IMG/VR virus record: IMGVR_UViG_3300005253_000054 | Coordinates: 36,284-100,283 of that record | Reading direction: 5' to 3' (one strand) | Source: a virus | DNA: 64,000 bases | Shown here: in pieces, positions 1 through 64,000 of the stretch | Numbering within the stretch: position 1 is the stretch's first letter | Layout: every line of letters begins with the position of its first letter | The notes under the pieces: model-generated | What the model was told of the DNA's origin: nothing | The model's input: the letters and a program-made list of their open reading frames with translations, nothing else | The model's database searches: none | Program-made: the position numbers and the translations under genes

Positions 1-3
1 GGA

Positions 4-1329
4 ATGATCCTCGATCCGGTTGTGGTTGCGAGAATCTCTAGCAAGTGGCCACAACAGGGATTGTTTGGCAATCGGTTCGAGAACCTAATCGGTATGTGGG
101 CCGTTAAACATTTCCGCAAATATGGTACACCAATTGATAAAGAGATAGTTTCGGTATTCGATAGTTGGGCTAATGATAAAGGTAGTAACCAACAAGACGT
201 TATTGATATGATTGAACGTCTGTTACAATACATGAGCGATAAGTATGAGCAGGACGGTGAACGGGAATCATCGGACTATGTAATTGATCTTGCTGGTAAG
301 CTTTTCAACAAGGTGCAATTGAAACAACTATCGGAAGCAATAGAAGTCGATCTTGAACGTGGGGACTTGGAAGAGGCGGAAACGAGAGTAGCAAACAGAA
401 ATAAGGTAGAATTGGGGATAGGTTCAGTAATCAAACTGGGGGAAGATTTTGAAGCGTGGCGTCGGGCTTTCGACAATTCTCAAACGAAACCCCTGATTAC
501 ATACCCTGGACCTTTGGGAATCTTTTTCGGTAATGCTCTGAGTCGTGATTCGTTCATTGCATTTACCGGTTCAAGTAAACGGGGAAAATCATTCTGGTTG
601 CTTGATTTGGCATATCGTGGTATAAGACAGAGAAGGCGAGTAGCATATTTTGAGGCTGGGGATTTGAGCGAATCCCAGGCATTGCTCAGATTCGGCGAGA
701 GGGCGACGAGAAGGCCCCGTAGAGACGTCACTGTAGAATACCCGATAGAATACACGGATCGGGTCAAAGGCCCTAAGATGGAAAGCAGGGAGCTTTCAGC
801 CATATCTGCGGGGGATAGCCTCAAAGCATGGGATAAGGTACAAAGGGGAAGGGACAAATTCAGATTATCTTGCCATCCAAATAGCAGTTTGTCGGTGGAT
901 GTGGTATCATCGCTAATTCAGGATTGGAGTAGGGAGGAGTGGGTGCCAGATGTAATTGTGATTGACTACGCTGATATTTTGGCACCACCCCAAGGGGTAA
1001 AAGAAATTAGAGAAGCGACTAATGAGAACTGGAAACACTTGCGTAGAATCTCTCAAGAGTTTCATTGTTTAGTGGTGACGGCTACACAGGGAGATACGAA
1101 AAGTTATGATGCTCCGATCCTCAGACGTGGTAATTTCTCTGATGATCGACGAAAGAACGATCATGTAACTGGGATGGTCGGAATCAATGCATCGGAAGAG
1201 GATGAGAGAGTCGGAGTGAAGCGGCTGAATTGGTTAGTACGTCGAGAGCAGCATTACATAGAGAGTAAGCAGATTTGGGTAGCTGGTTGTTTGGATATTG
1301 CCAGCCCGGCTATTAGATCGACGTTCTGA
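4..1329 (+). CDS. DnaB-like replicative helicase (probably 5'-truncated by the window edge)
   Basis: Walker A GSSKRGKS, Walker B VIVIDYAD, LVVTATQ motif; frame is open from base 1. Confidence 0.85.
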   Translation: MILDPVVVARISSKWPQQGLFGNRFENLIGMWAVKHFRKYGTPIDKEIVSVFDSWANDKGSNQQDVIDMIERLLQYMSDKYEQDGERESSDYVIDLAGKLFNKVQLKQLSEAIEVDLERGDLEEAETRVANRNKVELGIGSVIKLGEDFEAWRRAFDNSQTKPLITYPGPLGIFFGNALSRDSFIAFTGSSKRGKSFWLLDLAYRGIRQRRRVAYFEAGDLSESQALLRFGERATRRPRRDVTVEYPIEYTDRVKGPKMESRELSAISAGDSLKAWDKVQRGRDKFRLSCHPNSSLSVDVVSSLIQDWSREEWVPDVIVIDYADILAPPQGVKEIREATNENWKHLRRISQEFHCLVVTATQGDTKSYDAPILRRGNFSDDRRKNDHVTGMVGINASEEDERVGVKRLNWLVRREQHYIESKQIWVAGCLDIASPAIRSTF

Positions 1330-1339
1330 GAAATTAGTT

Positions 1340-1369
1340 TTGGCGATTTTGGATTGGTTGGCGTATAAT
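1340..1369 (+). promoter_or_regulatory. Putative promoter, repeated motif copy 1
   Basis: TATAAT at 1364-1369; 1347-1369 matches 14015-14037 at 22/23 nt. Confidence 0.65.
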
Positions 1370-1407
1370 GAAGTAGCGGGAAATATTGCGGAAATGTCTT
1401 TTAAGAA

Positions 1408-1614
1408 ATGGGAAAACAAATGATGACAAAGGAATACGTTTTGAGCTTGATGGGATCTAGTAAGAATGAACATGAGTGGAATGCAAATTGTGATGTTGTT
1501 AAAAGAGAATATGGAGGTTATCCAGACTGGTGGTATGCTGAGATTATTTTGTCTGGATTGTTGAGACGAACTTTGGGACAAGGATCGGATGAAATAAAGA
1601 TATTGACAAAATAA
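1408..1614 (+). CDS. Hypothetical protein
   Basis: 68 aa ORF directly downstream of the promoter. Confidence 0.6.
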   Translation: MGKQMMTKEYVLSLMGSSKNEHEWNANCDVVKREYGGYPDWWYAEIILSGLLRRTLGQGSDEIKILTK

Positions 1615-1728
1615 GACTCCATTTTTGGTTTGGTAGGAAAGCTAAAGCGAAGAATCCCTTGAACCGATACGAAACGGTTGTGATTGGGTGAAGCTGGTCT
1701 ACAGTAGGTTCGAGTCCTGCCGGAGCCA
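1615..1728 (+). ncRNA. tRNA-like element (T-arm plus imperfect acceptor stem)
   Basis: GTAGG-TTCGAGT-CCTGC T-arm at 1704-1720, then CGGAGCCA; 5' GACTCCA pairs at 5/7; no recognisable anticodon arm. Confidence 0.35.
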
Positions 1729-1772
1729 CTTGAGTTTTGTTTGCATGTTTTTTCAATAAGGAGTAATTTGCA

Positions 1773-2039
1773 ATGAAACGTAAAGTAGAGGTAGTGGAAA
1801 CCGAAGAAGGCGGATTTGTTTCGATGCTGGGAGAAAAAATATGTTTGTTCTGTGGCGTCTATATTTATGCTGGCAAGCTTGTTGGCGTAAATGAGGATCA
1901 TTTGGAATTAGAAGACGCCGTTTTGGTTTATGAGACTGGTGAATTATCGTCGGGATCATGGAAAGATGCTCAACCACTTTTGGGGATTCATCGTGTAATG
2001 TTACAAGCAATTGAATCATGGGGGCCAGCAAAATGTTGA
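1773..2039 (+). CDS. Small protein with Sm/LSm-like pattern
   Basis: LGEKICLFCGVYIYAGKLVGVNEDHLELEDA resembles the Sm1 motif; SD AAGGAG upstream. Confidence 0.5.
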   Translation: MKRKVEVVETEEGGFVSMLGEKICLFCGVYIYAGKLVGVNEDHLELEDAVLVYETGELSSGSWKDAQPLLGIHRVMLQAIESWGPAKC

Positions 2040-2224
2040 TGCCGGTAAATAAGAGACAAAGGTCTAGGTCTAGGTCTAGGTCTGGGTCTGGGTCTGGGTC
2101 TGGGTCTAGGTCTAGGTCTGGGTCTGGGTCTGGGTCTGGGTCTGGGTCTGGGTCTAGGTCTGGGTCTGGGTCTGGGTCTAGGTCTAGGTCTTGGTCTTGG
2201 TCTTGGTCTAGGTCTGGGTCTTGA
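2033..2224 (+). CDS. RS/GS/WS dipeptide-repeat peptide
   Basis: ATG overlaps the end of the upstream gene; 27 X-Ser dipeptides. Confidence 0.55.
   Translation: MLMPVNKRQRSRSRSRSGSGSGSGSRSRSGSGSGSGSGSGSRSGSGSGSRSRSWSWSWSRSGS
2060..2221 (+). repeat. (NGGTCT)27 tandem hexamer
   Basis: Units are AGGTCT, GGGTCT or TGGTCT; only the first base varies. Confidence 0.95.
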
Positions 2225-2271
2225 GTTGTTTACGTATTTTTTAATTCTAATTAACTAAGGGAGACGAAAAG

Positions 2272-3708
2272 ATGAGTACATTGCAGATTGAGCGTGGATT
2301 AGCTGTGGAATTGCTAGTGGCAATTGGATTCAAGACGGCGGGACAAATGAAGGATGGGAAGCTGAATAAGAAGATTTGCCAGTTGGATAAGATTGGCAAG
2401 CCTGATGACGCTGTGTTGGATGAGGATCAGGAATCCCTGCTGGCCGAAATTTTGCAAACGATTGAGGATGGGGATAAGATTACTTTGGTTGATGAACTCC
2501 CTCCGGACACCGCTGATGATGATGCTGATACTGATACTGATGTTGACGGAGAAGGTGAGGATACTCCCGAAACTGTTAGTGACAATGATAGAGAAGAGGG
2601 GGAGGATACCCCTGATCCTAAACCAAAGAAGAAGGGGAGAGGACGGCCGAGGGGTTCTAAGAACAAGGATGGTGGGGAGAAGCCTGAGAAGAAAAATGTG
2701 CCGGAAGATGTTATTGGCGACGATGTTTTGTATAGTGAGGTATCTTCTGGTATCGAACTTGTTACGGCGAAGAGAGCCAAAAAGTTGCTAGGTTGGAAGG
2801 AAGAGGCGGACGATGAAGATTTCGGCAGTAGCTTTCTTTACCGAGGATTGAATAAGAAGAAAGTCCGTTGTGCAAATGTGCTTTCTAATCGACCATTTCG
2901 ATTGGCTATTGCCAAACGATATGCAAATGAGATTCTACGTGGAAAGTGGAAACTTAATGGCGAGTCTGTAATTATTGACAGGTTGGGGCAGGTTCAGGAC
3001 GCACAACATCGGCTGGTTGGTCTTGTACTGGCCGAAGACATGCGACAAGACGACGAGGAGAAGTGGGGAGAAAAGTCTGTTGCAATAGAGACGATAATCG
3101 TTCTCGGTATTGAAGAGAGTAAGGGGGTTGTTGATACTCTCAACCTCGGTCTGAAACGATCCTTGAAGGATGTTCTATTTCGCAACCAGGAAATTGTGCC
3201 TGATGAAAATTCCAATGTGAAAAAGAAATTGTCGGGTGTTCTGGCTGGTGCTGTTCGGTTGGCTTGGTTGTATGGCTCTGGCCGAAAGGTATCTGATGCC
3301 CCACACTTTCCGCATAGCGAAGCCCTGGATTTTCTGGCGGATAATCCTGATATCGTTTTGACGGCAGAGCGGATTACCGATTTGAACGATAGCGGTGATG
3401 AGAAGAATCGTATTAGTAGTTACATCACACTTGCGTATGCTACTGGTCTGGCCTATCTAATGGAAGAGGCCAGAAGTGAAGAGGATTCTACAGAATTTTG
3501 GACGGCTTTTGCTGATGGTAGTAAGAAAATGCACCCTGTTCGATTGGCATTAAATAGTGTTGCGACCAGCACAGGTTATGGTCGTGATGCTGTGGTAAGT
3601 GTGATTTTCAAGGCATTCAATCTGATGACAGCAGGAGAAGAGATTACAGCAAAGGCAGTTAAGCCGAAGAAGGGTAAGTTGGTAACGATTGCTGGGGAGG
3701 AGAAGTAG
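2272..3708 (+). CDS. ParB/DGQHR-like domain protein with AT-hook and acidic linker
   Basis: NRPF..YANEILRGKWKLNGE..QDAQHRL motif; KGRGRPRGSKNK AT-hook-like motif. Confidence 0.65.
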   Translation: MSTLQIERGLAVELLVAIGFKTAGQMKDGKLNKKICQLDKIGKPDDAVLDEDQESLLAEILQTIEDGDKITLVDELPPDTADDDADTDTDVDGEGEDTPETVSDNDREEGEDTPDPKPKKKGRGRPRGSKNKDGGEKPEKKNVPEDVIGDDVLYSEVSSGIELVTAKRAKKLLGWKEEADDEDFGSSFLYRGLNKKKVRCANVLSNRPFRLAIAKRYANEILRGKWKLNGESVIIDRLGQVQDAQHRLVGLVLAEDMRQDDEEKWGEKSVAIETIIVLGIEESKGVVDTLNLGLKRSLKDVLFRNQEIVPDENSNVKKKLSGVLAGAVRLAWLYGSGRKVSDAPHFPHSEALDFLADNPDIVLTAERITDLNDSGDEKNRISSYITLAYATGLAYLMEEARSEEDSTEFWTAFADGSKKMHPVRLALNSVATSTGYGRDAVVSVIFKAFNLMTAGEEITAKAVKPKKGKLVTIAGEEK

Positions 3709-3709
3709 A

Positions 3710-4723
3710 ATGAAACTCAATAGAGAAGCTTTGTTGCAAAAGTTGCAATCTATTTCCCCGGGCTTATCGACAAAGGATGTAATCGAGCAATCGTCCACCT
3801 ACGTTTTCAAGGATGGTCGAATCATTACGTTCAATGACGAGGTGTCTTGTAGCATTGACAGCCCTATCGAAGATGCAGAATGCTCCGTGCCATCCAAACC
3901 TTTGCTTAGTATCCTTGAAAAACTCAAGGATGAAGAAATTACAGTGGAAGTTACGGATGATTATTTCTGTGTCAAAGGTAAGAATAACAGAACCCGAATC
4001 AGGATGGATAAGGAAATCCTACTTCCAATCGAGGCGGTAGAACCACCTGATAAGTGGAAGAAACTACCATCTGATTTCTGTGAGGCCGTCGGATTGGTTC
4101 AGACTTGTGCTGGTGATGATGCTAGTGATTTCAAAATGACATGTGTTAGGATCACTAACAAATACTTGGAGGCATGCGATAATCATCAGATGATTCGATG
4201 GAATACGGAGACACCTATTAAGGATTGTCTTCTCAAAAGCGGATCGGTTAAACACGTCTCTCGGTTGGGTATGTCCAAGGCATCCGTTACTGATAGTTGG
4301 GTTCACTTCAAAAACGAAACTGGATTGGTATTGAGTTGTCGAAAATGGAACAATGAGGATTACCCCGATCTTAGTGAGATTCTAAAGACTACTGGAGTTA
4401 AGTCTGTACTGCCTGTTGGATTGGGCGAGGCTGTGGAAAGGGCCTCTGTTTTCTGCGAATCGGATATTACCAGTGGCTCGGTGGAGGTGAAGATTAAAGG
4501 ATCGAAATTGGTATTGAAAAGCTACGGTCCTTACGGAGATTATGAAGAGCGTACGAAGATCAAGTATGATGGGGAGCCAATGCGATTTCGTGCGTCCCCG
4601 AGGTTGTTAGCTGCCATCGCTTCACGTACGAAGGATTGTATTCTAACCGAGACGCGGTTGAAGACGGAGACGGATAAATGGACTTGTGTTGTTTGTCTTG
4701 CGAGAGTTGGGAAGGATGAGTGA
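3710..4723 (+). CDS. DNA polymerase sliding clamp (beta-like)
   Basis: MKLNREALLQKL N-terminus, ACDNHQM and EDYPD motifs, ~337 aa; clamp loader present in the window. Confidence 0.75.
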   Translation: MKLNREALLQKLQSISPGLSTKDVIEQSSTYVFKDGRIITFNDEVSCSIDSPIEDAECSVPSKPLLSILEKLKDEEITVEVTDDYFCVKGKNNRTRIRMDKEILLPIEAVEPPDKWKKLPSDFCEAVGLVQTCAGDDASDFKMTCVRITNKYLEACDNHQMIRWNTETPIKDCLLKSGSVKHVSRLGMSKASVTDSWVHFKNETGLVLSCRKWNNEDYPDLSEILKTTGVKSVLPVGLGEAVERASVFCESDITSGSVEVKIKGSKLVLKSYGPYGDYEERTKIKYDGEPMRFRASPRLLAAIASRTKDCILTETRLKTETDKWTCVVCLARVGKDE

Positions 4724-4802
4724 TGTTTGATTACTAGATATTTTTGGTTTCGTTGTTACTCTGTTACTGTGTATGAACTTTATTTTTTGGAAGGGGTTTG
4801 TC

Positions 4803-5315
4803 ATGTTTCGATTATGTTTAGTGTTTTTGGTGTTGCTAGTTACTAGGTCAGTTTTGGCAGTTGACGGTCCGATTCCTGAGCCATCATCTGATGTGGGAAC
4901 CATTCATATCGGACCAGAGAATTCAGGTGTTTCTCCTGATGATGTATTGGGCGATTATGAGCAGGATGGAGTAACCAACGGAAGAAATCATTACTTTAAT
5001 GGGGAGTATTTTTTGTGGTGGCAGCCTGCTGCTGATCTTAATATTTGGCTTTTGACGGACACACCAGGAGTAGATGGAAATGCCGCTGTTTGGGTACAAA
5101 TCAATGTTGACGAAAATCAAGCTGTAGATGCTAGTCCGTATTACCCATCTACTAATGCTTCTGGTCCCAATCTCCGGGCAGCAATCAAGCCAATCCCCGA
5201 ACCCTCAACCTTTACCCTCGCCGCCCTTGGCTTTTTGTCATTGGCGTTCTATGGCCGGTGGAGAAGGAAGACTAGTCTATTGGAGCAGATATCCCAAACT
5301 GTTAGGATAAATTGA
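4803..5315 (+). CDS. Secreted PEP-CTERM-sorted protein
   Basis: Signal peptide MFRLCLVFLVLLVTRSVLA; C-terminal IPEPSTFTLAALGFLSLAFYGRWRRK (PEP, TM helix, basic tail). Confidence 0.85.
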   Translation: MFRLCLVFLVLLVTRSVLAVDGPIPEPSSDVGTIHIGPENSGVSPDDVLGDYEQDGVTNGRNHYFNGEYFLWWQPAADLNIWLLTDTPGVDGNAAVWVQINVDENQAVDASPYYPSTNASGPNLRAAIKPIPEPSTFTLAALGFLSLAFYGRWRRKTSLLEQISQTVRIN

Positions 5316-5549
5316 CTGCTTCAGCATTGTAGGCGGGTTACCTACATACGTTTTGTGGATGATAAGGGATGAATAATGTCCTACATACTTCGTGAGAATA
5401 CTGAAGAAGAATGTTGGGAAATCCTGGATATAAAAAGTGAACAATCCCACGATGGGCTAGTAGCAGCAGTATATATCGCTTTGGTATACGATTTTGACAG
5501 GGCACAAGTAATTTTGGATTTGTTGAATACCTATGCATAAGGATTATCA

Positions 5550-6731
5550 ATGCCCGGTTTCTTCACCCCAGACCAGATAAGCACCACCCCGGTCATCCCG
5601 CGATGCCCCTCTTGTGGTTTGCGATACAAGTGCAACTCGCCTAGTATGCCCTACACTGGGGAGGGTAAGAGACGTGTCCTAATCGTCGCAGAGGCCCCCG
5701 GTAGGGATGAGGATCAAGAGGGTACCCAACTCATTGGGAAGTCGGGGAAGCATTTAAGACGCATCCTCGCGAAGCTGGGGGTGGATTTGGACCGAGACTG
5801 TTGGAAAACCAACGCTCTTACCTGTTGGCCTGGGGAAGGGAATCCCAAACCTACCGATAAACAAATCAGCTATTGCCGAGCTAATCTCTTACGAACTATC
5901 CAAGAGTTGGAACCCATTACCATCATTCTATTAGGTGGTACGGCTGTCAAGAGTTTGATAGGCTACGTTTGGAAAGAGGCCGTTGGTAGGATCGGTCGAT
6001 GGGTAGGATGGCAGATACCCGATAGACGATTCAATACTTGGATTTGTCCGACGTGGCATCCATCCTATTTGCTACGACAGGATGATAAGGTTCTGGAGTT
6101 GTGGTTTCGTAGGCATCTAAAGGCTGCTTTTGAGAAAGAGGGGAAGCCTTATGTAGATACTGGTCTGAGATATGTTCCTGACGTATTTATAGAACATGAT
6201 CCGAAAACAATAGTAAAATTAGTCGATGATTTTATTTGGATCAATAAACCACTTGCTTTTGATTACGAGACAACCAGTATAAAGCCAGAGGGGGATTGGG
6301 CTGAGATTGTTTGTTGTTCTTTTAGTGATGGAGAAGACACGTTCGCGTTCCCTTGGCAGGGTGAAGCAATCCCAGCGATGGGCCGACTGCTGAGAAGCAA
6401 AGTACCCAAGATTGCATGGAATCTGAAAATGGAAGACCGTTGGACGCGGAAAGAATTTGGCCATCCCGTTAGGAATTGGTTGTGGTGTGGGATGCAAAAC
6501 TCCCATATCCTAGATAACAGACGTGGGATAACTTCTCTCAAGTTTCAAGCATACGTGCAACTAGGTCAAGAGTCCTATGACAATCATATCAAACCTTTTC
6601 TAAAAGGTAAACCGGGACAGGCGAATCGGATTAGGGAAGTAGATACTGACAAATTGCTAAGGTATTGCGGGATGGATTCGTTAAATGCTTTTGAGATTGC
6701 AATGAAACAAATGGAGATAATGGGGATGTAA
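5550..6731 (+). CDS. Family-4 uracil-DNA glycosylase fused to PolA-type 3'-5' exonuclease (N-terminal part of a split polymerase)
   Basis: CPSCGL..C, AEAPGRDED and TWHPSYLLR (UDG); FDYET, WNLKMED and YCGMD (ExoI-III). Confidence 0.85.
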   Translation: MPGFFTPDQISTTPVIPRCPSCGLRYKCNSPSMPYTGEGKRRVLIVAEAPGRDEDQEGTQLIGKSGKHLRRILAKLGVDLDRDCWKTNALTCWPGEGNPKPTDKQISYCRANLLRTIQELEPITIILLGGTAVKSLIGYVWKEAVGRIGRWVGWQIPDRRFNTWICPTWHPSYLLRQDDKVLELWFRRHLKAAFEKEGKPYVDTGLRYVPDVFIEHDPKTIVKLVDDFIWINKPLAFDYETTSIKPEGDWAEIVCCSFSDGEDTFAFPWQGEAIPAMGRLLRSKVPKIAWNLKMEDRWTRKEFGHPVRNWLWCGMQNSHILDNRRGITSLKFQAYVQLGQESYDNHIKPFLKGKPGQANRIREVDTDKLLRYCGMDSLNAFEIAMKQMEIMGM

Positions 6732-6925
6732 TGCTTAGTCACGAAGTAGAAACCAATCTGTTAGAAATGTTGGATAGCAGCGATGATGGTATTCCTGATG
6801 AATTGATAAAGAGGTGTGGTAGGATTGAGAAACTTATACAAATGGTAAAGCCTGATGGATTTCTAATTTCTTCTCAGGTTTTGGCAATGGTTGTGGAGCA
6901 ATGGGAAAGGGAGAATCAGAAATGA
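6731..6925 (+). CDS. Hypothetical protein
   Basis: Translationally coupled 64 aa ORF. Confidence 0.55.
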   Translation: MLSHEVETNLLEMLDSSDDGIPDELIKRCGRIEKLIQMVKPDGFLISSQVLAMVVEQWERENQK

Positions 6926-7284
6926 CACTCAAAAGAGTAAAAGTATGGAAACACTTGTGATCATGGATTCAAGAGTTTAATCAGATAGCAGAGCTGATCC
7001 ATGATTGGGCCATAGAAAAAGGGCATTGGGATGAGGATCAAAACGACGGAGAAATTATAGCTCTAATTCATAGTGAGTTATCCGAAGCTTTGGAAGGAAT
7101 AAGGCAAGGAAACCCTCCTGATAAGCATTGTCCAGAATTCAGCAGCGTAGAAATTGAACTAGCTGACACCGTGATTAGGATTATGCATTATGGGGCTGCC
7201 AGAGAATGGGATATTGCGGGGGCATTGCTGGCGAAAATGGAATTTAACGAGTCGCGGCCACACAAACATGGAAAGAAATTTTGA
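6922..7284 (+). pseudogene. MazG-like NTP pyrophosphohydrolase interrupted by an in-frame TGA (pseudogene, readthrough or sequence error)
   Basis: ALIHSELSEALE..EIELADTVIR..KMEFNESRPHKHGK motifs; ATG 6922 with SD; TGA at 6958-6960; no ATG/GTG/TTG between 6961 and 7089. Confidence 0.7.
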
Positions 7285-7460
7285 CTGATGGATTCCAAAC
7301 AAATCCAACTAGCAATTGAGGCGAGGGAATGGGCCGAATTGTCTATGGAGTTTGCTGAGGCAAATGTAACATCATACGAAATTAGATATTGGGAAACTCT
7401 TTCTAAGTTAGTCAATGCAAAGTTACCAGAACCAGCGAAGAAAAAGAACCGTCTTATAAG

Positions 7461-7655
7461 ATGACGGATGAGGAATCTAAACGATTCGAGAAACAGAAAA
7501 TCCCGTTTGGTGAATTCGAGAATCTTACTGTTGACAAGATATTTTTCAATGAAGAGTTAAGAAGTCGATTGGAATGGTACGCGGATGAGGAATCGTTTGT
7601 AGACAAATTGAGGCGGTACTTAAATTCAGATAGGGTGAAGAGGTTATTACGATGA
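7461..7655 (+). CDS. Hypothetical protein (IPFGEF motif)
   Basis: Stop codon overlaps the polymerase start (ATGA). Confidence 0.5.
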   Translation: MTDEESKRFEKQKIPFGEFENLTVDKIFFNEELRSRLEWYADEESFVDKLRRYLNSDRVKRLLR

Positions 7656-9061
7656 AACCCGCAACACCCCAAGCAATGGAATTGATGATGAAAGGGGCCA
7701 TAGCCTTATCTCAAGTAGAGGCGGACGGGATGCGGATCGACGTTGATTATCTTGATAAGACCATCAAAAAAGTTACGAGGAATATCGCACGACAGACAGA
7801 GAAGCTAAAGGAATCAGAGGAGTGGAAAGTTTGGAAGAAACTCTATGGAAGCAAAATGTCCTTAGAGAGTGGACCACAGTTAGGCAAAGTTCTGTTCGAC
7901 AAGATGGGTCACAAGTGTATAGCCAGAACGAAAACGGGCAAGCCAGCAACGGACCAGACTGCTTTGGAGCAACTAGACATCCCATTCGTAAGGAGATTGT
8001 TGAGCATTAAGAAGAAAAAGAAGATGCTCAGCACGAATCTCAAAGGAATCAGACGTGAGGTAGTAGATGGTATTGTAAGACCTTCATTCAATTTGCACCT
8101 TGTTACTACATACCGATCAAGTGCTGATCGTCCTAACTCAAAAAATATACCAGTTAGGGATAAGAAGATAGGGAGGATGGTACGAAAGGCGTTCATTCCG
8201 AGGGATGGTCATGTTTTGGTAGAGATTGATTACTCTGCCGTAGAATTTAGGGTTGCATCGTGTTTTTGGCAAGATGAGGCAATGGTAGACTATGCCAGTA
8301 ATCCCAATAAGGATATTCATAGGGATATGGCTGCCGAGTGTTATATGCTGAGAGAAGAGCAAGTAACAAAGGATGCCAGATTCTATGCTAAGAATCAATT
8401 TGTTTTTCCAGAGTTGTACGGTAGTTGGTATGGACAATGTGCCATAAATTTATGGGATGCCATTGGAAAAGGAAAGTTGGAAGTTGGTATGACAGATGAT
8501 GAGGAGTGTCGATGGTGTGGTGTGGGTTGTCGTAGTGATGTATGTTCAGTTTGTGGGGGAAAGCAGAAACGGGGATTGAAAGATCACCTGAATTCTAAAG
8601 GGATTACGGGTGTAGAGGGATTCAAAAGGGTTGTTCAAGATGCAGAGAATACTTTTAATGAGATGTTTCACGTATATAACGAAAAGAAAGAGGAATGGTG
8701 GGAAACCTATCTGAAAAGGGGTTATATTCGTTTGATGACCGGGTTTGTTTGTCAGGGAGTTATGAGTCGCAATAAGGTTTACAATTACCCCACTCAAGGT
8801 CCGGGTTTCCACTGTTTGCTTTGGTCCCTGATTCAGATGGTAAAGCGATTGCGAAAGGTGAAGTCGATGGTGATTGGAGAAATATACGATAGCCTTATCT
8901 TGGACGTACATAGGTCTGAGTTGGACGATGTTTTGCAAATGGCTAAACAAGTGATGACGGTCGATTTGTTGAAAGCGTGGGACTGGATTATTTGCCCTAT
9001 GGAAATCGAGGCTGAGGTTGGCGAGGAAAATTGGGCAGATAAGAAAGAGGTGGAGATATGA
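7652..9061 (+). CDS. polA: Family A DNA polymerase, polymerase domain only
   Basis: RSSADRPNSKNIP, motif A EIDYSAVEFRV, DIHRDMA, motif B RFYAKNQFVFPELYG, NYPTQG, motif C EIYDS. Confidence 0.9.
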   Translation: MKPATPQAMELMMKGAIALSQVEADGMRIDVDYLDKTIKKVTRNIARQTEKLKESEEWKVWKKLYGSKMSLESGPQLGKVLFDKMGHKCIARTKTGKPATDQTALEQLDIPFVRRLLSIKKKKKMLSTNLKGIRREVVDGIVRPSFNLHLVTTYRSSADRPNSKNIPVRDKKIGRMVRKAFIPRDGHVLVEIDYSAVEFRVASCFWQDEAMVDYASNPNKDIHRDMAAECYMLREEQVTKDARFYAKNQFVFPELYGSWYGQCAINLWDAIGKGKLEVGMTDDEECRWCGVGCRSDVCSVCGGKQKRGLKDHLNSKGITGVEGFKRVVQDAENTFNEMFHVYNEKKEEWWETYLKRGYIRLMTGFVCQGVMSRNKVYNYPTQGPGFHCLLWSLIQMVKRLRKVKSMVIGEIYDSLILDVHRSELDDVLQMAKQVMTVDLLKAWDWIICPMEIEAEVGEENWADKKEVEI

Positions 9062-9432
9062 TTTGGCCATCAGGAATAGAATGTGATAGTAACGAAATTG
9101 AGTTGTGGTATGATGATCTTGACGAGGATGTTATGGGCAAAATCAATAGGTGTCTAAAAGAAAAGGGTTTTCAGTTTGTGGATGATGGCTTAATACACGA
9201 TGGGTATTCTGCCTATCGTTTGGAGAAGTTGTGATATGAAAGTTGGGAAAGAAGTTAGTGTGACTCCAGTATGTCAAGGGTGGTGTAGTGTGTTTGCTAC
9301 AAATTTAGTTCCATTAACGGTATCAATACTTGGTAAAACGAAATTAGAAGAAAAATCACAAGTGGAATTTGCTAAAGAAGTTTATGAATGTTATCGACAG
9401 AAACAAGCCAAGGAACGTGGAGAATTAGAAGA

Positions 9433-12400
9433 TTGAATTATCAAACATTCCTCAAAACGAAACGACTACGAACCGATCCTAAAGGATTCGATCCGATATG
9501 GTTACCAGATTGGTTATTCGGATTCCAAAACCATTTGTGTGATTGGTCGATTCGTTTGGGCAGGTCTGCTTTATACGAGGACTGTGGGCTTGGCAAAGGC
9601 AGTCCTCCCAATATGCCTGTTTTAACTCCCACTGGATTTGTCCCAATAGGCAGTTTGGAAATTGGTGATTCTGTTATAGCTTCTGATGGAAAATCCTATG
9701 ATGTAAAGGGGGTTTACTTCAAACCGAGGCAGGATGTTTTCAGATTATGGTTTAGTGATGGTGTTTCGTTAGTAGTGGATTCTGACCATTTGCATATATG
9801 CCGAACAAATAATGACAGACAAAGAGATAAGCCCTGGCGTGTTTTGAGTACCAAGGAATTGTTGGAATGTAATAATTTGAGATATGGTAGTGATGGGAAG
9901 TCTCGTAATTACGATATTCCCGTTGTTGGTCCAGTGGAGTTTTCAGTGGATTGCCCCAAAACATTGACACCATATATTATCGGAGCCTTGTTGGGAGACG
10001 GTTGTACTTCTCAACCAAGTATGATTCAATTCACATCTGCGGATTCTGAGATTGTCAACAGGATCAATAATGAATTGTTGGGTGGTGTTGAATTAGTTTA
10101 TAAAGATCGTTATGAATACCGGTTAAAAACTGGTAAGACTGGTTGTGTGAAACATCCTATTCGTGCTTTTTTGTATCGGATTGGGATGATGGGGAAATTG
10201 TCGTATCAAAAAAGTATTCCAAAAGAATACCTTATGTCGAAACGAATAGAGGATAGGTTGGATTTGCTTCGTGGTTTGATGGACACGGATGGGTACATAA
10301 TGAAGTGTGGTACTTCTCAGTTCTATTCTGTTAGTAGAAAGCTTGCGACAGACGTGGAGTTTTTGGTCAGAAGTCTTGGGGGTGTTCCCACTTTTTCTAG
10401 GAAGCAAACCAGTTTGAATGGAGAACGAAAGAGGGATTGTTATACTGTTACATTTTCATTAAAGACCTTCAATCCTTTCTTTCTGTCGAGAAAAGCAGAA
10501 AGATGGAATCCCGATCCTAGGGACAATGGTAGGTGGATTGATTCCATTGACTATGAGGGACAATCTGAGACAGTGTGTATTTCTGTTGATTCTCCTGATT
10601 CTAGTTATGTCACTAGGAGTTTCATTGTTACACACAATACTCCCCAGCAATTAGTATGGGCTGAGAATGTGGTTAGACACACAAACAAACCCGTTTTGAT
10701 TGTGGCACCTTTGGCTGTATCCGCTCAGTTTGTTACAGAGGCAGAGAAGTTTGGGGTAGGGATACATCGTAGCCGTGATGGTAGATTGAAAAAGGGAATC
10801 AATGTTACGAATTACGAGCGATTACATCATTTTGATCCGAAGAGATTAGCTGGAATATCCTGCGACGAGTGTTTCCCTCCGGGAACGGCAATAGATGTTG
10901 TGAACCCCCTTGACAATTCTTTAGAAAAGAAGTATATTGAAGATATTGCACGGGGTGACCAAATTCTCAATGCTTCTGGAGTAGATCATGTCAAACATAT
11001 ATGGAAGAGAAAAATCAACGGGGCGGTTCAAGTCGGCACCGAAGGATCTAAAATTACCTGTAGCGAAAATCATCCATTCTTTACCTTGCATGGTTGGAAA
11101 TTCGCACGAGATTTACGAGCCGGAGATTGTGTCATGGAGACAGCCTCGGCAATGTACTTGGTGCGGGGAGATTTTCAATCCGAAATATGTAGCGAACAAG
11201 ATGGCGAGATTTTGCGGAACATCTTGCTCAGCGAAATGGCGGATGAATACACCGGAACACAAAGCAAAAGTACACAATCCAACTGTTGCCAAAAAAAGAG
11301 GAAAATCGAAAGCATTATGGTTCAGAGGAGGATCAGCAACAGCCAAAAAAGAACTCAAGCGGATAGCCGAGTTGTGTCCGATGAAAGATCCGAAAGTGAG
11401 AGCGAAGGTGTCCAAACGATTGAAAGAGATAGGACACAAGCCGAGGATTCAGGGAGGGAATGGGAGACCTTTGACGGAGCCGCAACAGATGCTATTAGAT
11501 TTGTTGGGTGGGGAGTGGGTTGCAGAATATCCAATTACCCTTGGGAAAAAGATACCCGGATATCCAACGAATTACAAGGTAGATATAGGTTGCCAATTAC
11601 GAAAAACAGCAATCGAGTTGGATGGGCATTCTCATTATTCCAGAAAAGAATTGGATCAGAAGAAAGACGAAATGCTGGCTTCGTTAGGGTGGACAGTGTT
11701 GAGGTTTTGGAATTGGGACATCCTAGATTGGATAAATGGAGGGATGAAAAAGGAGACGTCTATTTCTATGATATTGAAGCAACACGACATCCATCTTTCA
11801 GTGTGAATGGTTTGTTAGTACACAATTCGTCTATCCTAAAAAACTTTGATGGAAAGATGCGAAGAAGAATTACAGATTTTGTATCATCTATCAATTATCG
11901 TCTCCTATGCACGGCCACCCCAGCACCAAATGACCACATGGAATTGGGAACATCCTCCGAAGCATTGGGTGTAATGAGCCGTGGTCAGATGCTAGGAATG
12001 TTTTTCGTTAATGGTGGGGAAACAACGCAACAATGGTTGCTAAAAGGTCACGCGAAGAAACGATTCTGGCAATGGATGGGAACGTGGGCCAGGGCTATTC
12101 GTATGCCATCTGATCTTGGTTTTGATGACGGGGATTTTATTTTACCAGAGTTGATAATGAAACAGCATCTTGTACCTAGTGAGGTTACGGATGGATTCTT
12201 TCCTACTATGGCTGTTACGTTGGATGAGCAGAGGGCAGAACGAAAACGGACGATGCAGGCTAGGTGCGAAAAAGTGGCTGAGATTGTTCCTAATGATAGG
12301 CCATTTGTTGCTTGGTGTCATCTGAATCCAGAATCAGATTTGCTGGAGAAGTTGATTCCTGATGCCGTTCAAGTTAGTGGTAGTATGAAAGATGAGGTGA

Positions 12401-12759
12401 AAGAGGAGCGATTGAAAGCGTTTGCTGATGGGCAGATAAGGGTACTGGTTACTAAACCAAAAATTGCTTCATTCGGTCTTAATTGGCAGCACTGTGCTGA
12501 TATGTCATTCTTCCCGTCTCATAGTCATGAGCAATTTTATCAGTCTTTACGACGATGTTATCGGTTCCAACAAGAGAATTCAGTAACTTGTAATATCGTT
12601 ACGAGTGAGGCTGAGAGTAGAGTTTTGGATAACATGATGCGGAAAGAGCGGCAGGCTGTGGAAATGTATGATGGGATCGTAAGAGAAATGGGTAGGGCTT
12701 TGGATGAATCGAATGGGCAAAAAGGAAACGAGGAAACGAGTATACCGTCATGGTTGTAA
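9433..12759 (+). CDS. SNF2-like SF2 helicase containing two inteins
   Basis: After removing the inteins: GLGK|T Walker A, DE|SS Walker B, TATP, FGLNWQ, QSLRRCYRFQQ. Confidence 0.9.
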   Translation: MNYQTFLKTKRLRTDPKGFDPIWLPDWLFGFQNHLCDWSIRLGRSALYEDCGLGKGSPPNMPVLTPTGFVPIGSLEIGDSVIASDGKSYDVKGVYFKPRQDVFRLWFSDGVSLVVDSDHLHICRTNNDRQRDKPWRVLSTKELLECNNLRYGSDGKSRNYDIPVVGPVEFSVDCPKTLTPYIIGALLGDGCTSQPSMIQFTSADSEIVNRINNELLGGVELVYKDRYEYRLKTGKTGCVKHPIRAFLYRIGMMGKLSYQKSIPKEYLMSKRIEDRLDLLRGLMDTDGYIMKCGTSQFYSVSRKLATDVEFLVRSLGGVPTFSRKQTSLNGERKRDCYTVTFSLKTFNPFFLSRKAERWNPDPRDNGRWIDSIDYEGQSETVCISVDSPDSSYVTRSFIVTHNTPQQLVWAENVVRHTNKPVLIVAPLAVSAQFVTEAEKFGVGIHRSRDGRLKKGINVTNYERLHHFDPKRLAGISCDECFPPGTAIDVVNPLDNSLEKKYIEDIARGDQILNASGVDHVKHIWKRKINGAVQVGTEGSKITCSENHPFFTLHGWKFARDLRAGDCVMETASAMYLVRGDFQSEICSEQDGEILRNILLSEMADEYTGTQSKSTQSNCCQKKRKIESIMVQRRISNSQKRTQADSRVVSDERSESESEGVQTIERDRTQAEDSGREWETFDGAATDAIRFVGWGVGCRISNYPWEKDTRISNELQGRYRLPITKNSNRVGWAFSLFQKRIGSEERRNAGFVRVDSVEVLELGHPRLDKWRDEKGDVYFYDIEATRHPSFSVNGLLVHNSSILKNFDGKMRRRITDFVSSINYRLLCTATPAPNDHMELGTSSEALGVMSRGQMLGMFFVNGGETTQQWLLKGHAKKRFWQWMGTWARAIRMPSDLGFDDGDFILPELIMKQHLVPSEVTDGFFPTMAVTLDEQRAERKRTMQARCEKVAEIVPNDRPFVAWCHLNPESDLLEKLIPDAVQVSGSMKDEVKEERLKAFADGQIRVLVTKPKIASFGLNWQHCADMSFFPSHSHEQFYQSLRRCYRFQQENSVTCNIVTSEAESRVLDNMMRKERQAVEMYDGIVREMGRALDESNGQKGNEETSIPSWL
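9598..10638 (+). mobile_element. Intein 1 (347 aa) with in-frame LAGLIDADG endonuclease; Gly at position 1, class-3-like
   Basis: GSPPNMPVLTPTGF ... VCISV ... IVTHN|T; YIIGALLGDG and LLRGLMDTDG motifs; splicing restores GLGKT. Confidence 0.9.
10910..10938 (+). promoter_or_regulatory. Sigma70-like promoter inside intein 2
   Basis: TTGACA-17 nt-TATATT; SD GGAG at 10978-10981 before ATG 10988. Confidence 0.75.
10988..11806 (+). CDS. Vsr/DUF559-like endonuclease with Zn finger, nested in the +1 frame of intein 2
   Basis: CTWCG..FCGTSC; YKVDIG..AIELDGHSH..DQKKDEMLASLGWTVLRFWN. Confidence 0.85.
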   Translation: MSNIYGREKSTGRFKSAPKDLKLPVAKIIHSLPCMVGNSHEIYEPEIVSWRQPRQCTWCGEIFNPKYVANKMARFCGTSCSAKWRMNTPEHKAKVHNPTVAKKRGKSKALWFRGGSATAKKELKRIAELCPMKDPKVRAKVSKRLKEIGHKPRIQGGNGRPLTEPQQMLLDLLGGEWVAEYPITLGKKIPGYPTNYKVDIGCQLRKTAIELDGHSHYSRKELDQKKDEMLASLGWTVLRFWNWDILDWINGGMKKETSISMILKQHDIHLSV

Positions 12760-13703
12760 AGAAACAACTAATTACTGATAACTATGCTCTCCATTGCGGT
12801 GATTGCGTGGAGGTGTTAGCAGATTATCCGGATGAATCAATTGGCTTTTCCGTATTCTCACCACCGTTTAGTGATTTGTATTCGTACACGGATGAGCAAG
12901 AGGATATGAGCAACGTCAGGGATTACAAGGAATTCTTTAAGCATTTCAGATTCTTAGTCAATGAATTGCTTCGTCTTATGCTTCCTGGTCGTGTGGTGGC
13001 TGTGCATTGCATGGATATACCTACTTACAAACGGGATGGTGAGGGTATAGGGATTCGGGATTTTCCGGGTGATATTGTCCGATGTTTTCAGAAAGTGGGG
13101 TTCATTTTTCATAGCCGTCATTGCATCTGGAAAGATCCCCTGATAGCAGCGACTAGAACGAAAGCAATCGGACTAGCCCACAAGTCAGTAGTAAAGGATA
13201 GCAGTATATGTCGTACTGGTATTCCAGATTACATCGTGTCGTTCCGAAAGCCTGGGGAGAATCTGAAACCGATTGAGAATCTGAATGGGTTTACTGAATA
13301 CATAGGTTCTCGATCAGTTCCTAAAGACTTTGATAAGTATATTGGCTGTGAGATTCCAAAAAAGAACAGACGATCCCAATGGATTTGGCAACAGTACGCT
13401 TCCCCTGTTTGGTTTGATATTGACCAAACAAAGGTATTGCCATTTAGGAATGCAAAGGGGAAGGATGATACTAAGCACATTTGTCCTTTACAACTTCAGA
13501 CGATAGAAAGGTGTATGGTATTGTGGTCGAGGGAAGGTGATAATGTTCTATCACCATTTATGGGAGTGGGTAGTGAGGTTTATGTAGCTGTAAAGAATGG
13601 GAGAAGGGGTATCGGTGTAGAACTCAAAAAGAGTTATTATAGGCAAGCCGTTTTGAATGTGAAACAAGCCGAGAAGAAAAGGTCAGCTGGTTTCGATTTG
13701 TAA
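12750..13703 (+). CDS. DNA N4-C/N6-A methyltransferase (beta-type motif order)
   Basis: FSPPF (motif IV) precedes VLSPFMGVGS (motif I). Confidence 0.9.
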   Translation: MVVKKQLITDNYALHCGDCVEVLADYPDESIGFSVFSPPFSDLYSYTDEQEDMSNVRDYKEFFKHFRFLVNELLRLMLPGRVVAVHCMDIPTYKRDGEGIGIRDFPGDIVRCFQKVGFIFHSRHCIWKDPLIAATRTKAIGLAHKSVVKDSSICRTGIPDYIVSFRKPGENLKPIENLNGFTEYIGSRSVPKDFDKYIGCEIPKKNRRSQWIWQQYASPVWFDIDQTKVLPFRNAKGKDDTKHICPLQLQTIERCMVLWSREGDNVLSPFMGVGSEVYVAVKNGRRGIGVELKKSYYRQAVLNVKQAEKKRSAGFDL

Positions 13704-14006
13704 ATGGGAGGTAGCGAAAATGTGCAAATCAAATGATGACGGTTTTGACGAGGATTTCGACGATGATCTTGACGATGAATGGTGGGACGAAGATGGGGAT
13801 GAAGACGAATGACAGTTACTTTTGACGAACTGATAATTGAATCCAGATCATTGGCACAGCAAGACAAATCCTGGGGCCAGACGTGGGATGTTGTCGGTCC
13901 CCAGGTGGATCAAGGCATGGTGCTCGGAAGGATTGTTGGAGCTAAGCACGCAAATAGAATAAAGCTTTATCTGTCGTGGGTAAGCGGTCAGAAAACCAAA
14001 TGACTT

Positions 14007-14037
14007 TTGCCGTGTTTTGGATTGATTGGCGTATAAT
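14007..14037 (+). promoter_or_regulatory. Putative promoter, repeated motif copy 2
   Basis: TATAAT at 14032-14037; near-identical to 1347-1369. Confidence 0.65.
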
Positions 14038-14296
14038 ATTGTAAGGAGAATGATACGAAATGAGCACCATAAAAATAGATGATGATGGTTATGCGAAAGT
14101 CACGACTGGTAATCTTACGGCTAGATTCGGTTGGGATGGTCATCCAAATGGTGCTAGGGGAATCGAACGTGCTTGTGAGCAGATAGCTAAGCTACAGAAT
14201 ATAATACTTGAACAACGCAAAATCCTCGACAAGTTGCCGAAGGATGCTGAAGGAAACGTGTACCCGCCGCCAAGCTCCTAACCGAAAGGATTGACG

Positions 14297-16138
14297 ATGC
14301 CCCCAGAACTCTATCGTAAATACCGACCTACCAAATTCTCAGAGGTATTAGGTCAACCTGAAGCAATCAAGACCCTAAACGATTGGGGCAAGCAAAAAGC
14401 GATACCCCACTTCCTGCTATTCACAGGCCCTAGTGGGTGTTTGCGTGGGGATACGAAGATATTTGATCCGGTGGATTCTAGTGATTTGTCTATTCGGGAG
14501 CGTTGGAGGATTGGTCATCCTTTCCATGTTTTGTCGAGGAACGAGGATAACAGGCTGGTAGTGGCGGAAGCGATGCCACCGGTCCGCCATTCTCCAGATT
14601 GGATGTATCGTGTAAAAACTTCTGAATCGCTTTTTTACGTAACGTCCGAACACCAGTTCCTCGTTGACACTGGTGAGTACCTTTCATTGAGGGAACTTTA
14701 CGCTCGGAGATTCGACGGAGTCCATCTTCTGACCACTTGGGACATTTCCCAAGCAATTCAACACCAAGATGCTCACCATTGTTTGCAAACAAGATTAGAT
14801 TATTCGGATCGTTATCGGTCTTATCCCCGTTTTTATGATGAACGACTTCCGATTCAGTCAGATATCGATTCAAAATACGCTCAAGCACCAAACGATGTTC
14901 TAGGACGTAACCGTTTCTCGCATTTGGATGTTTTGGCATCCGTATCAAAACATAACCATCCCCGTCAATTACACGACCACCTTTCCAGGCAGGATTATCG
15001 ACACCACGTTGGAAAGAATACTGTGGACGAATTTGGGTGTTTGAACGTTTCAACGATTCACGAACGTTTTGACGTTTTGTCTTCAGACGTTTTGCGATTT
15101 GTTTCTGAGTCCAACCGTCTTGATACATGCCCGAAACTAACTTGTCCCGTTCTGGAGTCCAAATACGACGCCTGTGTGGATAGAAGCCTTTTGGCATTGT
15201 CTTCTCCTTGTTTTGATAGGACCATATTCTCTAGTACCATTATACAAGATATCTCCCAAACAAGCAAGCAGCCCTACTATGATTTTCATGTTCCTATTTA
15301 CGAGAATTATTGGGCTGGTGGTTTGATTCATCATAATTGTGGCAAAACGACTTTAGCCCGAATTCTTCGGAAGAAACTCAAGTGTTCCGACCACGATTTT
15401 ATAGAGGTGAATGCCGCCGAGACAAACGGGATTGATATGGTGCGGTCTATCGCGAGGGTAATGGGCCTTGCACCGATGATGGGCAGGTGTAGGGTGTGGC
15501 TCATAGATGAGGCTGCTAGGCTCACTAAGGATGCTCAGAGTGCTTTCCTCAAGATGCTGGAGGATACGCCCGAACACGTCTATTTTATGCTGGCGACAAC
15601 TGATCCTCAGAAGTTACTACCCACGATTATGACAAGGGCATCTGAGATTAAGGTAAAGGCTTTATCTTCTAAGGATATGACGGATTTGGTTAGAGGCGTA
15701 CGTCATCAAGAGGAGCAAGCCAATTCTGAAGAGGATTTGGTTGGAATATCCGATGACGTTTGTGATAAAATTATTGACATAGCAGACGGATCGGCAAGGA
15801 AAGCATTGGTCCTATTGCATCAAGTGATTGGTGAAGGGGACGAGGAGAAGCAGTTAGCGGTCTTGCAACAGGCAGATAGCAAGCAACAGGCAATTGAGAT
15901 TTGCCGATTGCTAATGAAAGCGAATACATCGTGGAAGCAGATGGCTAAGCTGCTTAGAGCCGTTGACGACGAGCCGGAGGGTATCAGGCGGCTGATGTTG
16001 GCTTATATGACCAAGGTAGGGCTGAGTGGTAATAAGAGGGCCATCGTGTGTCTTGAGGCGTTTGAGGAGCCTTATTTCAATACTGGCAGGGCAGGATTGG
16101 TTTTGTCCTGTTGGAATGTAATCAATGGAGGTGGATGA
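14297..16138 (+). CDS. dnaX: Clamp loader (DNA pol III gamma/tau-like) with intein
   Basis: LYRKYRPTKFSEVLGQ; GPSG|CGKT after splicing; IDEA; AFLKMLEDTP. Confidence 0.9.
   Translation: MPPELYRKYRPTKFSEVLGQPEAIKTLNDWGKQKAIPHFLLFTGPSGCLRGDTKIFDPVDSSDLSIRERWRIGHPFHVLSRNEDNRLVVAEAMPPVRHSPDWMYRVKTSESLFYVTSEHQFLVDTGEYLSLRELYARRFDGVHLLTTWDISQAIQHQDAHHCLQTRLDYSDRYRSYPRFYDERLPIQSDIDSKYAQAPNDVLGRNRFSHLDVLASVSKHNHPRQLHDHLSRQDYRHHVGKNTVDEFGCLNVSTIHERFDVLSSDVLRFVSESNRLDTCPKLTCPVLESKYDACVDRSLLALSSPCFDRTIFSSTIIQDISQTSKQPYYDFHVPIYENYWAGGLIHHNCGKTTLARILRKKLKCSDHDFIEVNAAETNGIDMVRSIARVMGLAPMMGRCRVWLIDEAARLTKDAQSAFLKMLEDTPEHVYFMLATTDPQKLLPTIMTRASEIKVKALSSKDMTDLVRGVRHQEEQANSEEDLVGISDDVCDKIIDIADGSARKALVLLHQVIGEGDEEKQLAVLQQADSKQQAIEICRLLMKANTSWKQMAKLLRAVDDEPEGIRRLMLAYMTKVGLSGNKRAIVCLEAFEEPYFNTGRAGLVLSCWNVINGGG
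14490..15197 (-). CDS. HNH homing endonuclease with N-terminal HTH, antisense within intein 3
   Basis: GWTQKQIAKRL HTH; NPAWKGG; YVLEHRLV..EVVHHKNGDKTDNDPNNL; SD AAGGAG 6 nt before ATG. Confidence 0.9.
   Translation of the reverse strand: MPKGFYPHRRRIWTPERDKLVSGMYQDGWTQKQIAKRLKTKRQNVRESLKRSNTQIRPQYSFQRGVDNPAWKGGRVIDGDGYVLIRMPKHPNARNGYVLEHRLVLERILNRYLTESEVVHHKNGDKTDNDPNNLILFANNGEHLGVELLGKCPKWSEDGLRRISERKVPSMKGTHQCQRGTGVRTLRKKAIQKFLHDTSNLENGGPVASLPPLPACYPRSSTKHGKDDQSSNAPE
15239..15267 (-). promoter_or_regulatory. Antisense sigma70-like promoter inside intein 3
   Basis: Minus strand TTGCTT-17 nt-TATAAT, about 40 nt upstream of the HNH ATG. Confidence 0.75.
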
Positions 16139-16337
16139 TGTCAGAGTACATATTTCCAGAATACTGGATTCAGTGTACCGAATGTGGTAATGATACCGTG
16201 ATGGTTGCGTTAGTGCCCACAACAGGTTGTATATCAAAAACGAAAAGAGAGGCGTGGCAGGCAGCAAAAGGGAGTGGTTGGGGGGGGGGTTCTTATTCAA
16301 AACCGATTTGTCCAGATTGTAAAGGAAAAGAAAACCG

Positions 16338-16829
16338 ATGAGTGACAAGTTACGATTAGAAATCGACGAATTCAAACTTGACGAGGAATGGATGGGTCAA
16401 GCCAAGTTACGGAGAGAGTGGGGCGAAAAACATGCCGATGCTATTTTCGAGATGGATGAGGCAAAGTCGAAATTGGCAGTAGTCGAGGCTGAGTTAGGTC
16501 GCGAGATGCGGAATGATCCTGAGAGTTTTGATCTTGGGAAGAAGGCCACTGAGACTGCAATAAAGAGCACCATACCCCTTCATTCCAAACATCAAGCAGC
16601 AACTCGTAATCTGAATGAAGCCAAGCACGCAGCTAAAATCTTAGAGGCTGCTGTCGAGGGTATTGAGCACAGGAAACGAGCCCTTGAAAAACTTGTTGAT
16701 TTGCATGGGCGGGATTATTTTGGTGACAAACCGAGACCATCCAAGGAAAACAAAGAGGCTGTAGAAGAAATGGAGAAGAGGACTATCAGACGACGTGGAC
16801 GGAGAAAGGTCAACAGAGACGATGAGTAG
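16338..16829 (+). CDS. UvsY-like recombination mediator (helical protein)
   Basis: Helical coiled-coil pattern; located upstream of SSB and RecA. Confidence 0.5.
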   Translation: MSDKLRLEIDEFKLDEEWMGQAKLRREWGEKHADAIFEMDEAKSKLAVVEAELGREMRNDPESFDLGKKATETAIKSTIPLHSKHQAATRNLNEAKHAAKILEAAVEGIEHRKRALEKLVDLHGRDYFGDKPRPSKENKEAVEEMEKRTIRRRGRRKVNRDDE

Positions 16830-16960
16830 TCCTTGGTTGACTATCGTCTGTATTTTATTAGGGCTATTCGTTGTGTTGCCATTTGTGGTTTCTCGCAATG
16901 TTAGAATAGCAGCATACTCATGGCAATGGGGTAAACAACAATTCCAGAAGGAGACAGAAA

Positions 16961-18169
16961 ATGGTGAGTCGAAAGCAGAAGAAGAAAGATCGGAAGAGAG
17001 TATCGGCTAAGCGGCGTAGGGAGGAACATCAATCAGGTTTTACTGGCACGTCGATTAAGTTGCCAGAGGATACGACATTTTTTCAGATTGAGAAAGCCGG
17101 CGTTCGTCGTTTCGATGTTGTTCCTTACGAGGTTGGTGAGGACGCCGGAAATCCCCATGCTGATTCTGGAGAGAAGTATTTCGAGCGTACATTTTACACG
17201 CATCGCATCGGTGCTGAAAGTAAACCTTATATTTGTCCATTGAAAACCTTTAAGAGACCCTGCCCAGTTTGCGTCGAGCGTGGAAAACTGGCACAAGACC
17301 CGGATAATAGTAAGGAGTTAATTAGTGCTTTATTGCCGAAAGAAAGACAGCTTTGGAATGTGTTTGATAGGGAGAATCCCGAAGAGGGTGTACAGATTTG
17401 GGACTACTCTTATCATTTGTTTGGTAAGCAATTGGATGCAAAATTAGATCATGCTGACGAAGAAGATGAGTATGATTATTTTGCTGATCCCGAAGATGGT
17501 TTTACGCTCAAGGTCGGTTTCTCGAAAAAGTCGGGGGGTGGTTATAATTGGAATGAGGCAACGGATATCGAGTTTAAGAATCGTAAAGAGCCTTTGTCTA
17601 AAGAGATTATTGACGCTGCCCATGATTTAGACAGCCTATTGGTTGTTGAATCTTACGATATACTAAAGAAAGTTTTCTTTGAGATGGGTGACGATGACGA
17701 CGGCGATGGTGACGAAGAAGAGGATGAGAAGGAAAAGCCACCGAAAGAGAAGAAACGAAGGTCTAAGAAGGAAAAGAAGAAAGAGACTATGACGGCCGAA
17801 GAGGCTGGACTAGAGGTTGGTGACGAAGTTACTCATAAGGAACATGAAGAGTGGGGCACTTGCGACATCACAAAGATTAGTGGTGATGATACCCCGATTA
17901 CGATAGAGGATGAGGATGGTGAGGAACATCGGGCAATTGGTGTCGAAGATTTGGAGAAGGTCGAGGATGATCCAGAACCCAATCCAGAACCCGAACCTGA
18001 AAAGAAAAAGGGTAGGGGTAAGAAGGGCAAAGGAAAGGATAAGAAGGAAAAGAAGCCCGATCCTGTAGATGATGATGCGGATGGTGATGTTGATGATCAG
18101 GACATAGATGAGGCTGAAGAGAATTGGGACGACGACGACGACGAAGATTGGGACGAAGACGACGACTGA
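16961..18169 (+). CDS. Single-stranded DNA-binding protein (gp32-like)
   Basis: YICP..PCPVC Zn motif, DPEDGF motif, very acidic C-terminal tail. Confidence 0.7.
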   Translation: MVSRKQKKKDRKRVSAKRRREEHQSGFTGTSIKLPEDTTFFQIEKAGVRRFDVVPYEVGEDAGNPHADSGEKYFERTFYTHRIGAESKPYICPLKTFKRPCPVCVERGKLAQDPDNSKELISALLPKERQLWNVFDRENPEEGVQIWDYSYHLFGKQLDAKLDHADEEDEYDYFADPEDGFTLKVGFSKKSGGGYNWNEATDIEFKNRKEPLSKEIIDAAHDLDSLLVVESYDILKKVFFEMGDDDDGDGDEEEDEKEKPPKEKKRRSKKEKKKETMTAEEAGLEVGDEVTHKEHEEWGTCDITKISGDDTPITIEDEDGEEHRAIGVEDLEKVEDDPEPNPEPEPEKKKGRGKKGKGKDKKEKKPDPVDDDADGDVDDQDIDEAEENWDDDDDEDWDEDDD

Positions 18170-18180
18170 TTATTTGGCAA

Positions 18181-18234
18181 GGGTGGTAGGTAGTGGGTTT
18201 TAGTCGGCCTTATCGCTGCCTACCATCCTATTTT
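18181..18234 (+). terminator. Intrinsic terminator
   Basis: GGGTGGTAGGTAGTG/CGCTGCCTACCATCC stem followed by TATTTT. Confidence 0.7.
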
Positions 18235-18268
18235 GAGATTCCGTACTTTGGGTCGTGATGAGTGCAGG

Positions 18269-18376
18269 TAGTGGTGATATGACCGGCGCGGCTGCGGCAA
18301 CACCTTTAGGTCGTCATATCAGGGAATGCCGTACTCCCGTTAGTCCAGTCGCAAAGCGTCTGAGGCTAACCCACTA
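18269..18376 (+). ncRNA. Structured intergenic RNA candidate (4-way junction)
   Basis: TAGTGG/CCACTA closes three hairpins: TGATATGAC/GTCATATCA, GGGA/TCCC and GTTAGTC/GGCTAAC. Confidence 0.45.
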
Positions 18377-18411
18377 TTTTCTGACGGGATACCCCTCCTC
18401 TGGAGAATACT

Positions 18412-18768
18412 ATGGATGAGAGAAAAGATATTTTGACCTTATCAAATGGTGAATTGTCGTTGACGTGGCCAGTAGAATTATCTAAGGCAGACTTGGAAGA
18501 TATACAGCAGTGGCTTACTATGCGATTGAATGCTTTTTCACGGGATTCCATAAGAAAACAAAAAACACATTTTCAAAGGATTAGTAGGTTTTTTAATGAT
18601 TGTGGGAATGAATGGGCATTTTTATCAGAGATTCAAGAGATGGTGTGTATCAATAATGCGGCAATTAGGCAGGTTATTTACAATACAAAGAAACAGGAGT
18701 TTGTCAGGCAGGCTGATCCAGAAGGGTCGAAGAAATCACAGTTTAGATTGAGAGTGTTCAATGACTAA
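18412..18768 (+). CDS. Hypothetical protein (possible winged helix)
   Basis: 118 aa ORF with SD, overlapping the recA start. Confidence 0.5.
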   Translation: MDERKDILTLSNGELSLTWPVELSKADLEDIQQWLTMRLNAFSRDSIRKQKTHFQRISRFFNDCGNEWAFLSEIQEMVCINNAAIRQVIYNTKKQEFVRQADPEGSKKSQFRLRVFND

Positions 18769-19924
18769 AAAGACAGACAAGATCAAGGAAGAGCTAACAA
18801 AGCCACGTCGGAAGAGAAGCCCACCGATCAAGGCGTCTGACTTTCTTAGCACTGGATCAACTCTTCTCAATTATGCTTGTACTGGTATGGTGCATGGAGG
18901 AATACCCAAAGGTAAGTTTGTCTTTTTCGTAGGGGATTCTCAGAGTGGTAAGACGTGGTTAGCTTTGTCTTTATTTGCTGAGGCTTGTCGTAACAAATCT
19001 TTCGATGACTACCGTTTGATTTATGATGATGTAGAGGGCGGGGCTTTGATGGACCTAGAACGGTTTTTTGGATCGAAAATGATCGACCGTATTGAACCCC
19101 CAGCATTAGACAAAGAGGGAATTTCAATTTACTCAGAAACTATTGAGGATTTTTATTTCAATATCGATGATGCTTTGCAAGGTGACAGGCCATTCATTTG
19201 GGTAGAGGATAGTATGGATGCCTTGAGCAGTGATTATGAGGGTAGGAAATTCGAGGAGAAGAAAACGGAAGCAAGGGGAGGGAAGAAAGCCAAAGGTGAT
19301 TATGGGGACGGTAAAGCTAAGATGAATAGTAGTTGGCTTAGAGGCATCTTAGCTGGTCTGAGAGATACAGGGTCGATTCTTATCATTGTCAATCAGACAA
19401 GAGACAATGTGGGGGCGGGACTATTCGAGCCAAAAAAGACTCGGTCAGGTGGACATGCTTTGAGATTCTATGCGACATTGGAGATATGGTCATCTGTTGT
19501 TGGTCAGATTAAGAAAAAAGTGAAAGGGATTGATAGACAGATAGGAACATACGTTAGAGTATCCTTGAAAAAGAATCGGGTAAATGGAAGAGTTGACAGA
19601 TTGGCAGTGATTCCTATTTATCATAGCTACGGTATTGATGATGTAGGTAGTTGTGTTGATTTTCTGATTGAGGAGGGTCATTGGGGAAAGGCTGAATCGG
19701 AAAAGGATAAAAAGAGGAAAGTAAAGAGGTCAAAGGAAAAGAAAGAAAAGAAACCGGCTGGAGTCATTGATGTTAAAGAATTTGGGGTAACATTGAAACG
19801 AACTCAGTTAATCAAACACATAGAGGATGAGGGATTGCAATTCGAGTTGCGGGATATTGTGTCGGATGTGTGGCAAGAGATAGAAGAGGCTTGTGAGTTG
19901 AAACGGAAACCAAGGTATGGATAA
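18761..19924 (+). CDS. recA: RecA/UvsX recombinase
   Basis: STGSTLLN, GDSQSGKT, EDSMDAL, IIVNQTR, SGGHALRFYA. Confidence 0.92.
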   Translation: MTKKTDKIKEELTKPRRKRSPPIKASDFLSTGSTLLNYACTGMVHGGIPKGKFVFFVGDSQSGKTWLALSLFAEACRNKSFDDYRLIYDDVEGGALMDLERFFGSKMIDRIEPPALDKEGISIYSETIEDFYFNIDDALQGDRPFIWVEDSMDALSSDYEGRKFEEKKTEARGGKKAKGDYGDGKAKMNSSWLRGILAGLRDTGSILIIVNQTRDNVGAGLFEPKKTRSGGHALRFYATLEIWSSVVGQIKKKVKGIDRQIGTYVRVSLKKNRVNGRVDRLAVIPIYHSYGIDDVGSCVDFLIEEGHWGKAESEKDKKRKVKRSKEKKEKKPAGVIDVKEFGVTLKRTQLIKHIEDEGLQFELRDIVSDVWQEIEEACELKRKPRYG

Positions 19925-19938
19925 AGGAGATTAGGATT

Positions 19939-20253
19939 ATGTTAGTATTGAGTAGGAAAAAGAACGAGAGAATCGTTATCAACGATAACATCACGATTGT
20001 CGTGGTCGAAATCCGGGGTGACAAGGTACGATTAGGAATTGAAGCTCCTAAAGAAGTCCCTGTACATCGACAGGAAGTGTTTGATGCGATTAAGGCGGGT
20101 GAGCGGAAAGTTCAAGAGGAAGAGATTGCAAGACGGTTAGCTCTCGACCCGCTAGATTCAAGGTCAATCGAGGAGGCAGTTGGTCCTGCTGAAGAATTGA
20201 CCGACGAGGAAATTATTGAAGGGGAAAGACAATGGGAGATGGAAAAAAAGTAA
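19939..20253 (+). CDS. csrA: Carbon storage regulator CsrA with C-terminal extension
   Basis: MLVLSRKKNERIVI..VRLGIEAPKEVPVHRQEV. Confidence 0.95.
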   Translation: MLVLSRKKNERIVINDNITIVVVEIRGDKVRLGIEAPKEVPVHRQEVFDAIKAGERKVQEEEIARRLALDPLDSRSIEEAVGPAEELTDEEIIEGERQWEMEKK

Positions 20254-20554
20254 GAAATCAAAGTGGTTAAGGACAAATCCAATGAAACTTAAGATAGTAA
20301 TAAAAGTCTCTGAGTCGATAACATCGGAACAAATGGAACAGATAGAAAAAGGAGTTAAACGGAAGTTAGGATCGGATGTTGATGTATTGGTACTTAATAA
20401 AGGTTTGGATGCCGAATGGTCTAATGGGTATACAATAGAGGAGAAAATTGGGGATTATCATTGGAAAGCCTCCGTCCAAACTTTTGATGAATTGTTGAAG
20501 ATTGCGGAAGTCCATCTTTGTAGGGCGAAATGATAAAAACATATTGGAGAAGTA

Positions 20555-21445
20555 ATGTCCACCATCCTCTTACTCGATACCAATTATCTAGCCCATCGTG
20601 CTTTCTACAGTACGGGTCACCTATCCCATGACGGAGAAGGGACGGGGATTCTTTACGGTATCTTACAAACGGTAGACCAATTACAAGACCGATTTGCTAC
20701 CGATAAAGTGGTATTCGCTTTCGATAGAGGATACGTCGGCCGCACCGAAATCTTTCCAGACTACAAAGCCAATCGGTATAAGAAGGAAAAGACCGAAGAA
20801 GAGCTAGAACAGATTAGGGAATTTCGAAAGCAACTATCCCAGATTCGGGATAAATGGTTGCCAATGTTGGGCTATCGGAATGTATTCTGGCAGAATGGTT
20901 ACGAGGCTGATGACGTGATTGCCTCATTGTCCTTTATTTTCCCTTTTCATAGTGCTAATACAGTGTATGAATTTATAATCGTGTCATCTGACAAAGATTT
21001 GTGGCAATTGGTTAATCAACACGTTCGCTGTTATAACCCACAGACTCAGGTGCTTACTACATGGGAATCATTCCAAAAAGAATGGGGTGTTGATCCAGAA
21101 ATGTGGCCACACGTCAAAGCGATTGCAGGAGACCCCTCTGATGGGATTCCAGGGGTAAAAGGCGTGGGGTTAAAGACGGCTGCTAAATATTATTCTGGGG
21201 GATTGAAAGAGGATTCAGCAGTCTACAAACGTATAATAGGTGAGGGGGTTGAGATTCACAATCGGAATATCAAACTGATTCGATTACCGTTTCCAGGTAC
21301 AGAGAAGTTTGAGTTGCGGGAGGATAGGGTAACAGCAAAACGTAGAGAGAAGGTGTTTAGGAAATTAGGATTTGCTGGGGGTAGAGTTAGGGGTGTGAGG
21401 AAACGAAAACGTAAAGAGGTTGTGGAAACAGGCGGATTTTTCTAA
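20555..21445 (+). CDS. 5'-3' exonuclease / flap endonuclease
   Basis: LLDTNYL, DYKANR, YEADDVIA, SSDKDL, GDPSDGIPGVKGVGLKTA. Confidence 0.92.
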   Translation: MSTILLLDTNYLAHRAFYSTGHLSHDGEGTGILYGILQTVDQLQDRFATDKVVFAFDRGYVGRTEIFPDYKANRYKKEKTEEELEQIREFRKQLSQIRDKWLPMLGYRNVFWQNGYEADDVIASLSFIFPFHSANTVYEFIIVSSDKDLWQLVNQHVRCYNPQTQVLTTWESFQKEWGVDPEMWPHVKAIAGDPSDGIPGVKGVGLKTAAKYYSGGLKEDSAVYKRIIGEGVEIHNRNIKLIRLPFPGTEKFELREDRVTAKRREKVFRKLGFAGGRVRGVRKRKRKEVVETGGFF

Positions 21446-21795
21446 TGACCGGTAAAAAACTCAATTCGGGATCAAAAGGAAAACGTGGGGAGTGTGAGGC
21501 TGCGGCTGAGCTAATCCGCCTCTTCCGATGTGAAGCCCGAAGAGGCAGACAGTACCAAGGTTCTCCAGAGTCTCCAGACATAAAGACCACGATTCCAAAA
21601 GTGCATTTTGAGGTTAAGCGCACGGAATATCTCAGCCTATACGCTGCAATGGATCAGGCCGAGGAAGACGCTGGTACGGATATTCCAGTGGTGTTGCATC
21701 GTAGGAACAATAAGGATTGGCTTGCAATCGTAGCCTTGGATGACTTGCCTGGGCTGGTCAAGATTTTGAGTAAGCTATTGAAAGAAAGGGAATAG
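21445..21795 (+). CDS. Holliday junction resolvase-like PD-(D/E)xK nuclease
   Basis: KGKRGE..PDI..HFEVK. Confidence 0.8.
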   Translation: MTGKKLNSGSKGKRGECEAAAELIRLFRCEARRGRQYQGSPESPDIKTTIPKVHFEVKRTEYLSLYAAMDQAEEDAGTDIPVVLHRRNNKDWLAIVALDDLPGLVKILSKLLKERE

Positions 21796-21797
21796 TC

Positions 21798-22304
21798 ATG
21801 TTACGTCGAGCATTTATGAAGTTGATGGGGGCTACGCCTTTGTTGCCTTTGTTACCATTGCCAGAATCAGTTGCCAAGGATATTGTAGAAGATGGCTGTG
21901 ATGATGGTCCTATTATGGAGGTGTGGGAATCGGCTTACAAGGGTGATCTTGTCGATGCCGTAGCTGCGGAAGAATGGAAAGGATTAGTTGATTTACAACA
22001 ATGCCGCCTGGATAGACATTGGTATAGTGTTGTTTACTACGTGTGCATACCTCCGGGGTGTATAGGACATGGTTATCCTGCTTGGGATGGTTTTTACTAC
22101 GGATTTAAGCATGATTGTCCATTTGATTTGTATGAGAAATTATTTTGGATGAGGCGTGCTTTGCATAGACGACTAGAGACAAAATATCCGAAGACGTATT
22201 ATACAGGGCCAGTGAATACTATTGTATCGGAAGTCTGTAAGAGAGGTTTAACAGATACGAAATACACAATTGTAAATTGGGATGATAGCATGAGGTGGGA
22301 ATAG
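21798..22304 (+). CDS. Hypothetical protein with twin-arginine-like N-terminus
   Basis: MLRRAFMKLMG followed by a hydrophobic stretch. Confidence 0.5.
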   Translation: MLRRAFMKLMGATPLLPLLPLPESVAKDIVEDGCDDGPIMEVWESAYKGDLVDAVAAEEWKGLVDLQQCRLDRHWYSVVYYVCIPPGCIGHGYPAWDGFYYGFKHDCPFDLYEKLFWMRRALHRRLETKYPKTYYTGPVNTIVSEVCKRGLTDTKYTIVNWDDSMRWE

Positions 22305-22313
22305 AGAAAACTG

Positions 22314-23330
22314 ATGATAACCAAAATAGGAATCCGCAATTTTCAGTGCCACCGCTCGTTGACAATAGACCTTGACGAATTCGTTACGGTAATTGTTGGC
22401 CCCAGCGACTCTGGCAAATCTGCAATCATCCGGGCTATTCGATGGCTATGCCTCAATCAGCCTAGCGGGGATTCCTTCATTTGCGACGGTACCGACTCAG
22501 TTACAGCCCGAATGAAAGTTGACGGCCGAACTGTCACAAGGCATCGAGACAAGTCAGATAATCTTTATAAATTAGGTAAAGATGAATTCAAGTCTTTCGG
22601 CTCAAGTGTACCAGCTCCAATCGAGCGTTTGCTAAATATTGGTCCTGTAAACTTCCAGCAGCAGCATGACCCCCCTTATTGGTTGTCCAATTCAGCCGGT
22701 CAGGTGTCCCGCGAACTAAACGCCATCGTCAATTTAGAGGTGATTGACTCGGTTCTGTCGGCCGTCGCCAAGCAAATAACCAAATCCAGAAATGAGGTAG
22801 GATTCATTGAGGAACGATTAAGCAAAGCAGAAACCGAAGTAAAGGATACGGAATGGGCTGAAGACGCCGAATCCGATCTAAAGCGACTAGATAAGGCTAG
22901 ATCAGAACATGCCCGTCAGGTCGTCAGAGTGGCCCATTTTCGCGATGTTGTGGAAGAGGCCATCGAACGTCGCGAAACACACCAACAGGCCAGTAAACAG
23001 GCGTCTGCTTTGCGTACGGTAGTATCTGCTGGCAAGATGCTGAGGAAACTAGGGAAGCGACGGAAAGGATTGGACGAGTTGCTAGGACAGATAGCCAGTA
23101 AAGAGGTAATAGAGGCTCCCGATATTACTAGATTGGGGGGATTGAAAGAGATATGTAAAACGAGAAGTCAAGCGGCAGTAGGATTGGCAAGTTTGCTAAT
23201 TGATATTCAAGAGTGTCACGAAAAGGTGAATTGGAAGAAATCCGATTATGTGGCGGCTAAGGATCGACTCCGAAAAGAGACTGATGGTAAATGTCCAATA
23301 TGTGGGAGTTCTTACAAGGGAGACCTATGA
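22314..23330 (+). CDS. SbcC/Rad50-like ATPase, N-terminal half
   Basis: NFQCH, GPSDSGKS, Q-loop NFQQQ, coiled coil, terminal CPICG zinc hook. Confidence 0.88.
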   Translation: MITKIGIRNFQCHRSLTIDLDEFVTVIVGPSDSGKSAIIRAIRWLCLNQPSGDSFICDGTDSVTARMKVDGRTVTRHRDKSDNLYKLGKDEFKSFGSSVPAPIERLLNIGPVNFQQQHDPPYWLSNSAGQVSRELNAIVNLEVIDSVLSAVAKQITKSRNEVGFIEERLSKAETEVKDTEWAEDAESDLKRLDKARSEHARQVVRVAHFRDVVEEAIERRETHQQASKQASALRTVVSAGKMLRKLGKRRKGLDELLGQIASKEVIEAPDITRLGGLKEICKTRSQAAVGLASLLIDIQECHEKVNWKKSDYVAAKDRLRKETDGKCPICGSSYKGDL

Positions 23331-23640
23331 TGGAATTGTTTAGAAGAAAGTTCAGATATGTAAACAGCTATTGGTGGACTAGCAAGGGTATTGACTTGTC
23401 CGCTGATTTGATAACCAAATTGTTTGATATTCCTGAAAAGATCAAAACGATTTGGATTTCACTTCACGATAAATCGGTATCCAATCGACATATAGCTAGG
23501 GTGATAAAAGGCAATTGGGGTTATCCGGAAGTGTTAGTGGAGACGGAAAAGGGGATTTATAGGTTCGATGATGCAGGATTAGATAGAATACTCAAACCGT
23601 TAGTGGGAAAAACGGTGTACCTAGATTGCGAGTATCTCGA

Positions 23641-24558
23641 ATGAAAACACTAGCCATATTTTGTGCAGACTTACATCTGTCTCTGAAACCTCCTTCTGCC
23701 CGATCAGCCGAGCTTGATTGGCTGGCGTCACAGAAACGCCATTTAGACCAGCTTGGTGATTTGAACAAGGGAGAAATCCCCATTGTAATCGCGGGGGATT
23801 TATTAGATCGTTGGAATAATAGTAGTGAGTTCGTGAATTTTGTTATTGATTATCTACCAAACTGTTTAAGTCTTGTTGGTCAGCATGATTTACCAAATCA
23901 TCGTTATGACGATTTGGACAGGTCATCTTATGGCACTTTGATTCGGTCTGGAAAAATTCAAAACTTGTCGCCGAATGGGATTGTGTCTATGGGAGGGTTT
24001 GTGTTGTATTCTTTTCCTTGGGGCTCAGATATAAAACCAATAGAATCAAAAGAGGATGGAAAACAACATATAGCAGTTATCCACAAATTTATTTACAAAG
24101 GCAAATCAACCTCTTACCCAGGGGCACCAAAAGACGAGCAGATACGGGCCTACGCTGATTGTCTCAAAGGATATGACGCCGCCACTTTTGGTGACAATCA
24201 CATTCCATTTACGGGCAAGGCGGGTGATTGTAGGGTACTCAATTGTGGTTCTCTGATTCCAAGGAATATAAAAGAGCGAGAGCACAAACCAAGAGTCCTT
24301 ATGTTGATGGAAGATGGTAGCTGGGAATCACAAGACCTCGATACATCCGCTGATAAATGGATCGATGCGACAGAAGCAGAGCGATTGGAACATCAAGAGT
24401 TGGATATGTCAAAACTGTTAAGTGAATTGGATAGATTGGGAACGGAAGAAATGGATTATCGGGTTGCAGTGGAACGTTACATAGGAGACAAAGTAAACAA
24501 GGTTTGCAAGAGTATTGCGAAAAGAGTATTGGAGGTATTGGACGATGCCATTGATTGA
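23641..24558 (+). CDS. SbcD/Mre11-like metallophosphoesterase nuclease
   Basis: ADLH, AGDLLD, GQHD, GDNH, NCGS. Confidence 0.88.
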   Translation: MKTLAIFCADLHLSLKPPSARSAELDWLASQKRHLDQLGDLNKGEIPIVIAGDLLDRWNNSSEFVNFVIDYLPNCLSLVGQHDLPNHRYDDLDRSSYGTLIRSGKIQNLSPNGIVSMGGFVLYSFPWGSDIKPIESKEDGKQHIAVIHKFIYKGKSTSYPGAPKDEQIRAYADCLKGYDAATFGDNHIPFTGKAGDCRVLNCGSLIPRNIKEREHKPRVLMLMEDGSWESQDLDTSADKWIDATEAERLEHQELDMSKLLSELDRLGTEEMDYRVAVERYIGDKVNKVCKSIAKRVLEVLDDAID

Positions 24559-25574
24559 AGAACCAAGGAAGTATAAAGAGATTGTGCATAGATTAAGAGT
24601 TAAACATGTGCCATTTATCCTTAGTCGCATGTTGGGTAAGGGTATGTGGGGTTGGGTTTTTCAAGATTTCAATTGGGTTAGAGATAGTAATGGTTGTTTT
24701 GTCGTTCAGCTACGTTGGACCAATTTGAGAATGTATGCTGTCGAAATCACGTCAGAGCGTTGTGTCGATTATTGGTTCTATGATACTGCGTCGATAAAAA
24801 ATCAGATAAAGTACCTTTGGTTTTTGTTTTGGGGTATCAAAGTTAAGGAGCCAAGCAAATGATCCCGCAGTCTAATCAACAGGGAGGGACGGCGGATGAA
24901 AAGAGAATATTACGTTGGTGGGGAGTATACACCGACGCAAGCGGTCATAAGGCAACGTACGTTGGATTTGAGGTGGTTATTGGACAATCAATTTGAGGAG
25001 GTGATTCTTTTAGCGGTAATGAATTACGATATGCTTGATATTGACTTGGTAAAGAGTATGACCGACCGATTTGGGGCGGCAGAGGCACAAATACGGTTAA
25101 TCGAATTTCTGAGGGATTGAAAAGAGGATACCCCTCCTTTGGAGAAAGTTAAATGAGTAATTGGAAAGAGACAATATTGGGCGGGATGGCCATGGGTATT
25201 AGTATTATACTGTTATGGATAGCTTTTTCCTGGATAGAGGCCAGGCAATACAACAGGCTTACGGGTGGTAATGCAACCACACTTGACGCGATGTTCATTC
25301 AGTTACGTGTACAAGGAAAAGAAAAGGAGACCTAATAAATGCGAGATAAAGAACAAATAGAACAAACAGAGCAGGATCGAGAATGGTGGGTAGAAGTGGG
25401 CTTTCTGATCGATCCGAAAGCCAAGTTGTGCGGTTGGGATCATCGGTATAAGGCTGCATTTGGAAACCCCACTCAGTTTACGGTATGTGGTGCGGCGGCT
25501 AGGGTTTTGATGAGACAGCAAGATAAGCTTAAACAATTTCGTAAAAAGATATTGGAGGTTCGGACGATCGTTGT

Positions 25575-25847
25575 TTGATTAAAAGAAAAGGAATAAGAAT
25601 TGTGGATATCAAAAAGTTTACTCGGTTAAAAGAAAAAGCAGAAGCCCTACGCACTGAGGCTGAACAGGCCAAGGGTGCCTTGAATCAGCTTAAAAAAAAG
25701 TTGGAGGAAGACTTTGGGTGTCAATCGATTGAGGATGCCGAGAGGTTGTTAGAGAAGTACGAGAAAGAGGTGAAGAAAGCAGAAGAGGATTATGGTGAGG
25801 AATTGATTAGCTTTGAAGAGGAATGGGGTGAGAAACTGAGCAAATGA
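25575..25847 (+). CDS. Small coiled-coil protein (possible middle piece of SbcC)
   Basis: Heptad-rich; stop overlaps the start of the SbcC C-half. Confidence 0.5.
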   Translation: MIKRKGIRIVDIKKFTRLKEKAEALRTEAEQAKGALNQLKKKLEEDFGCQSIEDAERLLEKYEKEVKKAEEDYGEELISFEEEWGEKLSK

Positions 25848-26422
25848 CTAACGCTGAATTAGACATTTATCGCCGGCGAGTAACCGAGGCAGTCATCACC
25901 CATAAGACTGCTAAGAAATCCTTACAACAAACCAAATTAGAACTAAAACAAGCTATCCAAACTAGAGACGAAATCGAACAAACTCAATCAATTTTCCAAC
26001 ACGTAGCCCAAGCCGTCCAGCAATCCGTACATAACAAAATAGCTGGTGTGGTCTCCCGTTGCTTAGAAACCATCTTCGATGAGCCTTACGAATTCAGAAT
26101 TACATTTGAGAGAAAACGGGGTAGGACAGAAGCAAAACTTTCATTCGTAAGAAACGGAATGGAAGTAGACCCCATGACGGCATCAGGCGGGGGTGTTATT
26201 GACGTGGCAGCATTCGCTTTAAGATTAGCTTGCCTTATCCTCGCCAAGCCACAACAACGTAGGTTAATCATCCTTGACGAGCCTTTCAAGTATTTGTCAT
26301 TGGAATTCAGGTATAGGGTAAAAGAGCTACTGATGGGCTTAGCAAAGGAAATGAAAGTGCAATTCCTGATGGTAACCCACTTCAGAGAATTGGAATGTGG
26401 GACGGTAATTGAATTGGAGTAA
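25844..26422 (+). CDS. SbcC/Rad50-like ATPase, C-terminal half
   Basis: ASGGG signature, IILDEP Walker B, MVTH H-loop. Confidence 0.88.
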   Translation: MTNAELDIYRRRVTEAVITHKTAKKSLQQTKLELKQAIQTRDEIEQTQSIFQHVAQAVQQSVHNKIAGVVSRCLETIFDEPYEFRITFERKRGRTEAKLSFVRNGMEVDPMTASGGGVIDVAAFALRLACLILAKPQQRRLIILDEPFKYLSLEFRYRVKELLMGLAKEMKVQFLMVTHFRELECGTVIELE

Positions 26423-27671
26423 ATAAAGGAGATAGGAATGTCAATAGTTGATAAACAAACCCCAGTAACTTCAGGATATAAACGACAGTGGACACGTTGT
26501 AAGGAATGTAAGAATATTGCCTATTACGACTACATACCGTATGGTTTGGGTAATCCTACACGTACATTACCATGCGGTCATGGTCTGTTCCTTCGTTTTG
26601 ATGAGGCCATAGATTTTATTACAGAAGAAGATGCGATAAAGGAAACTTCATAATGAATGGTCCGAATTGGGGTAAGGGACGATGCAGCAAGATCAGCTAA
26701 AGAAGGATAGATTAGAGAAACGAATCACACACATAATAGGGTTGATGGGGGAAGACCCCACTGATGGGGCCTTACGAGAGAGATTAAGAGTAATGTCAAG
26801 ACAACGCAGACATGTACTAGAGAAGAGGTATTTAAGACTGAGCCGTCTTTTTGAGCTATTAAAGATACTCTTACCTACAGAAGAAAAATCAAAACAATCA
26901 AACCGATATATGGAGGTTCTAATCGAGCGATGAATAAAATAGAACAAATACGAGTAATACTATCTGACTTAGAGCCATCGCGGTCTTCTAATTTGGTACC
27001 ATTGGTAGCTGATTTAGTAAAAGATTATGAACGATTAGAGAAGTCTTTGCCTGATTTGGTTGAACTTGCCGGAAAGCATGGTAGAGAAGGAAACGAACCA
27101 TCAATCTACCAACGTGGTAATATATGGCGTTATCATGTAAATCGTTGTGGTAATAACTGGGAGGACGATACTGATCCATCTAAAGCAGCCGAGAGAGCAG
27201 ATAAACAAAAGAGGATCAAATGACTAACAAGCAATCCGTACCAAGAGAATATGTAATCACAAGGAAGGAGACGGATTTATGGTCTGCTCAAGGCCCGGTC
27301 TATTGGCACGAAAAACCTATTCATATTGGTCGAGATCGTGAAGGGGCGTTTAAGATACTAGCAAAGGAAAGGAAACGAGATACAAAACGAGCAGAGGGTA
27401 AGTCGTTGAGATATACGTTACTGAATGTTTACTGTGATGGGGATGAAAGATATGGATAACTCTTAACAAAAACAAGGGAGAAAACAAAATGTTGACAAGC
27501 AAACAGATACATCTTATCCTCAATTTAATATCAGAGAAGTATGGTGCAGGGTATGTATCGGAAGAGGATCATCCTAAAATGGGTGGACTACAGGCAACCC
27601 TGTCTGTTATGTTGGAAGTGGCATTGAAAAGGTAAAACAATTCCTAACTAACTCTTCAATACTACCCCCAT

Positions 27672-27700
27672 TTGCAAAACAACCCGAAATCCCGTACAAT
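27672..27700 (+). promoter_or_regulatory. Sigma70-like promoter
   Basis: TTGCAA-17 nt-TACAAT upstream of 27730. Confidence 0.65.
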
Positions 27701-27729
27701 GGGAAAGGGAGTACAAAGGATATGCAAAA

Positions 27730-28428
27730 ATGGGTCGTATAGCTAATCGTCAAGAGAATGCTAAGAAAGCATCAATGAGGGAACGTAGACGCAGAGTAGA
27801 AACTGCTGTCTGTAAAGGGATTCCACAATGGCAAATAGCTAGGATGGAAGGGGTGGATGATTCTACTATCTGTCTTGATCTAAAAGTAATACGGAAAGAG
27901 TGGACCAAAGAGGATGAGGAGTGGGGAAAGTCACATCGGGATAGAAGGATAAAGGAGTTCGAGCAATTAAGACGGGATGCCTACAAATCCTTTGATCGGA
28001 GTAAGAGGAAAGCAACAGTAGTCCCATGTCAGACGTGTGGGGGCAAAGGGTACATACCTGATAATGGTGCTTGCCCGATATGTGAAGGTAAGGGATACCT
28101 TAGAACGGAATACAAGGTAGCCGGGGATTCCAAATTTTTAGCAGAGGTAAGGGCGTGTACGATAGAGATTGCCAAACTCGAAAGCCTTTATCCTGATAAG
28201 AAGGTACAAGTGGGTGTCAATGGGAAGGTGGAACACGAACATAAACATGTAGTGATGAATGGCAATCCTTATCTGAACGCATCCGATGATGATGTGTTAG
28301 AGATTTGGAAGCAAATGGAACGTTTGCGGAATGGGAACGGGCGTGGTACAATGAATGGAGATAGGGTGATTGAGGGTAAGGTAATTAAGAAGAAAGAGAA
28401 GAAAGAGAAGAAAGGGAAGAAAGCATGA
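27730..28428 (+). CDS. Probable terminase small subunit with DnaJ-type Zn finger insert
   Basis: HTH GIPQWQIARMEGVDDSTICLDL; CQTCGGKG/CPICEGKG; VEHEH-type C-terminus. Confidence 0.6.
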   Translation: MGRIANRQENAKKASMRERRRRVETAVCKGIPQWQIARMEGVDDSTICLDLKVIRKEWTKEDEEWGKSHRDRRIKEFEQLRRDAYKSFDRSKRKATVVPCQTCGGKGYIPDNGACPICEGKGYLRTEYKVAGDSKFLAEVRACTIEIAKLESLYPDKKVQVGVNGKVEHEHKHVVMNGNPYLNASDDDVLEIWKQMERLRNGNGRGTMNGDRVIEGKVIKKKEKKEKKGKKA

Positions 28429-28785
28429 TAGAAGAATCCGAAGAGAGAATCTTACGAATGCCAGCCAAGTCATTTTGGAAAATCCTGAATGTAGCTTTCC
28501 TCTTTGGTGCATTCTGTATGTGGGTAGTAATGCGGTGATTGAGAAAAGGGATAAGTAACATGGGAAGAGGTGCAAATCGTCGTGGTAAAAGAAAACAACA
28601 GACGGCTAAGCAGTTGATAGACAAACGTAAGAAGATTATCGATGCTGCCGATGCAAAGGCTGTGGATGATATACGGAAGAAAGAGAGACACCCCTAAACG
28701 ATCTTGCTGTTGGTGTTTGGCTATTCTGTCCGGTGGCTGTATACTGATGTCTTGATCGTTAGGGGCTTTTTGAGAAAGTAATAGA

Positions 28786-29343
28786 ATGAACGCTCCCGAT
28801 CCAGCGAACGAACCGCAGACGCCGATAGGCGAATGTTTGGAACCATTTGACTTCCTCGTTAAACCGGGTGATGCAACGTCAGAGGAATTGTCCAAGTTGT
28901 TTATGAGTCTATCCGATCTGTGGAAGTTGACCGGTGGGCAGTCTCTCGCGTTCTCGGTTGTAGAGTCCCGAGATACAGCAGACGGTGGAATCGTGAAGGT
29001 ACGGGCGACACCAACTGATTTCGGTGTCCCGGCTGAGCAAGTGGAACCACGGGCACCGATGGCCAAGATTGATAAGGCAATTGCTACTCTGGAAGCGGTA
29101 GTGCAACCCGACGTATTCGCCCGGCTGGAGGCGTGGCTTCGCGGAGAGAGTGGACGAAAAATCATCGTGAACGAGATGGGTGACAGCGGGTTTGAGGTGG
29201 TTCTACGAGTCAGTAGTAGAGAACTCGACGTTGTTGCGTCAGAGCGGGAGACCAGCTTCGTAGATGCATTAATTGCCAAAGCCCCCGGCCTTGCCGCAAC
29301 GATCGAGGCGGCGTTAGAGAAAGTGGAAAAGGAGGAGTTATGA
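28786..29343 (+). CDS. Hypothetical protein in a GC-richer segment
   Basis: 185 aa ORF; visibly higher GC than the flanks. Confidence 0.55.
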   Translation: MNAPDPANEPQTPIGECLEPFDFLVKPGDATSEELSKLFMSLSDLWKLTGGQSLAFSVVESRDTADGGIVKVRATPTDFGVPAEQVEPRAPMAKIDKAIATLEAVVQPDVFARLEAWLRGESGRKIIVNEMGDSGFEVVLRVSSRELDVVASERETSFVDALIAKAPGLAATIEAALEKVEKEEL

Positions 29344-29642
29344 ACCGAGTAGCCTACATCGCACCGCGAGTGCTATTTGGAGTCAGTGCAGCGTGTTACT
29401 CATATTCGACATTTTTCCCAGTGACACCGTTGACTGGGGCTGTGTTAGCTTTTACCGCTGGTATAATTGCATTTGTCGGATTGACAATGGCGTGTTTTAT
29501 CTACGTGGAGACGTGACGAATGACCGAGCAAACCGCGAAGACGCCCGACCTATTAGATTGGATCGCCTGGAGAAATACGATGAGATCGCTCGTGCGTCTC
29601 TGCAGGGAAATCAAGTATGGTCCTACCGACTGCCAAGCCGCT

Positions 29643-29848
29643 GCCGAGCAGATACGTGAATGGGAGAATCAATGAACGTTGCACCACCATTCCGCTTTAC
29701 GCCGCTGAGCTTCGATGACCCTGACCAACGCAGCCGATTTGTCGCGGTGCCGGTCGTGACGCCGAACGGGAAAGAATACACAATGGTACTGCCTCGTCAT
29801 GACGCCGCCGAGCAGATCGCTGAATGGGAGAAGCAATGAACGTTGTAC
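29643..29848 (+). repeat. Imperfect 42-bp direct repeat spanning gene junctions
   Basis: 29643-29684 vs 29807-29848, 37/42 identical; each copy contains SD plus an ATGA stop/start overlap. Confidence 0.85.
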
Positions 29849-29935
29849 TCCCACTTTTTGGAGAATCAAACAGGATGGTGTACAATTGTAGATGTTGGTT
29901 TTTGAGTTTTCTCTAATCGAAAGTGAGGTGTTGTG

Positions 29936-30205
29936 ATGGAGATTCTTATTTTGTTTATGCCATATTTCATCGAATGGTTGATGAAATGTCAAGAGGATCG
30001 TAATCGTGATGATATTGAGGCTGGATTGAATAATCCTGGGATTAGGGAATGGTTTGCTATTCGGGCAGTTATTAAGAGGAGAAAGAATCTTAAAGGCAGA
30101 GATTTGCGTATGACAGTGCGTGATAGTTTTGCCGCATTAAAAGAGCTTGAACCAGAGGATGTACAGGAACTTATGGCAGCGGTTCCGTTGTTGCCTCAAT
30201 CTTAG
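29936..30205 (+). CDS. Small protein with hydrophobic N-terminus
   Basis: MEILILFMPYFIEWL; SD GAGGTG. Confidence 0.55.
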   Translation: MEILILFMPYFIEWLMKCQEDRNRDDIEAGLNNPGIREWFAIRAVIKRRKNLKGRDLRMTVRDSFAALKELEPEDVQELMAAVPLLPQS

Positions 30206-30218
30206 GAGAGGAGATCCT

Positions 30219-30995
30219 ATGAAACCGCTATTTACGTTCTACCGTCTCGGCTGGCCGCTCATTCCGGTTGCCATCGTATTGGTGTGGGCGTTCCACGCCC
30301 CGGGCCAATCGTTACCTCAGCCCGGCGACACCCCCGCTCCGGTGGTTGATCTAGTTGAGCACAACGAACTGGTTGCCAAGATTACTGGACCAACCACGGT
30401 TAGGGTTGGTTCAGTTATCACTTTCAACATCTTTGGTTCCAGTGAAGAGGGACAAGAGCTTGTATTTCGCCCCCACGTCCCTGACGATGCGATTATGTGG
30501 GATACTGGCGGTGAGGTTATCTACGCATGGGTGGCCCGTCTAGGGCATTACAAGGCAATCTGGAGCGTTGAGACGGACCATGCGGCAGATATAAAGATTT
30601 GGGCGTTTGAGGTTACGGAAGATGATCCCGATGATCTGCCACCTAATGACAATGGAATTACGGAAGTTATGGTAAGGGAATGGCTCAATAATGTGCCAAA
30701 AGCAGTAAGGGATGAGATCATAGAAGATCCAATTACGGGTGAGAAGTATACACGACAAGAGGCGGTTGGTAAGACGTTCTCACAGATTGGTGAGACTGTT
30801 AAGGCTCTTGGTTCTGTCAGGGCGGCTAATGTTATGCTCACTACTGGATTAGTGGCGTCGTTCGGACCAAAGGCGAAAGAGTGGCAATCGTTCGCAGTGT
30901 TGGCCGATGCTGCCCTAAAGGAGTTGGAGGATGATAAGGTGGGTGCTGCTGAATATGGTCAAGTGCTTTTGTTGATAGGGGGTGTTTTACAATGA
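30219..30995 (+). CDS. Secreted or membrane-anchored protein
   Basis: N-terminal hydrophobic helix, beta-rich domain, acidic Pro linker, helical domain. Confidence 0.6.
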   Translation: MKPLFTFYRLGWPLIPVAIVLVWAFHAPGQSLPQPGDTPAPVVDLVEHNELVAKITGPTTVRVGSVITFNIFGSSEEGQELVFRPHVPDDAIMWDTGGEVIYAWVARLGHYKAIWSVETDHAADIKIWAFEVTEDDPDDLPPNDNGITEVMVREWLNNVPKAVRDEIIEDPITGEKYTRQEAVGKTFSQIGETVKALGSVRAANVMLTTGLVASFGPKAKEWQSFAVLADAALKELEDDKVGAAEYGQVLLLIGGVLQ

Positions 30996-31516
30996 CGGAT
31001 TTTTCTAATCAGTTACGGGATATTGCCATGCGACCGGCTGTTTCTCGTAAGGATCGTGATTGTTTCCGTGGGGCTGCTACCAAGATTGAACATCTCAAGA
31101 TGGCCCTCGCTCGTTGGATGAAACATCCACCTGCGGAATGTGTTCCGACTCAAGCTATTGTGATGGGAAAGCGTGCTTTGGAGGGTGAAGATTTGGCTGA
31201 TCTGGATGTGGTGACTCGTGCTTGTAAGGCTGAGACCGAGATTGAACGCCTCCAAGGAATCGTCGATAGTCTGCCAGTTGATGCAGAAGGTGTGGCGATT
31301 GTTCCAGGTCGTACCGTAGCATTACGCCATAATACAGTGATAAAAAGTGGTACTGTCGATTTGCATATTCGTGGTACAAAGGTATATATTGTTGCCAATG
31401 TTGCCACCGATGCAATCCTACTGTACGGTGAACATCACGGGACTTACGGAATTGCAAAACCTAGTGATTGCTATGGATCAATAGAAGCCGCTGAAGCCGT
31501 AAAGGAGAAAGTATGA
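30992..31516 (+). CDS. Hypothetical protein
   Basis: Translationally coupled to both neighbours. Confidence 0.55.
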   Translation: MTDFSNQLRDIAMRPAVSRKDRDCFRGAATKIEHLKMALARWMKHPPAECVPTQAIVMGKRALEGEDLADLDVVTRACKAETEIERLQGIVDSLPVDAEGVAIVPGRTVALRHNTVIKSGTVDLHIRGTKVYIVANVATDAILLYGEHHGTYGIAKPSDCYGSIEAAEAVKEKV

Positions 31517-32421
31517 CAGATCGAGAAGTTATCGAACTGCTTGAACGAACGGGGCATTTGCGTCGTCCGTTTGGTGCTATTCGCCAAAACGTGCCGCGTT
31601 GCGACGAATCAGATTATGATGCTCTTACACTTGATAGTGATACAGTGGTGTATTCTATTCTCAGTTATCAAGACTTTATGATGGAACGTCTTGACCCGTT
31701 GTGTCTGAAACATCATTCTCGCCCGGCATTATTAGATGGTCATGTTGGACCAGCGACCAGAGAGCTATTCGAGTTGCCACGTTGCGGCTATCCCGATTAC
31801 GGGGAAGAGGTACAGCCTGCTATTGGTAAGGGTAGTTGGGCAGGTTGTCATGGCATAGGTGATTTTCATGCTGCAACAATTTATGTAGATGAAACCAATA
31901 TGTCAGCATTCCTAAAGCCCATTTTTCAGAAGGTATGGGATAGATCGGTAGCGGCCTATACTGATATTGGTTTGCAGTTTACCAGAACGGATGATGAAAA
32001 ATCTGCAAATATCCACATGTCCTTTGAGCTTGGGCGTAGACCTTATATTGGATTGGCCCAAGTTGGAAGGAATCAGCCCTGTAAAGGTGATCAGATTTGG
32101 TGCAAATTCCTAGCATCATATCAACCAGCTAAATTGTTAGAGTATTGGACGCGATTGAACATGCACGAATGGGCACACCTTGCAAGTTTGCGGCATACTA
32201 GGGGTGGGATAATGAATCCTAGTATTACGCCTGGTCTAGCATCTTGGAAAGACGATCCATCGGAACCGATTCTAAAGGGACTCTATGGTGGTGTGCCAAT
32301 ACCTGATAATAGAACAGAGGAGTATTGGGTTACACAATGCTTTAAGTCTAATAGAGGCAGAGAGTCTTGTGTGCCATTGGTGCCGCCTATACGTGTTGAT
32401 GAGGAGCCTTGGGATGCGTAA
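31513..32421 (+). CDS. Matrixin (M10)-like zinc metalloprotease with propeptide
   Basis: PRCGYPD cysteine switch; HEWAHLASLRH zinc motif; IMNP Met-turn. Confidence 0.85.
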   Translation: MTDREVIELLERTGHLRRPFGAIRQNVPRCDESDYDALTLDSDTVVYSILSYQDFMMERLDPLCLKHHSRPALLDGHVGPATRELFELPRCGYPDYGEEVQPAIGKGSWAGCHGIGDFHAATIYVDETNMSAFLKPIFQKVWDRSVAAYTDIGLQFTRTDDEKSANIHMSFELGRRPYIGLAQVGRNQPCKGDQIWCKFLASYQPAKLLEYWTRLNMHEWAHLASLRHTRGGIMNPSITPGLASWKDDPSEPILKGLYGGVPIPDNRTEEYWVTQCFKSNRGRESCVPLVPPIRVDEEPWDA

Positions 32422-32914
32422 TTTGATATTAGCAATTGTGTTGATCTGCCCATCGTTAGTGATGGCTGGTCCCTTATTAGATGCCATTGCAATATCAGAG
32501 AAGAGAATGGGACCAATCGAGAGAGCCATTGCGTTGGCATCTTCCAATGTTGAGGTTTTCGAGATTGCAACAACCAGCGGCAGTAAGGTTTTATTGCAGT
32601 TAGAACAACCAAGCATTCTGGAACCTGAGAAGAAACTGGATGTTGATTTATCGACTGGTCCAATTCTCAGGCCAGACGTAGGTTGTAAGTTATCAACTTG
32701 TGGTATGTGCGTCTTGAATAGTTTAGCGAATCACGGGCAGAGTTACGATTATCTGAAGACGTTGACCAACACTGAGCAGATGAGATTGCATTACCGATTA
32801 CATAATGAGTCTGGTTTTGAGGGGACTGTTGGAACGGTTCAATGTGTTACCAATAGTAGTGGTGGAGTACGAACGCAAAAGAAAGGGCCTTTGCGGAGGT
32901 TGTTTGGTAAGTAA
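32414..32914 (+). CDS. Secreted protein
   Basis: Signal peptide MRNLILAIVLICPSLVMA; Cys/His cluster; basic C-terminal tail. Confidence 0.6.
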   Translation: MRNLILAIVLICPSLVMAGPLLDAIAISEKRMGPIERAIALASSNVEVFEIATTSGSKVLLQLEQPSILEPEKKLDVDLSTGPILRPDVGCKLSTCGMCVLNSLANHGQSYDYLKTLTNTEQMRLHYRLHNESGFEGTVGTVQCVTNSSGGVRTQKKGPLRRLFGK

Positions 32915-32933
32915 TATCATGGGAGATAACAGG

Positions 32934-33635
32934 ATGAATACCCTTATCAATTTTATTTTGTGGCCATTTTGTTGGTTGGATAAACACAATCCAAATAGTA
33001 TAGGTCGTTTTCGTGGCCAGTTAGTTTGTTGTTGCAAAAGATGTGGGAAATTGCTAACCTGTTTGCTTTTAATGGTTTTGCTATTCGTTTCGGTTTCTCA
33101 GGCAGGAGAATCCCGCTATGTCACAACTCCACCTGATGTTGTGGTGGCTATGTTGGATGCCGCTGCTGTAATAATTACCGACACGGTGGTTGACTTGGGT
33201 TGCGGTGACGGTCGTATTCCGATTATTGCTGCCGCCAAGTATGGGGTCAGGGCTATAGGCGTCGAACTTGATTCAGAGATAGCGACGATTGCTAAACAGA
33301 ACGTAAAGCGTAATAACCTCGATCATTTGGTAGATATTCGGCAAGGTGATATACTACAAATGAAGTGGGGCGAGTCACGGCAGGTTGTAACTGTTTATCT
33401 TGATCCTGAATTATTGCAGAGATTAAGACCTGTTTTTGATAAATTGCCGATTGGATCGAGGATTGTTAGCTACCAACACCCCCTCTTTGGGTATAGCCAA
33501 GGGAAGGTTATTGAATTGTTTGGGCATCGTTTGTATCGGTATCGAGTAATTCAGAAGATCCGAAAGCAAAAGGTCTGCGGTCCAAGGGGTTGTACGTACG
33601 TGGATGTAGCTTACAAGGTGATTGAGGGTTTTTGA
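32934..33635 (+). CDS. Class I SAM-dependent methyltransferase with N-terminal hydrophobic segment
   Basis: YVTTP..VVDLGCGDGRI..GVELD. Confidence 0.85.
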   Translation: MNTLINFILWPFCWLDKHNPNSIGRFRGQLVCCCKRCGKLLTCLLLMVLLFVSVSQAGESRYVTTPPDVVVAMLDAAAVIITDTVVDLGCGDGRIPIIAAAKYGVRAIGVELDSEIATIAKQNVKRNNLDHLVDIRQGDILQMKWGESRQVVTVYLDPELLQRLRPVFDKLPIGSRIVSYQHPLFGYSQGKVIELFGHRLYRYRVIQKIRKQKVCGPRGCTYVDVAYKVIEGF

Positions 33636-34019
33636 AAGAGGTGGAAATGATGACTAGCCAAGCTGAATTGATTGAAGCAATCCAAACAAAATCTGCTAAA
33701 GAGTTGTTTGTATTGTTTGCCACTCTTGGAGAAGAATCGACACGACCAACGGCAGAAGATCAGATTGGGGAAGTGCTAGGTAGGATTGCTGCTGCGATTG
33801 TGGAAGAAAGATTTTTGAGAAATATTTGATAATCGGGGAGACCCAGGAAGATGGAATTTGAAAAATCGTGTAAGTGCAAAGCTGTAGCACACACTAGTTC
33901 AGTGGTCATCAGGACGACAAAAGAAAACGGTAGTTATGGGATGGATATTACACACCATCCAGGACCAGTATGTGATAAATGCAAAACACCGTGGAGACCT
34001 AGGAAGATGAACATGCGAG

Positions 34020-35570
34020 TTGAAAGAACAAACTGAAGAAGATATTAAGTTATTAGAAGCCTACAGGGAGAAAGCGTCAAACAGTTTTCTCACCTTCTTA
34101 AAGGGTCTTACGATACCCTCGGCTACGGGTCCGCAAGTATTTGATGATTGCTTGTACCCTTTCCAATTGGAATTCTTCCAAGACGTAGCACCTGCCCTAG
34201 AGGCCGTCAGATTGGGCCACATGCCACCTAAACGACGATTCTGGGTGGAGCGTACTAAGAAGGCAAGTAAGGATGGGGACATAGCCGTGTGTCTCTTGTG
34301 GCTGGTTGCCTTTGCTGTTAGACCTACTCGATTCCAAGCGGGTGCCGCCGACCGAGAACAGGCTGCCATTATCAGGGATAGGATAACGGATATTCTGCAT
34401 TGGAATCCGTGGCTAAATGAATTGGTTACAGTCCATACTTGGAACGTCAAATCTGAGAATGATTTAGCTACTTTGAGGATACTGGCTGCTGATATTGCGG
34501 GCAGCCACGGAGCTACACCAGACCTATTGGTGCTTGATGAATTGTCCCATATTACCAAGTGGGAATTTATTGAGAATCTTATGGATAATGCTACAGGCGT
34601 TCCCCAAGGCGTAGTGATTGTGGCAACGAATGCGGGATTCAAGGGAACGAAAGCAGATGTGTTACGTAAGAATGCAATCGAATCGGAGGATTGGTATACA
34701 CATTTTTGGCAAAGACCTAGCCCGTGGTTAAACAAAACGGATTTAGCTGATGCGAAGAGACGTAATCCAGCGACTAGATATAATCGTCTTTACTGGGGTA
34801 AGTGGGCTAGTGGCAAAGGTGATGCCTTGGATGAGGAGGACATAGATCGGTGTTTTTCTTATGGGATTAGGTCATTGGTCCGCCCGGAAGAGGGATGGCA
34901 ATACATCGCTGGTTTGGATCTTGGAATCAAAAACGATCATAGTGGGCTTGTTATTCTAGGTGTAAACGAAAGGGAAGGGGTCATACGGACGGCTTGGTAC
35001 AGGGATTGGGCCCCAAACCCCAAGACGGGAGAAGTCGATTTGGTAGACGTACAGGATACTTGTGAGGCGATGAGCAAAGCATTCGGCATTTGGTGGTTTG
35101 GTTTTGATCCTCACCAAGCTACATTGATGGCACAGCAGTTGCGGCGTAAACGAATACCGATGCAAGAGATGGTTTTTAATGGTAAGAACCTAGACGATAT
35201 GGCCCAATCATTTTTGCAGGTTGTAGAGAATGGTGTGCTTCAATGTTATGATGATGGGGAAGGTACGTTAAGAAGAGACTTTGGAAAATTCAATATAGTA
35301 GAAAGAGCTAACGGATTCAAGTTGGAATCGGTAAGTGATGAATATGGTCATGCCGATGTAGGAACGGCATTGGTTATATGTTTGCCGAAAGCAGTGTCCA
35401 TGTTGGAAGGCAAGATTGGTGGTTTGCTTCCCGGCGATGTGTTGGTGGAAGAAAACGATAGTCCATTAACTGAAAAAGAGGTTGACGATATGCCAGAGGA
35501 ACTGCGGGATATATACAATTCGGTAGAGGAACCAATAGGTACGGGTGTTGATGATTGGCAAACTTTTTAA
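34020..35570 (+). CDS. Terminase large subunit
   Basis: YPFQ, deviant Walker A RTKKASKD, LLVLDE, ATNAG, GLDLG nuclease motif, HAD. Confidence 0.8.
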   Translation: MKEQTEEDIKLLEAYREKASNSFLTFLKGLTIPSATGPQVFDDCLYPFQLEFFQDVAPALEAVRLGHMPPKRRFWVERTKKASKDGDIAVCLLWLVAFAVRPTRFQAGAADREQAAIIRDRITDILHWNPWLNELVTVHTWNVKSENDLATLRILAADIAGSHGATPDLLVLDELSHITKWEFIENLMDNATGVPQGVVIVATNAGFKGTKADVLRKNAIESEDWYTHFWQRPSPWLNKTDLADAKRRNPATRYNRLYWGKWASGKGDALDEEDIDRCFSYGIRSLVRPEEGWQYIAGLDLGIKNDHSGLVILGVNEREGVIRTAWYRDWAPNPKTGEVDLVDVQDTCEAMSKAFGIWWFGFDPHQATLMAQQLRRKRIPMQEMVFNGKNLDDMAQSFLQVVENGVLQCYDDGEGTLRRDFGKFNIVERANGFKLESVSDEYGHADVGTALVICLPKAVSMLEGKIGGLLPGDVLVEENDSPLTEKEVDDMPEELRDIYNSVEEPIGTGVDDWQTF

Positions 35571-35585
35571 TAGGAGGTAAGATAA

Positions 35586-36050
35586 ATGCCACTGCCACAA
35601 TTTTTCCGAATCATAGTTACGAACAATTCAGGACGAACAGTTACGTTCAATAACAATGGACGTTTCAATCTCAAGGTAACGTTCTGGCACATTGACCCTG
35701 ATACGGGTAAAACTGTCTATACGCAAGATGTCGATGACAATTTGGCATTTATTGCAGGTGATTCGACTATTGATGGGGCGGAAGAAAAGTCAAGTGAGAT
35801 TGATAACATTGCTGGGGATACGGAATTTCTTGGTGCCCATGTACAGTTGGAAGTAACGCACGATGAGGGTACTCTTGCAGATGGTAATTTCAATATTTAT
35901 CTTGATGGTGGTGACGCCGCCGGTGAGTTAGCATCGGATGCGGGTGGTTATACAAGTGCCGAGGCGGACTTTCTTCAGCATATAGGTTCATTGGCTTGGA
36001 TACCAGGTGCAGATGATGACACCAGGCGATCTGAAGTAATTGAGATTTAG
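35586..36050 (+). CDS. Putative structural protein
   Basis: Strong SD; acidic, beta-rich; directly precedes the LamG protein. Confidence 0.5.
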   Translation: MPLPQFFRIIVTNNSGRTVTFNNNGRFNLKVTFWHIDPDTGKTVYTQDVDDNLAFIAGDSTIDGAEEKSSEIDNIAGDTEFLGAHVQLEVTHDEGTLADGNFNIYLDGGDAAGELASDAGGYTSAEADFLQHIGSLAWIPGADDDTRRSEVIEI

Positions 36051-39000
36051 ATGGGTATTATTATACTACCAAATCCGAAACCTACTTTGGGTCGCCATAC
36101 TCGTAATGCTAGGCAGGCTAAGAATCCGTCTGCATGGCAAGGTTTGGTTGGTGCTTGGTTTCCAATACTTGGTAATATGGGCCGCACGTTACGAGACATC
36201 AGCAGTCGCCACAATCACGCGAGCAACAACGCGACGTGGGTAGTCGGCGACGAAGGGCCAGAGCTAAAATTTACGTTGGGATCTCAGCAGTTTTTGGAAC
36301 CAAGGAACAACATACCCGATTCGATTGCATCCTCTGGCACGATTGCGATGCGGATGTCATGGTTGAGTGCATCAGGCGTACAATGGGCTTGTTCACACCC
36401 GTCAGGCGACAGAATATACATCAGGAAAAACAGTTCTAATTGGGCCTGGAGGCTCGGATCGTCGGCGTTAAACACAACGGCCGTATCGACCGTCGCGGGT
36501 TTGTACGTTACTGTAGTCCTTGCCTGGGATGGGACAACCGGGCGATTCTATGTCGACGGGAAAGAAGTCGACAGTAACACTTATACCGGTTTGAGTGCCC
36601 CACTCTCTGGTCCATTTTATTTTGGCCGGTTATCCACTACCTATTCGTCAATGTCGTTGCAATGGGCGGCGATATGGGATCGAGCACTTACCGCTTCGGA
36701 AATTAAAGATTTTTCTGACAATCCCTTCTGGCTAATCACACTAGCGACGAAAAATATTGCAGTATCAGGTGTTGTTGATGTATCGTCATCGAGTATCAGT
36801 ACGTCTTCACAGTCAAGTATATCAACGTCAAGTGAATCATCCTCTTCATCAATATCAACATCAAGTGAATCCTCTTCATCTTCAGTTAGTACAAGTAGCC
36901 AGTCATCTATTTCGACTAGTTCTGAATCATCGTCATCGTCGATTTCGACATCTTCACAATCATCAATAAGCACCTCTTCTGAATCTTCATCGTCAAGTAT
37001 CAGTACCAGTAGTCAATCGAGTATTAGCACATCATCAGAATCATCTTCATCATCAATTAGTACGTCAAGTCAGTCATCTATTTCGACTAGTTCTGTTAGT
37101 TCATCATCCTCAATTAGTACGTCAAGTGTTAGCTCGATTAGTACGTCTTCGGCTTCGTCAATAAGTACCAGTTCTAGTTCAATTAGTACATCATCCAGTT
37201 CAATTAGCACATCATCATCCTCGATCAGCACATCATCTAGTTCGATTAGCACGTCGAGTATATCAACAAGTAGTTCATCCATCAGCACTAGTTCGATCAG
37301 CACATCATCCAGTTCGATTAGCACATCATCTAGTACATTCCTTGATAGTAGTGCATCTAGTATATCATCATCATCGTCAATTAGCACAAGTAGTATATCA
37401 TCCATAAGCACATCATCAGAATCATCATCATCATCAATTAGCACAAGTAGCCAATCAAGTATAAGTACATCTTCAGAAAGTTCATCGTCTAGTATATCGA
37501 CGTCAAGCCAGTCAAGTATAAGCACATCTTCTGAATCATCTTCATCATCAATTAGTACGTCAAGTCAGTCATCTATTTCTACCTCGTCAGAATCATCTTC
37601 ATCATCCATAAGCACAAGTAGCCAATCAAGTATTTCGACTAGTTCTGAATCATCATCGAGCAGTATTAGCACAAGTAGCCAATCATCTATTTCTACCTCG
37701 TCAGAATCATCTTCATCAAGTATTAGTACGTCTTCTCAGTCAAGCATTTCTACCTCTTCAGAATCCTCGATTAGCACATCTTCAGAAAGTTCATCGTCTA
37801 GTATATCCACATCAAGTCAGTCAGTTGATTCATCATCATCTTCGATCAGTACATCTTCCGAATTATCTAGTAGCTCGATTAGTACATCATCAATTAGTAC
37901 CTCTTCGGAATCATCACTGTCAAGTTCGTCAAGCACGGGATTATTAAAGTATCCCGTTAGCAAGACAGTTACAAGAGTAGGACCAGCAAGTAAAACTATC
38001 ACGATTATAGGTCCATCAAGTTCTGGTGTGACCGTAGTGGGACCGGCGAGTAAGACGGCAACGGTTCCATTGAGCAGACTTTTTGATGAAGAGGATTCGT
38101 CTGTCAGTAGCCAATCTAGTATATCAACGTCGTCTAGTAGCTTGAGTAGTGTTTCTACTTCGTCGGACAGTTCGTTATCTAGTATATCTACCTCTTCTGT
38201 TTCTTCATCTTCTTCAATAAGTACCTCTTCTGTTAGTTCAATAAGCACAAGTTCTGAATCATCATCCAGTAGTATTAGCACATCGTCGGAATCGTCAATA
38301 AGTACGTCGAGTGTATCGAGTGTTTCGACATCAAGTCAATCCAGTATAAGCACATCATCTGAATCGTCTTCATCATCAATTAGCACAAGTAGTCAATCAA
38401 GTATTTCTACCTCGTCTGAATCGTCTTCATCATCAATTAGTACCTCTTCTCAGTCATCTATTTCTACCTCTTCAGAATCATCTTCATCAAGTATTAGTAC
38501 GTCTTCTCAGTCTAGCATTTCAACGTCAAGTGAATCGTCTTCATCAAGTATTAGTACCAGTTCTCAGTCAAGTATATCAACGTCTTCAGAGTCGTCTTCC
38601 TCATCTGTCAGTACATCAAGTGAGTCGTCCGTAAGCACATCTTCTGAATCATCTTCATCATCTATTAGCACATCTTCTCAATCAAGTATAAGCACATCCT
38701 CTGAATCATCCATAAGCACATCATCTGAATCGTCTTCATCGTCTATTAGTACCTTTTCTGAATCAAGTATTAGTACTTCTTCTGAATCCTCAATAAGTAC
38801 GTCGAGCCTATCAAGTATAAGCACATCATCTGAATCATCTTCATCATCCATAAGCACATCTTCTGAATCCTCTTCAAGTAGTATTTCTACCAGTAGTCAA
38901 TCATCAATATCGACTAGTTCTGAATCTTCATCCAGTTCTATTAGTACATCTTCACAATCGAGTATTAGTACATCAAGTCAGTCATCAATTAGCACAAGTA

Positions 39001-42000
39001 GCCAATCAAGTATTTCTACTAGCTCGGTCAGTTCTACAAGCAGTCAATCGAGCCCGTCAAGTATAAGCACGTCAAGTAGTTCAGTAAGCAGTATAAGTAC
39101 ATCCTCGGTTTCTACATCATCATCGTCAATAAGTACCAGTTCTAGTTCTATCAGTACGTCTTCATCCTCGATTAGTACATCTTCCGATTCCAGCCCGTCA
39201 TCGGTTAGTTCTAGTTCGATTAGCACATCCTCTATTAGTTCACCATCATCTGATATAAGTACATCTTCAGTTAGCACATCCTCCAGTTCCGTCAGTTCGG
39301 TAAGCAGTATAAGTACATCTTCAGTTTCTACGTCGTCATCTTCGATTAGCACATCCTCAATAAGCACATCATCTAGTTCGTCTAGTGTTTCTACGTCTTC
39401 ATCCTCGATTAGTACATCAAGTGTCAGTTCGATTTCCACGTCGTCAATTAGTACAAGTTCTTCATCTATTAGTACGTCATCCGTTTCTAGTAGTAGCAGT
39501 TCTCAATCCAGTAGTTCGTCAATTAGTACATCTTCGATAAGCACGTCATCATCCTCAATCAGTACATCATCATCCTCAATCAGTACATCTTCGATTAGCA
39601 CATCATCCAGTTCAATTAGCACATCATCCACCCTTGATCCTGACGTAGACTTTACATACTTCAGTACAAATCAAGCAATAAACGAGTATGCATTCGAGCA
39701 AGCTTATTACAATATGCCTGCCGATGAATTGGTTGATTTGTTGCATGAGTTAGGGCTCAATTCTGGCACGGAAACTCTGGTACAATGGCAGACGGTTGTA
39801 GACAATGAGGTTGATAGACAGTCCGATAATATTGTATTGAGCGGGCTAAGGCCAGATGGTTTATTGCATATTTTGCTGACTGCTTTTTCCAATAATGGTT
39901 TTTCCTTATTGAATGAATCTGGTAATGGAGCCATTGATAGAATCAAGAGTTCTTTAAGAAGCAGCTTTGATTTGGTTCCAGCAAAATTCTTAACTGCGAA
40001 CACCGTGGCAAATATACGATCCAACGAGAACTTTAGATCGGGGGATATAACCGATACCCCTAAATATTGGTTGTCATGGCCCATGCCACCTGATGAACAC
40101 AATATTATTGAGACCCCTTCGTCTACTTTGGTGCCAATGGTTTTTGTTACTAGGTACCTTACCGGTGTAGATAGTTCTGATGCCGATACTCCAGAGGATC
40201 TCTTGGGTTTCTTGGTGGATCACCCAGAAGGTTTAGCAGTAGCTTTGGGAAAATGGGATCGTGTGCCATTTAACTATCAGAAGCTAGTGTTTACTGATCG
40301 GTCAGGAAATTTTACACTCACATTGAATGGGCGGACAACAGGGCCAATAGACGCTTCTTTACTTTTTGCAGGTGAGGTTACTGATGGTGTGAACAATGAT
40401 CTTCGTACAAAGGTGCGTGAAGAGTTGGCGGCGTTGAATGTTTCTTTCCCTGCTGATGTACCCCCATGTTCTGTATTCTACAATGGCAATAGTGCCAGTC
40501 CCGCATTAGAGGTTTACTTTTTCGGCACTCTTGATAATGTATACCCAACGGGTTCCTTCTATTCCGCAGAGACTAGCATGGAAAATACTATGACATCTTC
40601 AATAGATGGTGGTAGTATTACAATTACACAAGTAGTAGGTAACGACCAATTCCATTTTCTGGATTTCTTAGGCGATGGTGGGGTGCCCTTGGTTGATTCT
40701 ACAGGCAAATCTATTAAGTCCATGAAGTATGACAATCATATCAACTTCATAACGACATACTTAAGGACGTGGCTTGGTGAATACGATGATCTTGGTGGAA
40801 AATTGGATGATTTCATTCTGGATTTTGAGGGGCATATATCGACTTTCCATATTTCTAGGGATTACTATTATGGTGGTGCTGATGATGCCGCCAACGTGGA
40901 GGCGACAGCAGATAAGTTACGTAATGAGAACATATTCAAGACGGGTTTTTGGAAAGATAAGTTACCGGATGACTTGCATGATTCCTTTGTTGATATAAGG
41001 ACTTGGTGGAATGATGCGAGTACCGGTGGAGAACCAGTGACTAGATCGCAGTTTGATGGTGTTTGTCGATTACAACGGGCAGCCTTTGCGGATGATATTT
41101 TTCAGATTGTTTTGGAGACTTTTCCAAATGCAAAGAATAGTAATTTTTTTGCTAGTCCACAAACTTCGCAATTTCCAATAGGCAATCTTTCTAAAGGGAA
41201 TGTACATTCGTTGCAGGGTTTTTCAGGTACGCACAGTTCACCTGTCAACTATAACGGCCGCCCCTGGGTCAATGACATAGGTGATTCGGCATTGGAAGAG
41301 CCTCCAGATAAAGCGGCAAATCGTAGCTGGTCACCAGCCCACATGATCCGATGGAGATACATTCAGAGAAACTCGTCCGGTATCGTAACGATGGATTTTT
41401 GGACTGACGCAGAGCGTGCCAGTGATCCAATTTTGGGAGGGGATCAAACTATAGATGGGTTGAGTGTTGGGGATCGTGTTAGATTGTTTGCAAACACTAC
41501 TGCTGATCGTGGCATTGTTGGTAGTTTTTTGGCTAATAATGTAACAGATCAATTCTTCGGTTTTCCAATAACTGAGATTGGTACCCATACCGTAGATTAT
41601 GGCGATGGTGCGGAGTCACGTGATTTTATCAAATACCAAGACACAGAAACCAGTGCATTGGGGGTGGTTGATGGAAAGATATCTCCTAACAGATTTGGTA
41701 ATGGTACTTTTCTAACTACTTTGAAAGCCTGGGAAGGTTTTCTTTCAGATTTGCTTAATGTAAGATCATCAGCAAGTGCTTACGATATTCCTATACAATC
41801 TTGGTGGATAAATTGGGGTCAGTTCCCCGAATCGGAGGATAGACAATTTGGAAGATACAAAACACAGTGGAGAGCCGAATCGTGGTTCCATTCTGTTTTA
41901 TGTGGTGAGTTAGATAATCAGATACTTTTTGGTCGGGGTTGGTTGAATGAGAATGATCATTTTCCATCGGTGGCTGAGGCTGCCTTTACTTATACCTTTG

Positions 42001-42338
42001 ATGATATCACTGATTGGGCTCAATTCGATACTGCTCGACAAGAGATAAATAATTTGTTCGGATTTGTTTCCAGTGAGATAAGGCCATTGTCGATTAACTT
42101 TGAGCCTTTGAGTATGCAAGGTCAAGAGTATGTGATTAGTGGTGTCAGCTTGCCAGATAGTAGTAAGTTGTTTAGAATTACTTTGAAAGATGTGGGCGGT
42201 TCGGTGGGACTGTTACCGTTAGTAAGTAACGATTTTAGGGACTTCCGTACTGTTAGTGGTTTGATCGTTCGTGTACCGGGTCAGATTGTGAGCGGGAGTT
42301 TCGAGGACAATGGGTGGTGGGTGAAGATTTCAGCTTGA
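36051..42338 (+). CDS. Giant (2095 aa) protein: LamG/ConA-like domain, ~950 aa Ser-rich repeat, C-terminal globular region
   Basis: VVLAWDGTTGRFYVDG..AIWDRALTASEI LamG motifs; SSISTSS(E/Q) repeats. Confidence 0.8.
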   Translation: MGIIILPNPKPTLGRHTRNARQAKNPSAWQGLVGAWFPILGNMGRTLRDISSRHNHASNNATWVVGDEGPELKFTLGSQQFLEPRNNIPDSIASSGTIAMRMSWLSASGVQWACSHPSGDRIYIRKNSSNWAWRLGSSALNTTAVSTVAGLYVTVVLAWDGTTGRFYVDGKEVDSNTYTGLSAPLSGPFYFGRLSTTYSSMSLQWAAIWDRALTASEIKDFSDNPFWLITLATKNIAVSGVVDVSSSSISTSSQSSISTSSESSSSSISTSSESSSSSVSTSSQSSISTSSESSSSSISTSSQSSISTSSESSSSSISTSSQSSISTSSESSSSSISTSSQSSISTSSVSSSSSISTSSVSSISTSSASSISTSSSSISTSSSSISTSSSSISTSSSSISTSSISTSSSSISTSSISTSSSSISTSSSTFLDSSASSISSSSSISTSSISSISTSSESSSSSISTSSQSSISTSSESSSSSISTSSQSSISTSSESSSSSISTSSQSSISTSSESSSSSISTSSQSSISTSSESSSSSISTSSQSSISTSSESSSSSISTSSQSSISTSSESSISTSSESSSSSISTSSQSVDSSSSSISTSSELSSSSISTSSISTSSESSLSSSSSTGLLKYPVSKTVTRVGPASKTITIIGPSSSGVTVVGPASKTATVPLSRLFDEEDSSVSSQSSISTSSSSLSSVSTSSDSSLSSISTSSVSSSSSISTSSVSSISTSSESSSSSISTSSESSISTSSVSSVSTSSQSSISTSSESSSSSISTSSQSSISTSSESSSSSISTSSQSSISTSSESSSSSISTSSQSSISTSSESSSSSISTSSQSSISTSSESSSSSVSTSSESSVSTSSESSSSSISTSSQSSISTSSESSISTSSESSSSSISTFSESSISTSSESSISTSSLSSISTSSESSSSSISTSSESSSSSISTSSQSSISTSSESSSSSISTSSQSSISTSSQSSISTSSQSSISTSSVSSTSSQSSPSSISTSSSSVSSISTSSVSTSSSSISTSSSSISTSSSSISTSSDSSPSSVSSSSISTSSISSPSSDISTSSVSTSSSSVSSVSSISTSSVSTSSSSISTSSISTSSSSSSVSTSSSSISTSSVSSISTSSISTSSSSISTSSVSSSSSSQSSSSSISTSSISTSSSSISTSSSSISTSSISTSSSSISTSSTLDPDVDFTYFSTNQAINEYAFEQAYYNMPADELVDLLHELGLNSGTETLVQWQTVVDNEVDRQSDNIVLSGLRPDGLLHILLTAFSNNGFSLLNESGNGAIDRIKSSLRSSFDLVPAKFLTANTVANIRSNENFRSGDITDTPKYWLSWPMPPDEHNIIETPSSTLVPMVFVTRYLTGVDSSDADTPEDLLGFLVDHPEGLAVALGKWDRVPFNYQKLVFTDRSGNFTLTLNGRTTGPIDASLLFAGEVTDGVNNDLRTKVREELAALNVSFPADVPPCSVFYNGNSASPALEVYFFGTLDNVYPTGSFYSAETSMENTMTSSIDGGSITITQVVGNDQFHFLDFLGDGGVPLVDSTGKSIKSMKYDNHINFITTYLRTWLGEYDDLGGKLDDFILDFEGHISTFHISRDYYYGGADDAANVEATADKLRNENIFKTGFWKDKLPDDLHDSFVDIRTWWNDASTGGEPVTRSQFDGVCRLQRAAFADDIFQIVLETFPNAKNSNFFASPQTSQFPIGNLSKGNVHSLQGFSGTHSSPVNYNGRPWVNDIGDSALEEPPDKAANRSWSPAHMIRWRYIQRNSSGIVTMDFWTDAERASDPILGGDQTIDGLSVGDRVRLFANTTADRGIVGSFLANNVTDQFFGFPITEIGTHTVDYGDGAESRDFIKYQDTETSALGVVDGKISPNRFGNGTFLTTLKAWEGFLSDLLNVRSSASAYDIPIQSWWINWGQFPESEDRQFGRYKTQWRAESWFHSVLCGELDNQILFGRGWLNENDHFPSVAEAAFTYTFDDITDWAQFDTARQEINNLFGFVSSEIRPLSINFEPLSMQGQEYVISGVSLPDSSKLFRITLKDVGGSVGLLPLVSNDFRDFRTVSGLIVRVPGQIVSGSFEDNGWWVKISA
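36783..39629 (+). repeat. Ser-rich coding repeat (SSISTSS[E/Q]) with scrambled synonymous codons
   Basis: Protein-level repeat; interrupted at ~37935-38097. Confidence 0.95.
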
Positions 42339-42392
42339 CGATTTGGAAGAATTGGCTTGGCATGGTACAATGGTATTGGGAGGGATTGAATA

Positions 42393-42746
42393 ATGACACT
42401 TATTTATGCATATCAGGATCGTGGACTTACAAGAGATATTGTAATAAGGGATGCAGATGAGGCTGCGATTACACCGGGCTCGAATGATAATGTACGTGCT
42501 ATCATTGGTAGGCTTGGTGATGTTGCAAAATTGACGGTGACCGGTGGCAGTTCTACGGACAATGGAAGTGCTTTTGATAAGAATTTTCCAACAGATGGAA
42601 CGAATAGGTTACGATTGGATGCCTCCGATTTGGCGGCGATTGAGCCAGGAACGTATACTTTGTCAATCGAGTTTTTTGATAATGCTGATGGTGCCGAATG
42701 GAAAAATGTGGAACGGCAGATTTTCTCGTTGGAGGAAACTACATAA
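42393..42746 (+). CDS. Putative structural protein (beta-sandwich-like)
   Basis: LEPGTY-type motif (IEPGTYTLSIE); SD present. Confidence 0.45.
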   Translation: MTLIYAYQDRGLTRDIVIRDADEAAITPGSNDNVRAIIGRLGDVAKLTVTGGSSTDNGSAFDKNFPTDGTNRLRLDASDLAAIEPGTYTLSIEFFDNADGAEWKNVERQIFSLEETT

Positions 42747-42779
42747 TAATTGTTGTAACTCTTTCTAGGGAGACTCGTT

Positions 42780-42986
42780 ATGGGTTCTACTATTTTGGGT
42801 GATTGTGTAAGGGATTCTATTACTGGTTTTGAGGGTACTGTTATTAGTATTTGTCAAAACTTACACAATGTGGATAGGATTTGTGTTGTCTTGCACAATT
42901 TGGATCAAGGGAAGATTGTGCAAGAGTGGTTTGATGCAGACAGATTGAGTGTTGTGGATAAAAGTACGATGAAGTGCGTTAACTAA
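42780..42986 (+). CDS. Small SH3-like phage protein
   Basis: LGDCVRDSITGFEGTV..WFDADRL. Confidence 0.55.
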   Translation: MGSTILGDCVRDSITGFEGTVISICQNLHNVDRICVVLHNLDQGKIVQEWFDADRLSVVDKSTMKCVN

Positions 42987-43001
42987 GACTCACTTGAGCG
43001 G

Positions 43002-43044
43002 GTGAGTGGGGTTGTTTCCAGGCTTTCGACCCCACTCACATTTT
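43002..43044 (+). terminator. Hairpin / terminator
   Basis: GTGAGTGGGGT/ACCCCACTCAC 11-bp stem followed by ATTTT. Confidence 0.55.
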
Positions 43045-43049
43045 GAAAT

Positions 43050-43132
43050 ACCAATAGATACCCTAGCCTAACATGGATCGCTTATAGCCCGTTGGGTGCA
43101 ACGAGGACAAGGGTGTTTTCGTATCTATTGGT
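43050..43132 (+). ncRNA. Structured RNA candidate
   Basis: Perfect 12-bp closing stem ACCAATAGATAC/GTATCTATTGGT. Confidence 0.4.
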
Positions 43133-43135
43133 TAA

Positions 43136-43210
43136 TGCGGGATAGCTCAGTTGGTAGAGCAGGAAATCAGATGAATTTCCGTGTCGGTGGTTCGAGTCCA
43201 TCTCCCGCAG
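43136..43210 (+). tRNA. Atypical tRNA, anticodon undetermined (expanded anticodon arm)
   Basis: TGCGGGA/TCCCGCA acceptor, GCTC/GAGC D arm, GGTGG-TTCGAGT-CCATC T arm; GGAAA-TCAGATGAA-TTTCC anticodon arm; no encoded CCA. Confidence 0.8.
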
Positions 43211-43395
43211 TTTATTTTGATTTATTCGGTGTAGTATGGTAGGATAGTTGAACCGATGGTACGAGAAAGACTACATATTGTACCCATCAGACCGGCACGG
43301 TGTAAAGTGCAACGGCCCTGGACGACGGCACGAGCAAGCAGCCGGCCGCCAAAATAGTCGTCCATTTTTTAGACCCTGATAAGGAATCCTAAACG

Positions 43396-44196
43396 ATGGG
43401 AAAAATTGCAGATATATCTGAAGTCTTACTCGAATTAGGCTTATCCTCTTCAGCAACGGATGAGGAAAGGGCTATCGCCAATTCTGCCATCATAAGAGCA
43501 GAGGCAGCGATTCGTAGACACATCTTTTATGATCCTGTTGAACGAACCAGAACCGAATACTATCCTCAATCCGAAAATATGATTCGGAGTAGGGGAGTTG
43601 TCTGGGAGACGGAAGGGGACCAAGCATTCTTAAGACAAGTGGCTAATGCCTCTGCAACCGAGTTACAGATTCAGAATATCCCTATCCGATCCATTACGCA
43701 GTTATTCGTTGATTTTGATGGTAGGGCTGGTACAAGAGCTTCCTCGTTTGCAGATTCGACATTAAAGGTAGAGGGTACCGATTACTGGCCTAACAATGAT
43801 GGGTTTGATAGTAGCGATGCTAATATCTGTAGGGATGGAATCATTCGGTCTGGTGGGTTATGGCCGACTACGCCGGGTACCGTCAAGATTGTCTATGTGG
43901 CGGGCTACACGCCCGCTGAGTTGCACGGACAGGACAATATCGTAGATGCAATGCCCATCTTGGATGCGGTCATAGACGAGGCTGTGAGGCGTACTAAGAA
44001 GGCTTTCGTGAATATGAAGAAAACGGGAGCAGGTTGGACGGCCGGGCCGTTTACGTCCGAGACGTTGGGTGATTATCGGTATCAAATCGACTCAAAACTT
44101 TCGGCTCGATTATTTGGTAGTTCGTTTGATATTACGTCAGAGAGTAAGGAGAAAATTTCTTCGTTCGTCAATTTTGGATGGTCACTTAGTTCGTGA
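43396..44196 (+). CDS. Head-tail connector-like protein
   Basis: IIRAEAAIRRH, VKIVYVAGY, SETLGDYRY motifs. Confidence 0.7.
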   Translation: MGKIADISEVLLELGLSSSATDEERAIANSAIIRAEAAIRRHIFYDPVERTRTEYYPQSENMIRSRGVVWETEGDQAFLRQVANASATELQIQNIPIRSITQLFVDFDGRAGTRASSFADSTLKVEGTDYWPNNDGFDSSDANICRDGIIRSGGLWPTTPGTVKIVYVAGYTPAELHGQDNIVDAMPILDAVIDEAVRRTKKAFVNMKKTGAGWTAGPFTSETLGDYRYQIDSKLSARLFGSSFDITSESKEKISSFVNFGWSLSS

Positions 44197-44939
44197 GTGG
44201 AATACGTATAGTGGAACCAATTGAAAAAGTAGCGATGCGATTCCAAATCGTGTTTACCTATAGCTGCAATATGGCTTGCCAGTATTGCGATAGGTACGTG
44301 GATTCCTTGCCTTGGCCTAATACGGACATTACGAAAGAGGATTTAAGGCTAGGTTTAGAGGTAGTAAAGAAATCAAGAGTTCACATTAAACAGTGCCGCA
44401 TAACTGGAGGCGAGCCAAAGGTACACCCCTCCTTTGAGGAATTGGCAAAGTACGTTTTGGAAACATGGGGGGATAAAGGCAGGATCAGGACGTCAGTAAG
44501 TACGAATATGGTTCTAAAGAATCCGAGAGGATTGGGGGTGAGGTGGCAGAAATATCCGATGGCAGAGAAGAATCATGTTCCGGTAATGATTAGCCCCTAT
44601 GATTTGGGGAAACATCCAGTAAGGGGGTACACTACGTATTGCCGAGTGCAATGTCGATGTGGTAGGTTGTTTGATAAATTTGGGTTTGCCTCGTGTCCTT
44701 ATGCTGGTCCGATTGGTAGAGTATTGGGAATTGATCCTTACCAGTCCATGCCAGTCTTGTATGGTAGGCCGGATATTTGCAGGCATTGTGTGCATTCGTT
44801 GGATAGGTGGGATAGGCTTAAGATTTATAAGGATGCGTTGGCCGGTAAAATTGAATTCCCGACGAAGACATTTCGAGAAGGATTGGAAAGGTTCAAAGCA
44901 GAACCTACAGAGTTTAAGACTTTTCAGGAAAGGGTATAA
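44193..44939 (+). CDS. Radical SAM protein
   Basis: CNMACQYC, ITGGEP, C-terminal Cys cluster. Confidence 0.85.
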   Translation: MSGIRIVEPIEKVAMRFQIVFTYSCNMACQYCDRYVDSLPWPNTDITKEDLRLGLEVVKKSRVHIKQCRITGGEPKVHPSFEELAKYVLETWGDKGRIRTSVSTNMVLKNPRGLGVRWQKYPMAEKNHVPVMISPYDLGKHPVRGYTTYCRVQCRCGRLFDKFGFASCPYAGPIGRVLGIDPYQSMPVLYGRPDICRHCVHSLDRWDRLKIYKDALAGKIEFPTKTFREGLERFKAEPTEFKTFQERV

Positions 44940-44941
44940 TT

Positions 44942-45154
44942 ATGTGTGAGAAAGAGAAGGTGTTTTGTGGATTACTTTCAAAGGCTTACATAGAAGGTCG
45001 TAGAAAATCTTGGTGTGTTTGTCATAAATGTAAGGTTGTTTTTGAGGATGATTGTCCCATTGTTGGTAGTATAAAATGTCCCGGGTGTGGTCACATATTA
45101 GAACGTAAAGTATCACTGAGGCTAGCAAAGGAATTGATAGGTGTCCCTGTATAG
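44942..45154 (+). CDS. Zn-ribbon protein (paralog 1)
   Basis: CHKC..CPGC. Confidence 0.65.
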   Translation: MCEKEKVFCGLLSKAYIEGRRKSWCVCHKCKVVFEDDCPIVGSIKCPGCGHILERKVSLRLAKELIGVPV

Positions 45155-45162
45155 GAGCGAGT

Positions 45163-45420
45163 TTGATGTCAAAAGACCTTTGGGAACGTTCGTTTCAGTT
45201 ATTGTCACAAGCTTACAAGTTGGCAAATGAGGATTGGCCACAGATTAGAAAATTGTTTTGGAGAAAGACTTGGTGTGCTTGTCATGTTTGTAAGCTTGTT
45301 TTTGAGGATGATTATCCAGAAGGTAAAGATAATGTGTATTGTCCTCATTGTGGACAAAATCTGGAACGGGGATTGTCACTGAAGAAAGCAAAGGAATTGA
45401 TAGGTGTCATCATTACTTGA
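45163..45420 (+). CDS. Zn-ribbon protein (paralog 2)
   Basis: CHVC..CPHC; shares VFEDD and AKELIGV with paralog 1. Confidence 0.65.
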   Translation: MMSKDLWERSFQLLSQAYKLANEDWPQIRKLFWRKTWCACHVCKLVFEDDYPEGKDNVYCPHCGQNLERGLSLKKAKELIGVIIT

Positions 45421-45757
45421 TTCATTCCCACATACCTGTACAGCTAAACGACGAATTCGCACTAAGGGTTCGTTGGGTGGCAGTAAGGAAACCTTCCCCA
45501 CTACCACATTTACAGGTAGGGCATGTTGGCAACAGCCAGCGGGAGAAGCATTGATACGTGAGTTTCAGAAGCGTGGAATCACAGTAACGAATAAGGTTTA
45601 CTTTACGGCTGATCCTGGATTAGATGAAAGGGACATTCTTATCATTGGGTCAGATACTTTTGAGGTTCGTTCTAAGGCGAATCCCGATGCATCCGCTGGC
45701 CTCGGGATTGTGTATCGTATATTATGCGAGAAGACCACGACAGGCAGTACACCCTAA
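45404..45757 (+). CDS. Head closure / head-tail adaptor-like protein
   Basis: 117 aa; HTCTAKR..LGG..DILII..FEV pattern typical of head-closure proteins. Confidence 0.6.
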   Translation: MSSLLDSFPHTCTAKRRIRTKGSLGGSKETFPTTTFTGRACWQQPAGEALIREFQKRGITVTNKVYFTADPGLDERDILIIGSDTFEVRSKANPDASAGLGIVYRILCEKTTTGSTP

Positions 45758-46599
45758 CTAAGGAGACCTATTAAATGACAGATGAACAAATGGCAGCAGC
45801 ATTTAATGAATGGATGAGAGTTTATGTGGAGGAACCAGAAAAGTTTGAACGTGATTGGCAAACAATACGGGAATTTTTATCTGATACTAATAATGGTACA
45901 GAACCAAGTTATGGTCAGGAATGCGTGAAGACATTACGGCGATATCACGAATTGTTATTTGGCCGGGGAGGAACAACTCCCACCAAGTTATCCGCACCAC
46001 CAGTTAGATAGTATAGGAGACCCCGACAATGATTGATTTTGAAAGAGCACAAGTTATCGTGGACTATTTGAATGGGTTGTTGGAATTGGATAGACCCGCC
46101 GTAGCGGCATTGATTGCGAATCGTGTGCCTTGTAATAAGGCTCTTGCGGATCATCCTACTTGTCAGGTGGTTGCTCAGCATGGTAGTTGTCACGTTGGGT
46201 TGTTGGGGATTTTGAATGGGTTATGTGGAAAAGACAAGAGGGGGTGGGGTGGGATTGTTGTCGTATTTTCATCACCTGGGGATAGTCCAAAAACAAATGC
46301 ACCACGGGAAACGGGACATAGAGATTTGGCCCGTTTTGAAGTTGCGGGGCATTGATTTTCATGGCAGTTCGTAGTTGTGAACGTGGATGGTCCATTATTT
46401 ATATTGATGGGAAATGGTTGTATGAAGATACACGAGAGGTTGTAAATAATCGTCGAATTTGCAAGCGATGTGGACGAAGGCCGACTACAGAAGGATATGA
46501 TCCTTGTTTGGGAAAATTACGAGGGGTGTCATCTGCCTGTTGTGGGCATGGTATTCAAGAGGGTTTTGTAATAAGTGTTTAACTTGAAAGGTGATTATA

Positions 46600-46815
46600 A
46601 TGGGTTATCTTACGAAATCGAGATGGCAGTCTAAGACAGTTTGGCTTGGGATTGCAACGAGTGTTCTTAGTATCTTGGGGATATTTGCTGGAGAAAAATG
46701 GATTATGGAATATCCACAGATCGCCTCTGGCATCGGTCTAACGATTGGTATTCTGACTGTGGTGGTCAGACACTTTACAAGTGTACCATTGATGAAAGGA
46801 CCGTCTAAACAATGA
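46600..46815 (+). CDS. Holin-like protein with two TM helices
   Basis: KSRWQSKTVWLG followed by two hydrophobic helices. Confidence 0.55.
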   Translation: MGYLTKSRWQSKTVWLGIATSVLSILGIFAGEKWIMEYPQIASGIGLTIGILTVVVRHFTSVPLMKGPSKQ

Positions 46816-47168
46816 GAATCGAATGTCGAACTATGGAAGCCTTTCTGGAAAATCTAAAAGGAGAATCTATATTTCTAAACACGGTCTACGTAGACAAGAC
46901 AAAACAATCTTTGACTGATAAATCCGTGAGGGAGGCATCAAGTGTTAGTATAACTTTGCAGGCTTCCACGCTTTTGGATTTTGAAGATGAAACTCTATTT
47001 TTGTTAGTGTGTGGAATCGACTGTGGTATTGATCGTCATACGGAAGATGGTGGATTAGAGGGGACAAAGCAACTTGATGTGTATTTACTTATGCTTGAAG
47101 AATACTGCAAAGGTTGTGGTATCAAACTGAAACCCGGAATTTTGGATATGTAAAGGGAGACCCGAACG

Positions 47169-47741
47169 ATGGCTGATGTTCTAAACGAGACTGTTGAAGA
47201 TGCGATGAAAAATGTTAATGAGGCTTGTGGTGAGGCTTTGGAAAGTGGTAAGTGGATGACCGTTACTTGGTTTGTCAAGGATGGGAAACTTATGATGAGA
47301 AGAACTACATGGAATTTTCCCACGGGTGATTTTGAGAAGTGTATAGAGCAATTGCAAAACGTTTGCAATACACAAACGGGGAAGTCTAGGCCCGATAAAG
47401 GACCACTGCCCTTTGCGGATATCCTTGCGGGGAAAAGAACGCCTATGTCCGTGGTGGATAAAGTAGCGGAGGAATCGAGTATTCCGCCTGCTAAGGAACC
47501 TACTTTTGAGGAGATTGTGGAATCGGCTAAAACTGATCCACCGCCTGGAAACGTGGTGGTGGAAAAAGTGGGTGTTGATTCTAAGGAGTTTGATAAAGCA
47601 ACTGAGGAAATGTTTAGTAAGGGTTTGGAAAAGAAAGTGGAAAAGTTGGATAAGGAGATTGTGGATAGAGAATGTGACGAAACTGTGGCAAAAACCCCGC
47701 CCGATGATACAGAGGAGACCAAACCCCCATGCGAAGACTGA
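47169..47741 (+). CDS. Hypothetical protein
   Basis: SD present; acidic, Pro-rich C-terminal half. Confidence 0.55.
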   Translation: MADVLNETVEDAMKNVNEACGEALESGKWMTVTWFVKDGKLMMRRTTWNFPTGDFEKCIEQLQNVCNTQTGKSRPDKGPLPFADILAGKRTPMSVVDKVAEESSIPPAKEPTFEEIVESAKTDPPPGNVVVEKVGVDSKEFDKATEEMFSKGLEKKVEKLDKEIVDRECDETVAKTPPDDTEETKPPCED

Positions 47742-48106
47742 TAAACTATCTAAGATCATGGTTCATTGCTTCCAAAGTTTCTCGACAGTTAGGAGAGTCT
47801 GAACAACGTCTTACAGCGTTGGAAAGAGATTGTGGGATTGCTAAGAAATTGTTTGAGAGATACCAAAGGAATTTGGAAAGAATATTCGATCAGGCACAAG
47901 AGCACATTGAACGTGCTTCTATTTTGACTAAACAATACGAAGAGGCTTTGGAAAAAGAGCGTGCTGCCAACCGAGTGCATGAGAAGACGATAGAAGGGTT
48001 GGTAGCACAGAGTGAGACGTTTGTGAAACGGTGGGAAACACAAACAGCCGTGGAGGTAATGAAGCAGACGGGGGCAAGACCTAGAACCCTTGATGACGAT
48101 GTTTAA
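47729..48106 (+). CDS. Coiled-coil protein
   Basis: Heptad-rich sequence. Confidence 0.5.
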   Translation: MRRLINYLRSWFIASKVSRQLGESEQRLTALERDCGIAKKLFERYQRNLERIFDQAQEHIERASILTKQYEEALEKERAANRVHEKTIEGLVAQSETFVKRWETQTAVEVMKQTGARPRTLDDDV

Positions 48107-48123
48107 TAGAAAGTGGAGTAAAA

Positions 48124-49236
48124 ATGAAAACTGGTAAATTTAATGTAGTTGTGGACGGTCAATGGGGTAGTTGTGGTAAGGGAAAAACCGTAACTTCATT
48201 GGCGGACAAATTCAGGCCAGAATTTGTATCAACCACTAATATGCCGAATGCGGGACACACCGCGGTATGGGATGACGGCAGAAAATTTGTGGCAAAGTCG
48301 CTACCGGTGGCGGCTATACTTAGAAAGTGGATTGCCAATCAAGGGTATAAACCAACGATCATATTGGGGGCATCTAGTGCATTCCGGGTGGAAAATCTAT
48401 TAAAAGAGGTGGAGGAGTGTTTGTTGGATGCCACAAGTCTATGGATTCACGAAAGATCCGGGGTGATGACGGACCGTCACGCCAAAATGGAGATGGGTCA
48501 GGGTGGTACTAAGCACATTGCTAGTACTATGCAGGGATGTGGTGCCTTCCTAGCGGAAAAAATAATGCGGGGGGAAGATGTGGAATTGGCGGGTGGAGAT
48601 TCCCGGTTGAGAAGGCATATTTTTCCAGGTTTATCCATGGAGTTGAATGAAAAACTGAGTTTTGATGAAACAATATTACATGAGGGTGCCCAGGGATTTT
48701 CACTTGATATTTCCCACGGAAGTCATTATCCATTTTGTACGAGTAGGGGAACTACAGCAACGCAGAACATGGCCGATATGGGGATCAACCCCAGGAAACT
48801 GGGAGATATATATTTGGTAATACGACCGTTTCCCATAAGGGTTGGTAATGTAGTAGAGGGTGGTAAAATGGTTGGATACTCAGGGGATTGTTATGAGGAT
48901 CAAGAGGAAATGAAGTGGGCCGACGTTGGTGAGATAGCCGGTGTTGGGACTGAGGAATTTAGTGGGGAACTTACCACCGTTACCAAACGGCTAAGAAGGG
49001 TATTTTCATTCTCGAAAATACAATTGAGGGAGGCAGTAGAAATAAATGGTGCAAACAAGTTGGTATTGAATTTTGCGGACTATCTAGATTGGAATTGTAG
49101 GGGTTGTGATGATTGGGAAAATCTGCCGAATATTGTATTGGATTTTATTGGGATGTGCGAGGGTGTGGCTGGAATTCCTGTTGTAATTGTGGGCACTGGT
49201 GCTAAAAATGGCGATACATGTTGGAGGAATCAATAA
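48124..49236 (+). CDS. purZ: PurZ-like adenylosuccinate synthetase homolog
   Basis: DGQWGSCGKG (Ser where PurA has Asp), PNAGHT, EGAQGFSL, YPFCTSR, RPFPIRV, TTVTKRLRR, LNFADY. Confidence 0.75.
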   Translation: MKTGKFNVVVDGQWGSCGKGKTVTSLADKFRPEFVSTTNMPNAGHTAVWDDGRKFVAKSLPVAAILRKWIANQGYKPTIILGASSAFRVENLLKEVEECLLDATSLWIHERSGVMTDRHAKMEMGQGGTKHIASTMQGCGAFLAEKIMRGEDVELAGGDSRLRRHIFPGLSMELNEKLSFDETILHEGAQGFSLDISHGSHYPFCTSRGTTATQNMADMGINPRKLGDIYLVIRPFPIRVGNVVEGGKMVGYSGDCYEDQEEMKWADVGEIAGVGTEEFSGELTTVTKRLRRVFSFSKIQLREAVEINGANKLVLNFADYLDWNCRGCDDWENLPNIVLDFIGMCEGVAGIPVVIVGTGAKNGDTCWRNQ

Positions 49237-49538
49237 TGAATGAACCTGGAAAAAAGAAAAGTATACTTGAGGAGGCCGGTGAATTAGTGGCAGGACCACG
49301 CGAGGATGATTATGGTCCTCCAATTGATGATTGGAAACGAACTGCTGCGATATGGTCTGCCATTTTGGGTATTACAATTACGGCAGAACAAGCATGTATG
49401 TGTATGGTGGGGGTTAAAATATCCCGTCAGGTAAACAAACCCAGTCGGGACAATTTGGTGGATGCGGCCGGTTACCTTCTTTGTATCGAAATGATAGAAG
49501 AGGTTGTAAGAAATGAACGCCTTAGCAAAAGCGTATGA
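49236..49538 (+). CDS. DUF6378-like all-alpha protein (possible nucleotide hydrolase)
   Basis: SILEEA..VAGPREDDYG..KISR..DNLVDAAGY. Confidence 0.7.
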   Translation: MNEPGKKKSILEEAGELVAGPREDDYGPPIDDWKRTAAIWSAILGITITAEQACMCMVGVKISRQVNKPSRDNLVDAAGYLLCIEMIEEVVRNERLSKSV

Positions 49539-51813
49539 TCGTAGCCTTTCTGTAACTCAACAGGCAAGACAAACTGCCCTTGATCTGAAAGCAGCGGGCA
49601 TCGACCTGTCGCCGTCTGGTATGGGTGGTATGGATACATTCCGAAGCCAACGGGGTGATAAGGAGCGGTATGCACAGTTTAGAGGGTGGTTGTACGCTGC
49701 TATCAATGCTTTGGCGAAAGAGGCTGCTGGTCAACCAGTCAACGTGGGTAAGTTGCTAGATGTAGAACCAGAGAATGGGGAACGAAAAACACCTACAAGT
49801 TCTAAGCAATTTCATCGTAACAAAATGTTAGAGGGTGCCCATACGAAAACGGCTGGAAGGGATTTTGAGGTATTGGTTTCTCATCCGCTAATTGATGTAT
49901 TGGAGAAACCGAATCCGATTCAATATCGTTATCAGTTTGTTTACTCATTCGTAGCTAATCTGCTGTTGACTGGTTGGAGTTACATTATTATTGATACGGA
50001 TAAGGATGGGAATCTTCAATTCTTTTCCATTCCGTCTACGTGGGTTCAACCAATACATAAACCAGAACCATTTTCGGCTTTCAAGATTGTCAATCCTAAA
50101 AATCCAGCCGCCTCAACAAATGCCAAACCAATTCCGAGAGAGAACGTAGCGTTTGCATGTCTTCCTGATCCGTCGAGTCCTTTGGGGGCATTGGCTCCTG
50201 CTGCTTCTCAGATGAATGCGATTAAGATTGATAATCATATTCAGTCAAGTCAGAATGTATTTTTCGAGAATAGTATTCATCCGTCTGCCATTATTTCAAT
50301 TGGTAATGACCCTCATCCTGATGTTCCGAGTGGCGTTCGTCCTAGATTGACTGGGGTGCAGCGTAGGCAAGTTATAGGGGTGATTAAGCGGGCATGGGCG
50401 GGTGTTGCAAATTATGGGGAACCTGCGATTATTGATGGTCTGATTGAAGGTATTCAGATGTTATCGGCTAATAGCACTGAAATGGGATGGGACAAATCGG
50501 AGAGATCAGTCAAGATGAGAATCCTATCTGCTTTCGGTGTTCACGAAAGTATTTTGGGCGAGACTGTTAAGGTGGGTGGTCATGCTCAAGCATTTGTAAT
50601 TGATAGGCGATTCTGTAAAAACGTCAATGTCAATCTGAATTTGCTTGGCACAGTCCTAACTGAGTCCGTCAATTTTCATTCTGAAGAAGCTGTGAAATTA
50701 CTTGTTTGGTGGGAGAAATGCACAGCCGAAGATGAGAGTCTGAGACAGAAGAGTTTGATTGAGGCTCGTAAGAATGAGGATATTACTAGAAACGAATATA
50801 GGGCTGAGTTGGGATTCCCTCCATTAGAAGATCAGGATGAACGCAGCAAGCTGTTGGAATCTGCTGGTGGATTAACGGTAACACTTACCACATTAAAAGA
50901 GGTTGGTTTGGGTACTGTCGGTAGAGAACAAGCTGCTAAATTGTTGGCTTTATTCCTACAGATTTCGGAAGAGCAAGCTAAGGAATTGACTGGCGTGGGA
51001 GAAGTTTCGTTGCCTGAAGTTATCGAGGAATTATCTGCCGTTCTGGAGGAGATGAAGAAACCCATTAAGGTCGATTTTGATGATGAGGAATTACAGGGTA
51101 TTCTGAAACAACTTACTAGGACTTCTAGCCGATCTTCTATGACCGCTGAGTCTGCTAAGTTTGTGGCCGAGGAAACGGAAGGTAGGGTTATCAAATTGGA
51201 AACGGCTTTGCAGATAGAACGATCAGAGCGGAAATGTGATGGTAGGTTAATGTTGGAAGGGGCTAAGTCTGATATAACCAAATCACAGGTCGAGACTGTA
51301 AAAGCTTTTCAAGAGTTGGGAAAGTCGATGGCTGATAATCAATCGACTGAGAATCAACTCAAGTTAGTTCACAAGTTTTTGGATAGCTTTTCCGAGAGTG
51401 TAAAAGGCAGTCTCGAATCCATTGACAAGCAATCAGCTCAACCTATTACTATAAATGTTCCTGTTACTGTAGAACCCACCCCAATCGAAATAGGGGTGGA
51501 GAATAAAGTAGAACCGGCAGAGGTGAAGATAACCAATGAGGTGAAAACTCCTAATGTGAGTGTACCAGTAACGGTACAACCATCCGAAGTAATAACACCA
51601 ATAATTGTAGAACCTACCTCAGTTCAGATTGAGAATAAGATAGAGACTCCGAAAGTGATTGTTAAGTCAGAACCGCAAATTGATATTACCGTTCCCAAAA
51701 TTCCTGCTGCCGAGGTAGAGGTAAAAGTGAATGTAACGAGAGATGACGCACCGAAGAGGGCCACCATCATACATCCAGATCAGAGACAATCTCAAGTTAT
51801 ATTGGAAGATTAA
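49513..51813 (+). CDS. Portal protein with long C-terminal extension
   Basis: HPLIDVLEKPNP, LLLTGWSY, FFENS, ILSAFGVH, ITRNEYRAELGFPP. Confidence 0.9.
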   Translation: MNALAKAYDRSLSVTQQARQTALDLKAAGIDLSPSGMGGMDTFRSQRGDKERYAQFRGWLYAAINALAKEAAGQPVNVGKLLDVEPENGERKTPTSSKQFHRNKMLEGAHTKTAGRDFEVLVSHPLIDVLEKPNPIQYRYQFVYSFVANLLLTGWSYIIIDTDKDGNLQFFSIPSTWVQPIHKPEPFSAFKIVNPKNPAASTNAKPIPRENVAFACLPDPSSPLGALAPAASQMNAIKIDNHIQSSQNVFFENSIHPSAIISIGNDPHPDVPSGVRPRLTGVQRRQVIGVIKRAWAGVANYGEPAIIDGLIEGIQMLSANSTEMGWDKSERSVKMRILSAFGVHESILGETVKVGGHAQAFVIDRRFCKNVNVNLNLLGTVLTESVNFHSEEAVKLLVWWEKCTAEDESLRQKSLIEARKNEDITRNEYRAELGFPPLEDQDERSKLLESAGGLTVTLTTLKEVGLGTVGREQAAKLLALFLQISEEQAKELTGVGEVSLPEVIEELSAVLEEMKKPIKVDFDDEELQGILKQLTRTSSRSSMTAESAKFVAEETEGRVIKLETALQIERSERKCDGRLMLEGAKSDITKSQVETVKAFQELGKSMADNQSTENQLKLVHKFLDSFSESVKGSLESIDKQSAQPITINVPVTVEPTPIEIGVENKVEPAEVKITNEVKTPNVSVPVTVQPSEVITPIIVEPTSVQIENKIETPKVIVKSEPQIDITVPKIPAAEVEVKVNVTRDDAPKRATIIHPDQRQSQVILED

Positions 51814-52698
51814 ATGACGTTACGCACAATACCAATATTGGGCTCTGATGGTACCACGCAACGTAGCATGGTTCTAGATGTGATAGCTGGTATATCATGG
51901 CCTCCATACAAGATGGCCTTTGGTGCTGAGAATGCTGCTATACTGGTGTCTGCTGCCAGACCCTTGCCCGTAATTGACTCAAATCAATCAACGGATGATT
52001 TTGATACTGGGGTTGAGGCGGATACAAGAGCGGTAACAGGACTGGTTTCTGCTGAGGATGGTGGAGGTGTTTTGGTTGGTTCTGCTAATCCTTTAGCAAC
52101 ACATATTAGAGATAGTGGAGGAACAGAATTAGGCACATCTGCTAGTCCATTTTTTGTAGCATTATCGGATGGTACTTCTATATTTGATATAGATGTTTTG
52201 TCTAAACATGTTGTGATGATTGATGCTTTACATCATCATATTCATAATGAAATGGCTTTTTCTGTATGTCATATATTTGATGCTGTTGCTGCTGGAGCTA
52301 ATGCTGATTTGCGAATAACTGTTCCGGTAGGAAAAGAATTACATTTAACTTTTAGTGTTGCTGCTATTCTTAAAAGTCGGATAAGTATTTATGAGGGAAC
52401 AACGTTCTCTGCTGATGGAACTGTAGTTGCTTCATTTAATAAACGCCGTTCGTCTGGTCTTTCTACATCAGTAATTATTCGACATACACCAACAGTAGAT
52501 GTTTTAGGATTACAATTTGAAGGGCCTATGTTGATACCGGCTGGTGCGAAAATAAACCAATCGGCTGGTGGTGCTGGTACCGGGCGTGATGAATGGGATT
52601 TGAAAGAAGGTGATCATCTTGTTCGTGTAACAAATAATGGGTCTCAAGAATCTGACACGGGTATCTGTTTAGCATGGTATGAAGTGGATGTTGGATGA
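51814..52698 (+). CDS. Putative structural protein
   Basis: VSAARPLPV and VGSANPL repeats; C-terminal WYEV; follows the portal gene. Confidence 0.5.
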   Translation: MTLRTIPILGSDGTTQRSMVLDVIAGISWPPYKMAFGAENAAILVSAARPLPVIDSNQSTDDFDTGVEADTRAVTGLVSAEDGGGVLVGSANPLATHIRDSGGTELGTSASPFFVALSDGTSIFDIDVLSKHVVMIDALHHHIHNEMAFSVCHIFDAVAAGANADLRITVPVGKELHLTFSVAAILKSRISIYEGTTFSADGTVVASFNKRRSSGLSTSVIIRHTPTVDVLGLQFEGPMLIPAGAKINQSAGGAGTGRDEWDLKEGDHLVRVTNNGSQESDTGICLAWYEVDVG

Positions 52699-53223
52699 CC
52701 AATGCCTTTAGTAGTAACATCCGATTGGAACGATGGGCCAATGGGTCCGGGGTGGTTCGTTATGCTCCCAAAAAACACATCCATATTTTACGATGGTGGG
52801 CCTATGGACGATTTGCTCGTAGGACCAGAGGGAGCAGACGAGAGAAAAAGACAGGATGAATTGTTCGCATTGATTATGTTAATGAGACAGTCACAATAAG
52901 GAGACCTAAAAATGAGTGGGACGAAAGAAGAACAAAAAGAGATGGTAATGGGGGAAAGGGAATGGGAAATTAGCAGAGAAGCCAAGGAATTGGGATGGGG
53001 TATAAAAGTTGATCCTAAGGTTTACATACATCGGCTTGGGATACGCGATGCTAAAATATCTGTTGGGCTTTGTGATATTGTTTGTGAGATTAGTAAAGAA
53101 AGGTTTTACTGTTTGCGATTTACAAATCAGAAAGATGGAAAAGTAAATATGATCGTTTTGGATAGTCCGACACGCCAACGATTATTTTCATTGTTTGCCA
53201 GTATTTTGTGTGACCATTGATAG

Positions 53224-55002
53224 ATGAACAAATCTTTAGCACAAATTGCGATAGAGTTGGCAGGGCAAATTGTTGTTCTAGGCACCAAGTTTAGACGTAG
53301 AGAAGCTAGGCTTTTGGTTGAACGAAAAGCTAAACGTCTTACCAGTCAAGCACGATTCCAAGACTTGGAGGAACGAACGGAGGAGGCCCTTACTGAAACT
53401 CTCAATAGGATGTTCAATCGGCAGATCAGATCGGCTACTAGCAAACTGTTAGATTTGGAAACCAAATCCATAAGTCAAACCGCTACGAATCTATCAGAGA
53501 TAATTTTTGATCCTACAGAATGGGATGAGGAGTTAGTAAACAGAACCCTACCAATCCTAGCACGTGCTATGGCTGATGCAATGGTAGGCATTTTGGTAGA
53601 GCTTGGGGTCGATTTAACGAAGCTGAAAGGTAGTCTATGGACGAAAGCCTCTACAGCATCGGAATGGTTGGCAGCGAATGATAGGGAATTGCCAGAGGGT
53701 CTTGAGTTTGAATTAGAGGATGGGCAGCAATTCTCACTTCAGTTTGAGACGGAATATCCCCAGTGGATGAAAGAGGAGATTGGTAGAGAATTGCAAGAGG
53801 TTTACGATCAGCCTTTTTGGGAGGATATTAACAGAACATCCGGCAGTGATATTGAAAGATTCCTTGATAGTGGTATAAAGGATGGTTGGTCGATCAACCG
53901 AATGGCTAGGGAGATGGCTGGATCATTGGGTGGTAGTGCTTATGGTAAGATGCGGGGAAAGAGGATTGCAAGGACAGAAAGCGGTCACGTTTTGAATTCG
54001 GCAAGGACTAGTAGTATTGATAAACTCAAGGAAGAATTGGGACCAGAGGTTTCTGAGTTTATCAAGAGGATGTGGAATTCAGTATTGGGGAATACGACTA
54101 GGGATGATCATGCTGCTATGGATGGTCAGTTTGAGGTGATTGAGGAAGGTTTGGGTTTGTTTACTTTGCCCAATGGGGAGATGCCTAGATGGCCAAGAGA
54201 CATTACATTGTCAGCAGGTATGCGGGTAAATTGTCAATGCTTTATTACTGCTGAGTTAGGTGTAGGGGCACCGGAGGAGGAGATCCAACAAATTATTCAG
54301 GGGATGGGGGAGAAGCCACCAAAGCCAGTTGATGATGTTGTGAGACCAAAACCAAAGCCCAAACCTAAACCACCGAAACCGAAGCCTAAACCGAAGCCCA
54401 AACCGAAACCGAAACCGAAACCTGAAACCCCTGAACAGAAACTCGATAAACAGTTGTTAAAAGCAGAGAAGGAATTACAGAATCGAAAAACAGAACAATT
54501 GCGAGTATATGATAAGGATGGTAATTTGATTGCAAAAGTGAATGGGACTAAACATCAAGTAGAATTGGATGAGGAGACTCTAGATTTGATAAAGAGAGAA
54601 GGTCATACAACAGTACACAATCATCCGTATTCAGTGGATAAATCTAGTGGGGGGAAAGCCACTTCTTCGTTTTCGCTTTCAGATATAAAATCCGGTATTT
54701 TTGCCAATGAGCGTGAATCCAGAATAATTACACAGGATGGCAGACGTTTTTCAATGAAATACAGCAAGGCTTTTGCCAATATGGATGATAATGCAAAGGA
54801 ATTTATTGTACTACAATTAAAGAGTGATTTTAATTCTGAATACAACGAGGAATTAGCTAAATGGAAAACGAAATTGCAGAGTGGCAAATTGACTAGGAAA
54901 CAGGCAGTTCAAGAGATGGGACGTGCTACACATGAGGTATGGGATAGGACGATAAATCAAGACGATACGTGGTCCAAAGTTTTGGAGTATAAGCAATTAT
55001 GA
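53224..55002 (+). CDS. MuF/SPP1 gp7-like minor head protein with PK linker and C-terminal JAB/MPN-like domain
   Basis: RIARTE, TRDDH, VNCQC; (PK)n at ~54346-54423; HNHP..SFSLSDI. Confidence 0.85.
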   Translation: MNKSLAQIAIELAGQIVVLGTKFRRREARLLVERKAKRLTSQARFQDLEERTEEALTETLNRMFNRQIRSATSKLLDLETKSISQTATNLSEIIFDPTEWDEELVNRTLPILARAMADAMVGILVELGVDLTKLKGSLWTKASTASEWLAANDRELPEGLEFELEDGQQFSLQFETEYPQWMKEEIGRELQEVYDQPFWEDINRTSGSDIERFLDSGIKDGWSINRMAREMAGSLGGSAYGKMRGKRIARTESGHVLNSARTSSIDKLKEELGPEVSEFIKRMWNSVLGNTTRDDHAAMDGQFEVIEEGLGLFTLPNGEMPRWPRDITLSAGMRVNCQCFITAELGVGAPEEEIQQIIQGMGEKPPKPVDDVVRPKPKPKPKPPKPKPKPKPKPKPKPKPETPEQKLDKQLLKAEKELQNRKTEQLRVYDKDGNLIAKVNGTKHQVELDEETLDLIKREGHTTVHNHPYSVDKSSGGKATSSFSLSDIKSGIFANERESRIITQDGRRFSMKYSKAFANMDDNAKEFIVLQLKSDFNSEYNEELAKWKTKLQSGKLTRKQAVQEMGRATHEVWDRTINQDDTWSKVLEYKQL

Positions 55003-55220
55003 GTTTTGTTTTAGATGATGACAAACCTAGTGTTATATGTACGTTTTGTGAAAGACTGGATAACATTACTGAACGATCTTGTGAAGCCTATCTTGAGAAT
55101 AAGAGTATTCCTAGTGCGATATGGAATGGTGGGAATAATCACACTGATCCTTTTCCAGGGGATAATGGAAAACGGTTTGTATTGTTGGGTGATAAGAGAC
55201 CAGAGGATGTAGAGAAATAA
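54999..55220 (+). CDS. Small Cys/His protein, candidate immunity partner
   Basis: CTFC..CEAY..IP..I..HTDPFPGDNG; translationally coupled to the MuF gene. Confidence 0.6.
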   Translation: MSFVLDDDKPSVICTFCERLDNITERSCEAYLENKSIPSAIWNGGNNHTDPFPGDNGKRFVLLGDKRPEDVEK

Positions 55221-56037
55221 TAATGATGGCAAATAAACAACAACACTCTAACCGACTGATTCCTAGTGAGCAGGATGATATTCTGTTGGCTTACACAGTG
55301 GAAGAAAATTATTTAATACTGTGTAGAAATCATCTTACTGTAACGGGCGAACGTTTGATTCCCCCTACATCAATGAACAATGACATTATGCAATGGCGTA
55401 CATTGCGGGTACGTCACAAGCAAGGTGATTTGAGACATACAGAAGCAGAAATGAAATCGGTTAGGGCAATAGCTCAGTGGACGGTTGACGTAAATCATGC
55501 GTTGTGTCAACAATCTAATACTCCCAAGATTGAATGGGGTGAATAATGGTAAGACCTAGACTTGCCAATGTACAATGTACCCGAATGCAATTCCAGCCGG
55601 GTGATCAAGTAATTGTAAAGAGTAGACATAGATTATCAAAAGAGGATGCGTTGAAGTTAAAGAGGACTGTCGAGAAATGGGCGGGTGATGTCGTGGAAGT
55701 TTTAGTTGTAGACCTAACGCTAATGGACGTGGAGATTGAACATGGCGAAAAACGGGGACTCAAAATATCTTGAGGCTTTCGGTGATGATAAAGAATCACT
55801 GGCACTCTTTCTATTGAGTATGCGTAAATTTGACCAGCATTTTTGTGAGTGTATGTTTGATGGTTCGGATTTTACCATAGTTTTGGAAGTTCGTGGTAGT
55901 AAAGGCAAGCTAGTTCACGTTAGGCCAAAGTCTGATGCATTCTTCCGACCGGAGGGGATAGAAGAGTTAGAAGAAGACTCAGACGCCAAGAGGCGAAAGC
56001 CCTCAAAAGGAATTTGAGAATTCTGTTGCTACCCCTA

Positions 56038-56065
56038 TTGCACAGATTTCCATTTTCTGTATAAT
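56038..56065 (+). promoter_or_regulatory. Sigma70-like promoter
   Basis: TTGCAC-16 nt-TATAAT. Confidence 0.55.
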
Positions 56066-56110
56066 GGGATAGGTAATACAAAACATCGTCAAGGTGCTGT
56101 CTAGGGAGAC

Positions 56111-56179
56111 AAGGCTACGACGGTGTAGATACATCCTTCGTTGTGGAGGTTTTGTGTCTACATCATCGTAGCCTTTTTT
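56111..56179 (+). terminator. Long leader hairpin with U tract
   Basis: 23-bp stem (one mismatch, two G-U pairs) ending in a T run, 16 nt before ATG 56196. Confidence 0.7.
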
Positions 56180-56195
56180 ATTGGGAGTAAATATC

Positions 56196-56921
56196 ATGGC
56201 AAAGGACGTTTCATTTTGGTTAGGTCCGAATGCGGGTGCTCACTTGGCTTCTCGTACTTTGCAGATTCGTAGGATTATGGATGCAGGGGATGATGCCCTT
56301 ATTGCTCTTGCTTATGATAATGATGAAGGGGCTGGGGCTGAGTTTGCTACAGTCACCTTAGAAGACAATCGAATTTGGCAAGCCGTACTTCAGGACGTTA
56401 CGATTAGTGGTGATGATCTTGCACCATCAGTTTTGCATTTTAATACTGGTGATGATGCTTTTCCTGGACCTGGACCAGCCGATCCAACTCAACCGAATAG
56501 GTTGCAAATCTTGGGGATGAATGATAACAGTTCTAGTTCTATCTCAACTAGTTCCAATTCCTCTTCCAGTTCAATCAGCACAAGCAGTAGTTCGGTTTCT
56601 ACATCGTCTGTCTCAACTAGTTCTAATTCCTCTAGCAGTTCGATTTCTACTTCGTCTGTTAGTTCTACCTCTACATCGAGCCATAGCTCTAGCAGTTCGT
56701 CTAGTAGTTCTGTTAGCACATCGAGCCATAGCTCTAGTTCTAGCTCGATTAGCACATCCTCGGCTAGTTCAATTAGTACATCCAGTAGCTCGATTAGTAC
56801 ATCATCGATCAGCACATCTAGCAGTTCGATCAGTACCAGTTCCGCCAGTTCAATTTCGACGTCTTCAATTTCGACGTCTTCAGTATCATCCGTTTCTAGT
56901 ACCAGTAGTGAAGGGACTTAA
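56196..56921 (+). CDS. Protein with C-terminal Ser-rich repeat tail
   Basis: ~110 aa domain followed by SSISTSS repeats. Confidence 0.75.
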   Translation: MAKDVSFWLGPNAGAHLASRTLQIRRIMDAGDDALIALAYDNDEGAGAEFATVTLEDNRIWQAVLQDVTISGDDLAPSVLHFNTGDDAFPGPGPADPTQPNRLQILGMNDNSSSSISTSSNSSSSSISTSSSSVSTSSVSTSSNSSSSSISTSSVSSTSTSSHSSSSSSSSSVSTSSHSSSSSSISTSSASSISTSSSSISTSSISTSSSSISTSSASSISTSSISTSSVSSVSSTSSEGT

Positions 56922-56939
56922 TCTTAGGGAGTTTCGATT

Positions 56940-57224
56940 ATGGCTGAGTTGTTAGGGTACCAATTCGATAATGTTATTCGTGGTATCAAAACGAGTTCGC
57001 TTGAAAGAGCTAAGCAAGTTCGTCATGTTACTTATAACGAATTGAAAAGATTGGGTGTCAAACGGAATAAGTCGAAGGCCATTAAGGGCATTCCCAAGGG
57101 TAGCGACCAAACGAATCTTGGTTCGACTTATACTTGGATGTATGCAATCGAGCCCAATCAGAAAAAGGCTATTCGGCAATTGGTGATTATTGATGCCACG
57201 GCGGTTGCTAGAACGGAAGGGTAA
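56940..57224 (+). CDS. Hypothetical protein
   Basis: SD GGGAG; lies in the structural operon. Confidence 0.55.
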   Translation: MAELLGYQFDNVIRGIKTSSLERAKQVRHVTYNELKRLGVKRNKSKAIKGIPKGSDQTNLGSTYTWMYAIEPNQKKAIRQLVIIDATAVARTEG

Positions 57225-57229
57225 GATCT

Positions 57230-57496
57230 ATGCCATTTGTAGGTTTTGAGCAAGTTGCCGCCACTGGCACCAGAAAAACAGTGGCACAATTGACCGTGCC
57301 AGTAAATGCTAATCACGCAGAGTTGCAAGCAACCGGTGGAAACGTTCGTTATTGGATGGCAGGTGACCCGGTAGCGGGTGGGATGGTTTTGGTTTCCAAT
57401 ACCGATCCGAAATCGTTTCCGATTGAGGATGTAAGAAATATCACATTCACTAGCGACGGGGTGGATTGTTTGTTGTTACTTCATTATGCAACGTGA
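57230..57496 (+). CDS. Putative small structural protein
   Basis: Beta-rich; NVRYW motif. Confidence 0.5.
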   Translation: MPFVGFEQVAATGTRKTVAQLTVPVNANHAELQATGGNVRYWMAGDPVAGGMVLVSNTDPKSFPIEDVRNITFTSDGVDCLLLLHYAT

Positions 57497-57499
57497 TTG

Positions 57500-59215
57500 A
57501 TGCCTTTACCAAAACCAAGATCAGATGAAAATAGAGCGGAATTTATTAGTCGATGTATTTCTAATCCAACAGTTCAGCAAGAGTTTAATACGAACGAACA
57601 ACGAGTGGCCATTTGTGCTACTCAATTCGAGGAATCAAGGGAGCGTAATATGACTCCTAATGAGCTATTACTAACGAAGATTAAAACCCGTACGCAAAAG
57701 AGAACGGAATTCTCCCATGGTGTTTTGACTGCCGATAGATGGGTCAAGACATTACAAGAGGGAGTGGGTCTCGATCTTTGTTACCGATTCGGTTCAAATC
57801 GTCAGACTAGTTTTGATGACGTTTTGCAAAAGGCGGCACAGACTCTTACCTATTCTAATGAGGATATGGTGTTAGAGGAAAAGGCCCCAAGGTTGCCGAA
57901 GGGTATTGAAATGCCTAAGAACACTCTAATGGTGTTTAGGCACATTTTGACGACACCTCGTAAAGATCGGGATGGTGATATTCTTAGAACGGAAGGGGCT
58001 GAGGTTGACCTTAAGATGTTGTTATTGTGGCAGCATGTTCCTACATTGCCAATCGGTAAGATGTTGACAATTGTGAAGCGGAATAGTAAGCAATTGGTTT
58101 TGATATCTGCGATTGTGGATATTAACGAATTGTCCCACGATGCTGCCGTGATGATCGACAATGGGATGGGTAGATTTAGTCATGGATTTAGGGCCTTAGA
58201 ATTTGAGGAGTTGAAAGAGAAGGAAGGCGAACCTAGTGGGTTTGATGTTAAGAGATTCGAGATTATGGAAGAATCATTAGTTAGTGTGCCTTCCAATGCC
58301 GATGCCGAGACTCAAGAGGTTCTGTTGTCTCTGGTTGAAGGTGGTAAGTTGACCAGTTGCATGATGAAAGAGTATGGCAAGTCAATTCGGGAGAAACGTC
58401 CTGTCAGTATTCCCGTTAAACTTGATTTGAGTGTATCAATAAATGGAAAGGACATTAACAATGAAAGCGACGAATCTAGCAGCAATGCAACGGGCGGCGA
58501 AGAGGGGCGAGGAATTGCCAGCCCATCAGAAAAAGCAAATGAGAATTCACAGACGGGAGGAGAAGAAACGAAGCAAGCCAAAGACTCAGAAGTAAAGGCT
58601 ATGGTTGGCACGACTGGTCTTGCTGATGGTCATCGTCATGGTGCTCGGGTGGACGATGATGGTAATGGTAAGACTGGGGCATCCAATGGACATAGACACC
58701 CTATTAAGAAGTTTGTAGTGCAAGAGGTGAATGGTCATAAACATCCTTTGAGTAAGGGCGATTTGGAGGAACGTTCGTTTATAGATGTGGATAAAATTCT
58801 TAACAATTGCAAACTTACAGAGAAAGATCGTGAATGGTTTAAGGCGTCTGCATCGCAGTTATGGGGAAGTGATTGGATCGAGGGCGAAAAAGGCGGACGA
58901 TCATTGAGCAAAGCCAATGAGATCAAAATTAAGGACGCTAAAGAAATCGTTGATGAGGTTGTTGGAATGGATATTTCCAGGCCAGCCAAGGCGGCGTTAC
59001 GTGAGGCTAGTACGTCGCTTGCTACTGTACTTGTGGGCCTTGGCGAGGAAACTGAAACGTCCACGAAGGTGGAAGTAAAAGACGCAATGGTCTTTGTGTT
59101 GGCAGAAGCCTCTTCTGAACAACGAACTAAAATGATCGAGTTGCTACGACTAGGAAAACAAATCGAAAAGCAAGACCGGCGACTAGAAGATTTTCATAGG
59201 ATGCTGGGAAGATAA
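57500..59215 (+). CDS. HK97-type prohead protease with extensions
   Basis: DRDGDIL, LLWQH, FSHGF, EESLVSVPSN; N-terminal MPLPKP..EFISRC domain; GHxH repeats. Confidence 0.88.
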   Translation: MPLPKPRSDENRAEFISRCISNPTVQQEFNTNEQRVAICATQFEESRERNMTPNELLLTKIKTRTQKRTEFSHGVLTADRWVKTLQEGVGLDLCYRFGSNRQTSFDDVLQKAAQTLTYSNEDMVLEEKAPRLPKGIEMPKNTLMVFRHILTTPRKDRDGDILRTEGAEVDLKMLLLWQHVPTLPIGKMLTIVKRNSKQLVLISAIVDINELSHDAAVMIDNGMGRFSHGFRALEFEELKEKEGEPSGFDVKRFEIMEESLVSVPSNADAETQEVLLSLVEGGKLTSCMMKEYGKSIREKRPVSIPVKLDLSVSINGKDINNESDESSSNATGGEEGRGIASPSEKANENSQTGGEETKQAKDSEVKAMVGTTGLADGHRHGARVDDDGNGKTGASNGHRHPIKKFVVQEVNGHKHPLSKGDLEERSFIDVDKILNNCKLTEKDREWFKASASQLWGSDWIEGEKGGRSLSKANEIKIKDAKEIVDEVVGMDISRPAKAALREASTSLATVLVGLGEETETSTKVEVKDAMVFVLAEASSEQRTKMIELLRLGKQIEKQDRRLEDFHRMLGR

Positions 59216-59309
59216 CACAAACTGTCCCTATGTAGGGGATTGATAAGTAGCTTCGCAACGGTTGCGGATGTACAACAACCAAGACTGTTAGTAATATAAG
59301 GAACACATT

Positions 59310-60956
59310 GTGAAACTGACAGCAAATCTGAAGAAGTGGATTGTCGAAAATTGCGACGTCAAAGCAGACGCCGCAGATGACGAATTCCGCAAGGCCGTTA
59401 GTGAGGCACTTATTGATGGTTCACTGACGGGAGAAAAGTATAGTGAGCTTATGACCGATCCGAAGTCGGAAGAGATTGATGGGTTCAAAGCTACCTTGGA
59501 AGGAATCAATGAGACTTTAGTTTCATTGACCGAGCTAATCAAGACTTCCAAGGAAACTTCCGGGGATAAAACGGAAGATAAGACAAAGGATACTTCCGAT
59601 GATAAGAGTACGGATAAAACGGAAGACAAGAGTAAGGACAAGGATAAAACAAAGGATGAGCCTAGTAGTTGGGCTAAGAATATCGCTTCTCTTGTGCTTC
59701 CCCAAATGGTTGGTGATAAGGGAATTGATATTAGGGTAAAGGAAGTGGCTGATAGTTACAATGGTACTAAGTCCGCGTTACTATACCCGGCTACTACTAA
59801 GAAGGGTGATCCACATTTGATGGCTGGTCGTCCTGTAATCTTGGAAGATAGGGGACGAGCGATTGAATTGTCTCAAAGGGATAAGGCCGTTTCCGGTGCC
59901 TATGCCAAATGGATGATTGCCTCTTCTGTTCATTGCCACGGCAATAAGCGAATGGGGTTGTCTATGTTGAGGGACCACGATAAGGAATTGGTACTTTATG
60001 CCATTAAGAATATGGAATGGGGCGGTTCCTCAAATGGTGGTGATTTCGGTGATATCAAAGATCGTAAGCTTACTGAAATGGAGCAGAAGCAGATCATTGA
60101 TGATAATGTGTCCGGTGGTTTGGAAGCGGCTCCTATCGTTTTTGATGACGATATTATTCAAACTCCTCTTCTCCACGGTGAATTGTTCCCGCTGGTTAAG
60201 AAAGTGAATATTGATCGTGGTCGAAGAATCGAAGGTGTTGCGACTGGTACTGTGACACTTGGTTGGGGTGGTATTGATGCCACTGCAATTACGCTGTTCA
60301 ATACGGCCGCTTATGTTACGGCCTTCGACACGACCATCTATCGGGTAGAAGGTGCCATCCAAATCGGTTTGGATTTCCTTTCTGATACACCGATTGACTT
60401 TGGACAACACGTTACCAGTCAATACGGCGAAAGGTTGTTAGAAGAGCTTGACGGTGTTATCGCAACTGGTAACGGTACCACGCAACCCCAGGGAATTATG
60501 AACTCGGGTGCTACGGCTGTTGCCTTCGGAGGTGTTGCAGCGACTATTGGTGGTTACGAAACGTTGCGATATACAGTAACTAAGCCGGAACATGGTGGGA
60601 ACATGGATTCCACGGCGGTGTTCTGTGGCACAGAGCAGAGCTTTGTACGGGCACGGGCTATTCCCGTTGGTGCTACTGATGAACGTCGATTGTTTGGTTT
60701 GGGACACTTCACCTCAGATTATAATCTGAGTGGAAGGTCTTACAGGATCAATGAAACTCTGGCAAACAACCAAATTTTCTATGCTGTTCTCGGTCGTTAT
60801 CGTATGTATATCCGACGTGGATTGACCATGCGAAGTAGCACCGAGGGCAATACCCTGATTCTCAATAACTTGATGCTTATTGCGATCACGGCACGATTTG
60901 GCGGTCAGATGGAACGTGCTGCTGCGGCAGCATTGACCATTACTGCTCAGGCGTAA
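59310..60956 (+). CDS. Major capsid protein (HK97 fold) with long N-terminal region
   Basis: SGGLEAAP, DFLSDT, GNGTTQPQGI, ARFGG; follows the protease gene. Confidence 0.88.
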   Translation: MKLTANLKKWIVENCDVKADAADDEFRKAVSEALIDGSLTGEKYSELMTDPKSEEIDGFKATLEGINETLVSLTELIKTSKETSGDKTEDKTKDTSDDKSTDKTEDKSKDKDKTKDEPSSWAKNIASLVLPQMVGDKGIDIRVKEVADSYNGTKSALLYPATTKKGDPHLMAGRPVILEDRGRAIELSQRDKAVSGAYAKWMIASSVHCHGNKRMGLSMLRDHDKELVLYAIKNMEWGGSSNGGDFGDIKDRKLTEMEQKQIIDDNVSGGLEAAPIVFDDDIIQTPLLHGELFPLVKKVNIDRGRRIEGVATGTVTLGWGGIDATAITLFNTAAYVTAFDTTIYRVEGAIQIGLDFLSDTPIDFGQHVTSQYGERLLEELDGVIATGNGTTQPQGIMNSGATAVAFGGVAATIGGYETLRYTVTKPEHGGNMDSTAVFCGTEQSFVRARAIPVGATDERRLFGLGHFTSDYNLSGRSYRINETLANNQIFYAVLGRYRMYIRRGLTMRSSTEGNTLILNNLMLIAITARFGGQMERAAAAALTITAQA

Positions 60957-61013
60957 TTAGCAATGGGAGTAGGGGGAGACTTCCACAACTCTCCTGTTAA
61001 TACTCCTTTCCAA

Positions 61014-61061
61014 AGCCTCACCCGTGGCAGGTCGGGTCTCCTCTACGGGTGAGGTTATTTT
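61014..61061 (+). terminator. Intrinsic terminator after the capsid gene
   Basis: AGCCTCACCCGTGG/CTACGGGTGAGGTT followed by ATTTT. Confidence 0.65.
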
Positions 61062-61101
61062 CCCAAACTTTAGACCTATTACTAAGGAGACTCACAGAAT
61101 T

Positions 61102-61716
61102 ATGGCTACTAAAGAAAAAGAGAATGGAATGCATGTTGCCCCATTTGGAGTTGAGATGGATGCCGGTAATAAAGATGTTATGTTGCGATCAATCCAGGGA
61201 CAACGGGTGCGTTCCAGAATCAATCCGACTAGGACTATTAAGGATTCCAAAACGGGCATGGAAATGATTATAGCAGACGAAGCTCGGGTACTTGCTGCAT
61301 ATGGCGAGATACCCGGACAACAGGTTCACGTAGACCCGGCTAAGATGACGTATGTGATTTATGATCCACTGACAGAGAAAAAGCACGAATCGACCTGTGA
61401 TAGGATTGTTGCTGCTATGACTAGGAATGGTTTTTTCAATGTGAAAAAGATTACTGGCGTTCCTGCACAAGAGGGTAATTTTCTACATCCGAAAGATCCT
61501 AGTCGTATGAGGACGTTGGTAAGGGAGTTGCTTTGGTTGTTGGACTCAGGTGAAGCTAGGATGGTAAAAGGACCAAAACCAGATATGGATGATATTGAGG
61601 CGATGCCAGGGAAGTTCATCTTGAATGCGGGAGAAATTACACCTTCTCATCAGCCAAGATATGAAGAGGATTATGAGGCTTGGCTTAGCAAGTTGACTTC
61701 TTCTGGAGTGTTGTAA
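61102..61716 (+). CDS. Hypothetical protein
   Basis: SD AAGGAG; ATG downstream of the terminator. Confidence 0.6.
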   Translation: MATKEKENGMHVAPFGVEMDAGNKDVMLRSIQGQRVRSRINPTRTIKDSKTGMEMIIADEARVLAAYGEIPGQQVHVDPAKMTYVIYDPLTEKKHESTCDRIVAAMTRNGFFNVKKITGVPAQEGNFLHPKDPSRMRTLVRELLWLLDSGEARMVKGPKPDMDDIEAMPGKFILNAGEITPSHQPRYEEDYEAWLSKLTSSGVL

Positions 61717-61717
61717 T

Positions 61718-62179
61718 GTGGCGAAATTCAAGGCACCTTCTGCCGCTGTATTGACAGCAAGGGCTAAGAAAGCTGGAAGGGCCGGTACAGAAAAGGCTCG
61801 GATACAGTGGTTTATTAAGGAGGTTTTGAATAAGCATAGGATTACGATGCGTGGTCGAATGTTCTTAGCAGTTTCATTGCTACGGGATAAGACCAGCAAA
61901 AACATCAGCCGTCCTGTCACAAAAGGAAAAGCGGGTAGGGTGACCAATCGTAGCAAACCTGGAGAGTTTCCGAAAGCAGAAACGACTCAGTTATTGTTGT
62001 CGATCTTTAGTGATGTAAGAACAAGTCGTAGTCAAGTGATAGAGGGGTTCGTTGGTACACCTTTAGATTACGGTGTAATTTTGGAAACATCCAAGAGATT
62101 AGATCGTCCATTTTTGCTTAGAACCTTGAACGAAGAAATGTCCACAATCCGAAAGATTTTAACGGGACCAATCAGGTGA
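61718..62179 (+). CDS. HK97 gp10-like neck / tail-completion protein
   Basis: RSKPGEFP..T.QL..SI..VGTPLDYGVILE..RPFL. Confidence 0.75.
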   Translation: MAKFKAPSAAVLTARAKKAGRAGTEKARIQWFIKEVLNKHRITMRGRMFLAVSLLRDKTSKNISRPVTKGKAGRVTNRSKPGEFPKAETTQLLLSIFSDVRTSRSQVIEGFVGTPLDYGVILETSKRLDRPFLLRTLNEEMSTIRKILTGPIR

Positions 62180-62676
62180 GCGTAGCATCGGCGGACTTGC
62201 ATAAAGCAGTTGCGGCATTGTGGGAAAGTAGTGGTCTTGAGGCATTATTTATTTCGACTTGGACTGCCGATGAGAAAACACAATTCGATGCCTTGAACGA
62301 TCAAGAGGCAGGCCCACAACAGGCATTTCCCTATTGCGTATTCGAGCAGTCGCCGAGTGAAACGGCTGTTAGAATGTCGTCTGTCAATGCTAACAGCAAA
62401 CGAGAGATACACGATATTCCTTGGGTGTTCAATGTGTATGCTAGGTTTGAATCGGGTGATTCAACTACTGCTAAAGAACAAGTTGCCGTTTTGGTGGAAG
62501 AGATTTTGAAGATATTCGGTGGGCATCCTGAAGTAAGTTCAACACCCTTGGCATTAGATAACGGAAACTTCTTAATCTCACAATTGATAACTGATTACGG
62601 TGTGGGGAATGCTGACGATGTTTATCAGTGGATTATCTCATATATGTTCAAAGTGGACGTGCCAGTGGCCGTCTGA
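62176..62676 (+). CDS. Tail terminator-like protein
   Basis: FPYCVF motif; size and position after the gp10-like gene. Confidence 0.6.
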   Translation: MSVASADLHKAVAALWESSGLEALFISTWTADEKTQFDALNDQEAGPQQAFPYCVFEQSPSETAVRMSSVNANSKREIHDIPWVFNVYARFESGDSTTAKEQVAVLVEEILKIFGGHPEVSSTPLALDNGNFLISQLITDYGVGNADDVYQWIISYMFKVDVPVAV

Positions 62677-62694
62677 TAATTAGAGGTAAATACA

Positions 62695-63972
62695 ATGGCT
62701 AATAGAAGTTTGACAAGCCCCAAGGTGACGTTGCAAGTTCAAGCGACCATCAACAACACGATGGATGATGGCGTGGTAGCCTCCGGTGCAATGAACGGCA
62801 ACGTTAGTGATACGCTTACAAATGGTGTTAGTGTGGCACAAGCTAACAGGGCTTTTCAGTGGAAGAATAAAACTTTGGACGTTGGTGACCCTCTTGACTT
62901 TGATGTGTACAACTTTACCGGATTGGATCAAGGTTCCGGGAATCAGAATGATGTAGTGGGCCAGGATCTTATCATGGAAGAGATCGTGTCCATTATGATT
63001 GTGAATGAGAACGCGGAGGGAACTGCTGGGGAATTGGAGATTTCTCCTAGTAGTGTGAATGGCTGGACTCCGATTGGAACGCATACATTAGCAACTCTTG
63101 GTTTCTTACGGGCACAGGCGGTGCTTGCGAAACATCAACCGGATACGGACGCCTTCCCGGTGACGAATGGTAGCAATCATAGAATTCGTTTGCGGGCTTT
63201 GACTGCTACGGTAACCTACAGTATTTACATATTGGGCAGACATGATGACGACGAATCTAGTTCGTCAATTAGTACGTCGTCGTCAAGCAGTTCAATTAGC
63301 ACATCTAGTTCATCACAAAGCTCGATTAGTACGTCTAGTTCATCACAAAGCTCAATCAGCACTAGTTCCAGTTCGATTAGCACCAGTTCAATTTCTACAT
63401 CGTCTGTCAGTTCTGTTAGCTCTGTTTCGACGTCGAGTGTATCGTCATTGTCAAGCAGTTCAATTAGTACGTCAAGCAGTTCGATTAGCACATCCTCGGT
63501 CAGTTCGATTAGTACGTCGTCATCAAGTATCAGTACGTCATCATTAAGTTCATCATCTGATGTGGGAACCGTTCATATTGGTCCTGCTAACTCCGGTGTT
63601 TCTCCTGCTGATGTGTTGGGTGATTATACAGCGGTCGGTACGACTAATGGTAGAACTCATTATAGTAACGGAACTTATTTCCTTTGGTGGCAGTCTGCTG
63701 CTAGTCTTAACATTTGGCTTTTGACGGATACAGCAGGAAATGATGGAACAGCAGCAGTTTGGGTACAAACTACTGGTGGTGAAAACCAAGCTGTTGATGC
63801 TAGTGATTATTCACCATCTACTGGTGCTACTGGCCCCGATCTTTGGGCTGCAATAAATCCAACAGATGAATCTTCATCGTACTCGTCGTTGTCGTCTTCG
63901 TCTAGTATTAGCACATCTTCAGTTAGTACATCCAGCAGTAGTGTATCCAGTAGCAGCAGTCTACTTCCTTAA
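62695..63972 (+). CDS. Putative virion protein: N-terminal domain, Ser-rich linker, and a domain shared with the PEP-CTERM protein
   Basis: Located in the tail gene cluster; 63553-63861 aligns ungapped with 4884-5192. Confidence 0.8.
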   Translation: MANRSLTSPKVTLQVQATINNTMDDGVVASGAMNGNVSDTLTNGVSVAQANRAFQWKNKTLDVGDPLDFDVYNFTGLDQGSGNQNDVVGQDLIMEEIVSIMIVNENAEGTAGELEISPSSVNGWTPIGTHTLATLGFLRAQAVLAKHQPDTDAFPVTNGSNHRIRLRALTATVTYSIYILGRHDDDESSSSISTSSSSSSISTSSSSQSSISTSSSSQSSISTSSSSISTSSISTSSVSSVSSVSTSSVSSLSSSSISTSSSSISTSSVSSISTSSSSISTSSLSSSSDVGTVHIGPANSGVSPADVLGDYTAVGTTNGRTHYSNGTYFLWWQSAASLNIWLLTDTAGNDGTAAVWVQTTGGENQAVDASDYSPSTGATGPDLWAAINPTDESSSYSSLSSSSSISTSSVSTSSSSVSSSSSLLP

Positions 63973-64000
63973 TAGGAGTCTAAATAATGACTAGTGAAAA

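Follow-up and report, generated by a model that had tools for sequence, protein, structure and literature searches.

The phage genome and its modules

The DNA analysed here, referred to as the window, makes up the final 64 kb of a virus record of 100,283 bp. The first 122 bases of the record recur at its end; the record is assigned to the class with direct terminal repeats, and its estimated completeness is 100%. The window is part of a complete tailed-phage genome of 100 kb that is lytic-looking, and all of its long ORFs lie on the + strand. PHROG matches define two modules. The replication module contains a helicase, a sliding clamp, a two-part DNA polymerase, a clamp loader and a UvsX-like recombinase. 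The morphogenesis module contains a portal (49513), a MuF-like protein (53224), a protease/scaffold (57497) and the major capsid protein (59310), and it runs on across the ends of the record to a tape-measure gene at genome positions 2160–4466. The DNA polymerase (phrog_17) is split over two ORFs, 5550–6731 and 7652–9061, which correspond to profile positions 477–826 and 835–1237 and are separated by ∼0.9 kb of small ORFs.

DNA of this phage is present in marine-sediment metagenome runs from two studies; no RNA run was among those listed. A host flank was sought at the ends of G006, a relative classed as a provirus, and none was seen. A tblastn search of INPHARED gave no match for the capsid protein, for the N-terminal domain of the 425-aa protein described later in the text or for a 212-aa ORF. 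Two genes concern us here, one in each module, which share a domain that we call X (Table 1).

Table 1. Coordinates of the features discussed, in positions of the window
Feature	Positions	Strand	Remarks
Sliding clamp (DNA polymerase processivity factor)	3689–4723	+	phrog_947, E 2.6e-33; upstream neighbour of the PEP-CTERM gene
Shine–Dalgarno-like GGAAGGGG	4790–4797	+	5 nt before the ATG at 4803; read from the sequence; kept in L004
Predicted signal peptide MFRLCLVFLVLLVTRSVLA	4803–4859	+	Cleavage inferred after VLA, before VDG; inspection and hydropathy only
Linker VDGPIPEP	4860–4883	+	With the next Ser forms PIPEPS, which recurs directly after X
Domain X, envelope-protein copy, 103 aa	4884–5192	+	77/103 aa identical to 63553–63861
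PEP-CTERM region IPEPSTFTLAALGFLSLAFYGRWRRK	5193–5270	+	PF07589; GC3 0.69
Atypical C-terminal extension TSLLEQISQTVRIN and stop codon	5271–5315	+	Counterpart in L004/P0002: TGLLEQIPQTVRIN
Terminator-like hairpin with T-rich tail	5328–5356	+	Directly after the gene; consensus scan only
DNA polymerase, N-terminal part	5550–6731	+	phrog_17, E 5.3e-27; downstream neighbour of the PEP-CTERM gene
Jelly-roll N-domain (predicted), residues 1–185	62695–63249	+	AF2 with alignment, pLDDT 70–97; 47 + 36 homologues
Poly-Ser linker, ∼100 aa, SSISTSS-type	63250–63552	+	pLDDT <50; a tail of this kind occurs in every relative
Domain X, structural-protein copy, residues 287–389	63553–63861	+	BLASTP to the envelope copy; eight beta-strands in AF2
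C-terminal poly-Ser tail and stop codon	63862–63972	+	Identical to the tail of P0003
Tail-tube-like gene, 141 aa, start only	63986–64000	+	Runs off the window; continues at genome 108–533

A PEP-CTERM gene in the replication module

The ORF at 4803–5315 on the + strand encodes a protein of 170 aa made up of a signal peptide, an 8-residue linker, the 103-aa domain X and a PEP-CTERM tail. A sequence-only reading of this DNA had proposed the layout of signal peptide, 103-aa domain and PEP-CTERM signal, and both the ORF and a match to PF07589 above the cut-off bear it out. A second in-frame start at 4773 gives a longer ORF. Nevertheless 4803 is the likely start, because GGAAGGGG stands 5 nt before its ATG and because a 5-nt indel upstream of 4803 in the 93%-identical contig L004 shifts the upstream reading frame.

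Hydropathy in the signal-peptide region reaches 2.1–2.6 in 15-residue windows, and inspection and hydropathy indicate a signal peptide and no further membrane segment, as in PEP-CTERM proteins generally. The tail has the parts of a PEP-CTERM signal in their usual order: the PEP motif within IPEPS, a helix formed by the hydrophobic stretch TFTLAALGFLSLAFY, with a hydropathy peak of 1.67 at residues 136–150, and the basic cluster GRWRRK, behind which the protein runs on for 14 residues. PF07589 covers residues 130–155 over all 24 model positions and scores 24.6 bits, above its gathering threshold of 20.7, and in a six-frame search its match at this gene, at 28.2 bits, is the sole one in the whole genome. 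TIGR02595, the model by which the sequence-only reading had wished its assignment to be checked, is absent from the NCBIfam table of matches. The NCBIfam matches are weak ones to specific PEP-CTERM families, the best being NF038129 (E 1.5e-4, below its cut-off).

The end of the protein is less typical. The PF07589 model stops at residue 155 of 170, so that the signal does not lie at the extreme C-terminus and 15 residues follow it, whereas Haft et al. 2006 (PMC1569441) found <10 residues after the model in 87% of PEP-CTERM proteins, with a median of three. The same authors suspected that long tails after the model may mark non-functional cases (PMC1569441). The extension is kept in both lineages in which the gene is found intact, i.e. 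in this phage and in L004. A search of the phage genome with PF09721 gave no exosortase, and no PADLOC model matched.

The 425-aa protein of the morphogenesis module

The second gene, 62695–63972, encodes 425 aa. Its N-domain of ∼185 aa is followed by ∼100 aa of poly-Ser linker, then by X and finally by ∼35 aa of poly-Ser tail. In the AF2 model built with an alignment, X has eight strands and a pLDDT of mostly 76–89, with one block at 53 and a short stretch, residues 301–307, under 50. The N-domain is modelled as a generic jelly roll. Among solved structures its best fold matches are the Ena spore-appendage subunits of Bacillus (Z 7.8), the capsid proteins of satellite viruses (Z 7.0), the cement protein of Helicobacter phage KHP40 (Z 6.5, rmsd 3.9 over 108 residues, within the generic jelly-roll range of Z 5.5–7.8) and the turret protein of a Haloferax tailed virus (Z 5.9). 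All have Z <8, the range that the search tool calls a common arrangement, and Foldseek agrees. The BFVD search returned uncharacterised Caudovirales proteins only, with TM up to 0.75. These fold searches used the whole 425-aa model, and the N-domain filled the match lists. Neither the protein nor its N-domain has a Pfam or PHROG match or an NCBIfam or PADLOC family.

The protein collection contains 47 homologues of the N-domain and IMG/VR another 36, and every one of them consists of the N-domain and a pure poly-Ser tail (74–100% Ser/Thr) with no embedded domain. Because these 83 relatives carry the poly-Ser tail only, X is an inserted module in the structural protein. The insert is present in few N-domain proteins, namely that of the window, P0004, P0061 and the fragment P0003. 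The jelly-roll/poly-Ser family as a whole (L008–L043, P0012–P0058) comprises at least 80 proteins of uncultured phages with tails of 20–140 residues, and the gene is always in one slot, directly upstream of a tail-tube-like gene. The Ser/Thr tails are candidate O-glycosylation stalks. Virion glycosylation in mycobacteriophages is a subject of Freeman et al. 2023, as cited in PMC12619734.

Gene order is conserved in the relatives. After the capsid gene come three genes of ∼205, 160 and 166 aa, followed by the jelly-roll gene and by a set of ∼143, 100, 210 and 125 aa. In the window phage the tape measure is the next gene after this last set. In three relatives the gene downstream of the jelly-roll gene matches phrog_1407, ‘major tail protein’ (E 1.5e-5 to 2.3e-4), and the 141-aa product in this phage is 65% identical to one of the three (L017:3915–4343), which makes the 141-aa ORF the best candidate for the tail tube. 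Tube proteins of siphoviruses are usually larger than 141 aa. The 425-aa protein had also been considered as the tube and was dropped, given its jelly-roll fold matches and the position of the phrog_1407 match in the downstream gene of the relatives; the 50 fold matches listed for it are all jelly rolls, with no tail-tube protein among them. It is therefore a structural-module protein adjoining the putative tube gene and probably not the tube itself, and its gene position suggests that it would be present in the virion. The sequence-only reading had called it a tail-cluster protein with a putative attachment domain. Its place in the structural operon, between capsid and tape measure and upstream of the tube-like gene, agrees with this; its identity as a tail component or attachment protein finds no support in a generic jelly roll.

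Domain X, a small and hypervariable family

An exhaustive HMMER search over 1.84 billion representatives yielded eight X proteins, and a profile search of longer proteins added two. The real members are about nine, all metagenomic, and have three architectures. The first is signal peptide, X and PEP-CTERM tail, as in the window protein, its orthologue P0002 and the distant P0009, a protein of 145 aa with 33% identity and a canonical PEP-CTERM end, ...RRRRRC. The second is jelly roll, poly-Ser, X and poly-Ser. In the third, X lies between long poly-Ser/Thr linkers in the middle of proteins of 757–776 aa (P0005, P0010, P0060). The proteins of the third architecture, on ENA contigs of up to 63 kb, have no counterpart in this phage outside X. 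The domain is rich in Trp and Tyr, and many of its 14 invariant residues are aromatic.

Outside this group X is hard to find. A pattern scan of one genome each of 185,579 prokaryote species found none, a scan of IMG/VR gave none beyond this record, and a metagenome scan recovered only L004. X belongs to no Pfam, PHROG, NCBIfam or PADLOC family and has no relative in the ESM Atlas, and PDB sequence profiles gave chance matches only (a dockerin at E 0.29, and DARPins). The search for homologues of the shared domain, proposed earlier as a comparison of host and phage distributions, did find homologues, though none in the one genome scanned for each of the 185,579 prokaryote species.

Close pairs of X proteins differ in a characteristic way. 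P0004 and P0061 are 99% identical over residues 1–282 and 97% in the tail; in X they are 64% identical, and in the central part of X 43%, with indels. Likewise, the 425-aa protein of the window and P0003 have identical tails of ∼50 residues and are 52% identical in central X. The hot spot is the central 50 residues of X, about half of which differ, with indels. To judge from these comparisons, X behaves like a specificity module that is swapped or under diversifying selection. Contigs of run X4 are fragmented across the poly-Ser/X stretch. Some small extra X3 contigs there were considered as new alleles of X and rejected; their differences are exactly those of the envelope copy, which points to cross-mapping.

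Two copies of X in one phage

The copy of X in the PEP-CTERM gene is called the envelope copy here, after its predicted location, and that in the 425-aa protein the structural copy. The two align without gaps and are identical at 77/103 aa and 236/309 nt; our own count reproduces exactly the gapless alignment of 77/103 between 4884–5192 and 63553–63861 from which the sequence-only reading had set out. BLASTP of the two products (PEP-CTERM product against that of 62695–63969) gives 76/104 identities, also gapless, at E 5e-50. Of the 73 nt that differ, 38 are in third codon positions, and the Nei–Gojobori estimates are dS 0.73, dN 0.19 and dN/dS 0.25. Both copies are under purifying selection. 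That both were selected had been claimed before from the many synonymous differences, and the claim holds for the paralogues and also for the orthologues, where dN/dS is 0.36. The envelope copy retains 14/14 of the residues invariant in the family.

In the central part of X, where other members diverge most, the two copies of this phage are 72% identical and have no indels. dS is lower in this central part, at 0.41 against 1.35. The longest identical run is 18 nt, which is not significant as a sign of gene conversion between the paralogues (P 0.42), nor is the comparison of third-position differences between the two halves of X (P 0.11). Because both tests are non-significant, no conversion event is claimed from the lower central dS.

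In a tree of nine sequences the envelope copies are nearest to the structural copy of this phage, with a path of 0.37 against at least 1.0 to any other. The node joining the envelope and structural paralogues is weak (55/85) and P0009 is on a long branch. A topology uniting the three envelope-type copies in one clade is not rejected by the AU test (p-AU 0.20), and in tblastn P0009 is slightly nearer to the envelope X than to the structural X. The simplest reading of these comparisons is that the envelope X arose from, or exchanged with, this lineage's own structural copy. One phage carries both genes, and it is from this one that the argument for co-variation of envelope and particle is drawn.

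A gene of mosaic composition in a variable slot

The closest relative of the gene is in L004 (SDBV01093088.1), a metagenome contig from another data set with 93% DNA identity and the same order of clamp, then gene. The orthologue there, P0002, is intact and 89% identical in aa sequence, with dS 0.16 and dN/dS 0.36. Three other phages (L005, L006, L007) have a clamp of 43% identity, and in the gap that separates it from the polymerase (4724–5549 in the window; read around 5000–6400 in these phages) they carry DNA methyltransferases, a small membrane protein or an unrelated 123-aa ORF. Because these three relatives have other ORFs in the gap, the PEP-CTERM gene is taken to occupy a variable cargo slot. 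A PEP-CTERM match was sought in 19 related phage records, of which six are at least 90% complete, and none was found. The gene is known from two close lineages and one distant protein, and this rarity limits the weight of the finding.

The composition of the gene is uneven. GC3 is 0.37 in the signal peptide, 0.31 in X, 0.69 in the PEP-CTERM part (78 nt) and 0.36 in the C-terminal extension, with neighbouring genes at ∼0.46. In the gene for the 425-aa protein it is 0.22 in X, against 0.48 in the jelly-roll N-domain and 0.48 in the rest of the gene. The sequence PIPEPS occurs on both sides of the envelope X (4866–4886 and 5190–5210), likewise in P0002, and looks like a junction duplication left by joining X to the PEP-CTERM tail. 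The contrast in GC3, over short segments, and the PIPEPS pair are the reasons for proposing a mosaic origin; they hint that the envelope gene was assembled from pieces that differ in origin. Most likely it is a chimera in which a copy of the phage's own X acquired a signal peptide together with a PEP-CTERM tail whose composition is foreign.

Comparison with known systems

PEP-CTERM sorting is a system of Gram-negative bacteria, in organisms that have an exosortase, an outer membrane and exopolysaccharide genes. In the model of Haft et al. (PMC1569441), PEP-CTERM proteins are exported by Sec, the signal peptide is cleaved, the helix serves as a temporary anchor and an exosortase (EpsH) recognises the PEP motif. 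The phage protein has in common with them the signal peptide, PEP motif, helix and basic cluster, and also a passenger domain that belongs to no known family, which is usual for these proteins. It differs in being phage-encoded and the only such gene in its genome, where the median is eight among bacterial genomes with at least one, in the long extension after the model described earlier, and in its passenger, a paralogue of a domain from the phage's own structural module. A full-text literature search for PEP-CTERM together with phage yielded no description of such a phage gene among the matches listed. Nor did those matches describe a phage envelope protein that is paralogous to the phage's own particle-borne variable module. 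The nearest mention is of a PEP-CTERM domain in a putative Dehalococcoides element.

Phages carry several kinds of accessory genes that remodel the host surface, among them genes for lipoproteins, of which Llp and Cor are examples, and for modifiers of the O-antigen. Blockers of the T5 Llp type (PMC9586334; bioRxiv 10.64898/2026.03.26.714494) resemble the product described here in being small, exported, anchored proteins encoded outside the late operon. The proposed role is also alike, namely masking of the phage's own receptor on infected cells. The means are different. Llp, a lipoprotein, reaches FhuA from the periplasm to bind it and has no relation to the receptor-binding protein of T5, whereas here the PEP-CTERM tail would be the anchor and the predicted ectodomain is a copy of a module from the particle itself. 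In retroviruses, viral envelope protein expressed by the cell occupies the receptor and causes receptor interference. The concept is alike, but the domain of life and the machinery are different and the comparison is one of analogy only.

The tail-tube protein of phage lambda, gpV, carries a C-terminal Ig-like domain. Such accessory display domains on phage capsid and tail-tube proteins share with the 425-aa protein a plan of core fold plus flexible C-terminal extension with an optional small beta domain. In place of a tail-tube or HK97 fold the core here is a predicted jelly roll, its stalks consist of 80–90% Ser/Thr, and X of this phage has no detectable relation to Ig-like families. X and the jelly-roll/poly-Ser family, found in at least 80 uncultured phages, appear to be undescribed components of a virion module.

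Possible function and alternatives

The association of X with a PEP-CTERM signal in a phage is real, more than a chance occurrence, and unusual. It suggests that infected cells may display the phage's own binding module. Display by way of the host exosortase, with receptor masking or altered adhesion as examples of its use, had been put forward in the sequence-only reading, and the present results support that reading in part. Our tentative preference, held at somewhat less than even confidence, is that the gene is accessory cargo whose product, exported by Sec and sorted to the surface, masks on the infected cell a ligand that it shares with the phage particle. Masking of the phage's own receptor is placed first because X is fast-evolving and probably displayed on the particle, and because the cell-borne copy matches the phage's own allele. 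The course of events that we infer is as follows. The product would be exported by Sec and lose its signal peptide, and the C-terminal helix would hold it in the inner membrane with the basic cluster inside. A host exosortase, if present, would then cleave at the PEP motif and release X to the cell surface or the exopolysaccharide layer. On the particle, X would hang on poly-Ser stalks from the jelly-roll structural-module protein. X on the cell may have its envelope ligand in common with X on the particle, presumably a surface glycan or exopolysaccharide, and the masking of this ligand on infected cells could bring about superinfection exclusion and keep progeny from sticking to infected cells and debris. 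The gene sits in the replication module, outside the late operon, a position that fits early or middle expression, and T5 Llp is a precedent for early phage envelope proteins that can block a receptor (PMC9586334). A bolder form of the proposal, which we regard as speculative and would not expect to be correct in full, is that this is a phage counterpart of retroviral receptor interference, in which a matched copy of a hypervariable binding module, displayed by way of exosortase, masks the receptor.

Masking is followed in our ranking by a remodelling of adhesion or aggregation, then by a periplasmic role at the inner membrane, then by decay. As an adhesin, surface X could attach infected cells to the matrix of exopolysaccharide or to susceptible neighbours and aid local spread. 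Exopolysaccharide and the formation of flocs have been connected with PEP-CTERM proteins (PMC1569441; PMC9850573; see also Gao et al. 2018 on floc-forming PEP-CTERM proteins, as cited in PMC12642866), the source of the phage is marine sediment, and a Trp/Tyr-rich domain with invariant aromatic residues would be compatible with glycan binding. We nevertheless consider adhesion unlikely as the main role, as it leaves unexplained why the cell-borne X is closest to the phage's own particle-borne X in the hypervariable part, and the absence of the gene from 19 related phages also speaks against it. The atypical extension raises a different prospect: the protein might be no exosortase substrate at all, the helix and a 15-residue cytoplasmic tail forming an inner-membrane anchor that leaves X in the periplasm, where it might block genome entry by a second phage or bind a periplasmic glycan. 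Conservation of the extension in two lineages would be in keeping with this, as would the absence of exosortase from the phage and of PEP-CTERM genes from related phages that possibly share its host types. Against it, the PEP motif, helix and basic cluster score above a curated Pfam cut-off and P0009 pairs X with a canonical PEP-CTERM end, so that the pairing recurs; we think such an anchor rather improbable.

The origin of the gene could also be the reverse of that proposed, in keeping with the alternative named in the sequence-only reading. A host PEP-CTERM protein with X would have been captured, and the structural protein would afterwards have received a copy of X in its poly-Ser tail, by which particles could adhere to the same matrix. 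No X relative came to light in the pattern scan of one genome per prokaryote species, all other X proteins are of phage type with poly-Ser linkers, and the composition of the PEP-CTERM part is unlike that of X, which argues against joint arrival as one host gene. In favour of capture from a host is P0009, with its signal peptide, X and canonical PEP-CTERM end on a long separate branch; the unrejected clade of three envelope-type copies and the slight tblastn preference of P0009 for the envelope copy point the same way, as does the status of X as an insert of lower GC3 in the structural protein. On balance such a capture seems to us improbable. Least credible of all is a decaying duplicate with no function, a stray X fused by chance to hydrophobic ends. 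The X family is tiny and most relatives lack the gene, as such a duplicate would lead one to expect, but the frame is intact, dN/dS is low against both paralogue and orthologue, every invariant residue is kept, and a predicted ribosome-binding site and terminator-like hairpin are present; we give this reading very little credence.

Should masking of the phage's own receptor by the surface copy of X be confirmed, one more sorting pathway would be known to be exploited by phages, along with a simple route by which a phage may mask its own receptor. The PEP-CTERM gene would also be a sequence marker predicting an exosortase-bearing, exopolysaccharide-producing host for a lineage of uncultured sediment phages. 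If the proposal is true, the pairing of X with PEP-CTERM in the very distant P0009 would represent a recurrent or ancient solution.

What the first reader, a model, noticed from the sequence alone, without database searches (positions are those of the whole stretch)
10870..15337. Dual-coding inteins carrying separately expressed, out-of-frame endonuclease genes (two independent cases)
Seen: two inteins in different host genes keep all splicing blocks but have only motif-less filler where an endonuclease domain would normally sit. Each filler is the off-frame reading of a real nuclease gene (Vsr/DUF559-like in +1, HNH antisense). Each gene has a -35/17 nt/-10 promoter and an SD inside the intein boundaries. 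Known: intein homing endonucleases are normally in-frame domains, as in intein 1 of this window. Inference: these are composite mobile elements in which a free-standing nuclease transcription unit shelters inside a mini-intein. Protein splicing makes the insertion neutral as long as the intein frame stays open, and the nuclease supplies homing with its own expression timing. Different nuclease families and orientations suggest a recurring strategy that single-frame annotation would miss. I do not know of a description of this but cannot check the literature.
Basis: partly seen in the sequence, partly recalled or inferred. Interest (0 to 1): 0.95.

Follow-up and report, generated by a model that had tools for sequence, protein, structure and literature searches.

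The report
Two inteins hiding out-of-frame nuclease genes
In this marine-sediment phage, two self-splicing protein inserts (inteins) each carry their DNA-cutting "homing" enzyme as a separate gene, one shifted by a base and one on the opposite strand; selection keeps both readings intact in well over a hundred related phages, but this layout was already described in 2025-2026 preprints.

Summary

- **Intein 2** (10870-11826, SNF2-like helicase, Walker B DE|C site) contains a complete +1-frame Vsr/DUF559-like nuclease gene (10988-11806).
- **Intein 3** (14438-15337, clamp loader, P-loop G|C...HN|CGKT site) contains a complete antisense HNH gene (15197-14490).
- **Stop codons.** The host frame has 0 stops where synonymous resampling expects about 24 (Vsr) and about 8.6 (HNH).
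- **Relatives.** The same frame relation holds in 121 of 128 unique Vsr-type loci and in 26 of 27 HNH-type loci. These lie in helicases, terminases, clamp loaders and TraG-like ATPases.
- **Selection.** Codon-position variability flips inside each intein, from host-frame wobble in the splicing domains to nuclease-frame wobble in the filler.
- **Structure.** AlphaFold2 models the filler as disordered (pLDDT below 50) between confident HINT halves.
- **Expression signals.** Promoter-like, SD and ATG signals are present and conserved.

The novelty claim fails. Separate-frame and antisense intein endonucleases were reported by Gorbalenya 1998 (as cited in the preprints), Gosselin et al. 2025 and Phillips et al. 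2026. This scan has also noted both families on other DNA.

What is new here is the nuclease and frame combinations, and how common they are.

The parts
9388..12759 (+). Host gene 1: SNF2-like/phage DNA helicase (1123 aa precursor) with two inteins
   Evidence: ORF. PHROG DNA helicase 5.5e-35 and Helicase_C. Relatives lacking intein 1 read GLGKTPQQL.
9598..10638 (+). Intein 1 (context only): canonical in-frame LAGLIDADG intein in the Walker A GLGK|T site. Its first residue is Gly.
   Evidence: LAGLIDADG_3 and Hom_end hits within residues 279-357. Boundaries and from the intein-less allele in L082.
10870..11826 (+). Intein 2 (319 aa), inserted after the Walker B/DExx 'DE' (DE|C ... HN|SS)
   Evidence: Pfam Intein_splicing 7.9e-11. 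The same junctions occur in 38 close relatives.
10870..11244 (+). Intein 2 N-terminal splicing (HINT) part, residues 1-125
   Evidence: AF2 pLDDT mostly 85-96. Host wobble position is the most variable over residues 1-90.
11245..11670 (+). Intein 2 host-frame filler, residues 126-267: stop-free, no motif, predicted disordered
   Evidence: pLDDT below 50 for residues 126-267. From about residue 106 to 285, host codon position 1 (the nuclease wobble) is the most variable.
11671..11826 (+). Intein 2 C-terminal splicing part (blocks F and G), residues 268-319
   Evidence: pLDDT 88-93. The codon phase returns to host wobble over residues 286-319.
10910..10938 (+). Sigma-70-like promoter TTGACA-17-TATATT inside the N-terminal splicing domain
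   Evidence: 11 of 12 matches. The -35 lies in a 6-codon insertion (IDNSLx) that a subclade of about 18 close relatives carries. In about 14 of them the hexamers are kept down to synonymous sites.
10978..10990 (+). SD GGAG, 6 nt, then ATG start of the nested nuclease gene
   Evidence: GGAG/GGGA plus NAT-G is conserved in the same subclade: the host codon there is always NAT, never NAC.
10988..11806 (+). Nested +1-frame gene: FCS-type zinc finger + helical linker + Vsr/DUF559-like nuclease (272 aa)
   Evidence: DUF559 2.8e-13. AF2 mean pLDDT 80, low only over about residues 1-45. Fold matches 3HRL, 3R3P (I-Bth0305I) and 1CW0 (Vsr). Profile hit to 3HRL 3e-12. Zn and catalytic residues are invariant in 119-121 of 121 nested loci.
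14291..16138 (+). Host gene 2: clamp loader (DnaX/gp44-like AAA+), 615 aa precursor
   Evidence: PHROG clamp loader 4.6e-54, DNA_pol3_delta2 3e-18.
14438..15337 (+). Intein 3 (300 aa) in the Walker A P-loop (GPSG|C ... HHN|CGKTT)
14771..15220 (+). Intein 3 segment (residues 112-261) that is absent from mini-intein relatives. It is filler in the host frame.
   Evidence: Alignment with 459-489 aa mini-intein clamp loaders. Host codon position 2 (the HNH wobble) is the most variable over residues 91-255.
14490..15197 (-). Nested antisense HNH endonuclease gene (235 aa; HTH-like N-terminus, HNH core about residues 60-160). The tail overlaps the N-terminal splicing domain.
   Evidence: HNH_3 and PHROG HNH families. 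Full-length relatives at 49-59% identity are nested the same way.
15198..15267 (-). HNH upstream signals: TTGCTT (15267-15262), 17 nt, TATAAT (15244-15239), AAGGAG (15209-15204), 6 nt, ATG
   Evidence: A strong SD and ATGCC (MPKG) occur in 10 of 10 clamp-loader relatives, with TTGnCn-17-TATAAT-like hexamers in most. The hexamers also persist in the closest mini-inteins.

Best explanation
Both elements are contiguous inteins whose homing endonuclease is not an in-frame domain. It is a separate, overprinted gene.

The host gene is translated straight through the intein. The N- and C-terminal HINT halves fold around a stop-free, disordered loop of about 140-150 residues and splice themselves out, which restores the helicase Walker B site and the clamp-loader P-loop.

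The same DNA, read in another register, encodes the nuclease:
- In the +1 frame of intein 2: a zinc-finger plus Vsr/DUF559-like (EDxHD-type) nuclease.
- On the antisense strand of intein 3: an HTH plus HNH nuclease.

Each nuclease has its own SD and ATG and a promoter-like site inside the intein, so it is probably made from its own transcript.

The nuclease would cut intein-less alleles of the same ATPase motif in co-infecting phages, and recombinational repair would copy intein plus nuclease gene as one unit (homing).

Selection therefore acts on three things at once: splicing blocks in the host frame, nuclease residues in the nested frame, and absence of stops in the host frame across the overlap.

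Shown here: the anatomy, stop depletion, frame-specific purifying selection, conservation of signals, and spread across host genes. Inferred: transcription from the internal promoters, splicing, cleavage and homing.
For: 1. Domain assignments.

2. Stop depletion in the window: 0 observed against about 24 and about 8.6 expected.

3. Vsr-type relatives. Of 128 unique loci, 121 have a long host ORF open across the whole nuclease gene, always with the nuclease in the host's +1 frame. N-terminal 'DE|CF..GT' was recognised in 114 and a 'VHN|[SC]' junction in 113. Five relatives outside an open host frame (L200, L188, L219, L128, L215) carry 9-27 stops in that frame. None has the nuclease in frame.

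4. HNH-type relatives. In 26 of 27 unique loci the same antisense register has 0 stops and ends in HHN|[CST]GK[ST]. Among 79 loci found through the HNH core, 74 have 1-38 stops in that register and 5 are further nested cases.

5. Codon phase flips exactly at the borders of the filler in both families.

6. AF2: HINT halves score pLDDT of about 90 and the filler below 50. The nuclease ORF scores 80.

7. Nuclease zinc and catalytic residues are invariant in 119-121 of 121 loci.

8. Mobility. The Vsr-intein unit occurs in at least 13 host extein classes, including helicases, terminases and clamp loaders. The HNH-intein unit occurs in clamp loaders, terminases and TraG-like ATPases. Empty sites are reciprocal: L001's clamp loader has an uninterrupted GPSGCGKTT P-loop but carries the Vsr-intein at its DE site, while the window's clamp loader is the reverse.

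9. Signals are conserved.
Against: - No RNA, protein or activity data exist. No RNA run holds the stretch.
- The HNH -35 is weak (3 of 6), and its hexamers overlap conserved intein residues (T-I-I-K). They also persist in mini-inteins without the HNH core, so their conservation is not independent proof of a promoter.
- The first ~55 codons of the Vsr ORF overlap the N-terminal splicing domain. They evolve in host-frame phase and fold with low confidence, so the true start could be downstream of 10988.
- The promoter of the Vsr gene is confined to one subclade.
- The nuclease tree clusters by host gene (18 changes, 12 being the minimum), so host switches are occasional, and recent homing is not demonstrated for this phage.
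Confidence: 0.86

Rival explanations
1. The nested ORFs are decaying relics of nuclease genes that once invaded mini-inteins. The inteins now persist only by vertical descent, and the nested frames are open by inertia.
For: The nuclease tree follows host gene class closely. Mini-intein relatives without the HNH core exist. A few frameshifted or interrupted copies exist: L191, L209 and L181.
Against: Catalytic and zinc residues are invariant in 119-121 of 121 loci at 30-65% identity. The wobble position of the nuclease frame is the most variable across the whole overlap. Full-length ORFs are kept in nearly all loci. Relics would show stops and no phase.
Confidence: 0.04
2. The Vsr-like domain is really an in-frame intein endonuclease domain. 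It is reached either through assembly frameshift errors or through programmed +1 and -1 ribosomal frameshifting, and the open host frame is incidental.
For: The nuclease lies on the same strand and exactly where an endonuclease domain would sit. The N-terminal ~55 codons of the ORF are not independently constrained.
Against: The same +1 relation and a stop-free host frame occur in 121 independent assemblies, where about 24 stops are expected. Contigs of three runs agree with no indel. A conserved SD and ATG precede the ORF. This cannot apply to the antisense HNH case.
Confidence: 0.03
3. The genes are functionally 'fractured' as in Dassa et al. 2009. The host protein is made as two halves with a split intein and joined by trans-splicing, with the nuclease gene between them.
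For: Vsr-like nucleases were first found between split-intein halves. One relative (L200) is a stop-ridden free-standing copy followed by a C-intein remnant.
Against: There is no stop in the host frame, and I saw no start codon or SD set up for a C-terminal half. The host frame is kept stop-free against strong odds, which would be pointless if translation were split.
Confidence: 0.03
4. The nested nucleases are expressed but serve mainly something other than homing of their own intein. Possibilities are exclusion of competing phages, or antisense or occlusive regulation of the host replication gene.
For: Free-standing phage HNH and GIY-YIG genes are known to act in marker exclusion (general knowledge). 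An antisense transcript across a clamp-loader gene could affect its expression.
Against: The nuclease and intein are inherited as one unit, in one fixed register, across many host genes and always at the same ATPase motif. That is the pattern expected for homing to that motif.
Confidence: 0.07

Closest known systems
Non-canonical actinobacteriophage inteins with homing endonucleases in a separate frame or strand (Gosselin, Arsenault & Gogarten, bioRxiv 10.1101/2025.01.02.630785)
   Same: A contiguous intein with intact splicing domains; the endonuclease ORF lies between the splicing blocks but in another frame or on the antisense strand; the proposed origin is invasion of an intein by a free-standing nuclease gene; hosts include terminase and polymerase.
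   Different: That paper reports antisense LAGLIDADG, antisense VSR-like and frame-3 EndoVII-like forms, and HNH only in frame. Here the VSR-like gene is on the same strand in the +1 frame and the HNH is antisense. The paper calls these forms rare (63 of about 800 inteins). Here the whole sampled Vsr-like clade is nested, in uncultivated phages from many environments.
Cyanobacterial DnaX intein with an out-of-frame LAGLIDADG endonuclease (Phillips, DeSimone & Gogarten, bioRxiv 10.64898/2026.09.14.751524; first noted by Gorbalenya 1998 as cited there)
   Same: The host protein family is the same (clamp loader gamma/tau). That intein also has a disordered in-frame filler, an overlapping ORF with an SD, purifying selection in the nuclease frame and co-existing mini-inteins.
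   Different: There the nuclease is LAGLIDADG in a +2 ORF in cellular genomes. Here it is an HNH on the opposite strand in a phage, and the insertion is in the Walker A P-loop. I did not compare the insertion sites directly.
Fractured genes: split inteins with a free-standing Vsr-like or GIY-YIG endonuclease gene between the halves (Dassa et al. 2009, PMC2677866)
   Same: The same Vsr-like nuclease family associates with inteins in phage replication and repair genes. The nuclease brings its own control elements, and there are short coding overlaps with the downstream half.
   Different: There the host gene is broken into two ORFs and overlaps are 6-69 bp. Here the host frame is continuous and the nuclease gene is wholly overprinted (816 coding nt plus stop).
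ShiLan element: out-of-frame HNH inside a phage methylase gene (Arsenault et al. 2025, PMC11855218)
   Same: An HNH gene hidden in another frame of a host ORF that stays stop-free.
   Different: ShiLan has no intein splicing domains and its HNH is on the same strand. Here a complete intein surrounds the nuclease, which explains how the host protein is rescued.
I-Bth0305I / EDxHD (Vsr-like) homing endonucleases of group I introns (PDB 3R3P)
   Same: Fold and motif of the nuclease core match: E..D...H......D (fold search probability 0.96, TM 0.60 to the catalytic domain).
   Different: I-Bth0305I is intron-encoded rather than intein-nested. The profile E-value is only 0.038. The N-terminal FCS-like zinc finger and helical linker of the window protein are different.

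Membership tests
Class 1 intein (HINT splicing domain) | Cys/Ser at intein position 1, and His-Asn followed by Cys/Ser/Thr at the C-terminal junction | tested here: met
   Intein 2: C...VHN|S. Intein 3: C...HHN|C. The same holds in relatives.
Class 1 intein (HINT splicing domain) | Block B T-x-x-H, blocks F/G and a HINT fold | tested here: met
   ITCSENHPF and VTSEHQF. Pfam Intein_splicing reaches 42.4 bits (cut-off 35.8) for intein 2 but only 16.4 bits for intein 3. The AF2 beta-rich halves of intein 2 score pLDDT of about 90.
Class 1 intein (HINT splicing domain) | Insertion in a conserved host motif, with intein-less alleles existing | tested here: met
   Walker B DE|SS and Walker A G|CGKT. 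The L001 clamp loader has an uninterrupted GPSGCGKTT, and the window's clamp loader has an uninterrupted LIDEAARL.
Class 1 intein (HINT splicing domain) | Protein splicing activity | not testable with these tools
   Needs expression of the precursor.
Vsr-like / DUF559 / EDxHD nuclease | Profile match above the curated threshold | tested here: met
   PF04480: 50.1 bits against 20.6. 3HRL: 3.2e-12 by profile.
Vsr-like / DUF559 / EDxHD nuclease | Conserved acidic and His catalytic residues, and the Vsr-type alpha/beta core | tested here: met
   D199, E210, D212, H216, D223 and K226 are invariant or nearly so in 121 loci. Foldseek hits 3HRL, 3R3P and 1CW0 with probability 0.77-0.99, but E-values are only 0.02-0.2.
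HNH endonuclease (HNH_3) | Profile match and the His-Asn-His motif | tested here: met
   PF13392: 26.4 bits against 24.8. PHROG 20891: 1e-28. The sequence reads EHRLV...VHHKNGDKTDNDPNNL...EH.
Inteins with a separate-frame homing endonuclease (Gorbalenya 1998; Gosselin 2025; Phillips 2026) | Host/intein frame continuous across a complete nuclease ORF in another frame or strand | tested here: met
Inteins with a separate-frame homing endonuclease (Gorbalenya 1998; Gosselin 2025; Phillips 2026) | Purifying selection in the nuclease frame and relaxed selection in the overlapping intein frame | tested here: met
   Codon-phase flips. Invariant nuclease residues. Filler disordered.
Fractured gene / naturally split intein (Dassa 2009) | Host gene broken into two ORFs, each with an intein half | tested here: not met
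   No stop in the host frame in the window or in 121 + 26 relatives.
Homing endonuclease (functional sense) | Cleaves the intein-less allele and drives gene conversion | not testable with these tools
   Only indirect support: the unit is found in at least 13 host classes at one motif, with reciprocal empty sites.

The most novel reading that the evidence does not exclude
Overprinting may not be a rare, short-lived intermediate between a free-standing nuclease gene and an in-frame intein domain. It may be a stable end state. On this reading, a whole deep clade of Vsr-like nucleases (down to about 30% identity, at least 13 host gene classes, hundreds of loci) lives obligately in the +1 frame of Walker-B inteins, and a parallel HNH clade lives antisense in P-loop inteins. 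Both would have promoter and SD signals written into the splicing domains themselves. That would make separate expression of the nuclease, uncoupled from the host protein, an adaptive feature of these elements.
Probability: 0.5. Interest if true: 0.6.

Novelty: new member of a known kind. Interest (0 to 1): 0.45.

Why it matters
**Annotation.** Standard gene calling reports only the host ORF. The nucleases are missed, and the inteins look like odd 'endonuclease-less' inteins with long unexplained inserts.

**Intein biology.** The data show that separate-frame endonucleases are common, not rare, in environmental phages. Each of the two families sampled here keeps one register, and they sit at the Walker A and Walker B motifs of many ATPases. 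This fits the idea that nucleotide-binding motifs are gateways for switching between host genes.

**Study of overlapping genes.** These are clean natural examples in which one frame is selected only for the absence of stops.

**Practical use.** The splicing halves with a tolerant loop of about 150 residues, and the Vsr-like and HNH nucleases with defined target motifs, are candidate parts for protein engineering and genome editing.

Tried and rejected
- **Phage GenBank records:** a megablast of 9388-16138 found no match.
- **The search for related loci with the bare intein 3 sequence:** found nothing, because its patterns fell in the unconserved filler. An alignment query worked.
- **The look-up of encoding contigs:** I used viral contigs instead.
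- **RNA evidence:** no RNA holder is listed for the stretch, so nothing can be said on expression. The three DNA runs that were laid are contigs from one study and may include the source sample.
- **Terminator scan:** no more hits than shuffled sequence gives, so it was not used.
- **Foldseek E-values for the nuclease model:** all above 0.001. The fold assignment rests on probability, TM-score to the small catalytic domains and the sequence-profile hits.
- **HNH tail as a constrained domain:** I considered whether HNH residues about 165-209 are separately constrained, because all three codon positions are unusually conserved over intein residues 46-90. More distant nested HNH genes do not share the tail, so it is probably a passive run-on. 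This is unresolved.
- **Rejected readings:** frameshift artefact, split-intein and relic readings (see rivals).

Full report
**What is there**

The window is the last 64 kb of a complete 100,283-bp virus record with direct terminal repeats. Public runs that hold it are marine-sediment metagenomes.

ORF 9388-12759 is an SNF2-like phage helicase precursor of 1123 aa. ORF 14291-16138 is a clamp-loader precursor of 615 aa.

The helicase carries two inteins:
- Intein 1 (9598-10638) is a canonical in-frame LAGLIDADG intein.
- Intein 2 (10870-11826) follows the Walker B 'DE': DE|CFPPGT...LLVHN|SS.

The clamp loader carries intein 3 (14438-15337) inside its P-loop: GPSG|CLRGDT...IHHN|CGKTT. Both inteins have Cys1, a T-x-x-H block B, blocks F/G and HN plus Ser/Cys. 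Neither has any endonuclease motif in the host frame.

**The nested genes**

In the +1 frame of intein 2 lies ORF 10988-11806 (272 aa).
- It matches Pfam DUF559 at 2.8e-13.
- With an alignment of 25 relatives, AlphaFold2 gives a mean pLDDT of 80: a zinc ribbon, a helical linker and an alpha/beta core. Only the first ~45 residues are poorly defined.
- The core matches 3HRL (a DUF559 protein), 3R3P (homing endonuclease I-Bth0305I) and 1CW0 (Vsr).
- A sequence profile hits 3HRL at 3e-12 and an FCS-type zinc finger.

On the opposite strand of intein 3 lies ORF 15197-14490 (235 aa). It matches HNH_3 above threshold and PHROG HNH endonuclease families down to 1e-28.

**Signals**

- Vsr gene: TTGACA-17-TATATT at 10910-10938, GGAG at 10978-10981 and ATG at 10988.
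- HNH gene: TTGCTT-17-TATAAT at 15267-15239, AAGGAG at 15209-15204 and ATG at 15197.

In a subclade of about 18 close helicase inteins, the -35 sits in a 6-codon insertion (IDNSLx) that other family members lack.
- In about 14 of these the hexamers are kept even at synonymous sites.
- The host codon before the nested ATG is always NAT, never NAC.

For the HNH gene, a strong SD and ATGCC start are present in 10 of 10 clamp-loader relatives, and TTGnCn-17-TATAAT-like hexamers in most.
- These hexamers overlap conserved intein residues.
- They also persist in the closest mini-inteins.
- They are therefore weaker evidence for a promoter.

**More than chance**

I recoded each nuclease protein with synonymous codons drawn from this phage's usage.
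- Vsr: a mean of 23.9 stops in the host frame, and none of 20,000 trials was stop-free.
- HNH: a mean of 8.5 stops, with P about 1e-4.
- Observed: 0 in both.

For the Vsr gene the host frame is in fact the register with the most expected stops.

**Relatives of the Vsr type**

Pattern scans with an alignment of four nested nucleases returned 80 viral and 80 metagenomic loci, out of at least 135 and 497 confirmed matches. After removing duplicates, 128 remain.
- In 121 of them a host ORF of 450-1888 aa is open across the whole nuclease gene, always with the nuclease in the host's +1 frame.
- The N-terminal junction 'DE|CF..GT' was recognised in 114, and a C-terminal junction '(L/V)VHN|[SC]' in 113.
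- None has the nuclease in frame.
- The exceptions are instructive. Five stop-ridden copies carry 9-27 host-frame stops, and one of them is followed by a C-intein remnant, as in fractured genes. Two copies are frameshifted and one has a single stop.

The hosts fall into at least 13 extein classes:
- the window's helicase type;
- SNF2, ResIII/DEAD and UvrD-like helicases;
- two terminase types;
- clamp loaders.

The nuclease tree mostly follows host class, with 18 label changes where 12 is the minimum and shuffles give 64. Lineages are therefore site-specific, with occasional switches.

**Relatives of the HNH type**

An alignment of clamp loaders with this intein found 49 viral loci. Of 27 unique loci with an antisense HNH match:
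- 26 have 0 stops in one fixed antisense register (codon position 1 opposite position 1), against 1-19 stops in the other frames.
- Their host ORFs end the intein with HHN|[CST]GK[ST], which is the Walker A loop of clamp loaders, terminases, TraG-like and unassigned ATPases.

As a control, I looked at 79 loci found through the HNH core alone. In 74 of them that register has 1-38 stops. The other 5 are further nested cases.

Clamp loaders of 459-489 aa carry the same intein without a 150-residue segment. That segment corresponds to 14771-15220 and holds the SD, the ATG and HNH residues 1-142.

**Which frame is selected**

In 38 helicase inteins:
- Over intein residues 1-90 and 286-319, the most variable codon position is the host wobble.
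- Between about residues 106 and 285 it is host position 1, which is the wobble of the nuclease frame, and host position 3 becomes the least variable.

In 10 clamp-loader inteins, host position 2 is the most variable over residues 91-255. Host position 2 is normally the most constrained, and it is the wobble of the antisense HNH. Normal phase returns in the splicing domains.

Other evidence agrees:
- The four zinc-finger cysteines and the residues D199, E210, D212, H216, D223, K226, W235 and R239 of the Vsr-like protein are invariant or nearly so in 121 loci.
- AlphaFold2 models the host-frame intein 2 as two confident HINT halves (pLDDT about 90) joined by residues 126-267 at pLDDT below 50.
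- Apparent host-frame conservation at 'ILLSEMADE' is the shadow of the nuclease zinc finger 'FCGTSCSAKWRM'.

**Mechanism**

An intein makes the insertion harmless as long as its frame stays open, and a separately expressed nuclease provides mobility.

An internal promoter makes sense for the same-strand case. Ribosomes translating the host ORF would otherwise run over the nested start.

Reciprocal empty sites fit mobility: L001's clamp loader has an intact P-loop but a Vsr-intein at its DE site, and the window's clamp loader is the reverse.

Transcription, splicing, cleavage and homing are not shown.

**Comparison with what is known**

The architecture is published.
- Gosselin, Arsenault and Gogarten (2025 preprint) describe actinophage inteins with antisense LAGLIDADG, antisense VSR-like and frame-3 EndoVII-like endonucleases. 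They cite Gorbalenya 1998 for the first antisense case.
- Phillips et al. (2026 preprint) describe the cyanobacterial DnaX intein with a +2-frame LAGLIDADG gene, a disordered filler and frame-specific dN/dS.
- Dassa et al. 2009 found Vsr-like genes between split-intein halves.
- Arsenault et al. 2025 found an out-of-frame HNH without an intein.

Two literature searches found no report of a same-strand +1 Vsr-like gene or an antisense HNH gene in a contiguous intein. The combinations and the abundance shown here therefore appear new, but the kind is not.

This scan's own notes list 28 similar findings on other genomes. They include a terminase P-loop intein with an antisense HNH and a helicase DECH-box intein with an overprinted Vsr/DUF559 gene.

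**Verdict**

- Observation: confirmed.
- Interpretation: supported.
- Novelty: a new member of a known kind.
- Interest: moderate.

Noticed in passing
window 9598-10638: Intein 1 of the helicase begins with Gly. The intein-less allele in L082 reads CGLGK|TPQQL, so there is no N-terminal nucleophile. It has Cys in block F (VCISV) and Thr in block G (VTHN), which is class-3-like, but without an obvious block B Trp. It carries a normal in-frame LAGLIDADG domain.
   Followed up: partly
window 12750-13703, and proteins P0020, P0025, P0027 etc.: Many relatives of the helicase are 1030-1110 aa fusions with an N6/N4 DNA methylase domain (PF01555). In the window the methylase is a separate ORF whose start overlaps the helicase's end by 10 nt (12750 against 12759). 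This is a fusion/fission polymorphism.
   Followed up: no
L256 and L257 (mini-intein clamp loaders), upstream of YYDFHVP: The closest mini-inteins lack the HNH core but keep the TTGGCn-17/18-TATAAT-like hexamers and an antisense match to the HNH tail. This suggests they arose by deletion of the nuclease gene from a full element.
   Followed up: partly
L200/L093 2351-3195: A Vsr-like relative (53% identity) with 27 stops in the would-be host frame, followed directly by a C-terminal intein remnant in another frame. This looks like the 'fractured gene' layout of Dassa et al. 2009, within the same nuclease family.
   Followed up: partly
window 14573-14707 (intein 3 residues 46-90): All three codon positions are unusually conserved here among 10 relatives (0.16-0.34 against 0.3-0.6 nearby). 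This is where the HNH tail overlaps block B of the intein. It may be true double constraint, or simply a very conserved intein core.
   Followed up: partly
(called homologues of the nested Vsr ORF): Of the listed homologues that gene callers did predict, most sit on contigs of about 1-3 kb, where the host ORF is probably truncated. The window's own nested ORF is not in the collection, while its host helicase (P0016) is.
   Followed up: no

Follow-up and report, generated by a model that had tools for sequence, protein, structure and literature searches.

The 64,000-nucleotide stretch of viral DNA analysed here (hereafter the window) carries a phage SNF2-type helicase gene interrupted by an intein whose coding DNA holds a second gene in another reading frame. 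Judged by its sequence and modelled structure, the segment 10870-11826 is a contiguous class-1 mini-intein that interrupts the helicase at its Walker B DE|SS site, and the +1 ORF inside it is a gene for an FCS-type zinc finger joined to a nuclease of the DUF559/Vsr fold, for which DNA cleavage is predicted. The patterns of variation described below indicate that the dual coding is real, both frames being held open by selection. The joint reading of these observations, a Walker B class-1 mini-intein and a separate +1-frame homing nuclease gene on the same DNA, is in our view quite probable; we infer that the intein splices, that the nuclease is expressed and that it cleaves site-specifically. 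The features are as follows.

9388..12759, + strand: SNF2-type helicase host gene with two inteins (1123-aa precursor ORF; Pfam Helicase_C and Intein_splicing)
10864..10869, + strand: last two N-extein codons, Asp-Glu (Walker B / helicase motif II; from the sequence)
10870..11826, + strand: intein 2 in the host frame, 319 aa, Cys1 ... His-Asn, Ser +1
10870..11247, + strand: N-terminal splicing (Hint) half, intein residues 1-126, including block B (from AF2 pLDDT and selection)
10910..10938, + strand: sigma-70-like promoter candidate, TTGACA-17-TATATT, inside the coding sequence of the N-terminal intein half
10978..10990, + strand: Shine-Dalgarno GGAG (10978-10981), 6-nt spacer and ATG 10988 (from sequence and conservation)
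10988..11806, + strand: nuclease gene in the +1 frame of the SNF2 ORF, 272 aa plus stop
11153..11227, + strand: predicted FCS-type zinc finger, nuclease residues 56-80, CxxC...FCxxxC (profile and fold matches 2w0t and 2l8e)
11248..11667, + strand: host-frame linker, intein residues 127-266, open but predicted disordered (from AF2, identity and stop counts)
11453..11794, + strand: predicted Vsr/DUF559-fold catalytic domain, nuclease residues 156-269 (VIA-align matches)
11668..11826, + strand: C-terminal splicing half with blocks F and G, intein residues 267-319 (from AF2 pLDDT and selection)
11827..11832, + strand: first two C-extein codons, Ser-Ser, Ser+1 being the splicing nucleophile (from sequence and junctions)

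Two reading frames on one stretch of DNA

The nuclease ORF is offset by +1 nt relative to the enclosing 1123-aa ORF and spans the codons for block B (SENHP) and block F (VYFYDIEATRHPSF) of intein 2. The initial annotation of this DNA had proposed here a 272-aa DUF559/Vsr-like nuclease lying wholly inside the intein (10870-11826) and overlapping blocks B and F, with a CxxC..FCxxxC finger and a nuclease core; placement and overlap were confirmed in the sequence, both motifs were found in the translation, and the profile check bore out the family assignment. Pfam DUF559 (PF04480) matched the ORF with an E-value of 2.8e-13 (50.1 bits, for a cut-off of 20.6), and the profile of the nuclease family matched PDB entry 3hrl (E 3.9e-13) and I-Bth0305I (E 0.004). 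The core of the nuclease reads YKVD...IELDGHSH...D...GWTVLRF. Homologues numbered 172, with identities of up to 61% over the full length; residues D199, E210, D212, H216, D223 and N242 were invariant in the homologue alignment, and the region of the zinc-finger cysteines (C56/C59 and C76/C80) was conserved.

The AF2 model of the nuclease had a mean pLDDT of 85.4, with values of 53-62 for most of residues 1-40. Superposition of residues 156-269 by VIA-align matched 3hrl (Z 10.3, rmsd 2.3, 85 aa), I-Bth0305I (3r3p; Z 9.2, rmsd 3.1 A, 90 residues) and Vsr (1cw0, Z 8.2; 1vsr, Z 7.8). These fold matches were clear only at the domain level, by VIA-align, and a Foldseek search with the whole nuclease model gave no match at E <= 0.001. 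When the nuclease was searched against PHROGs, only its zinc-finger region matched, and weakly, to 'HNH/homing endonuclease' families (E 4e-4 and weaker).

Both frames are open for 819 nt, in agreement with the more than 800 nt claimed in the initial annotation. Upon synonymous shuffling of the window's nuclease ORF, the host frame acquired a mean of 12.4 stops, compared to none observed, and since not one of 2000 shuffles was stop-free, the dual openness lies far beyond chance; the third frame contained 20 stops, against 18.5 in the shuffles. Across 71 distinct related loci, host-frame stops were likewise absent (0, as opposed to a mean of 10.2 in synonymous shuffles), while the third frame, with 19 stops, matched expectation. 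Codons ending in T never preceded codons starting with AA, AG or GA (0/5133), against a frequency of 24% elsewhere.

The most variable position changed along the overlap, from host codon position 3 (10985-11149) to nuclease codon position 3 (11150-11719) and again to host codon position 3 (11720-11803). Amino acid identity between 11150 and 11719 was 0.40-0.73 in the nuclease frame versus 0.20-0.55 in the host frame; in the linker, the corresponding values were 0.42-0.61 and 0.20-0.41. As read from these patterns, purifying selection along the overlap acts first on the intein frame, then on the nuclease frame and finally on the intein frame again. Because it is the intein frame that constrains about the first 55 and the last 28 codons of the nuclease ORF, the functional nuclease would correspond roughly to residues 55-245, and because those first ~55 codons are free of protein-level constraint of their own, the true start of the nuclease could lie downstream, for example at the ATG of codon 35.

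Spread of the nested layout and the case for homing

Viral loci were collected with an alignment-based scan of contigs, a single-protein scan having yielded one locus only. The nested layout was found at 79 of 80 viral loci (the best 80 of 388 viral stretches confirmed by tblastn) and at about 33 bacterial or MAG loci, and is therefore common and not a curiosity. The host frame was the nuclease frame +2 in every nested locus, and at each locus with a definable junction the insertion point followed the Walker B hhhhDE. The host genes encode SNF2 proteins, ResIII/DEAD helicases, a DnaX-like clamp loader, a terminase and a SNF2-methylase fusion. Free-standing copies of the nuclease protein were also found (L025, L094, L102 and L113), and non-nested, core-only DUF559 matches were present among the bacterial and MAG matches.

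Intein-less DE|SS alleles, which the initial annotation had taken for the target of the nuclease, do exist: all 60 of the 60 closest C-extein relatives of the SNF2 gene have an uninterrupted DE|SS and no intein, and the window's extein nests among intein-free alleles, a quick tree placing it as sister to the intein-free L163 (79% identity, support 98). Well-supported branches of this tree, a quick search whose two sets of loci came from separate queries, force at least four changes of intein state, and the patchy distribution of the intein could owe much to loss, not gain. The nearest relatives of the intein and nuclease are only 45-61% identical, leaving no trace of recent transfer. A blastn search of the SNF2 gene against the phage collection gave one weak 172-nt match, to the helicase of Dulem virus 39, and no close cultured relative. 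Going by these comparisons of sequence, the unit made of intein and nuclease is ancient and recurrent, and its mobility is plausible.

Of the alternatives to the joint reading, the one that survives best accepts the layout as described but not the homing. The nuclease would then be dead or decaying or have some other job, such as degrading the DNA of competitor phages or of the host, or only binding DNA, and the intein would be inherited vertically. That no recent homing is visible, the closest nuclease relatives being 61% identical and located in distant SNF2 exteins, fits this view, and the cellular DUF559 proteins represented by the core-only matches are not homing enzymes. We nevertheless consider it unlikely, as every invariant catalytic-site residue is retained, the nuclease frame shows clear purifying selection over 11150-11719, intein-free alleles dominate among close relatives, and the presence of the unit at the equivalent Walker B site of at least five ATPase families requires repeated site-specific insertion.

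Start signals, splicing and integrity of the sequence

The start signals reported in the initial annotation (TTGACA-17-TATATT at 10910, GGAG at 10978 and ATG at 10988) are all present where it had placed them, and both the Shine-Dalgarno and ATG pair and the promoter-like element are conserved. Homologous ATGs with AGGAG or AGGAGG 6-8 nt upstream were seen at L003-L008, L011 and L029, and in most loci such a pair occupies the corresponding position or immediately precedes the zinc finger. The promoter candidate (TTGACA, 10910-10915; TATATT, 10933-10938) is the best within 9000-13000, with 11 of 12 positions matching the sigma-70 consensus, which may not be that of the phage host. It is kept, synonymous sites included, in 7-8 of the closest loci. 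Since the element lies inside coding DNA, the intein protein may account for some of this conservation. Elements scoring at least 10/12 occurred in 16 of 58 sequence windows upstream of the nuclease (28%) versus 19 of 1429 extein control windows (1.3%). No RNA runs with this stretch were listed among the public runs.

Synthesis of the nuclease by a programmed +1 frameshift out of the helicase/intein frame, giving a fusion of N-extein and N-intein to the nuclease, would suit two frames that lie on one strand and probably on one mRNA, as well as the N-terminal ~55 codons of the ORF that lack protein-level constraint of their own. It is very improbable, however, in that a TAG stop at 10982-10984 closes the +1 frame directly before ATG 10988, the Shine-Dalgarno and ATG are conserved in most loci, either in the equivalent position or shortly upstream of the zinc finger, and the same protein exists as free-standing copies.

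Uninterrupted homologues of the SNF2 host read ...VLDE|SSILKNFDGK..., and intein 2 is bounded as DE|CFPPG...LLVHN|SS (10870-11826) within a host frame that runs uninterrupted from 9388 to 12759. Pfam Intein_splicing matched intein 2 above the cut-off (E 4e-12, the match being split over residues 37-319). The gp41-1 intein was both a profile match (6qaz, E 3e-16) and a fold match (rmsd 1.9 A), Foldseek retrieved the gp41-1, RecA and DnaB mini-inteins with the intein 2 model (prob 1.00), and a PHROGs search with the host-frame intein gave no match. The AF2 pLDDT was about 95 for residues 1-100 and mostly about 95 for residues 1-126 and 267-319, while linker residues 127-266 were modelled without secondary structure at 29-41 (all below 50). 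The linker motifs LQxR, RxGW and LRxILLSEM were considered as a possible functional in-frame domain and rejected; LQxR and RxGW read as nuclease-frame shadows of the invariant YKxD and IExDG of the nuclease, and LRxILLSEM as the shadow of its conserved zinc-finger segment RFCGxSCSAKW.

Residues C1, H318 and N319 are invariant across 32 related inteins, and among related inteins H68 is invariant and P69 nearly so. Block B of inteins is usually TxxH, with Thr; that of intein 2 is SENH(P), with Ser in the place of Thr, as in most members of the family. This Ser would be in keeping with an insert that does not splice, either in a dead SNF2 gene or as a surface loop tolerated in the manner of the ShiLan-type insertions (PMC11855218). 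Such an insert is highly improbable here: it separates the Walker B DE from the next residues of motif II, where a 319-aa loop is unlikely to be tolerated; the nucleophiles and the His-Asn end are all kept and invariant; purifying selection acts on the host frame of the Hint halves, which are modelled at a pLDDT of about 95; and the avoidance of stops over 819 nt is sensible only if the host frame is read to a useful product.

The indels fusing the nuclease in frame with the intein that the initial annotation had considered were absent from the Logan contigs of three runs, which showed neither a difference nor a gap over 10700-12000 (word depth about 32x in one run), these runs representing two samples of one marine-sediment study, possibly the record's own source, and the comparison being one of assembled contigs, in which rare variants and transcript ends are invisible. 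An assembly or sequencing artefact, whereby two compensating indels displaced an in-frame Vsr-type intein endonuclease, has nothing in its favour beyond the general possibility of such errors in metagenome assemblies and can be dismissed in view of these identical contigs, of the same frame offset at 79 of 80 independent viral loci (best 80 of 388) and about 33 genome loci, of the 0/5133 T-ending codons at risky positions, and of the closure of the nuclease frame by stops at both ends, inside splicing blocks.

Proposed mechanism and relation to known systems

Under the joint reading of mini-intein and homing nuclease gene, translation of the helicase frame would yield a precursor with a disordered linker of ~140 residues between its two Hint halves. 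This linker would be a 'shadow' translation of the nuclease gene, selected only against stop codons, and would leave with the intein upon protein splicing. Internal initiation at the Shine-Dalgarno and ATG would produce the zinc-finger and Vsr/DUF559-fold nuclease, the transcript for which probably arises from the promoter inside the N-terminal intein coding region or is the helicase mRNA itself. The nuclease would cut intein-less DE|SS alleles of co-infecting phages, and repair of the cut allele would copy the unit of intein and nuclease into it; this homing function is suggested by analogy with I-Bth0305I and with the Vsr-like nucleases of 'fractured genes'.

More tentatively, and with somewhat less than an even chance of being right, we propose that the unit is a single ancient composite mobile element that originated once, when a free-standing nuclease gene overprinted a mini-intein. 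Its frame offset would have been locked from then on, as indels that are not a multiple of three are forbidden in both frames. Carrying its own promoter and ribosome-binding site, it would have spread among the DE sites of no fewer than five P-loop ATPase families, and would represent the contiguous counterpart, whether precursor or derivative, of the 'fractured genes'. If true, this would supply the intermediate so far missing among free-standing homing endonucleases, split inteins and canonical inteins. The layout itself may serve as a concrete intermediate between free-standing homing endonuclease genes, the split inteins of fractured genes and in-frame intein endonucleases.

Gene callers normally accept one frame per stretch, so that in such loci the nuclease would be missed or be called instead of the helicase, and the intein would be filed as a decaying intein or mini-intein. 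A natural dual coding of about 800 nt with frame-switching selection makes a useful test case for overlapping-gene detection methods. The putative Walker-B-targeting Vsr-like nucleases and the gp41-1-like Hint domains with their long, presumably dispensable linker may be a source for protein engineering.

The prototype 'EDxHD' Vsr-like homing endonuclease is I-Bth0305I (PDB 3r3p; Taylor et al. 2011, PMC3239194), whose catalytic residues D196 and H213 have the same 17-residue spacing as D199 and H216 of the nuclease. Both enzymes combine an N-terminal DNA-binding region (predicted here) with a C-terminal nuclease, and both are encoded in a phage intervening sequence. The gene of I-Bth0305I lies in a recA group I intron and the enzyme has NUMOD DNA-binding motifs, whereas the nuclease described here has an FCS-type zinc finger and a helical region. 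In sequence, the latter resembles DUF559 (3hrl, E 4e-13) much more than I-Bth0305I (E 0.004), and where EDxHD has its last Asp, the aligned nuclease region reads RFxN with an invariant Asn, as in DUF559.

The ShiLan domain belongs to out-of-frame HNH insertion elements of phage methylases (Arsenault, Gosselin and Gogarten 2025, PMC11855218). These elements resemble the present unit in hiding an endonuclease gene in another frame, leaving the host frame open and having a homing-like distribution, but they have no detectable splicing domains and encode an HNH nuclease, in contrast to the intein and Vsr/DUF559-like nuclease found here.

In 'fractured genes', a free-standing Vsr-like homing endonuclease gene lies between the halves of a split intein (Dassa et al. 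2009, PMC2677866). The two systems have in common host enzymes of phage replication and packaging, a nuclease gene whose 3' end overlaps the coding region of the C-terminal intein, and control elements (putative here) upstream of that gene. The gp41-1 split intein of Dassa et al. also ranks with the closest matches of intein 2 in sequence and fold. The fractured host gene, however, has a stop after the N-intein, 27-51 nt of non-coding sequence and a new start for the C-intein, its products undergoing trans-splicing (PMC2677866). The host frame in the window is unbroken across the nuclease gene, as it is in 79 of 80 relatives (best 80 of 388), and with 0 stops in that frame cis-splicing would be expected instead. 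The hosts and the insertion sites differ as well, the hosts being gp41, IMPDH, DnaE, NrdA/J, ligase and terminase for the fractured genes, compared to the Walker B motif of SNF2, ResIII, clamp loader and terminase proteins for the family described here.

Intein endonucleases encoded out of frame or on the opposite strand go back to Gorbalenya (1998), as cited in two preprints (Gosselin, Arsenault and Gogarten, bioRxiv 10.1101/2025.01.02.630785; Phillips, DeSimone and Gogarten, bioRxiv 10.64898/2026.09.14.751524). The non-canonical inteins of these preprints share with the present one a contiguous intein with an open host frame and an in-frame middle predicted to be disordered, a folded endonuclease whose overlapping ORF has a Shine-Dalgarno of its own, an endonuclease frame under purifying selection and a patchy distribution over exteins. 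The cases that they describe comprise an anti-sense LAGLIDADG, an anti-sense Vsr-like, a same-strand frame-3 endonuclease VII-like (actinophages) and a +2-ORF LAGLIDADG endonuclease (cyanobacterial dnaX), Vsr-like nucleases being otherwise known from split inteins only (bioRxiv 10.1101/2025.01.02.630785). Unlike these, the nuclease of the window is Vsr/DUF559-like and is encoded on the same strand in the +1 frame, its gene running into blocks B and F of the splicing domain; its family comprises more than 100 loci in several ATPase hosts, at Walker B. The general layout is already known, from 1998 and from the 2025-2026 preprints, and it is the Vsr/DUF559, same-strand, +1-frame form that differs from the cases described.

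A nuclease gene nested in an unbroken intein frame

The record IMGVR_UViG_3300005253_000054 is a complete viral genome of 100,283 bp with direct terminal repeats. As the initial annotation had proposed, a 272-aa ORF was located in the +1 frame within intein 2 of its SNF2 helicase gene.

Reading frames and intein at the SNF2 locus
9388..12759, + strand: large ORF (SNF2 helicase with inteins), 1123 aa
10870-11826, + strand: intein 2, between the Walker B (helicase motif II) Asp-Glu and the next Ser-Ser
10988..11806, + strand: nuclease ORF, 272 aa, entirely within the 1123-aa ORF, offset by +1 nt

The intein was placed at 10870-11826 because the large ORF, whose frame is hereafter called the host frame, reads ...LAGISCDE|CFPPGTAIDV ... 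NGLLVHN|SSILKNFDG... The nuclease ORF extends into both splicing blocks B and F, again as claimed. Over 10700-12000 the sequence has 0 differences and 0 gaps relative to contigs from three public runs, representing two samples of one marine-sediment study that is possibly the source of the record.

Host-frame translation of 10870-11826 matched Pfam Intein_splicing (E 4e-12), the match being divided by a long insertion. In an AlphaFold2 model based on 32 aligned related inteins, most of the N-terminal 126 residues and the stretch 267-319 reached a pLDDT of ~95, against 29-41, without secondary structure, in residues 127-266. The confident part resembles mini-inteins, the top one being the gp41-1 split intein (Foldseek probability 1.00, rmsd 1.9 Å; profile E 3e-16), and C1, H68, H318 and N319 are invariant among the 32 inteins. 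Conserved host-frame motifs are few in the linker, and these (LQxR, RxGW and LRxILLSEM) were taken as shadows, because the same nucleotides encode the YKxD, IExDG and zinc finger of the nuclease. This is a genuine intein whose in-frame middle, as modelled, is filler.

The DUF559/Vsr identity assigned earlier from motifs was borne out by Pfam DUF559 (E 2.8e-13, well over the curated cut-off). Database searches returned 172 homologues, the top one 61% identical over its full length; aligning 24 of these showed Y196, D199, E210, D212, G213, H216, D223 and N242 to be invariant. Searched as a profile, this alignment hit 3hrl, a DUF559 structure, at E 3.9e-13, and the hit to I-Bth0305I (3r3p), a homing endonuclease, was weak (E 0.004). 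[quoted passage not shown] The AlphaFold2 model of the nuclease had a mean pLDDT of 85.4, with only the first ~45 residues mostly uncertain. Its residues 156-269 superposed on 3hrl with Z 10.3, on I-Bth0305I with Z 9.2 and on Vsr of E. coli with Z 8.2 and 7.8. The 17-residue spacing of D199 and H216 is that of the catalytic D196 and H213 of I-Bth0305I (PMC3239194). The nuclease ORF is a genuine gene.

Other inteins lie nearby. Intein 1 of the SNF2 gene (about 9598-10638, +) splits the Walker A motif GLGK|T and appears to begin with Gly; its LAGLIDADG domain (Pfam LAGLIDADG_3 E 8e-6, ORF aa 292-352) is of the ordinary, in-frame kind. A DnaX-like clamp-loader gene (14291-16138, +) carries an intein at a P-loop ATPase motif, with a 235-aa HNH endonuclease gene on the opposite strand (14490-15197, -; Pfam HNH_3 E 5e-6, phrog_20891 E 1e-28) and an open host frame. 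Three inteins, each with a different endonuclease geometry, therefore lie within a single 6-kb stretch. A 317-aa ORF (12750-13703, +) starts 10 nt ahead of the SNF2 stop, and this overlap (12750-12759) suggests that the two genes may be translationally coupled.

Selection on both frames and expression signals

Shuffling synonymous codons within the nuclease ORF of 71 distinct related loci (2000 shuffles each) predicted a mean of 10.2 host-frame stops (12.4 for the window), and not one shuffle was stop-free in 68 of the 71; the observed number was 0 in all 71. Third-frame stops, 19 on average, matched the shuffle prediction. A host-frame stop requires a T-ending nuclease codon followed by one starting with AA, AG or GA; T-ending codons occupied 0 of 5133 such positions, versus 24% elsewhere.

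Variability and amino-acid identity along the overlap (codon alignment of 21 SNF2-site loci)
10985-11149: most variable, host codon position 3; identity, host 0.47-0.49, nuclease 0.31-0.37
11150-11719: most variable, nuclease codon position 3; identity, host 0.20-0.55, nuclease 0.40-0.73
11720-11803: most variable, host codon position 3; identity, host 0.61-0.77, nuclease 0.45-0.57

Selection keeps both frames open, and the dominant frame switches along the overlap; at its two ends the nuclease ORF accordingly shares its DNA with the splicing blocks, and its functional core overlies the linker. A host-frame motif, AMRLVR...LRxILLSEMxxE (11140-11250, intein aa about 91-121), is kept even in distant family members; it overlaps the nuclease zinc finger and forms two helices in the model, reaching a pLDDT of 89. 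Diversity per codon position suggests that its conservation is driven by the nuclease frame, a genuine double function being still conceivable.

The putative start signals listed in the initial annotation (TTGACA at 10910, a 17-nt spacer, TATATT, GGAG at 10978 and ATG at 10988) are all present, with a TAG stop immediately 5' of the ATG. The closest loci have a homologous ATG with AGGAG or AGGAGG 6-8 nt ahead, and more distant groups a Shine-Dalgarno and start pair directly 5' of the zinc finger. TTGACA-17-TATATT is the top sigma-70-like match in 9000-13000 and is kept in the closest loci, synonymous sites of the intein frame included. In the 300 nt upstream of the finger at 58 loci, matches of at least 10/12 to the sigma-70 consensus, which may not be that of the phage's host, occurred in 28% of windows versus 1.3% of extein control windows from the same loci, and matches of 11/12 in 19% versus 0.3%. 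The -10 box ends 185-214 nt 5' of the finger in most matching loci, in the SNF2 group and a distant ResIII group. This conserved, enriched element supports, but does not prove, a candidate internal promoter.

Family, host genes and intein-free alleles

Scanning viral contigs with the nuclease alignment yielded 388 confirmed stretches. Among the best 80 of these, 79 had the nuclease ORF fully nested, on the same strand, in an ORF of 700-1770 aa, the host frame always being nuclease frame +2. About 33 further nested cases came from MAGs and genomes (one genome per prokaryotic species), e.g. Longilinea arvoryzae; ordinary cellular DUF559 genes, matching in the catalytic core only, were not nested in that scan. 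The nested layout is a family trait. Wherever junctions could be set, the insertion follows Walker B hhhhDE, in hosts whose identities were confirmed by Pfam.

Sequence after the intein and host gene
SSILK: SNF2
CHH/CHK/CQH: ResIII/DEAD helicases
CHNLL/CHKLT: DnaX-like clamp loaders
CKEE: a terminase
[SC]HxIKNP: other SNF2

One SNF2 host (L030) is a fusion with a DNA methylase, matching Pfam N6_N4_Mtase at E 1.5e-16.

Four full-length relatives are free-standing: L025, from a viral contig, and L094, L102 and L113, from genome contigs. L025, the only non-nested one of the best 80 viral relatives, has a 267-aa copy (L025:3890-4693) flanked by unrelated small genes. Its -1 frame keeps block F remnants (LYFFNFEIKRHTNYTIN), broken by stops; judging from its sequence, this copy looks like a nuclease that left its intein.

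All 60 of the closest C-extein relatives in viral contigs (tblastn, 35-77% identity) have an uninterrupted DE|SS. In a C-extein tree, obtained by a quick maximum-likelihood search from two locus sets gathered with different queries, the intein-free locus L163 is the sister of the window's extein (the two share 79% identity across 299 alignment columns; branch support 98), whose clade is otherwise almost wholly intein-free, and explaining the well-supported branches takes 4 or more changes of intein state. As reconstructed, the tree shows a patchy intein distribution and says nothing on the direction of transfer. L163 (IMGVR_UViG_3300033153_003948, match 1825-2757) is the closest SNF2 C-extein relative (77-79% identity), and its uninterrupted DE|SS is a natural candidate target allele for the nuclease.

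Comparison with described systems

Inteins with endonuclease genes that overlap them or run anti-sense have been described since Gorbalenya 1998, as cited in bioRxiv 10.1101/2025.01.02.630785, bioRxiv 10.64898/2026.09.14.751524 and PMC11855218. Actinophage inteins carry anti-sense LAGLIDADG, anti-sense Vsr-like and same-strand, frame-3 endonuclease VII-like genes, Vsr-like nucleases being otherwise known only with split inteins (bioRxiv 10.1101/2025.01.02.630785). A cyanobacterial dnaX intein has a LAGLIDADG in a +2 ORF, with the same pattern of disorder and selection as found here (bioRxiv 10.64898/2026.09.14.751524). Split inteins whose halves are separated by a free-standing Vsr-like gene were described by Dassa et al. 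2009 (PMC2677866); the present locus is not such a fractured gene, because its host frame is unbroken. The general layout of an intein with an overlapping endonuclease is already known. The present case is set apart from the described ones by its DUF559-like nuclease with an FCS zinc finger; by its geometry, in which a same-strand gene in the +1 frame extends over blocks B and F of an intein that is not split; by its target, the Walker B motif of several ATPase families; and by the scale of the family.

Follow-up and report, generated by a model that had tools for sequence, protein, structure and literature searches.

Inteins whose endonuclease gene lies outside the reading frame of the intein have been described in several systems. 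The dnaX intein of Synechocystis is the classic first case of such a non-canonical intein, its endonuclease being antisense or out-of-frame (Gorbalenya 1998; Gogarten et al. 2002; according to the citing passages of bioRxiv 10.1101/2025.01.02.630785). Inteins of actinophages carry anti-sense LAGLIDADG, anti-sense Vsr-like or out-of-frame EndoVII-like ORFs (bioRxiv 10.1101/2025.01.02.630785), and a cyanobacterial dnaX intein carries a LAGLIDADG ORF in the +2 frame (bioRxiv 10.64898/2026.09.14.751524). HNH nucleases of inteins are reported as in-frame only by both bioRxiv 10.1101/2025.01.02.630785 and bioRxiv 10.64898/2026.09.14.751524. In fractured genes, a Vsr-like endonuclease gene of the free-standing kind lies between the halves of a split intein (Dassa et al. 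2009, as cited in bioRxiv 10.1101/2025.01.02.630785). Antisense and out-of-frame endonucleases of the LAGLIDADG, Vsr-like and EndoVII types are therefore not new in inteins. The HNH type lying antisense in a clamp-loader gene, which we report here, appears to be new; no description of an antisense HNH in an intein was found in the literature searched, which took in part of the subscription literature.

The locus lies in a window of 64,000 nucleotides of viral DNA, by which we mean the whole stretch that was analysed. The phage it comes from is uncultured and occurs in metagenomes of marine sediment. Like the non-canonical inteins, its intein has an endonuclease gene between the splicing halves and outside the intein's own frame, disorder is predicted for the reading in frame, and selection follows the endonuclease frame. 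The origin proposed is also the same, namely that a free-standing endonuclease gene invaded a mini-intein, and as in Synechocystis the host gene encodes a clamp loader. It differs from them in that the enzyme is an HTH-HNH protein (Pfam HNH_3) rather than LAGLIDADG or Vsr-like, in that the host is the clamp loader of an uncultured phage with the insertion within the Walker-A loop, and in that the HNH ORF exceeds the linker, with around 80 codons overlapping the N-terminal splicing domain. With the fractured genes, as these are summarised in the citing preprint, it shares a free-standing endonuclease gene in the endonuclease slot of an intein and an origin in environmental phage-like DNA; there the host gene consists of two ORFs whose products are joined by trans-splicing, whereas here the host ORF is continuous. 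Canonical bifunctional inteins (with in-frame LAGLIDADG or HNH) agree with it in their splicing blocks, in the place of the endonuclease, which lies between blocks B and F, and in the homing cycle presumed for them, but are made as one polypeptide, in contrast to two predicted proteins from opposite strands.

The clamp-loader gene on the plus strand is split by a class-1 intein of 300 aa (14438-15337), and the insertion point is inside the Walker-A loop of the phage protein (GPSG/CGKT, where the slash marks the junction). Its features are as follows.

14291..14437, plus strand: N-extein of the clamp loader, 49 aa, ending ...FTGPSG (PHROG 5846 clamp loader, 4.6e-54; Pfam DNA_pol3_delta2; aligns with the intein-less protein P0145).
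14438..15337, plus strand: putative class-1 intein, 300 aa, from Cys1 to His-Asn and followed by Cys+1 (missing exactly from P0145; invariant residues; Hint-fold model).
14438..14740, plus strand: N-terminal splicing domain of the intein, residues 1-101 (AF2 pLDDT 63-91 per 10-residue block, beta-rich).
14741..15223, plus strand: intein linker, residues 102-262, a sense filler that is the reverse reading of the HNH gene (pLDDT <50, secondary structure absent).
15224..15337, plus strand: C-terminal splicing domain of the intein, residues 263-300, ending ...YYDFHVPIYENYWAGGLIHHN (kept in full and mini-intein alleles; model strand 265-282).
15338..16138, plus strand: C-extein of the clamp loader, from CGKTT... 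through the stop codon (PHROG and Pfam matches; 94% identical to P0145).

The intein borders proposed in the earlier note proved to be exact, as P0145 aligns through GPSG/CGKT without precisely 300 residues (50-349); the intein-less junction sequence reads ...GGCCCTAGTGGG/TGTGGCAAAACGAC.... The AF2 model of the intein resembles the Hint fold of the Mtu RecA, Npu DnaE and Ssp DnaB mini-inteins (E 6e-5 to 2e-4 over about 100 columns, with Mtu RecA at E 6e-5), and Pfam Intein_splicing scored below its cut-off (16.4 vs 35.8 bits). The conserved blocks, in a gene presumably needed for phage replication, suggest that the clamp-loader precursor is spliced. A degenerate in-frame endonuclease in the linker was considered and rejected, given the absence of any Pfam family and the pLDDT below 50. 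The helicase gene of the same window has a canonical intein with an in-frame LAGLIDADG_3 domain. The 615-aa precursor was missed by gene callers because these choose one strand only, and the contig's recorded proteins are limited to the HNH protein (P0025) and, for the clamp loader, a C-terminal fragment of 233 aa (P0146).

On the minus strand, the following features lie within the intein.

14490..15197, minus strand: HTH-HNH endonuclease gene, 235 aa plus stop, ATG start, nested antisense wholly within the intein (ORF, Pfam, PHROG, conservation in ten loci).
15024..15176, minus strand: predicted N-terminal helix-turn-helix DNA-binding domain, residues 8-58 (three helices with pLDDT >90; structural matches; weak Pfam).
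14745..15008, minus strand: HNH nuclease core, residues 64-151 (Pfam HNH_3; I-HmuI structural match).
14493..14744, minus strand: C-terminal tail of the HNH protein, residues 152-235, over the N-terminal splicing domain of the intein (tail conserved among nested copies).
15204..15209, minus strand: Shine-Dalgarno AAGGAG, 6 nt upstream of the ATG (read in the sequence; kept across loci).
15239..15267, minus strand: promoter-like box TTGCTT-17 nt-TATAAT (sequence confirmed; candidate).

An HNH gene had been proposed here from its motifs, and the ORF from 15197 to 14490 is real: it has 235 aa, begins with ATG, lies fully inside the intein and contains NPAWKGG, EHRLV and VVHHKNGDKTDN..NL. The protein matches Pfam HNH_3 (PF13392; 26.4 bits against a cut-off of 24.8, E 5.4e-6) and PHROG 20891, 'HNH endonuclease' (1e-28). 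Its predicted catalytic residues H120, H121, N129, N133, N140 and H143, the conservation of which the earlier note had left to be checked, are invariant in 42 sequences. The proposed HTH gains support from weak Pfam matches (E 0.007-0.05) together with a model showing three helices in residues 8-58, which gave Z 5.8-6.7 to the DNA-binding domains of GcrA, DeoR, KorB and resolvase (6-6.7 for GcrA and resolvase). The AF2 model of the whole protein has a mean pLDDT of 82. The best structural match of the core (residues 64-151) is I-HmuI (1u3e), with Z 6.9, rmsd 3.8, 80 residues aligned and 25% identity in VIA-align. Foldseek with the HNH model gave nothing at E <= 0.001, I-HmuI surfacing only on the second look with VIA-align, and a profile search of PDB sequences with the protein returned HTH-like matches only. 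We regard the I-HmuI match (Foldseek E 0.18, VIA-align Z 6.9) as moderate. By this match, the modelled core has the beta-beta-alpha-metal fold. I-HmuI, like the putatively site-specific enzyme of the window, is a phage-borne, site-specific HNH enzyme tied to a self-splicing element. It is encoded within a group I intron, in contrast to the antisense position in an intein found here, and has its nuclease at the N-terminus and its DNA-binding modules at the C-terminus, whereas the HTH of the window's protein is N-terminal.

Blastn with the gene gave zero matches among cultured phage records, and tblastn with the protein gave partial matches of the free-standing type only, none covering >=80% of the query. 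The tail of nested copies carries the motif IPSMKG...GVR..R.K.IQKFLHETS and this nested-type tail is found in at least 16 protein clusters; a free-standing relative in L002 stops shortly past the RCPEWTEDG motif. The description of this ORF as the only convincing minus-strand gene is consistent with our survey of the window, in which seven other minus-strand ORFs of >=125 aa have no Pfam family. The data support the ORF as a probable genuine endonuclease gene with its own translation start, nested antisense in the intein.

The same intein, antisense ORF, frame relation and GGAG Shine-Dalgarno are present in nine further distinct viral contigs, with host proteins 33-54% identical, so that ten distinct loci could be compared (the window, L085-L090, L092, L095 and L097). 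Their inteins are 298-310 aa long and occupy the same site, and their antisense ORFs are 220-235 aa long and start MPKG[IVF]Y. The HNH ATG lies 137-158 nt from the 3' end of the intein and the HNH stop 52-91 nt within its 5' end. In 10/10 loci the first codon positions of the HNH and intein frames coincide, so that HNH position 3 lies on intein position 2 and HNH position 2 on intein position 3. C1, T69/H72 (the TxxH of block B) and H299-N300 are invariant in 10/10 inteins, as is Cys+1 (CGKT) in 10/10 intein-bearing loci.

The Shine-Dalgarno AAGGAG at 15209-15204, 6 nt 5' of the HNH ATG, is as previously claimed. A 4-mer of the AAGGAGG core occurs within -20 to -4 of the ATG (17 nt) in 10/10 loci, over unconstrained sense linker, although the loci are related and this count, like those for stop avoidance given below, does not represent ten independent events. 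The claim of a promoter was not supported. TTGCTT (15267-15262), a 17 nt spacer and TATAAT (15244-15239) are present as described, with 3/6 consensus matches in the -35 hexamer and 6/6 in the -10 hexamer (by the sigma-70 consensus, which may not be the promoter type of the host), but a consensus promoter scan did not list the site. Similar TTGnCn-17/18-TATAnT boxes occur in most of the ten loci, a -10-like hexamer not being scored in L095 and L097. The HNH-less mini-intein L098 has TTGGCC-18-TATAAT at the equivalent place. Because the box is present there without an HNH ORF, the codons of the intein itself explain why it is conserved, and we rejected this conservation as evidence for a promoter.

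We then compared variability at the three codon positions of the HNH frame. Over HNH residues 1-150 it was around 0.27-0.56, 0.17-0.44 and 0.57-0.67 at positions 1, 2 and 3, an order (position 3 > 1 > 2) which shows that purifying selection acts on the HNH frame rather than the sense frame. Over residues 151-210 variability was low at all codon positions and the order was flipped, and in the tail HNH position 2 (intein position 3) was at least as variable as positions 1 and 3. Codons around 151-210, which lie over the N-terminal splicing domain, look constrained on both strands.

The sense-linker frame has 0 stops in 2272 codons over the ten loci, whereas in 67 free-standing homologues the corresponding antisense frame has 2.83 stops per 100 codons. 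A Phe with I, M, T, N or K next after it, which would force a stop on the sense strand, was found at 0/62 Phe positions in nested HNHs vs 43/349 in the others. The sense linker thus appears to be an unstructured filler kept free of stops by selection. Mean identity was 0.52 for the HNH core, 0.57 for the splicing domains, 0.42 for the extein and 0.29 for the sense linker, which shares its DNA with the HNH core. Furthermore, HNH distances followed those of the splicing domains (Spearman r 0.48), and neither of the two sets was correlated with the extein distances (r 0.14 and 0.10), and judged from these distances the intein and HNH diverge together, independently of the extein.

Related alleles without the intein, or with a mini-intein, had been suggested as a check, and both kinds were found: P0145, which is 94% identical in the extein, and L081-L084 are intein-less, and L098, P0009, P0010 and P0012 have mini-inteins. 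On the extein tree the presence of the intein implies 7 changes or more, and well-supported branches force at least 4 of these, although the intein-less sequences were sampled around the window's extein, which biases this count, and repeated precise loss is indistinguishable from repeated gain. The 94%-identical intein-less allele, the mini-intein alleles and the scattered distribution point to the intein and HNH gene being a mobile unit. As for a homing endonuclease, the gene lies within a putative self-splicing element, close alleles are free of the element, and the distribution is sporadic and incongruent with the host gene, within a sampling biased to the window. The homing role that the earlier note gave to the nuclease is supported by these comparisons, namely selection on the HNH frame, P0145, the mini-inteins, the scattered distribution and the co-divergence of intein and HNH separately from the extein. 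Cleavage at GPSG/CGKT would fit this role, and the conserved TGYGGNAARACNAC (CGKT) adjoining the junction is the candidate target.

Collectively our data are consistent with a model, which we hold to be probable, where a complete HTH-HNH gene of the free-standing type sits antisense in the endonuclease slot of the clamp-loader intein, opposite a stop-free sense filler, and intein and HNH gene home together. The gene encodes an HTH at the N-terminus, followed by an HNH core resembling that of I-HmuI and a tail of helices, and has its own ATG and Shine-Dalgarno. The forward reading of the slot is a filler of around 160 unstructured residues, kept stop-free by selection so that the precursor can be translated through; the two Hint halves would then associate and the intein be spliced out, leaving a working clamp loader. 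The HNH protein, made separately, would nick or cut intein-less clamp-loader alleles near TGYGGNAARACNAC, and repair from an intein-bearing copy would then transfer the intein along with the HNH gene.

HNH genes of this family also lie antisense, with equal frame relation, within terminase inteins and within those of an SNF2 helicase and of AAA+ ATPases (L003, L004, L016, L019, L103-L108, L114 and L118), and between the window and L103 likeness is confined to the intein. The pair of intein and HNH thus recurs at Walker-A sites of unrelated NTPases. Members of the family also lie antisense within DNA methylase genes that have no evident Hint domain (L052, L130 and L135).

An unlikely alternative, though the one that survives best, is that the HNH is active without driving the homing of this intein. 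The linker would then be a safe landing place, from which the gene is lost only by precise deletion, and the enzyme would do its cutting elsewhere, as in the genomes of competing phages (marker exclusion) or during DNA packaging. The copies in methylase genes would fit such a role, as would the closest relatives of the HNH outside inteins, which are ordinary free-standing phage HNH genes. Against it stand the divergence of HNH and splicing domains together and independently of the extein, the repeated pairing at Walker-A sites of unrelated NTPases, and a 94%-identical allele that lacks both intein and HNH. We give still less weight to the HNH ORF being a decaying remnant in a fixed, vertically inherited intein, held open by inertia or by constraint on the sense frame. 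The mini-intein alleles show that loss of the endonuclease is possible, but the ORF is intact in 10/10 loci at around 50% identity, the nested-type tail is spread over 16 or more protein clusters, none of the catalytic residues varies, the codon-position pattern places purifying selection on the HNH and not the sense frame, and the Shine-Dalgarno is kept in all loci.

It is very improbable that the antisense unit is mainly regulatory, its RNA pairing with the clamp-loader mRNA to tune its level and the HNH protein being secondary. By geometry any HNH transcript would be the full complement of around 0.7 kb of that mRNA, but selection acts on the protein reading of the antisense strand, and the entire element is lacking in near-identical as well as related phages; the antisense modulation suggested in the earlier note is pure speculation. 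That the clamp loader is simply disrupted, its long plus-strand ORF being a chance product or an assembly artefact, might be read from the uncalled precursor but is already refuted by the comparative data, with the same sequence in three metagenome runs (94-99% of sampled words), a layout common to ten diverged loci, the stop-free sense codons, and the splicing blocks and modelled Hint fold, so that its probability is close to nil. Contigs of four marine-sediment DNA runs gave the same sequence, and neither a joint skipping the intein nor an informative variant was found in them.

Returning to the model of joint homing, a wider reading can be put forward only tentatively, and we think it more doubtful than the model itself. 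Walker-A inteins with an antisense HNH_3 gene may form a large, mostly unannotated superfamily that moves among unrelated P-loop NTPases (clamp loader, terminase, SNF2 helicase, AAA+ ATPases) using GKT-coding DNA as a common homing site. The block-F codons, which spell an antisense -35/-10-like box even in the HNH-less mini-intein, might leave these inteins pre-adapted for taking up an endonuclease gene, and for expressing it, in just that orientation and frame.

For the origin of bifunctional inteins, this family offers a clean and well-sampled example of the route by which a free-standing endonuclease invades a mini-intein, and a single gene family has all of its stages: alleles that lack the intein, alleles with a mini-intein, and inteins carrying the HNH gene antisense. 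It is also a strong natural case of two-strand coding, with around 700 nt open on both strands, around 60 codons apparently constrained on both, and a mark of dual coding left on the nuclease protein in the absence of Phe-[IMTNK] dipeptides. As the precursor is missed by gene callers, essential phage genes are therefore mis-annotated and such inteins under-counted. Possible tools may follow from a putative site-specific HNH enzyme recognising Walker-A coding DNA and from mini-inteins that would tolerate a disordered insert of 160 residues.

The window is phage-like, and in our ORF survey its long ORFs are almost all on the plus strand; the public runs containing this stretch are marine-sediment metagenomes. 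The Walker-A loop of its clamp loader reads GPSG, then a 300-residue insert with Cys first and His-Asn last, then CGKT. An earlier note had placed an antisense HNH endonuclease unit, complete with promoter and Shine-Dalgarno sequence, within this insert. The features concerned are as follows, the sequences of the last two being those of the earlier note.

14291-16138, plus strand: clamp loader with intein, 615 aa (PHROG 5846 at 4.6e-54 and Pfam DNA_pol3_delta2)
15197..14490, minus strand: HNH endonuclease gene, 235 aa (Pfam HNH_3 over cut-off; PHROG 'HNH endonuclease' at 1e-28)
6 nt ahead of the HNH ATG, minus strand: Shine-Dalgarno AAGGAG
about 40 nt further upstream, minus strand: promoter-like box TTGCTT-17-TATAAT

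The database protein P0145 (315 aa) has 94% identity to the window's extein, and exactly the 300 residues are absent from it, giving GPSG|CGKT. C1, block B residues T69 and H72, and H299-N300 are invariant in the alignment of 10 inteins. In the AlphaFold model built from this alignment, residues 1-101 and 263-300 are folded and the model matches the Mtu RecA, Npu DnaE and Ssp DnaB mini-inteins (E 6e-5 to 2e-4). As judged from these comparisons and the predicted fold, the insert is a genuine intein with precise borders. For residues 102-262 the pLDDT falls below 50 and the model has no secondary structure; this disordered part is the HNH gene read in reverse. The database proteins for this contig are only the HNH protein P0025 and a 233-aa C-terminal clamp-loader fragment, P0146; the 615-aa precursor (window 14291-16138) was never called and the clamp loader is therefore mis-annotated.

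The antisense HNH gene in the clamp-loader intein is confirmed as an observation, its ORF and domain matches bearing out the earlier claim. In the protein model (pLDDT 82), residues 8-58 form a three-helix HTH and residues 64-151 a beta-beta-alpha core, followed by a helical tail. Structurally the core comes closest to I-HmuI, a homing endonuclease (Z 6.9, 80 aligned residues, 25% identity). Conservation of the HNH catalytic residues, on which the earlier note had staked its reading, is complete: none of H120, H121, N129, N133, N140 and H143 varies across 42 sequences, both nested and free-standing.

When aligned intein-bearing clamp loaders were used for a pattern search of IMG/VR, full-size inteins turned up at 13 loci, nine of which are distinct both from one another and from the window. 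Every full-size-intein locus has an antisense ORF of 220-235 aa that starts MPKG[IVF]Y and carries NPAWKGG, EHRLV, VVHHKNG, DN and NL. Codon position 1 of the HNH gene is that of the intein in 10/10 loci, with the HNH ATG 137-158 nt ahead of the intein 3' end and the stop 52-91 nt within its 5' end; extein identity among the ten is only 33-54%. Further members are known as protein only from a large protein database (P0004, P0006-P0008, P0011 and P0013), and the nested-form tail is present in at least 16 HNH clusters. One clamp loader with the same intein, P0005 (991 aa), has some 380 extra residues, which may include a second intein.

In this frame geometry the wobble position of either reading is position 2 of the other. 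Within HNH residues 1-150, codon position 3 of the HNH frame is the most variable (0.57-0.67), position 1 less so and position 2 least, the signature left by purifying selection that acts on the HNH protein and by a sense reading free of constraint at the protein level. Mean identity of 52% for the HNH core versus 29% for the sense linker from the same DNA accords with selection on the HNH frame. HNH residues 151-210, antisense to the N-terminal splicing domain, show low variability throughout, with position 2 equal to or above the other two; here either intein coding would be dominant or both readings would be constrained. Because the free-standing relative L002 stops shortly past the RCPEWTEDG motif, the nested gene appears to have gained its final 60-80 codons by overprinting of the intein.

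The host frame contains no stops in the 2272 codons of the ten nested genes; the two remaining antisense frames have about 5 per 100, and the equivalent frame of 67 free-standing homologues has 2.83 per 100. By these counts the host sense frame is maintained open across the HNH gene. Furthermore, with the frames placed in this way, Phe followed by a codon with initial A always creates a sense-strand stop, and Phe-[IMTNK] occurs at 0/62 Phe positions in nested HNH proteins versus 43/349 in other HNH proteins; the nuclease sequence is therefore shaped by the host frame.

The proposed Shine-Dalgarno sequence held up, a GGAG-type site lying within 17 nt ahead of the HNH ATG in 10/10 loci; read in sense, this stretch gives mere Pro/Ser codons free of constraint. 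Of the proposed promoter the sequence is present but its function did not gain support. A TTGnCn-17/18-TATAnT box is readable in most of the ten loci, in the codons right ahead of block F, and the mini-intein locus L098, which has no HNH ORF, carries TTGGCC-18-TATAAT at the equivalent place; conservation of the box is hence uninformative on promoter function. The TTGCTT-17-TATAAT site was also absent from the list of a consensus promoter scan. Antisense regulation of the clamp-loader mRNA by the HNH unit is a speculative idea that is not supported.

The helicase gene of the window (9388-12759, plus strand) has two further inteins. The first is canonical, with an in-frame LAGLIDADG_3 domain (Pfam 7.7e-6). 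Within the second, an ORF in another plus-strand frame (10988-11806, 272 aa) encodes a DUF559/Vsr-like endonuclease domain (Pfam 2.8e-13), and the in-frame middle has no Pfam domain and reads as low-complexity-like filler. The phage would then carry a second non-canonical intein, its endonuclease lying on the same strand but out of frame; together with the clamp-loader intein, three intein architectures therefore lie inside 6 kb.

Actinophage inteins include anti-sense LAGLIDADG, anti-sense Vsr-like and out-of-frame EndoVII-like endonuclease ORFs, with HNH in-frame only (bioRxiv 10.1101/2025.01.02.630785); that preprint credits the anti-sense LAGLIDADG of the Synechocystis dnaX intein to Gorbalenya 1998 and Gogarten 2002. 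A cyanobacterial dnaX intein has its LAGLIDADG ORF in another frame and, like the window's clamp-loader intein, combines a disordered in-frame region with frame-specific selection (bioRxiv 10.64898/2026.09.14.751524). Our full-text literature search found no published description of an antisense HNH in an intein. Compared with this literature, antisense endonucleases in inteins are already known and the HNH type in antisense is a new variation.

The alleles lacking a full intein that the earlier note had suggested seeking were found: intein-less P0145, the mini-intein locus L098, and three mini-intein proteins of 461-474 aa in the large protein database. In an extein tree of 79 sequences the window and P0145 pair with 100% SH-aLRT branch support. 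On this tree the full intein must have been gained or lost at least seven times, and well-supported branches force at least four of these changes; both counts are biased, since sampling of intein-less rows was centred on the window. Mean identity across loci is higher for the intein (0.57) and HNH (0.52) than for the extein (0.42); intein distances are correlated with HNH distances (r 0.48), and neither set is with those of the extein (r 0.10-0.14). On its C-extein side the junction reads TGYGGNAARACNAC, which is near-constant in intein-bearing and intein-less alleles alike and is the obvious candidate for the recognition site. Collectively, comparison supports well the putative homing role of the intein and its HNH gene. 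One intein-less allele (L083:3001-3906) has Asn for Cys at +1 (SSG|NGKT), so that an inserted intein would be unable to splice, which may protect the allele from invasion.

The HNH family of the clamp-loader intein also occurs antisense, in the identical frame relation, in intein-bearing terminase large subunits (L003, L004, L016, L107 and L118), an SNF2 helicase (L105) and AAA+ ATPases (L103 and L104). Four further loci with this layout (L019, L106, L108 and L114) have an intein or Hint match and no host family by Pfam. A GK[TS] motif adjoins most of the insertions in these loci. In a GTDB genome scan, an opposite-strand ORF of at least 350 codons crosses the HNH match in 17/53 loci, 16 of them in the nested frame relation. 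HNH_3 homologues also lie antisense, in the nested frame relation, in long ORFs reading as DNA methylases (L052:5309-7903, L130:1523-4489 and L135:2440-4164), identified by Pfam N6_N4_Mtase for L052 only and by inspection of the translation for the others; no Hint domain is evident in the three ORFs. For a mycobacteriophage methylase, a 2025 genome announcement (PMC12613952) notes an HNH that is out of frame.

The AAA+ ATPases L103:2662-5109 and L104:2557-6048 carry their intein and antisense HNH at an equivalent G|[CG]GK[TS] site. Homology to the window's intein is established for that of L103, where similarity is confined to the intein (identity 32% in the N-terminal half, 63% in the C-terminal half) and the extein shows no significant similarity to the window's clamp loader. 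This equivalent placement, with a homologous intein in a dissimilar extein in L103, suggests that extein switching occurs via the common Walker-A coding sequence.
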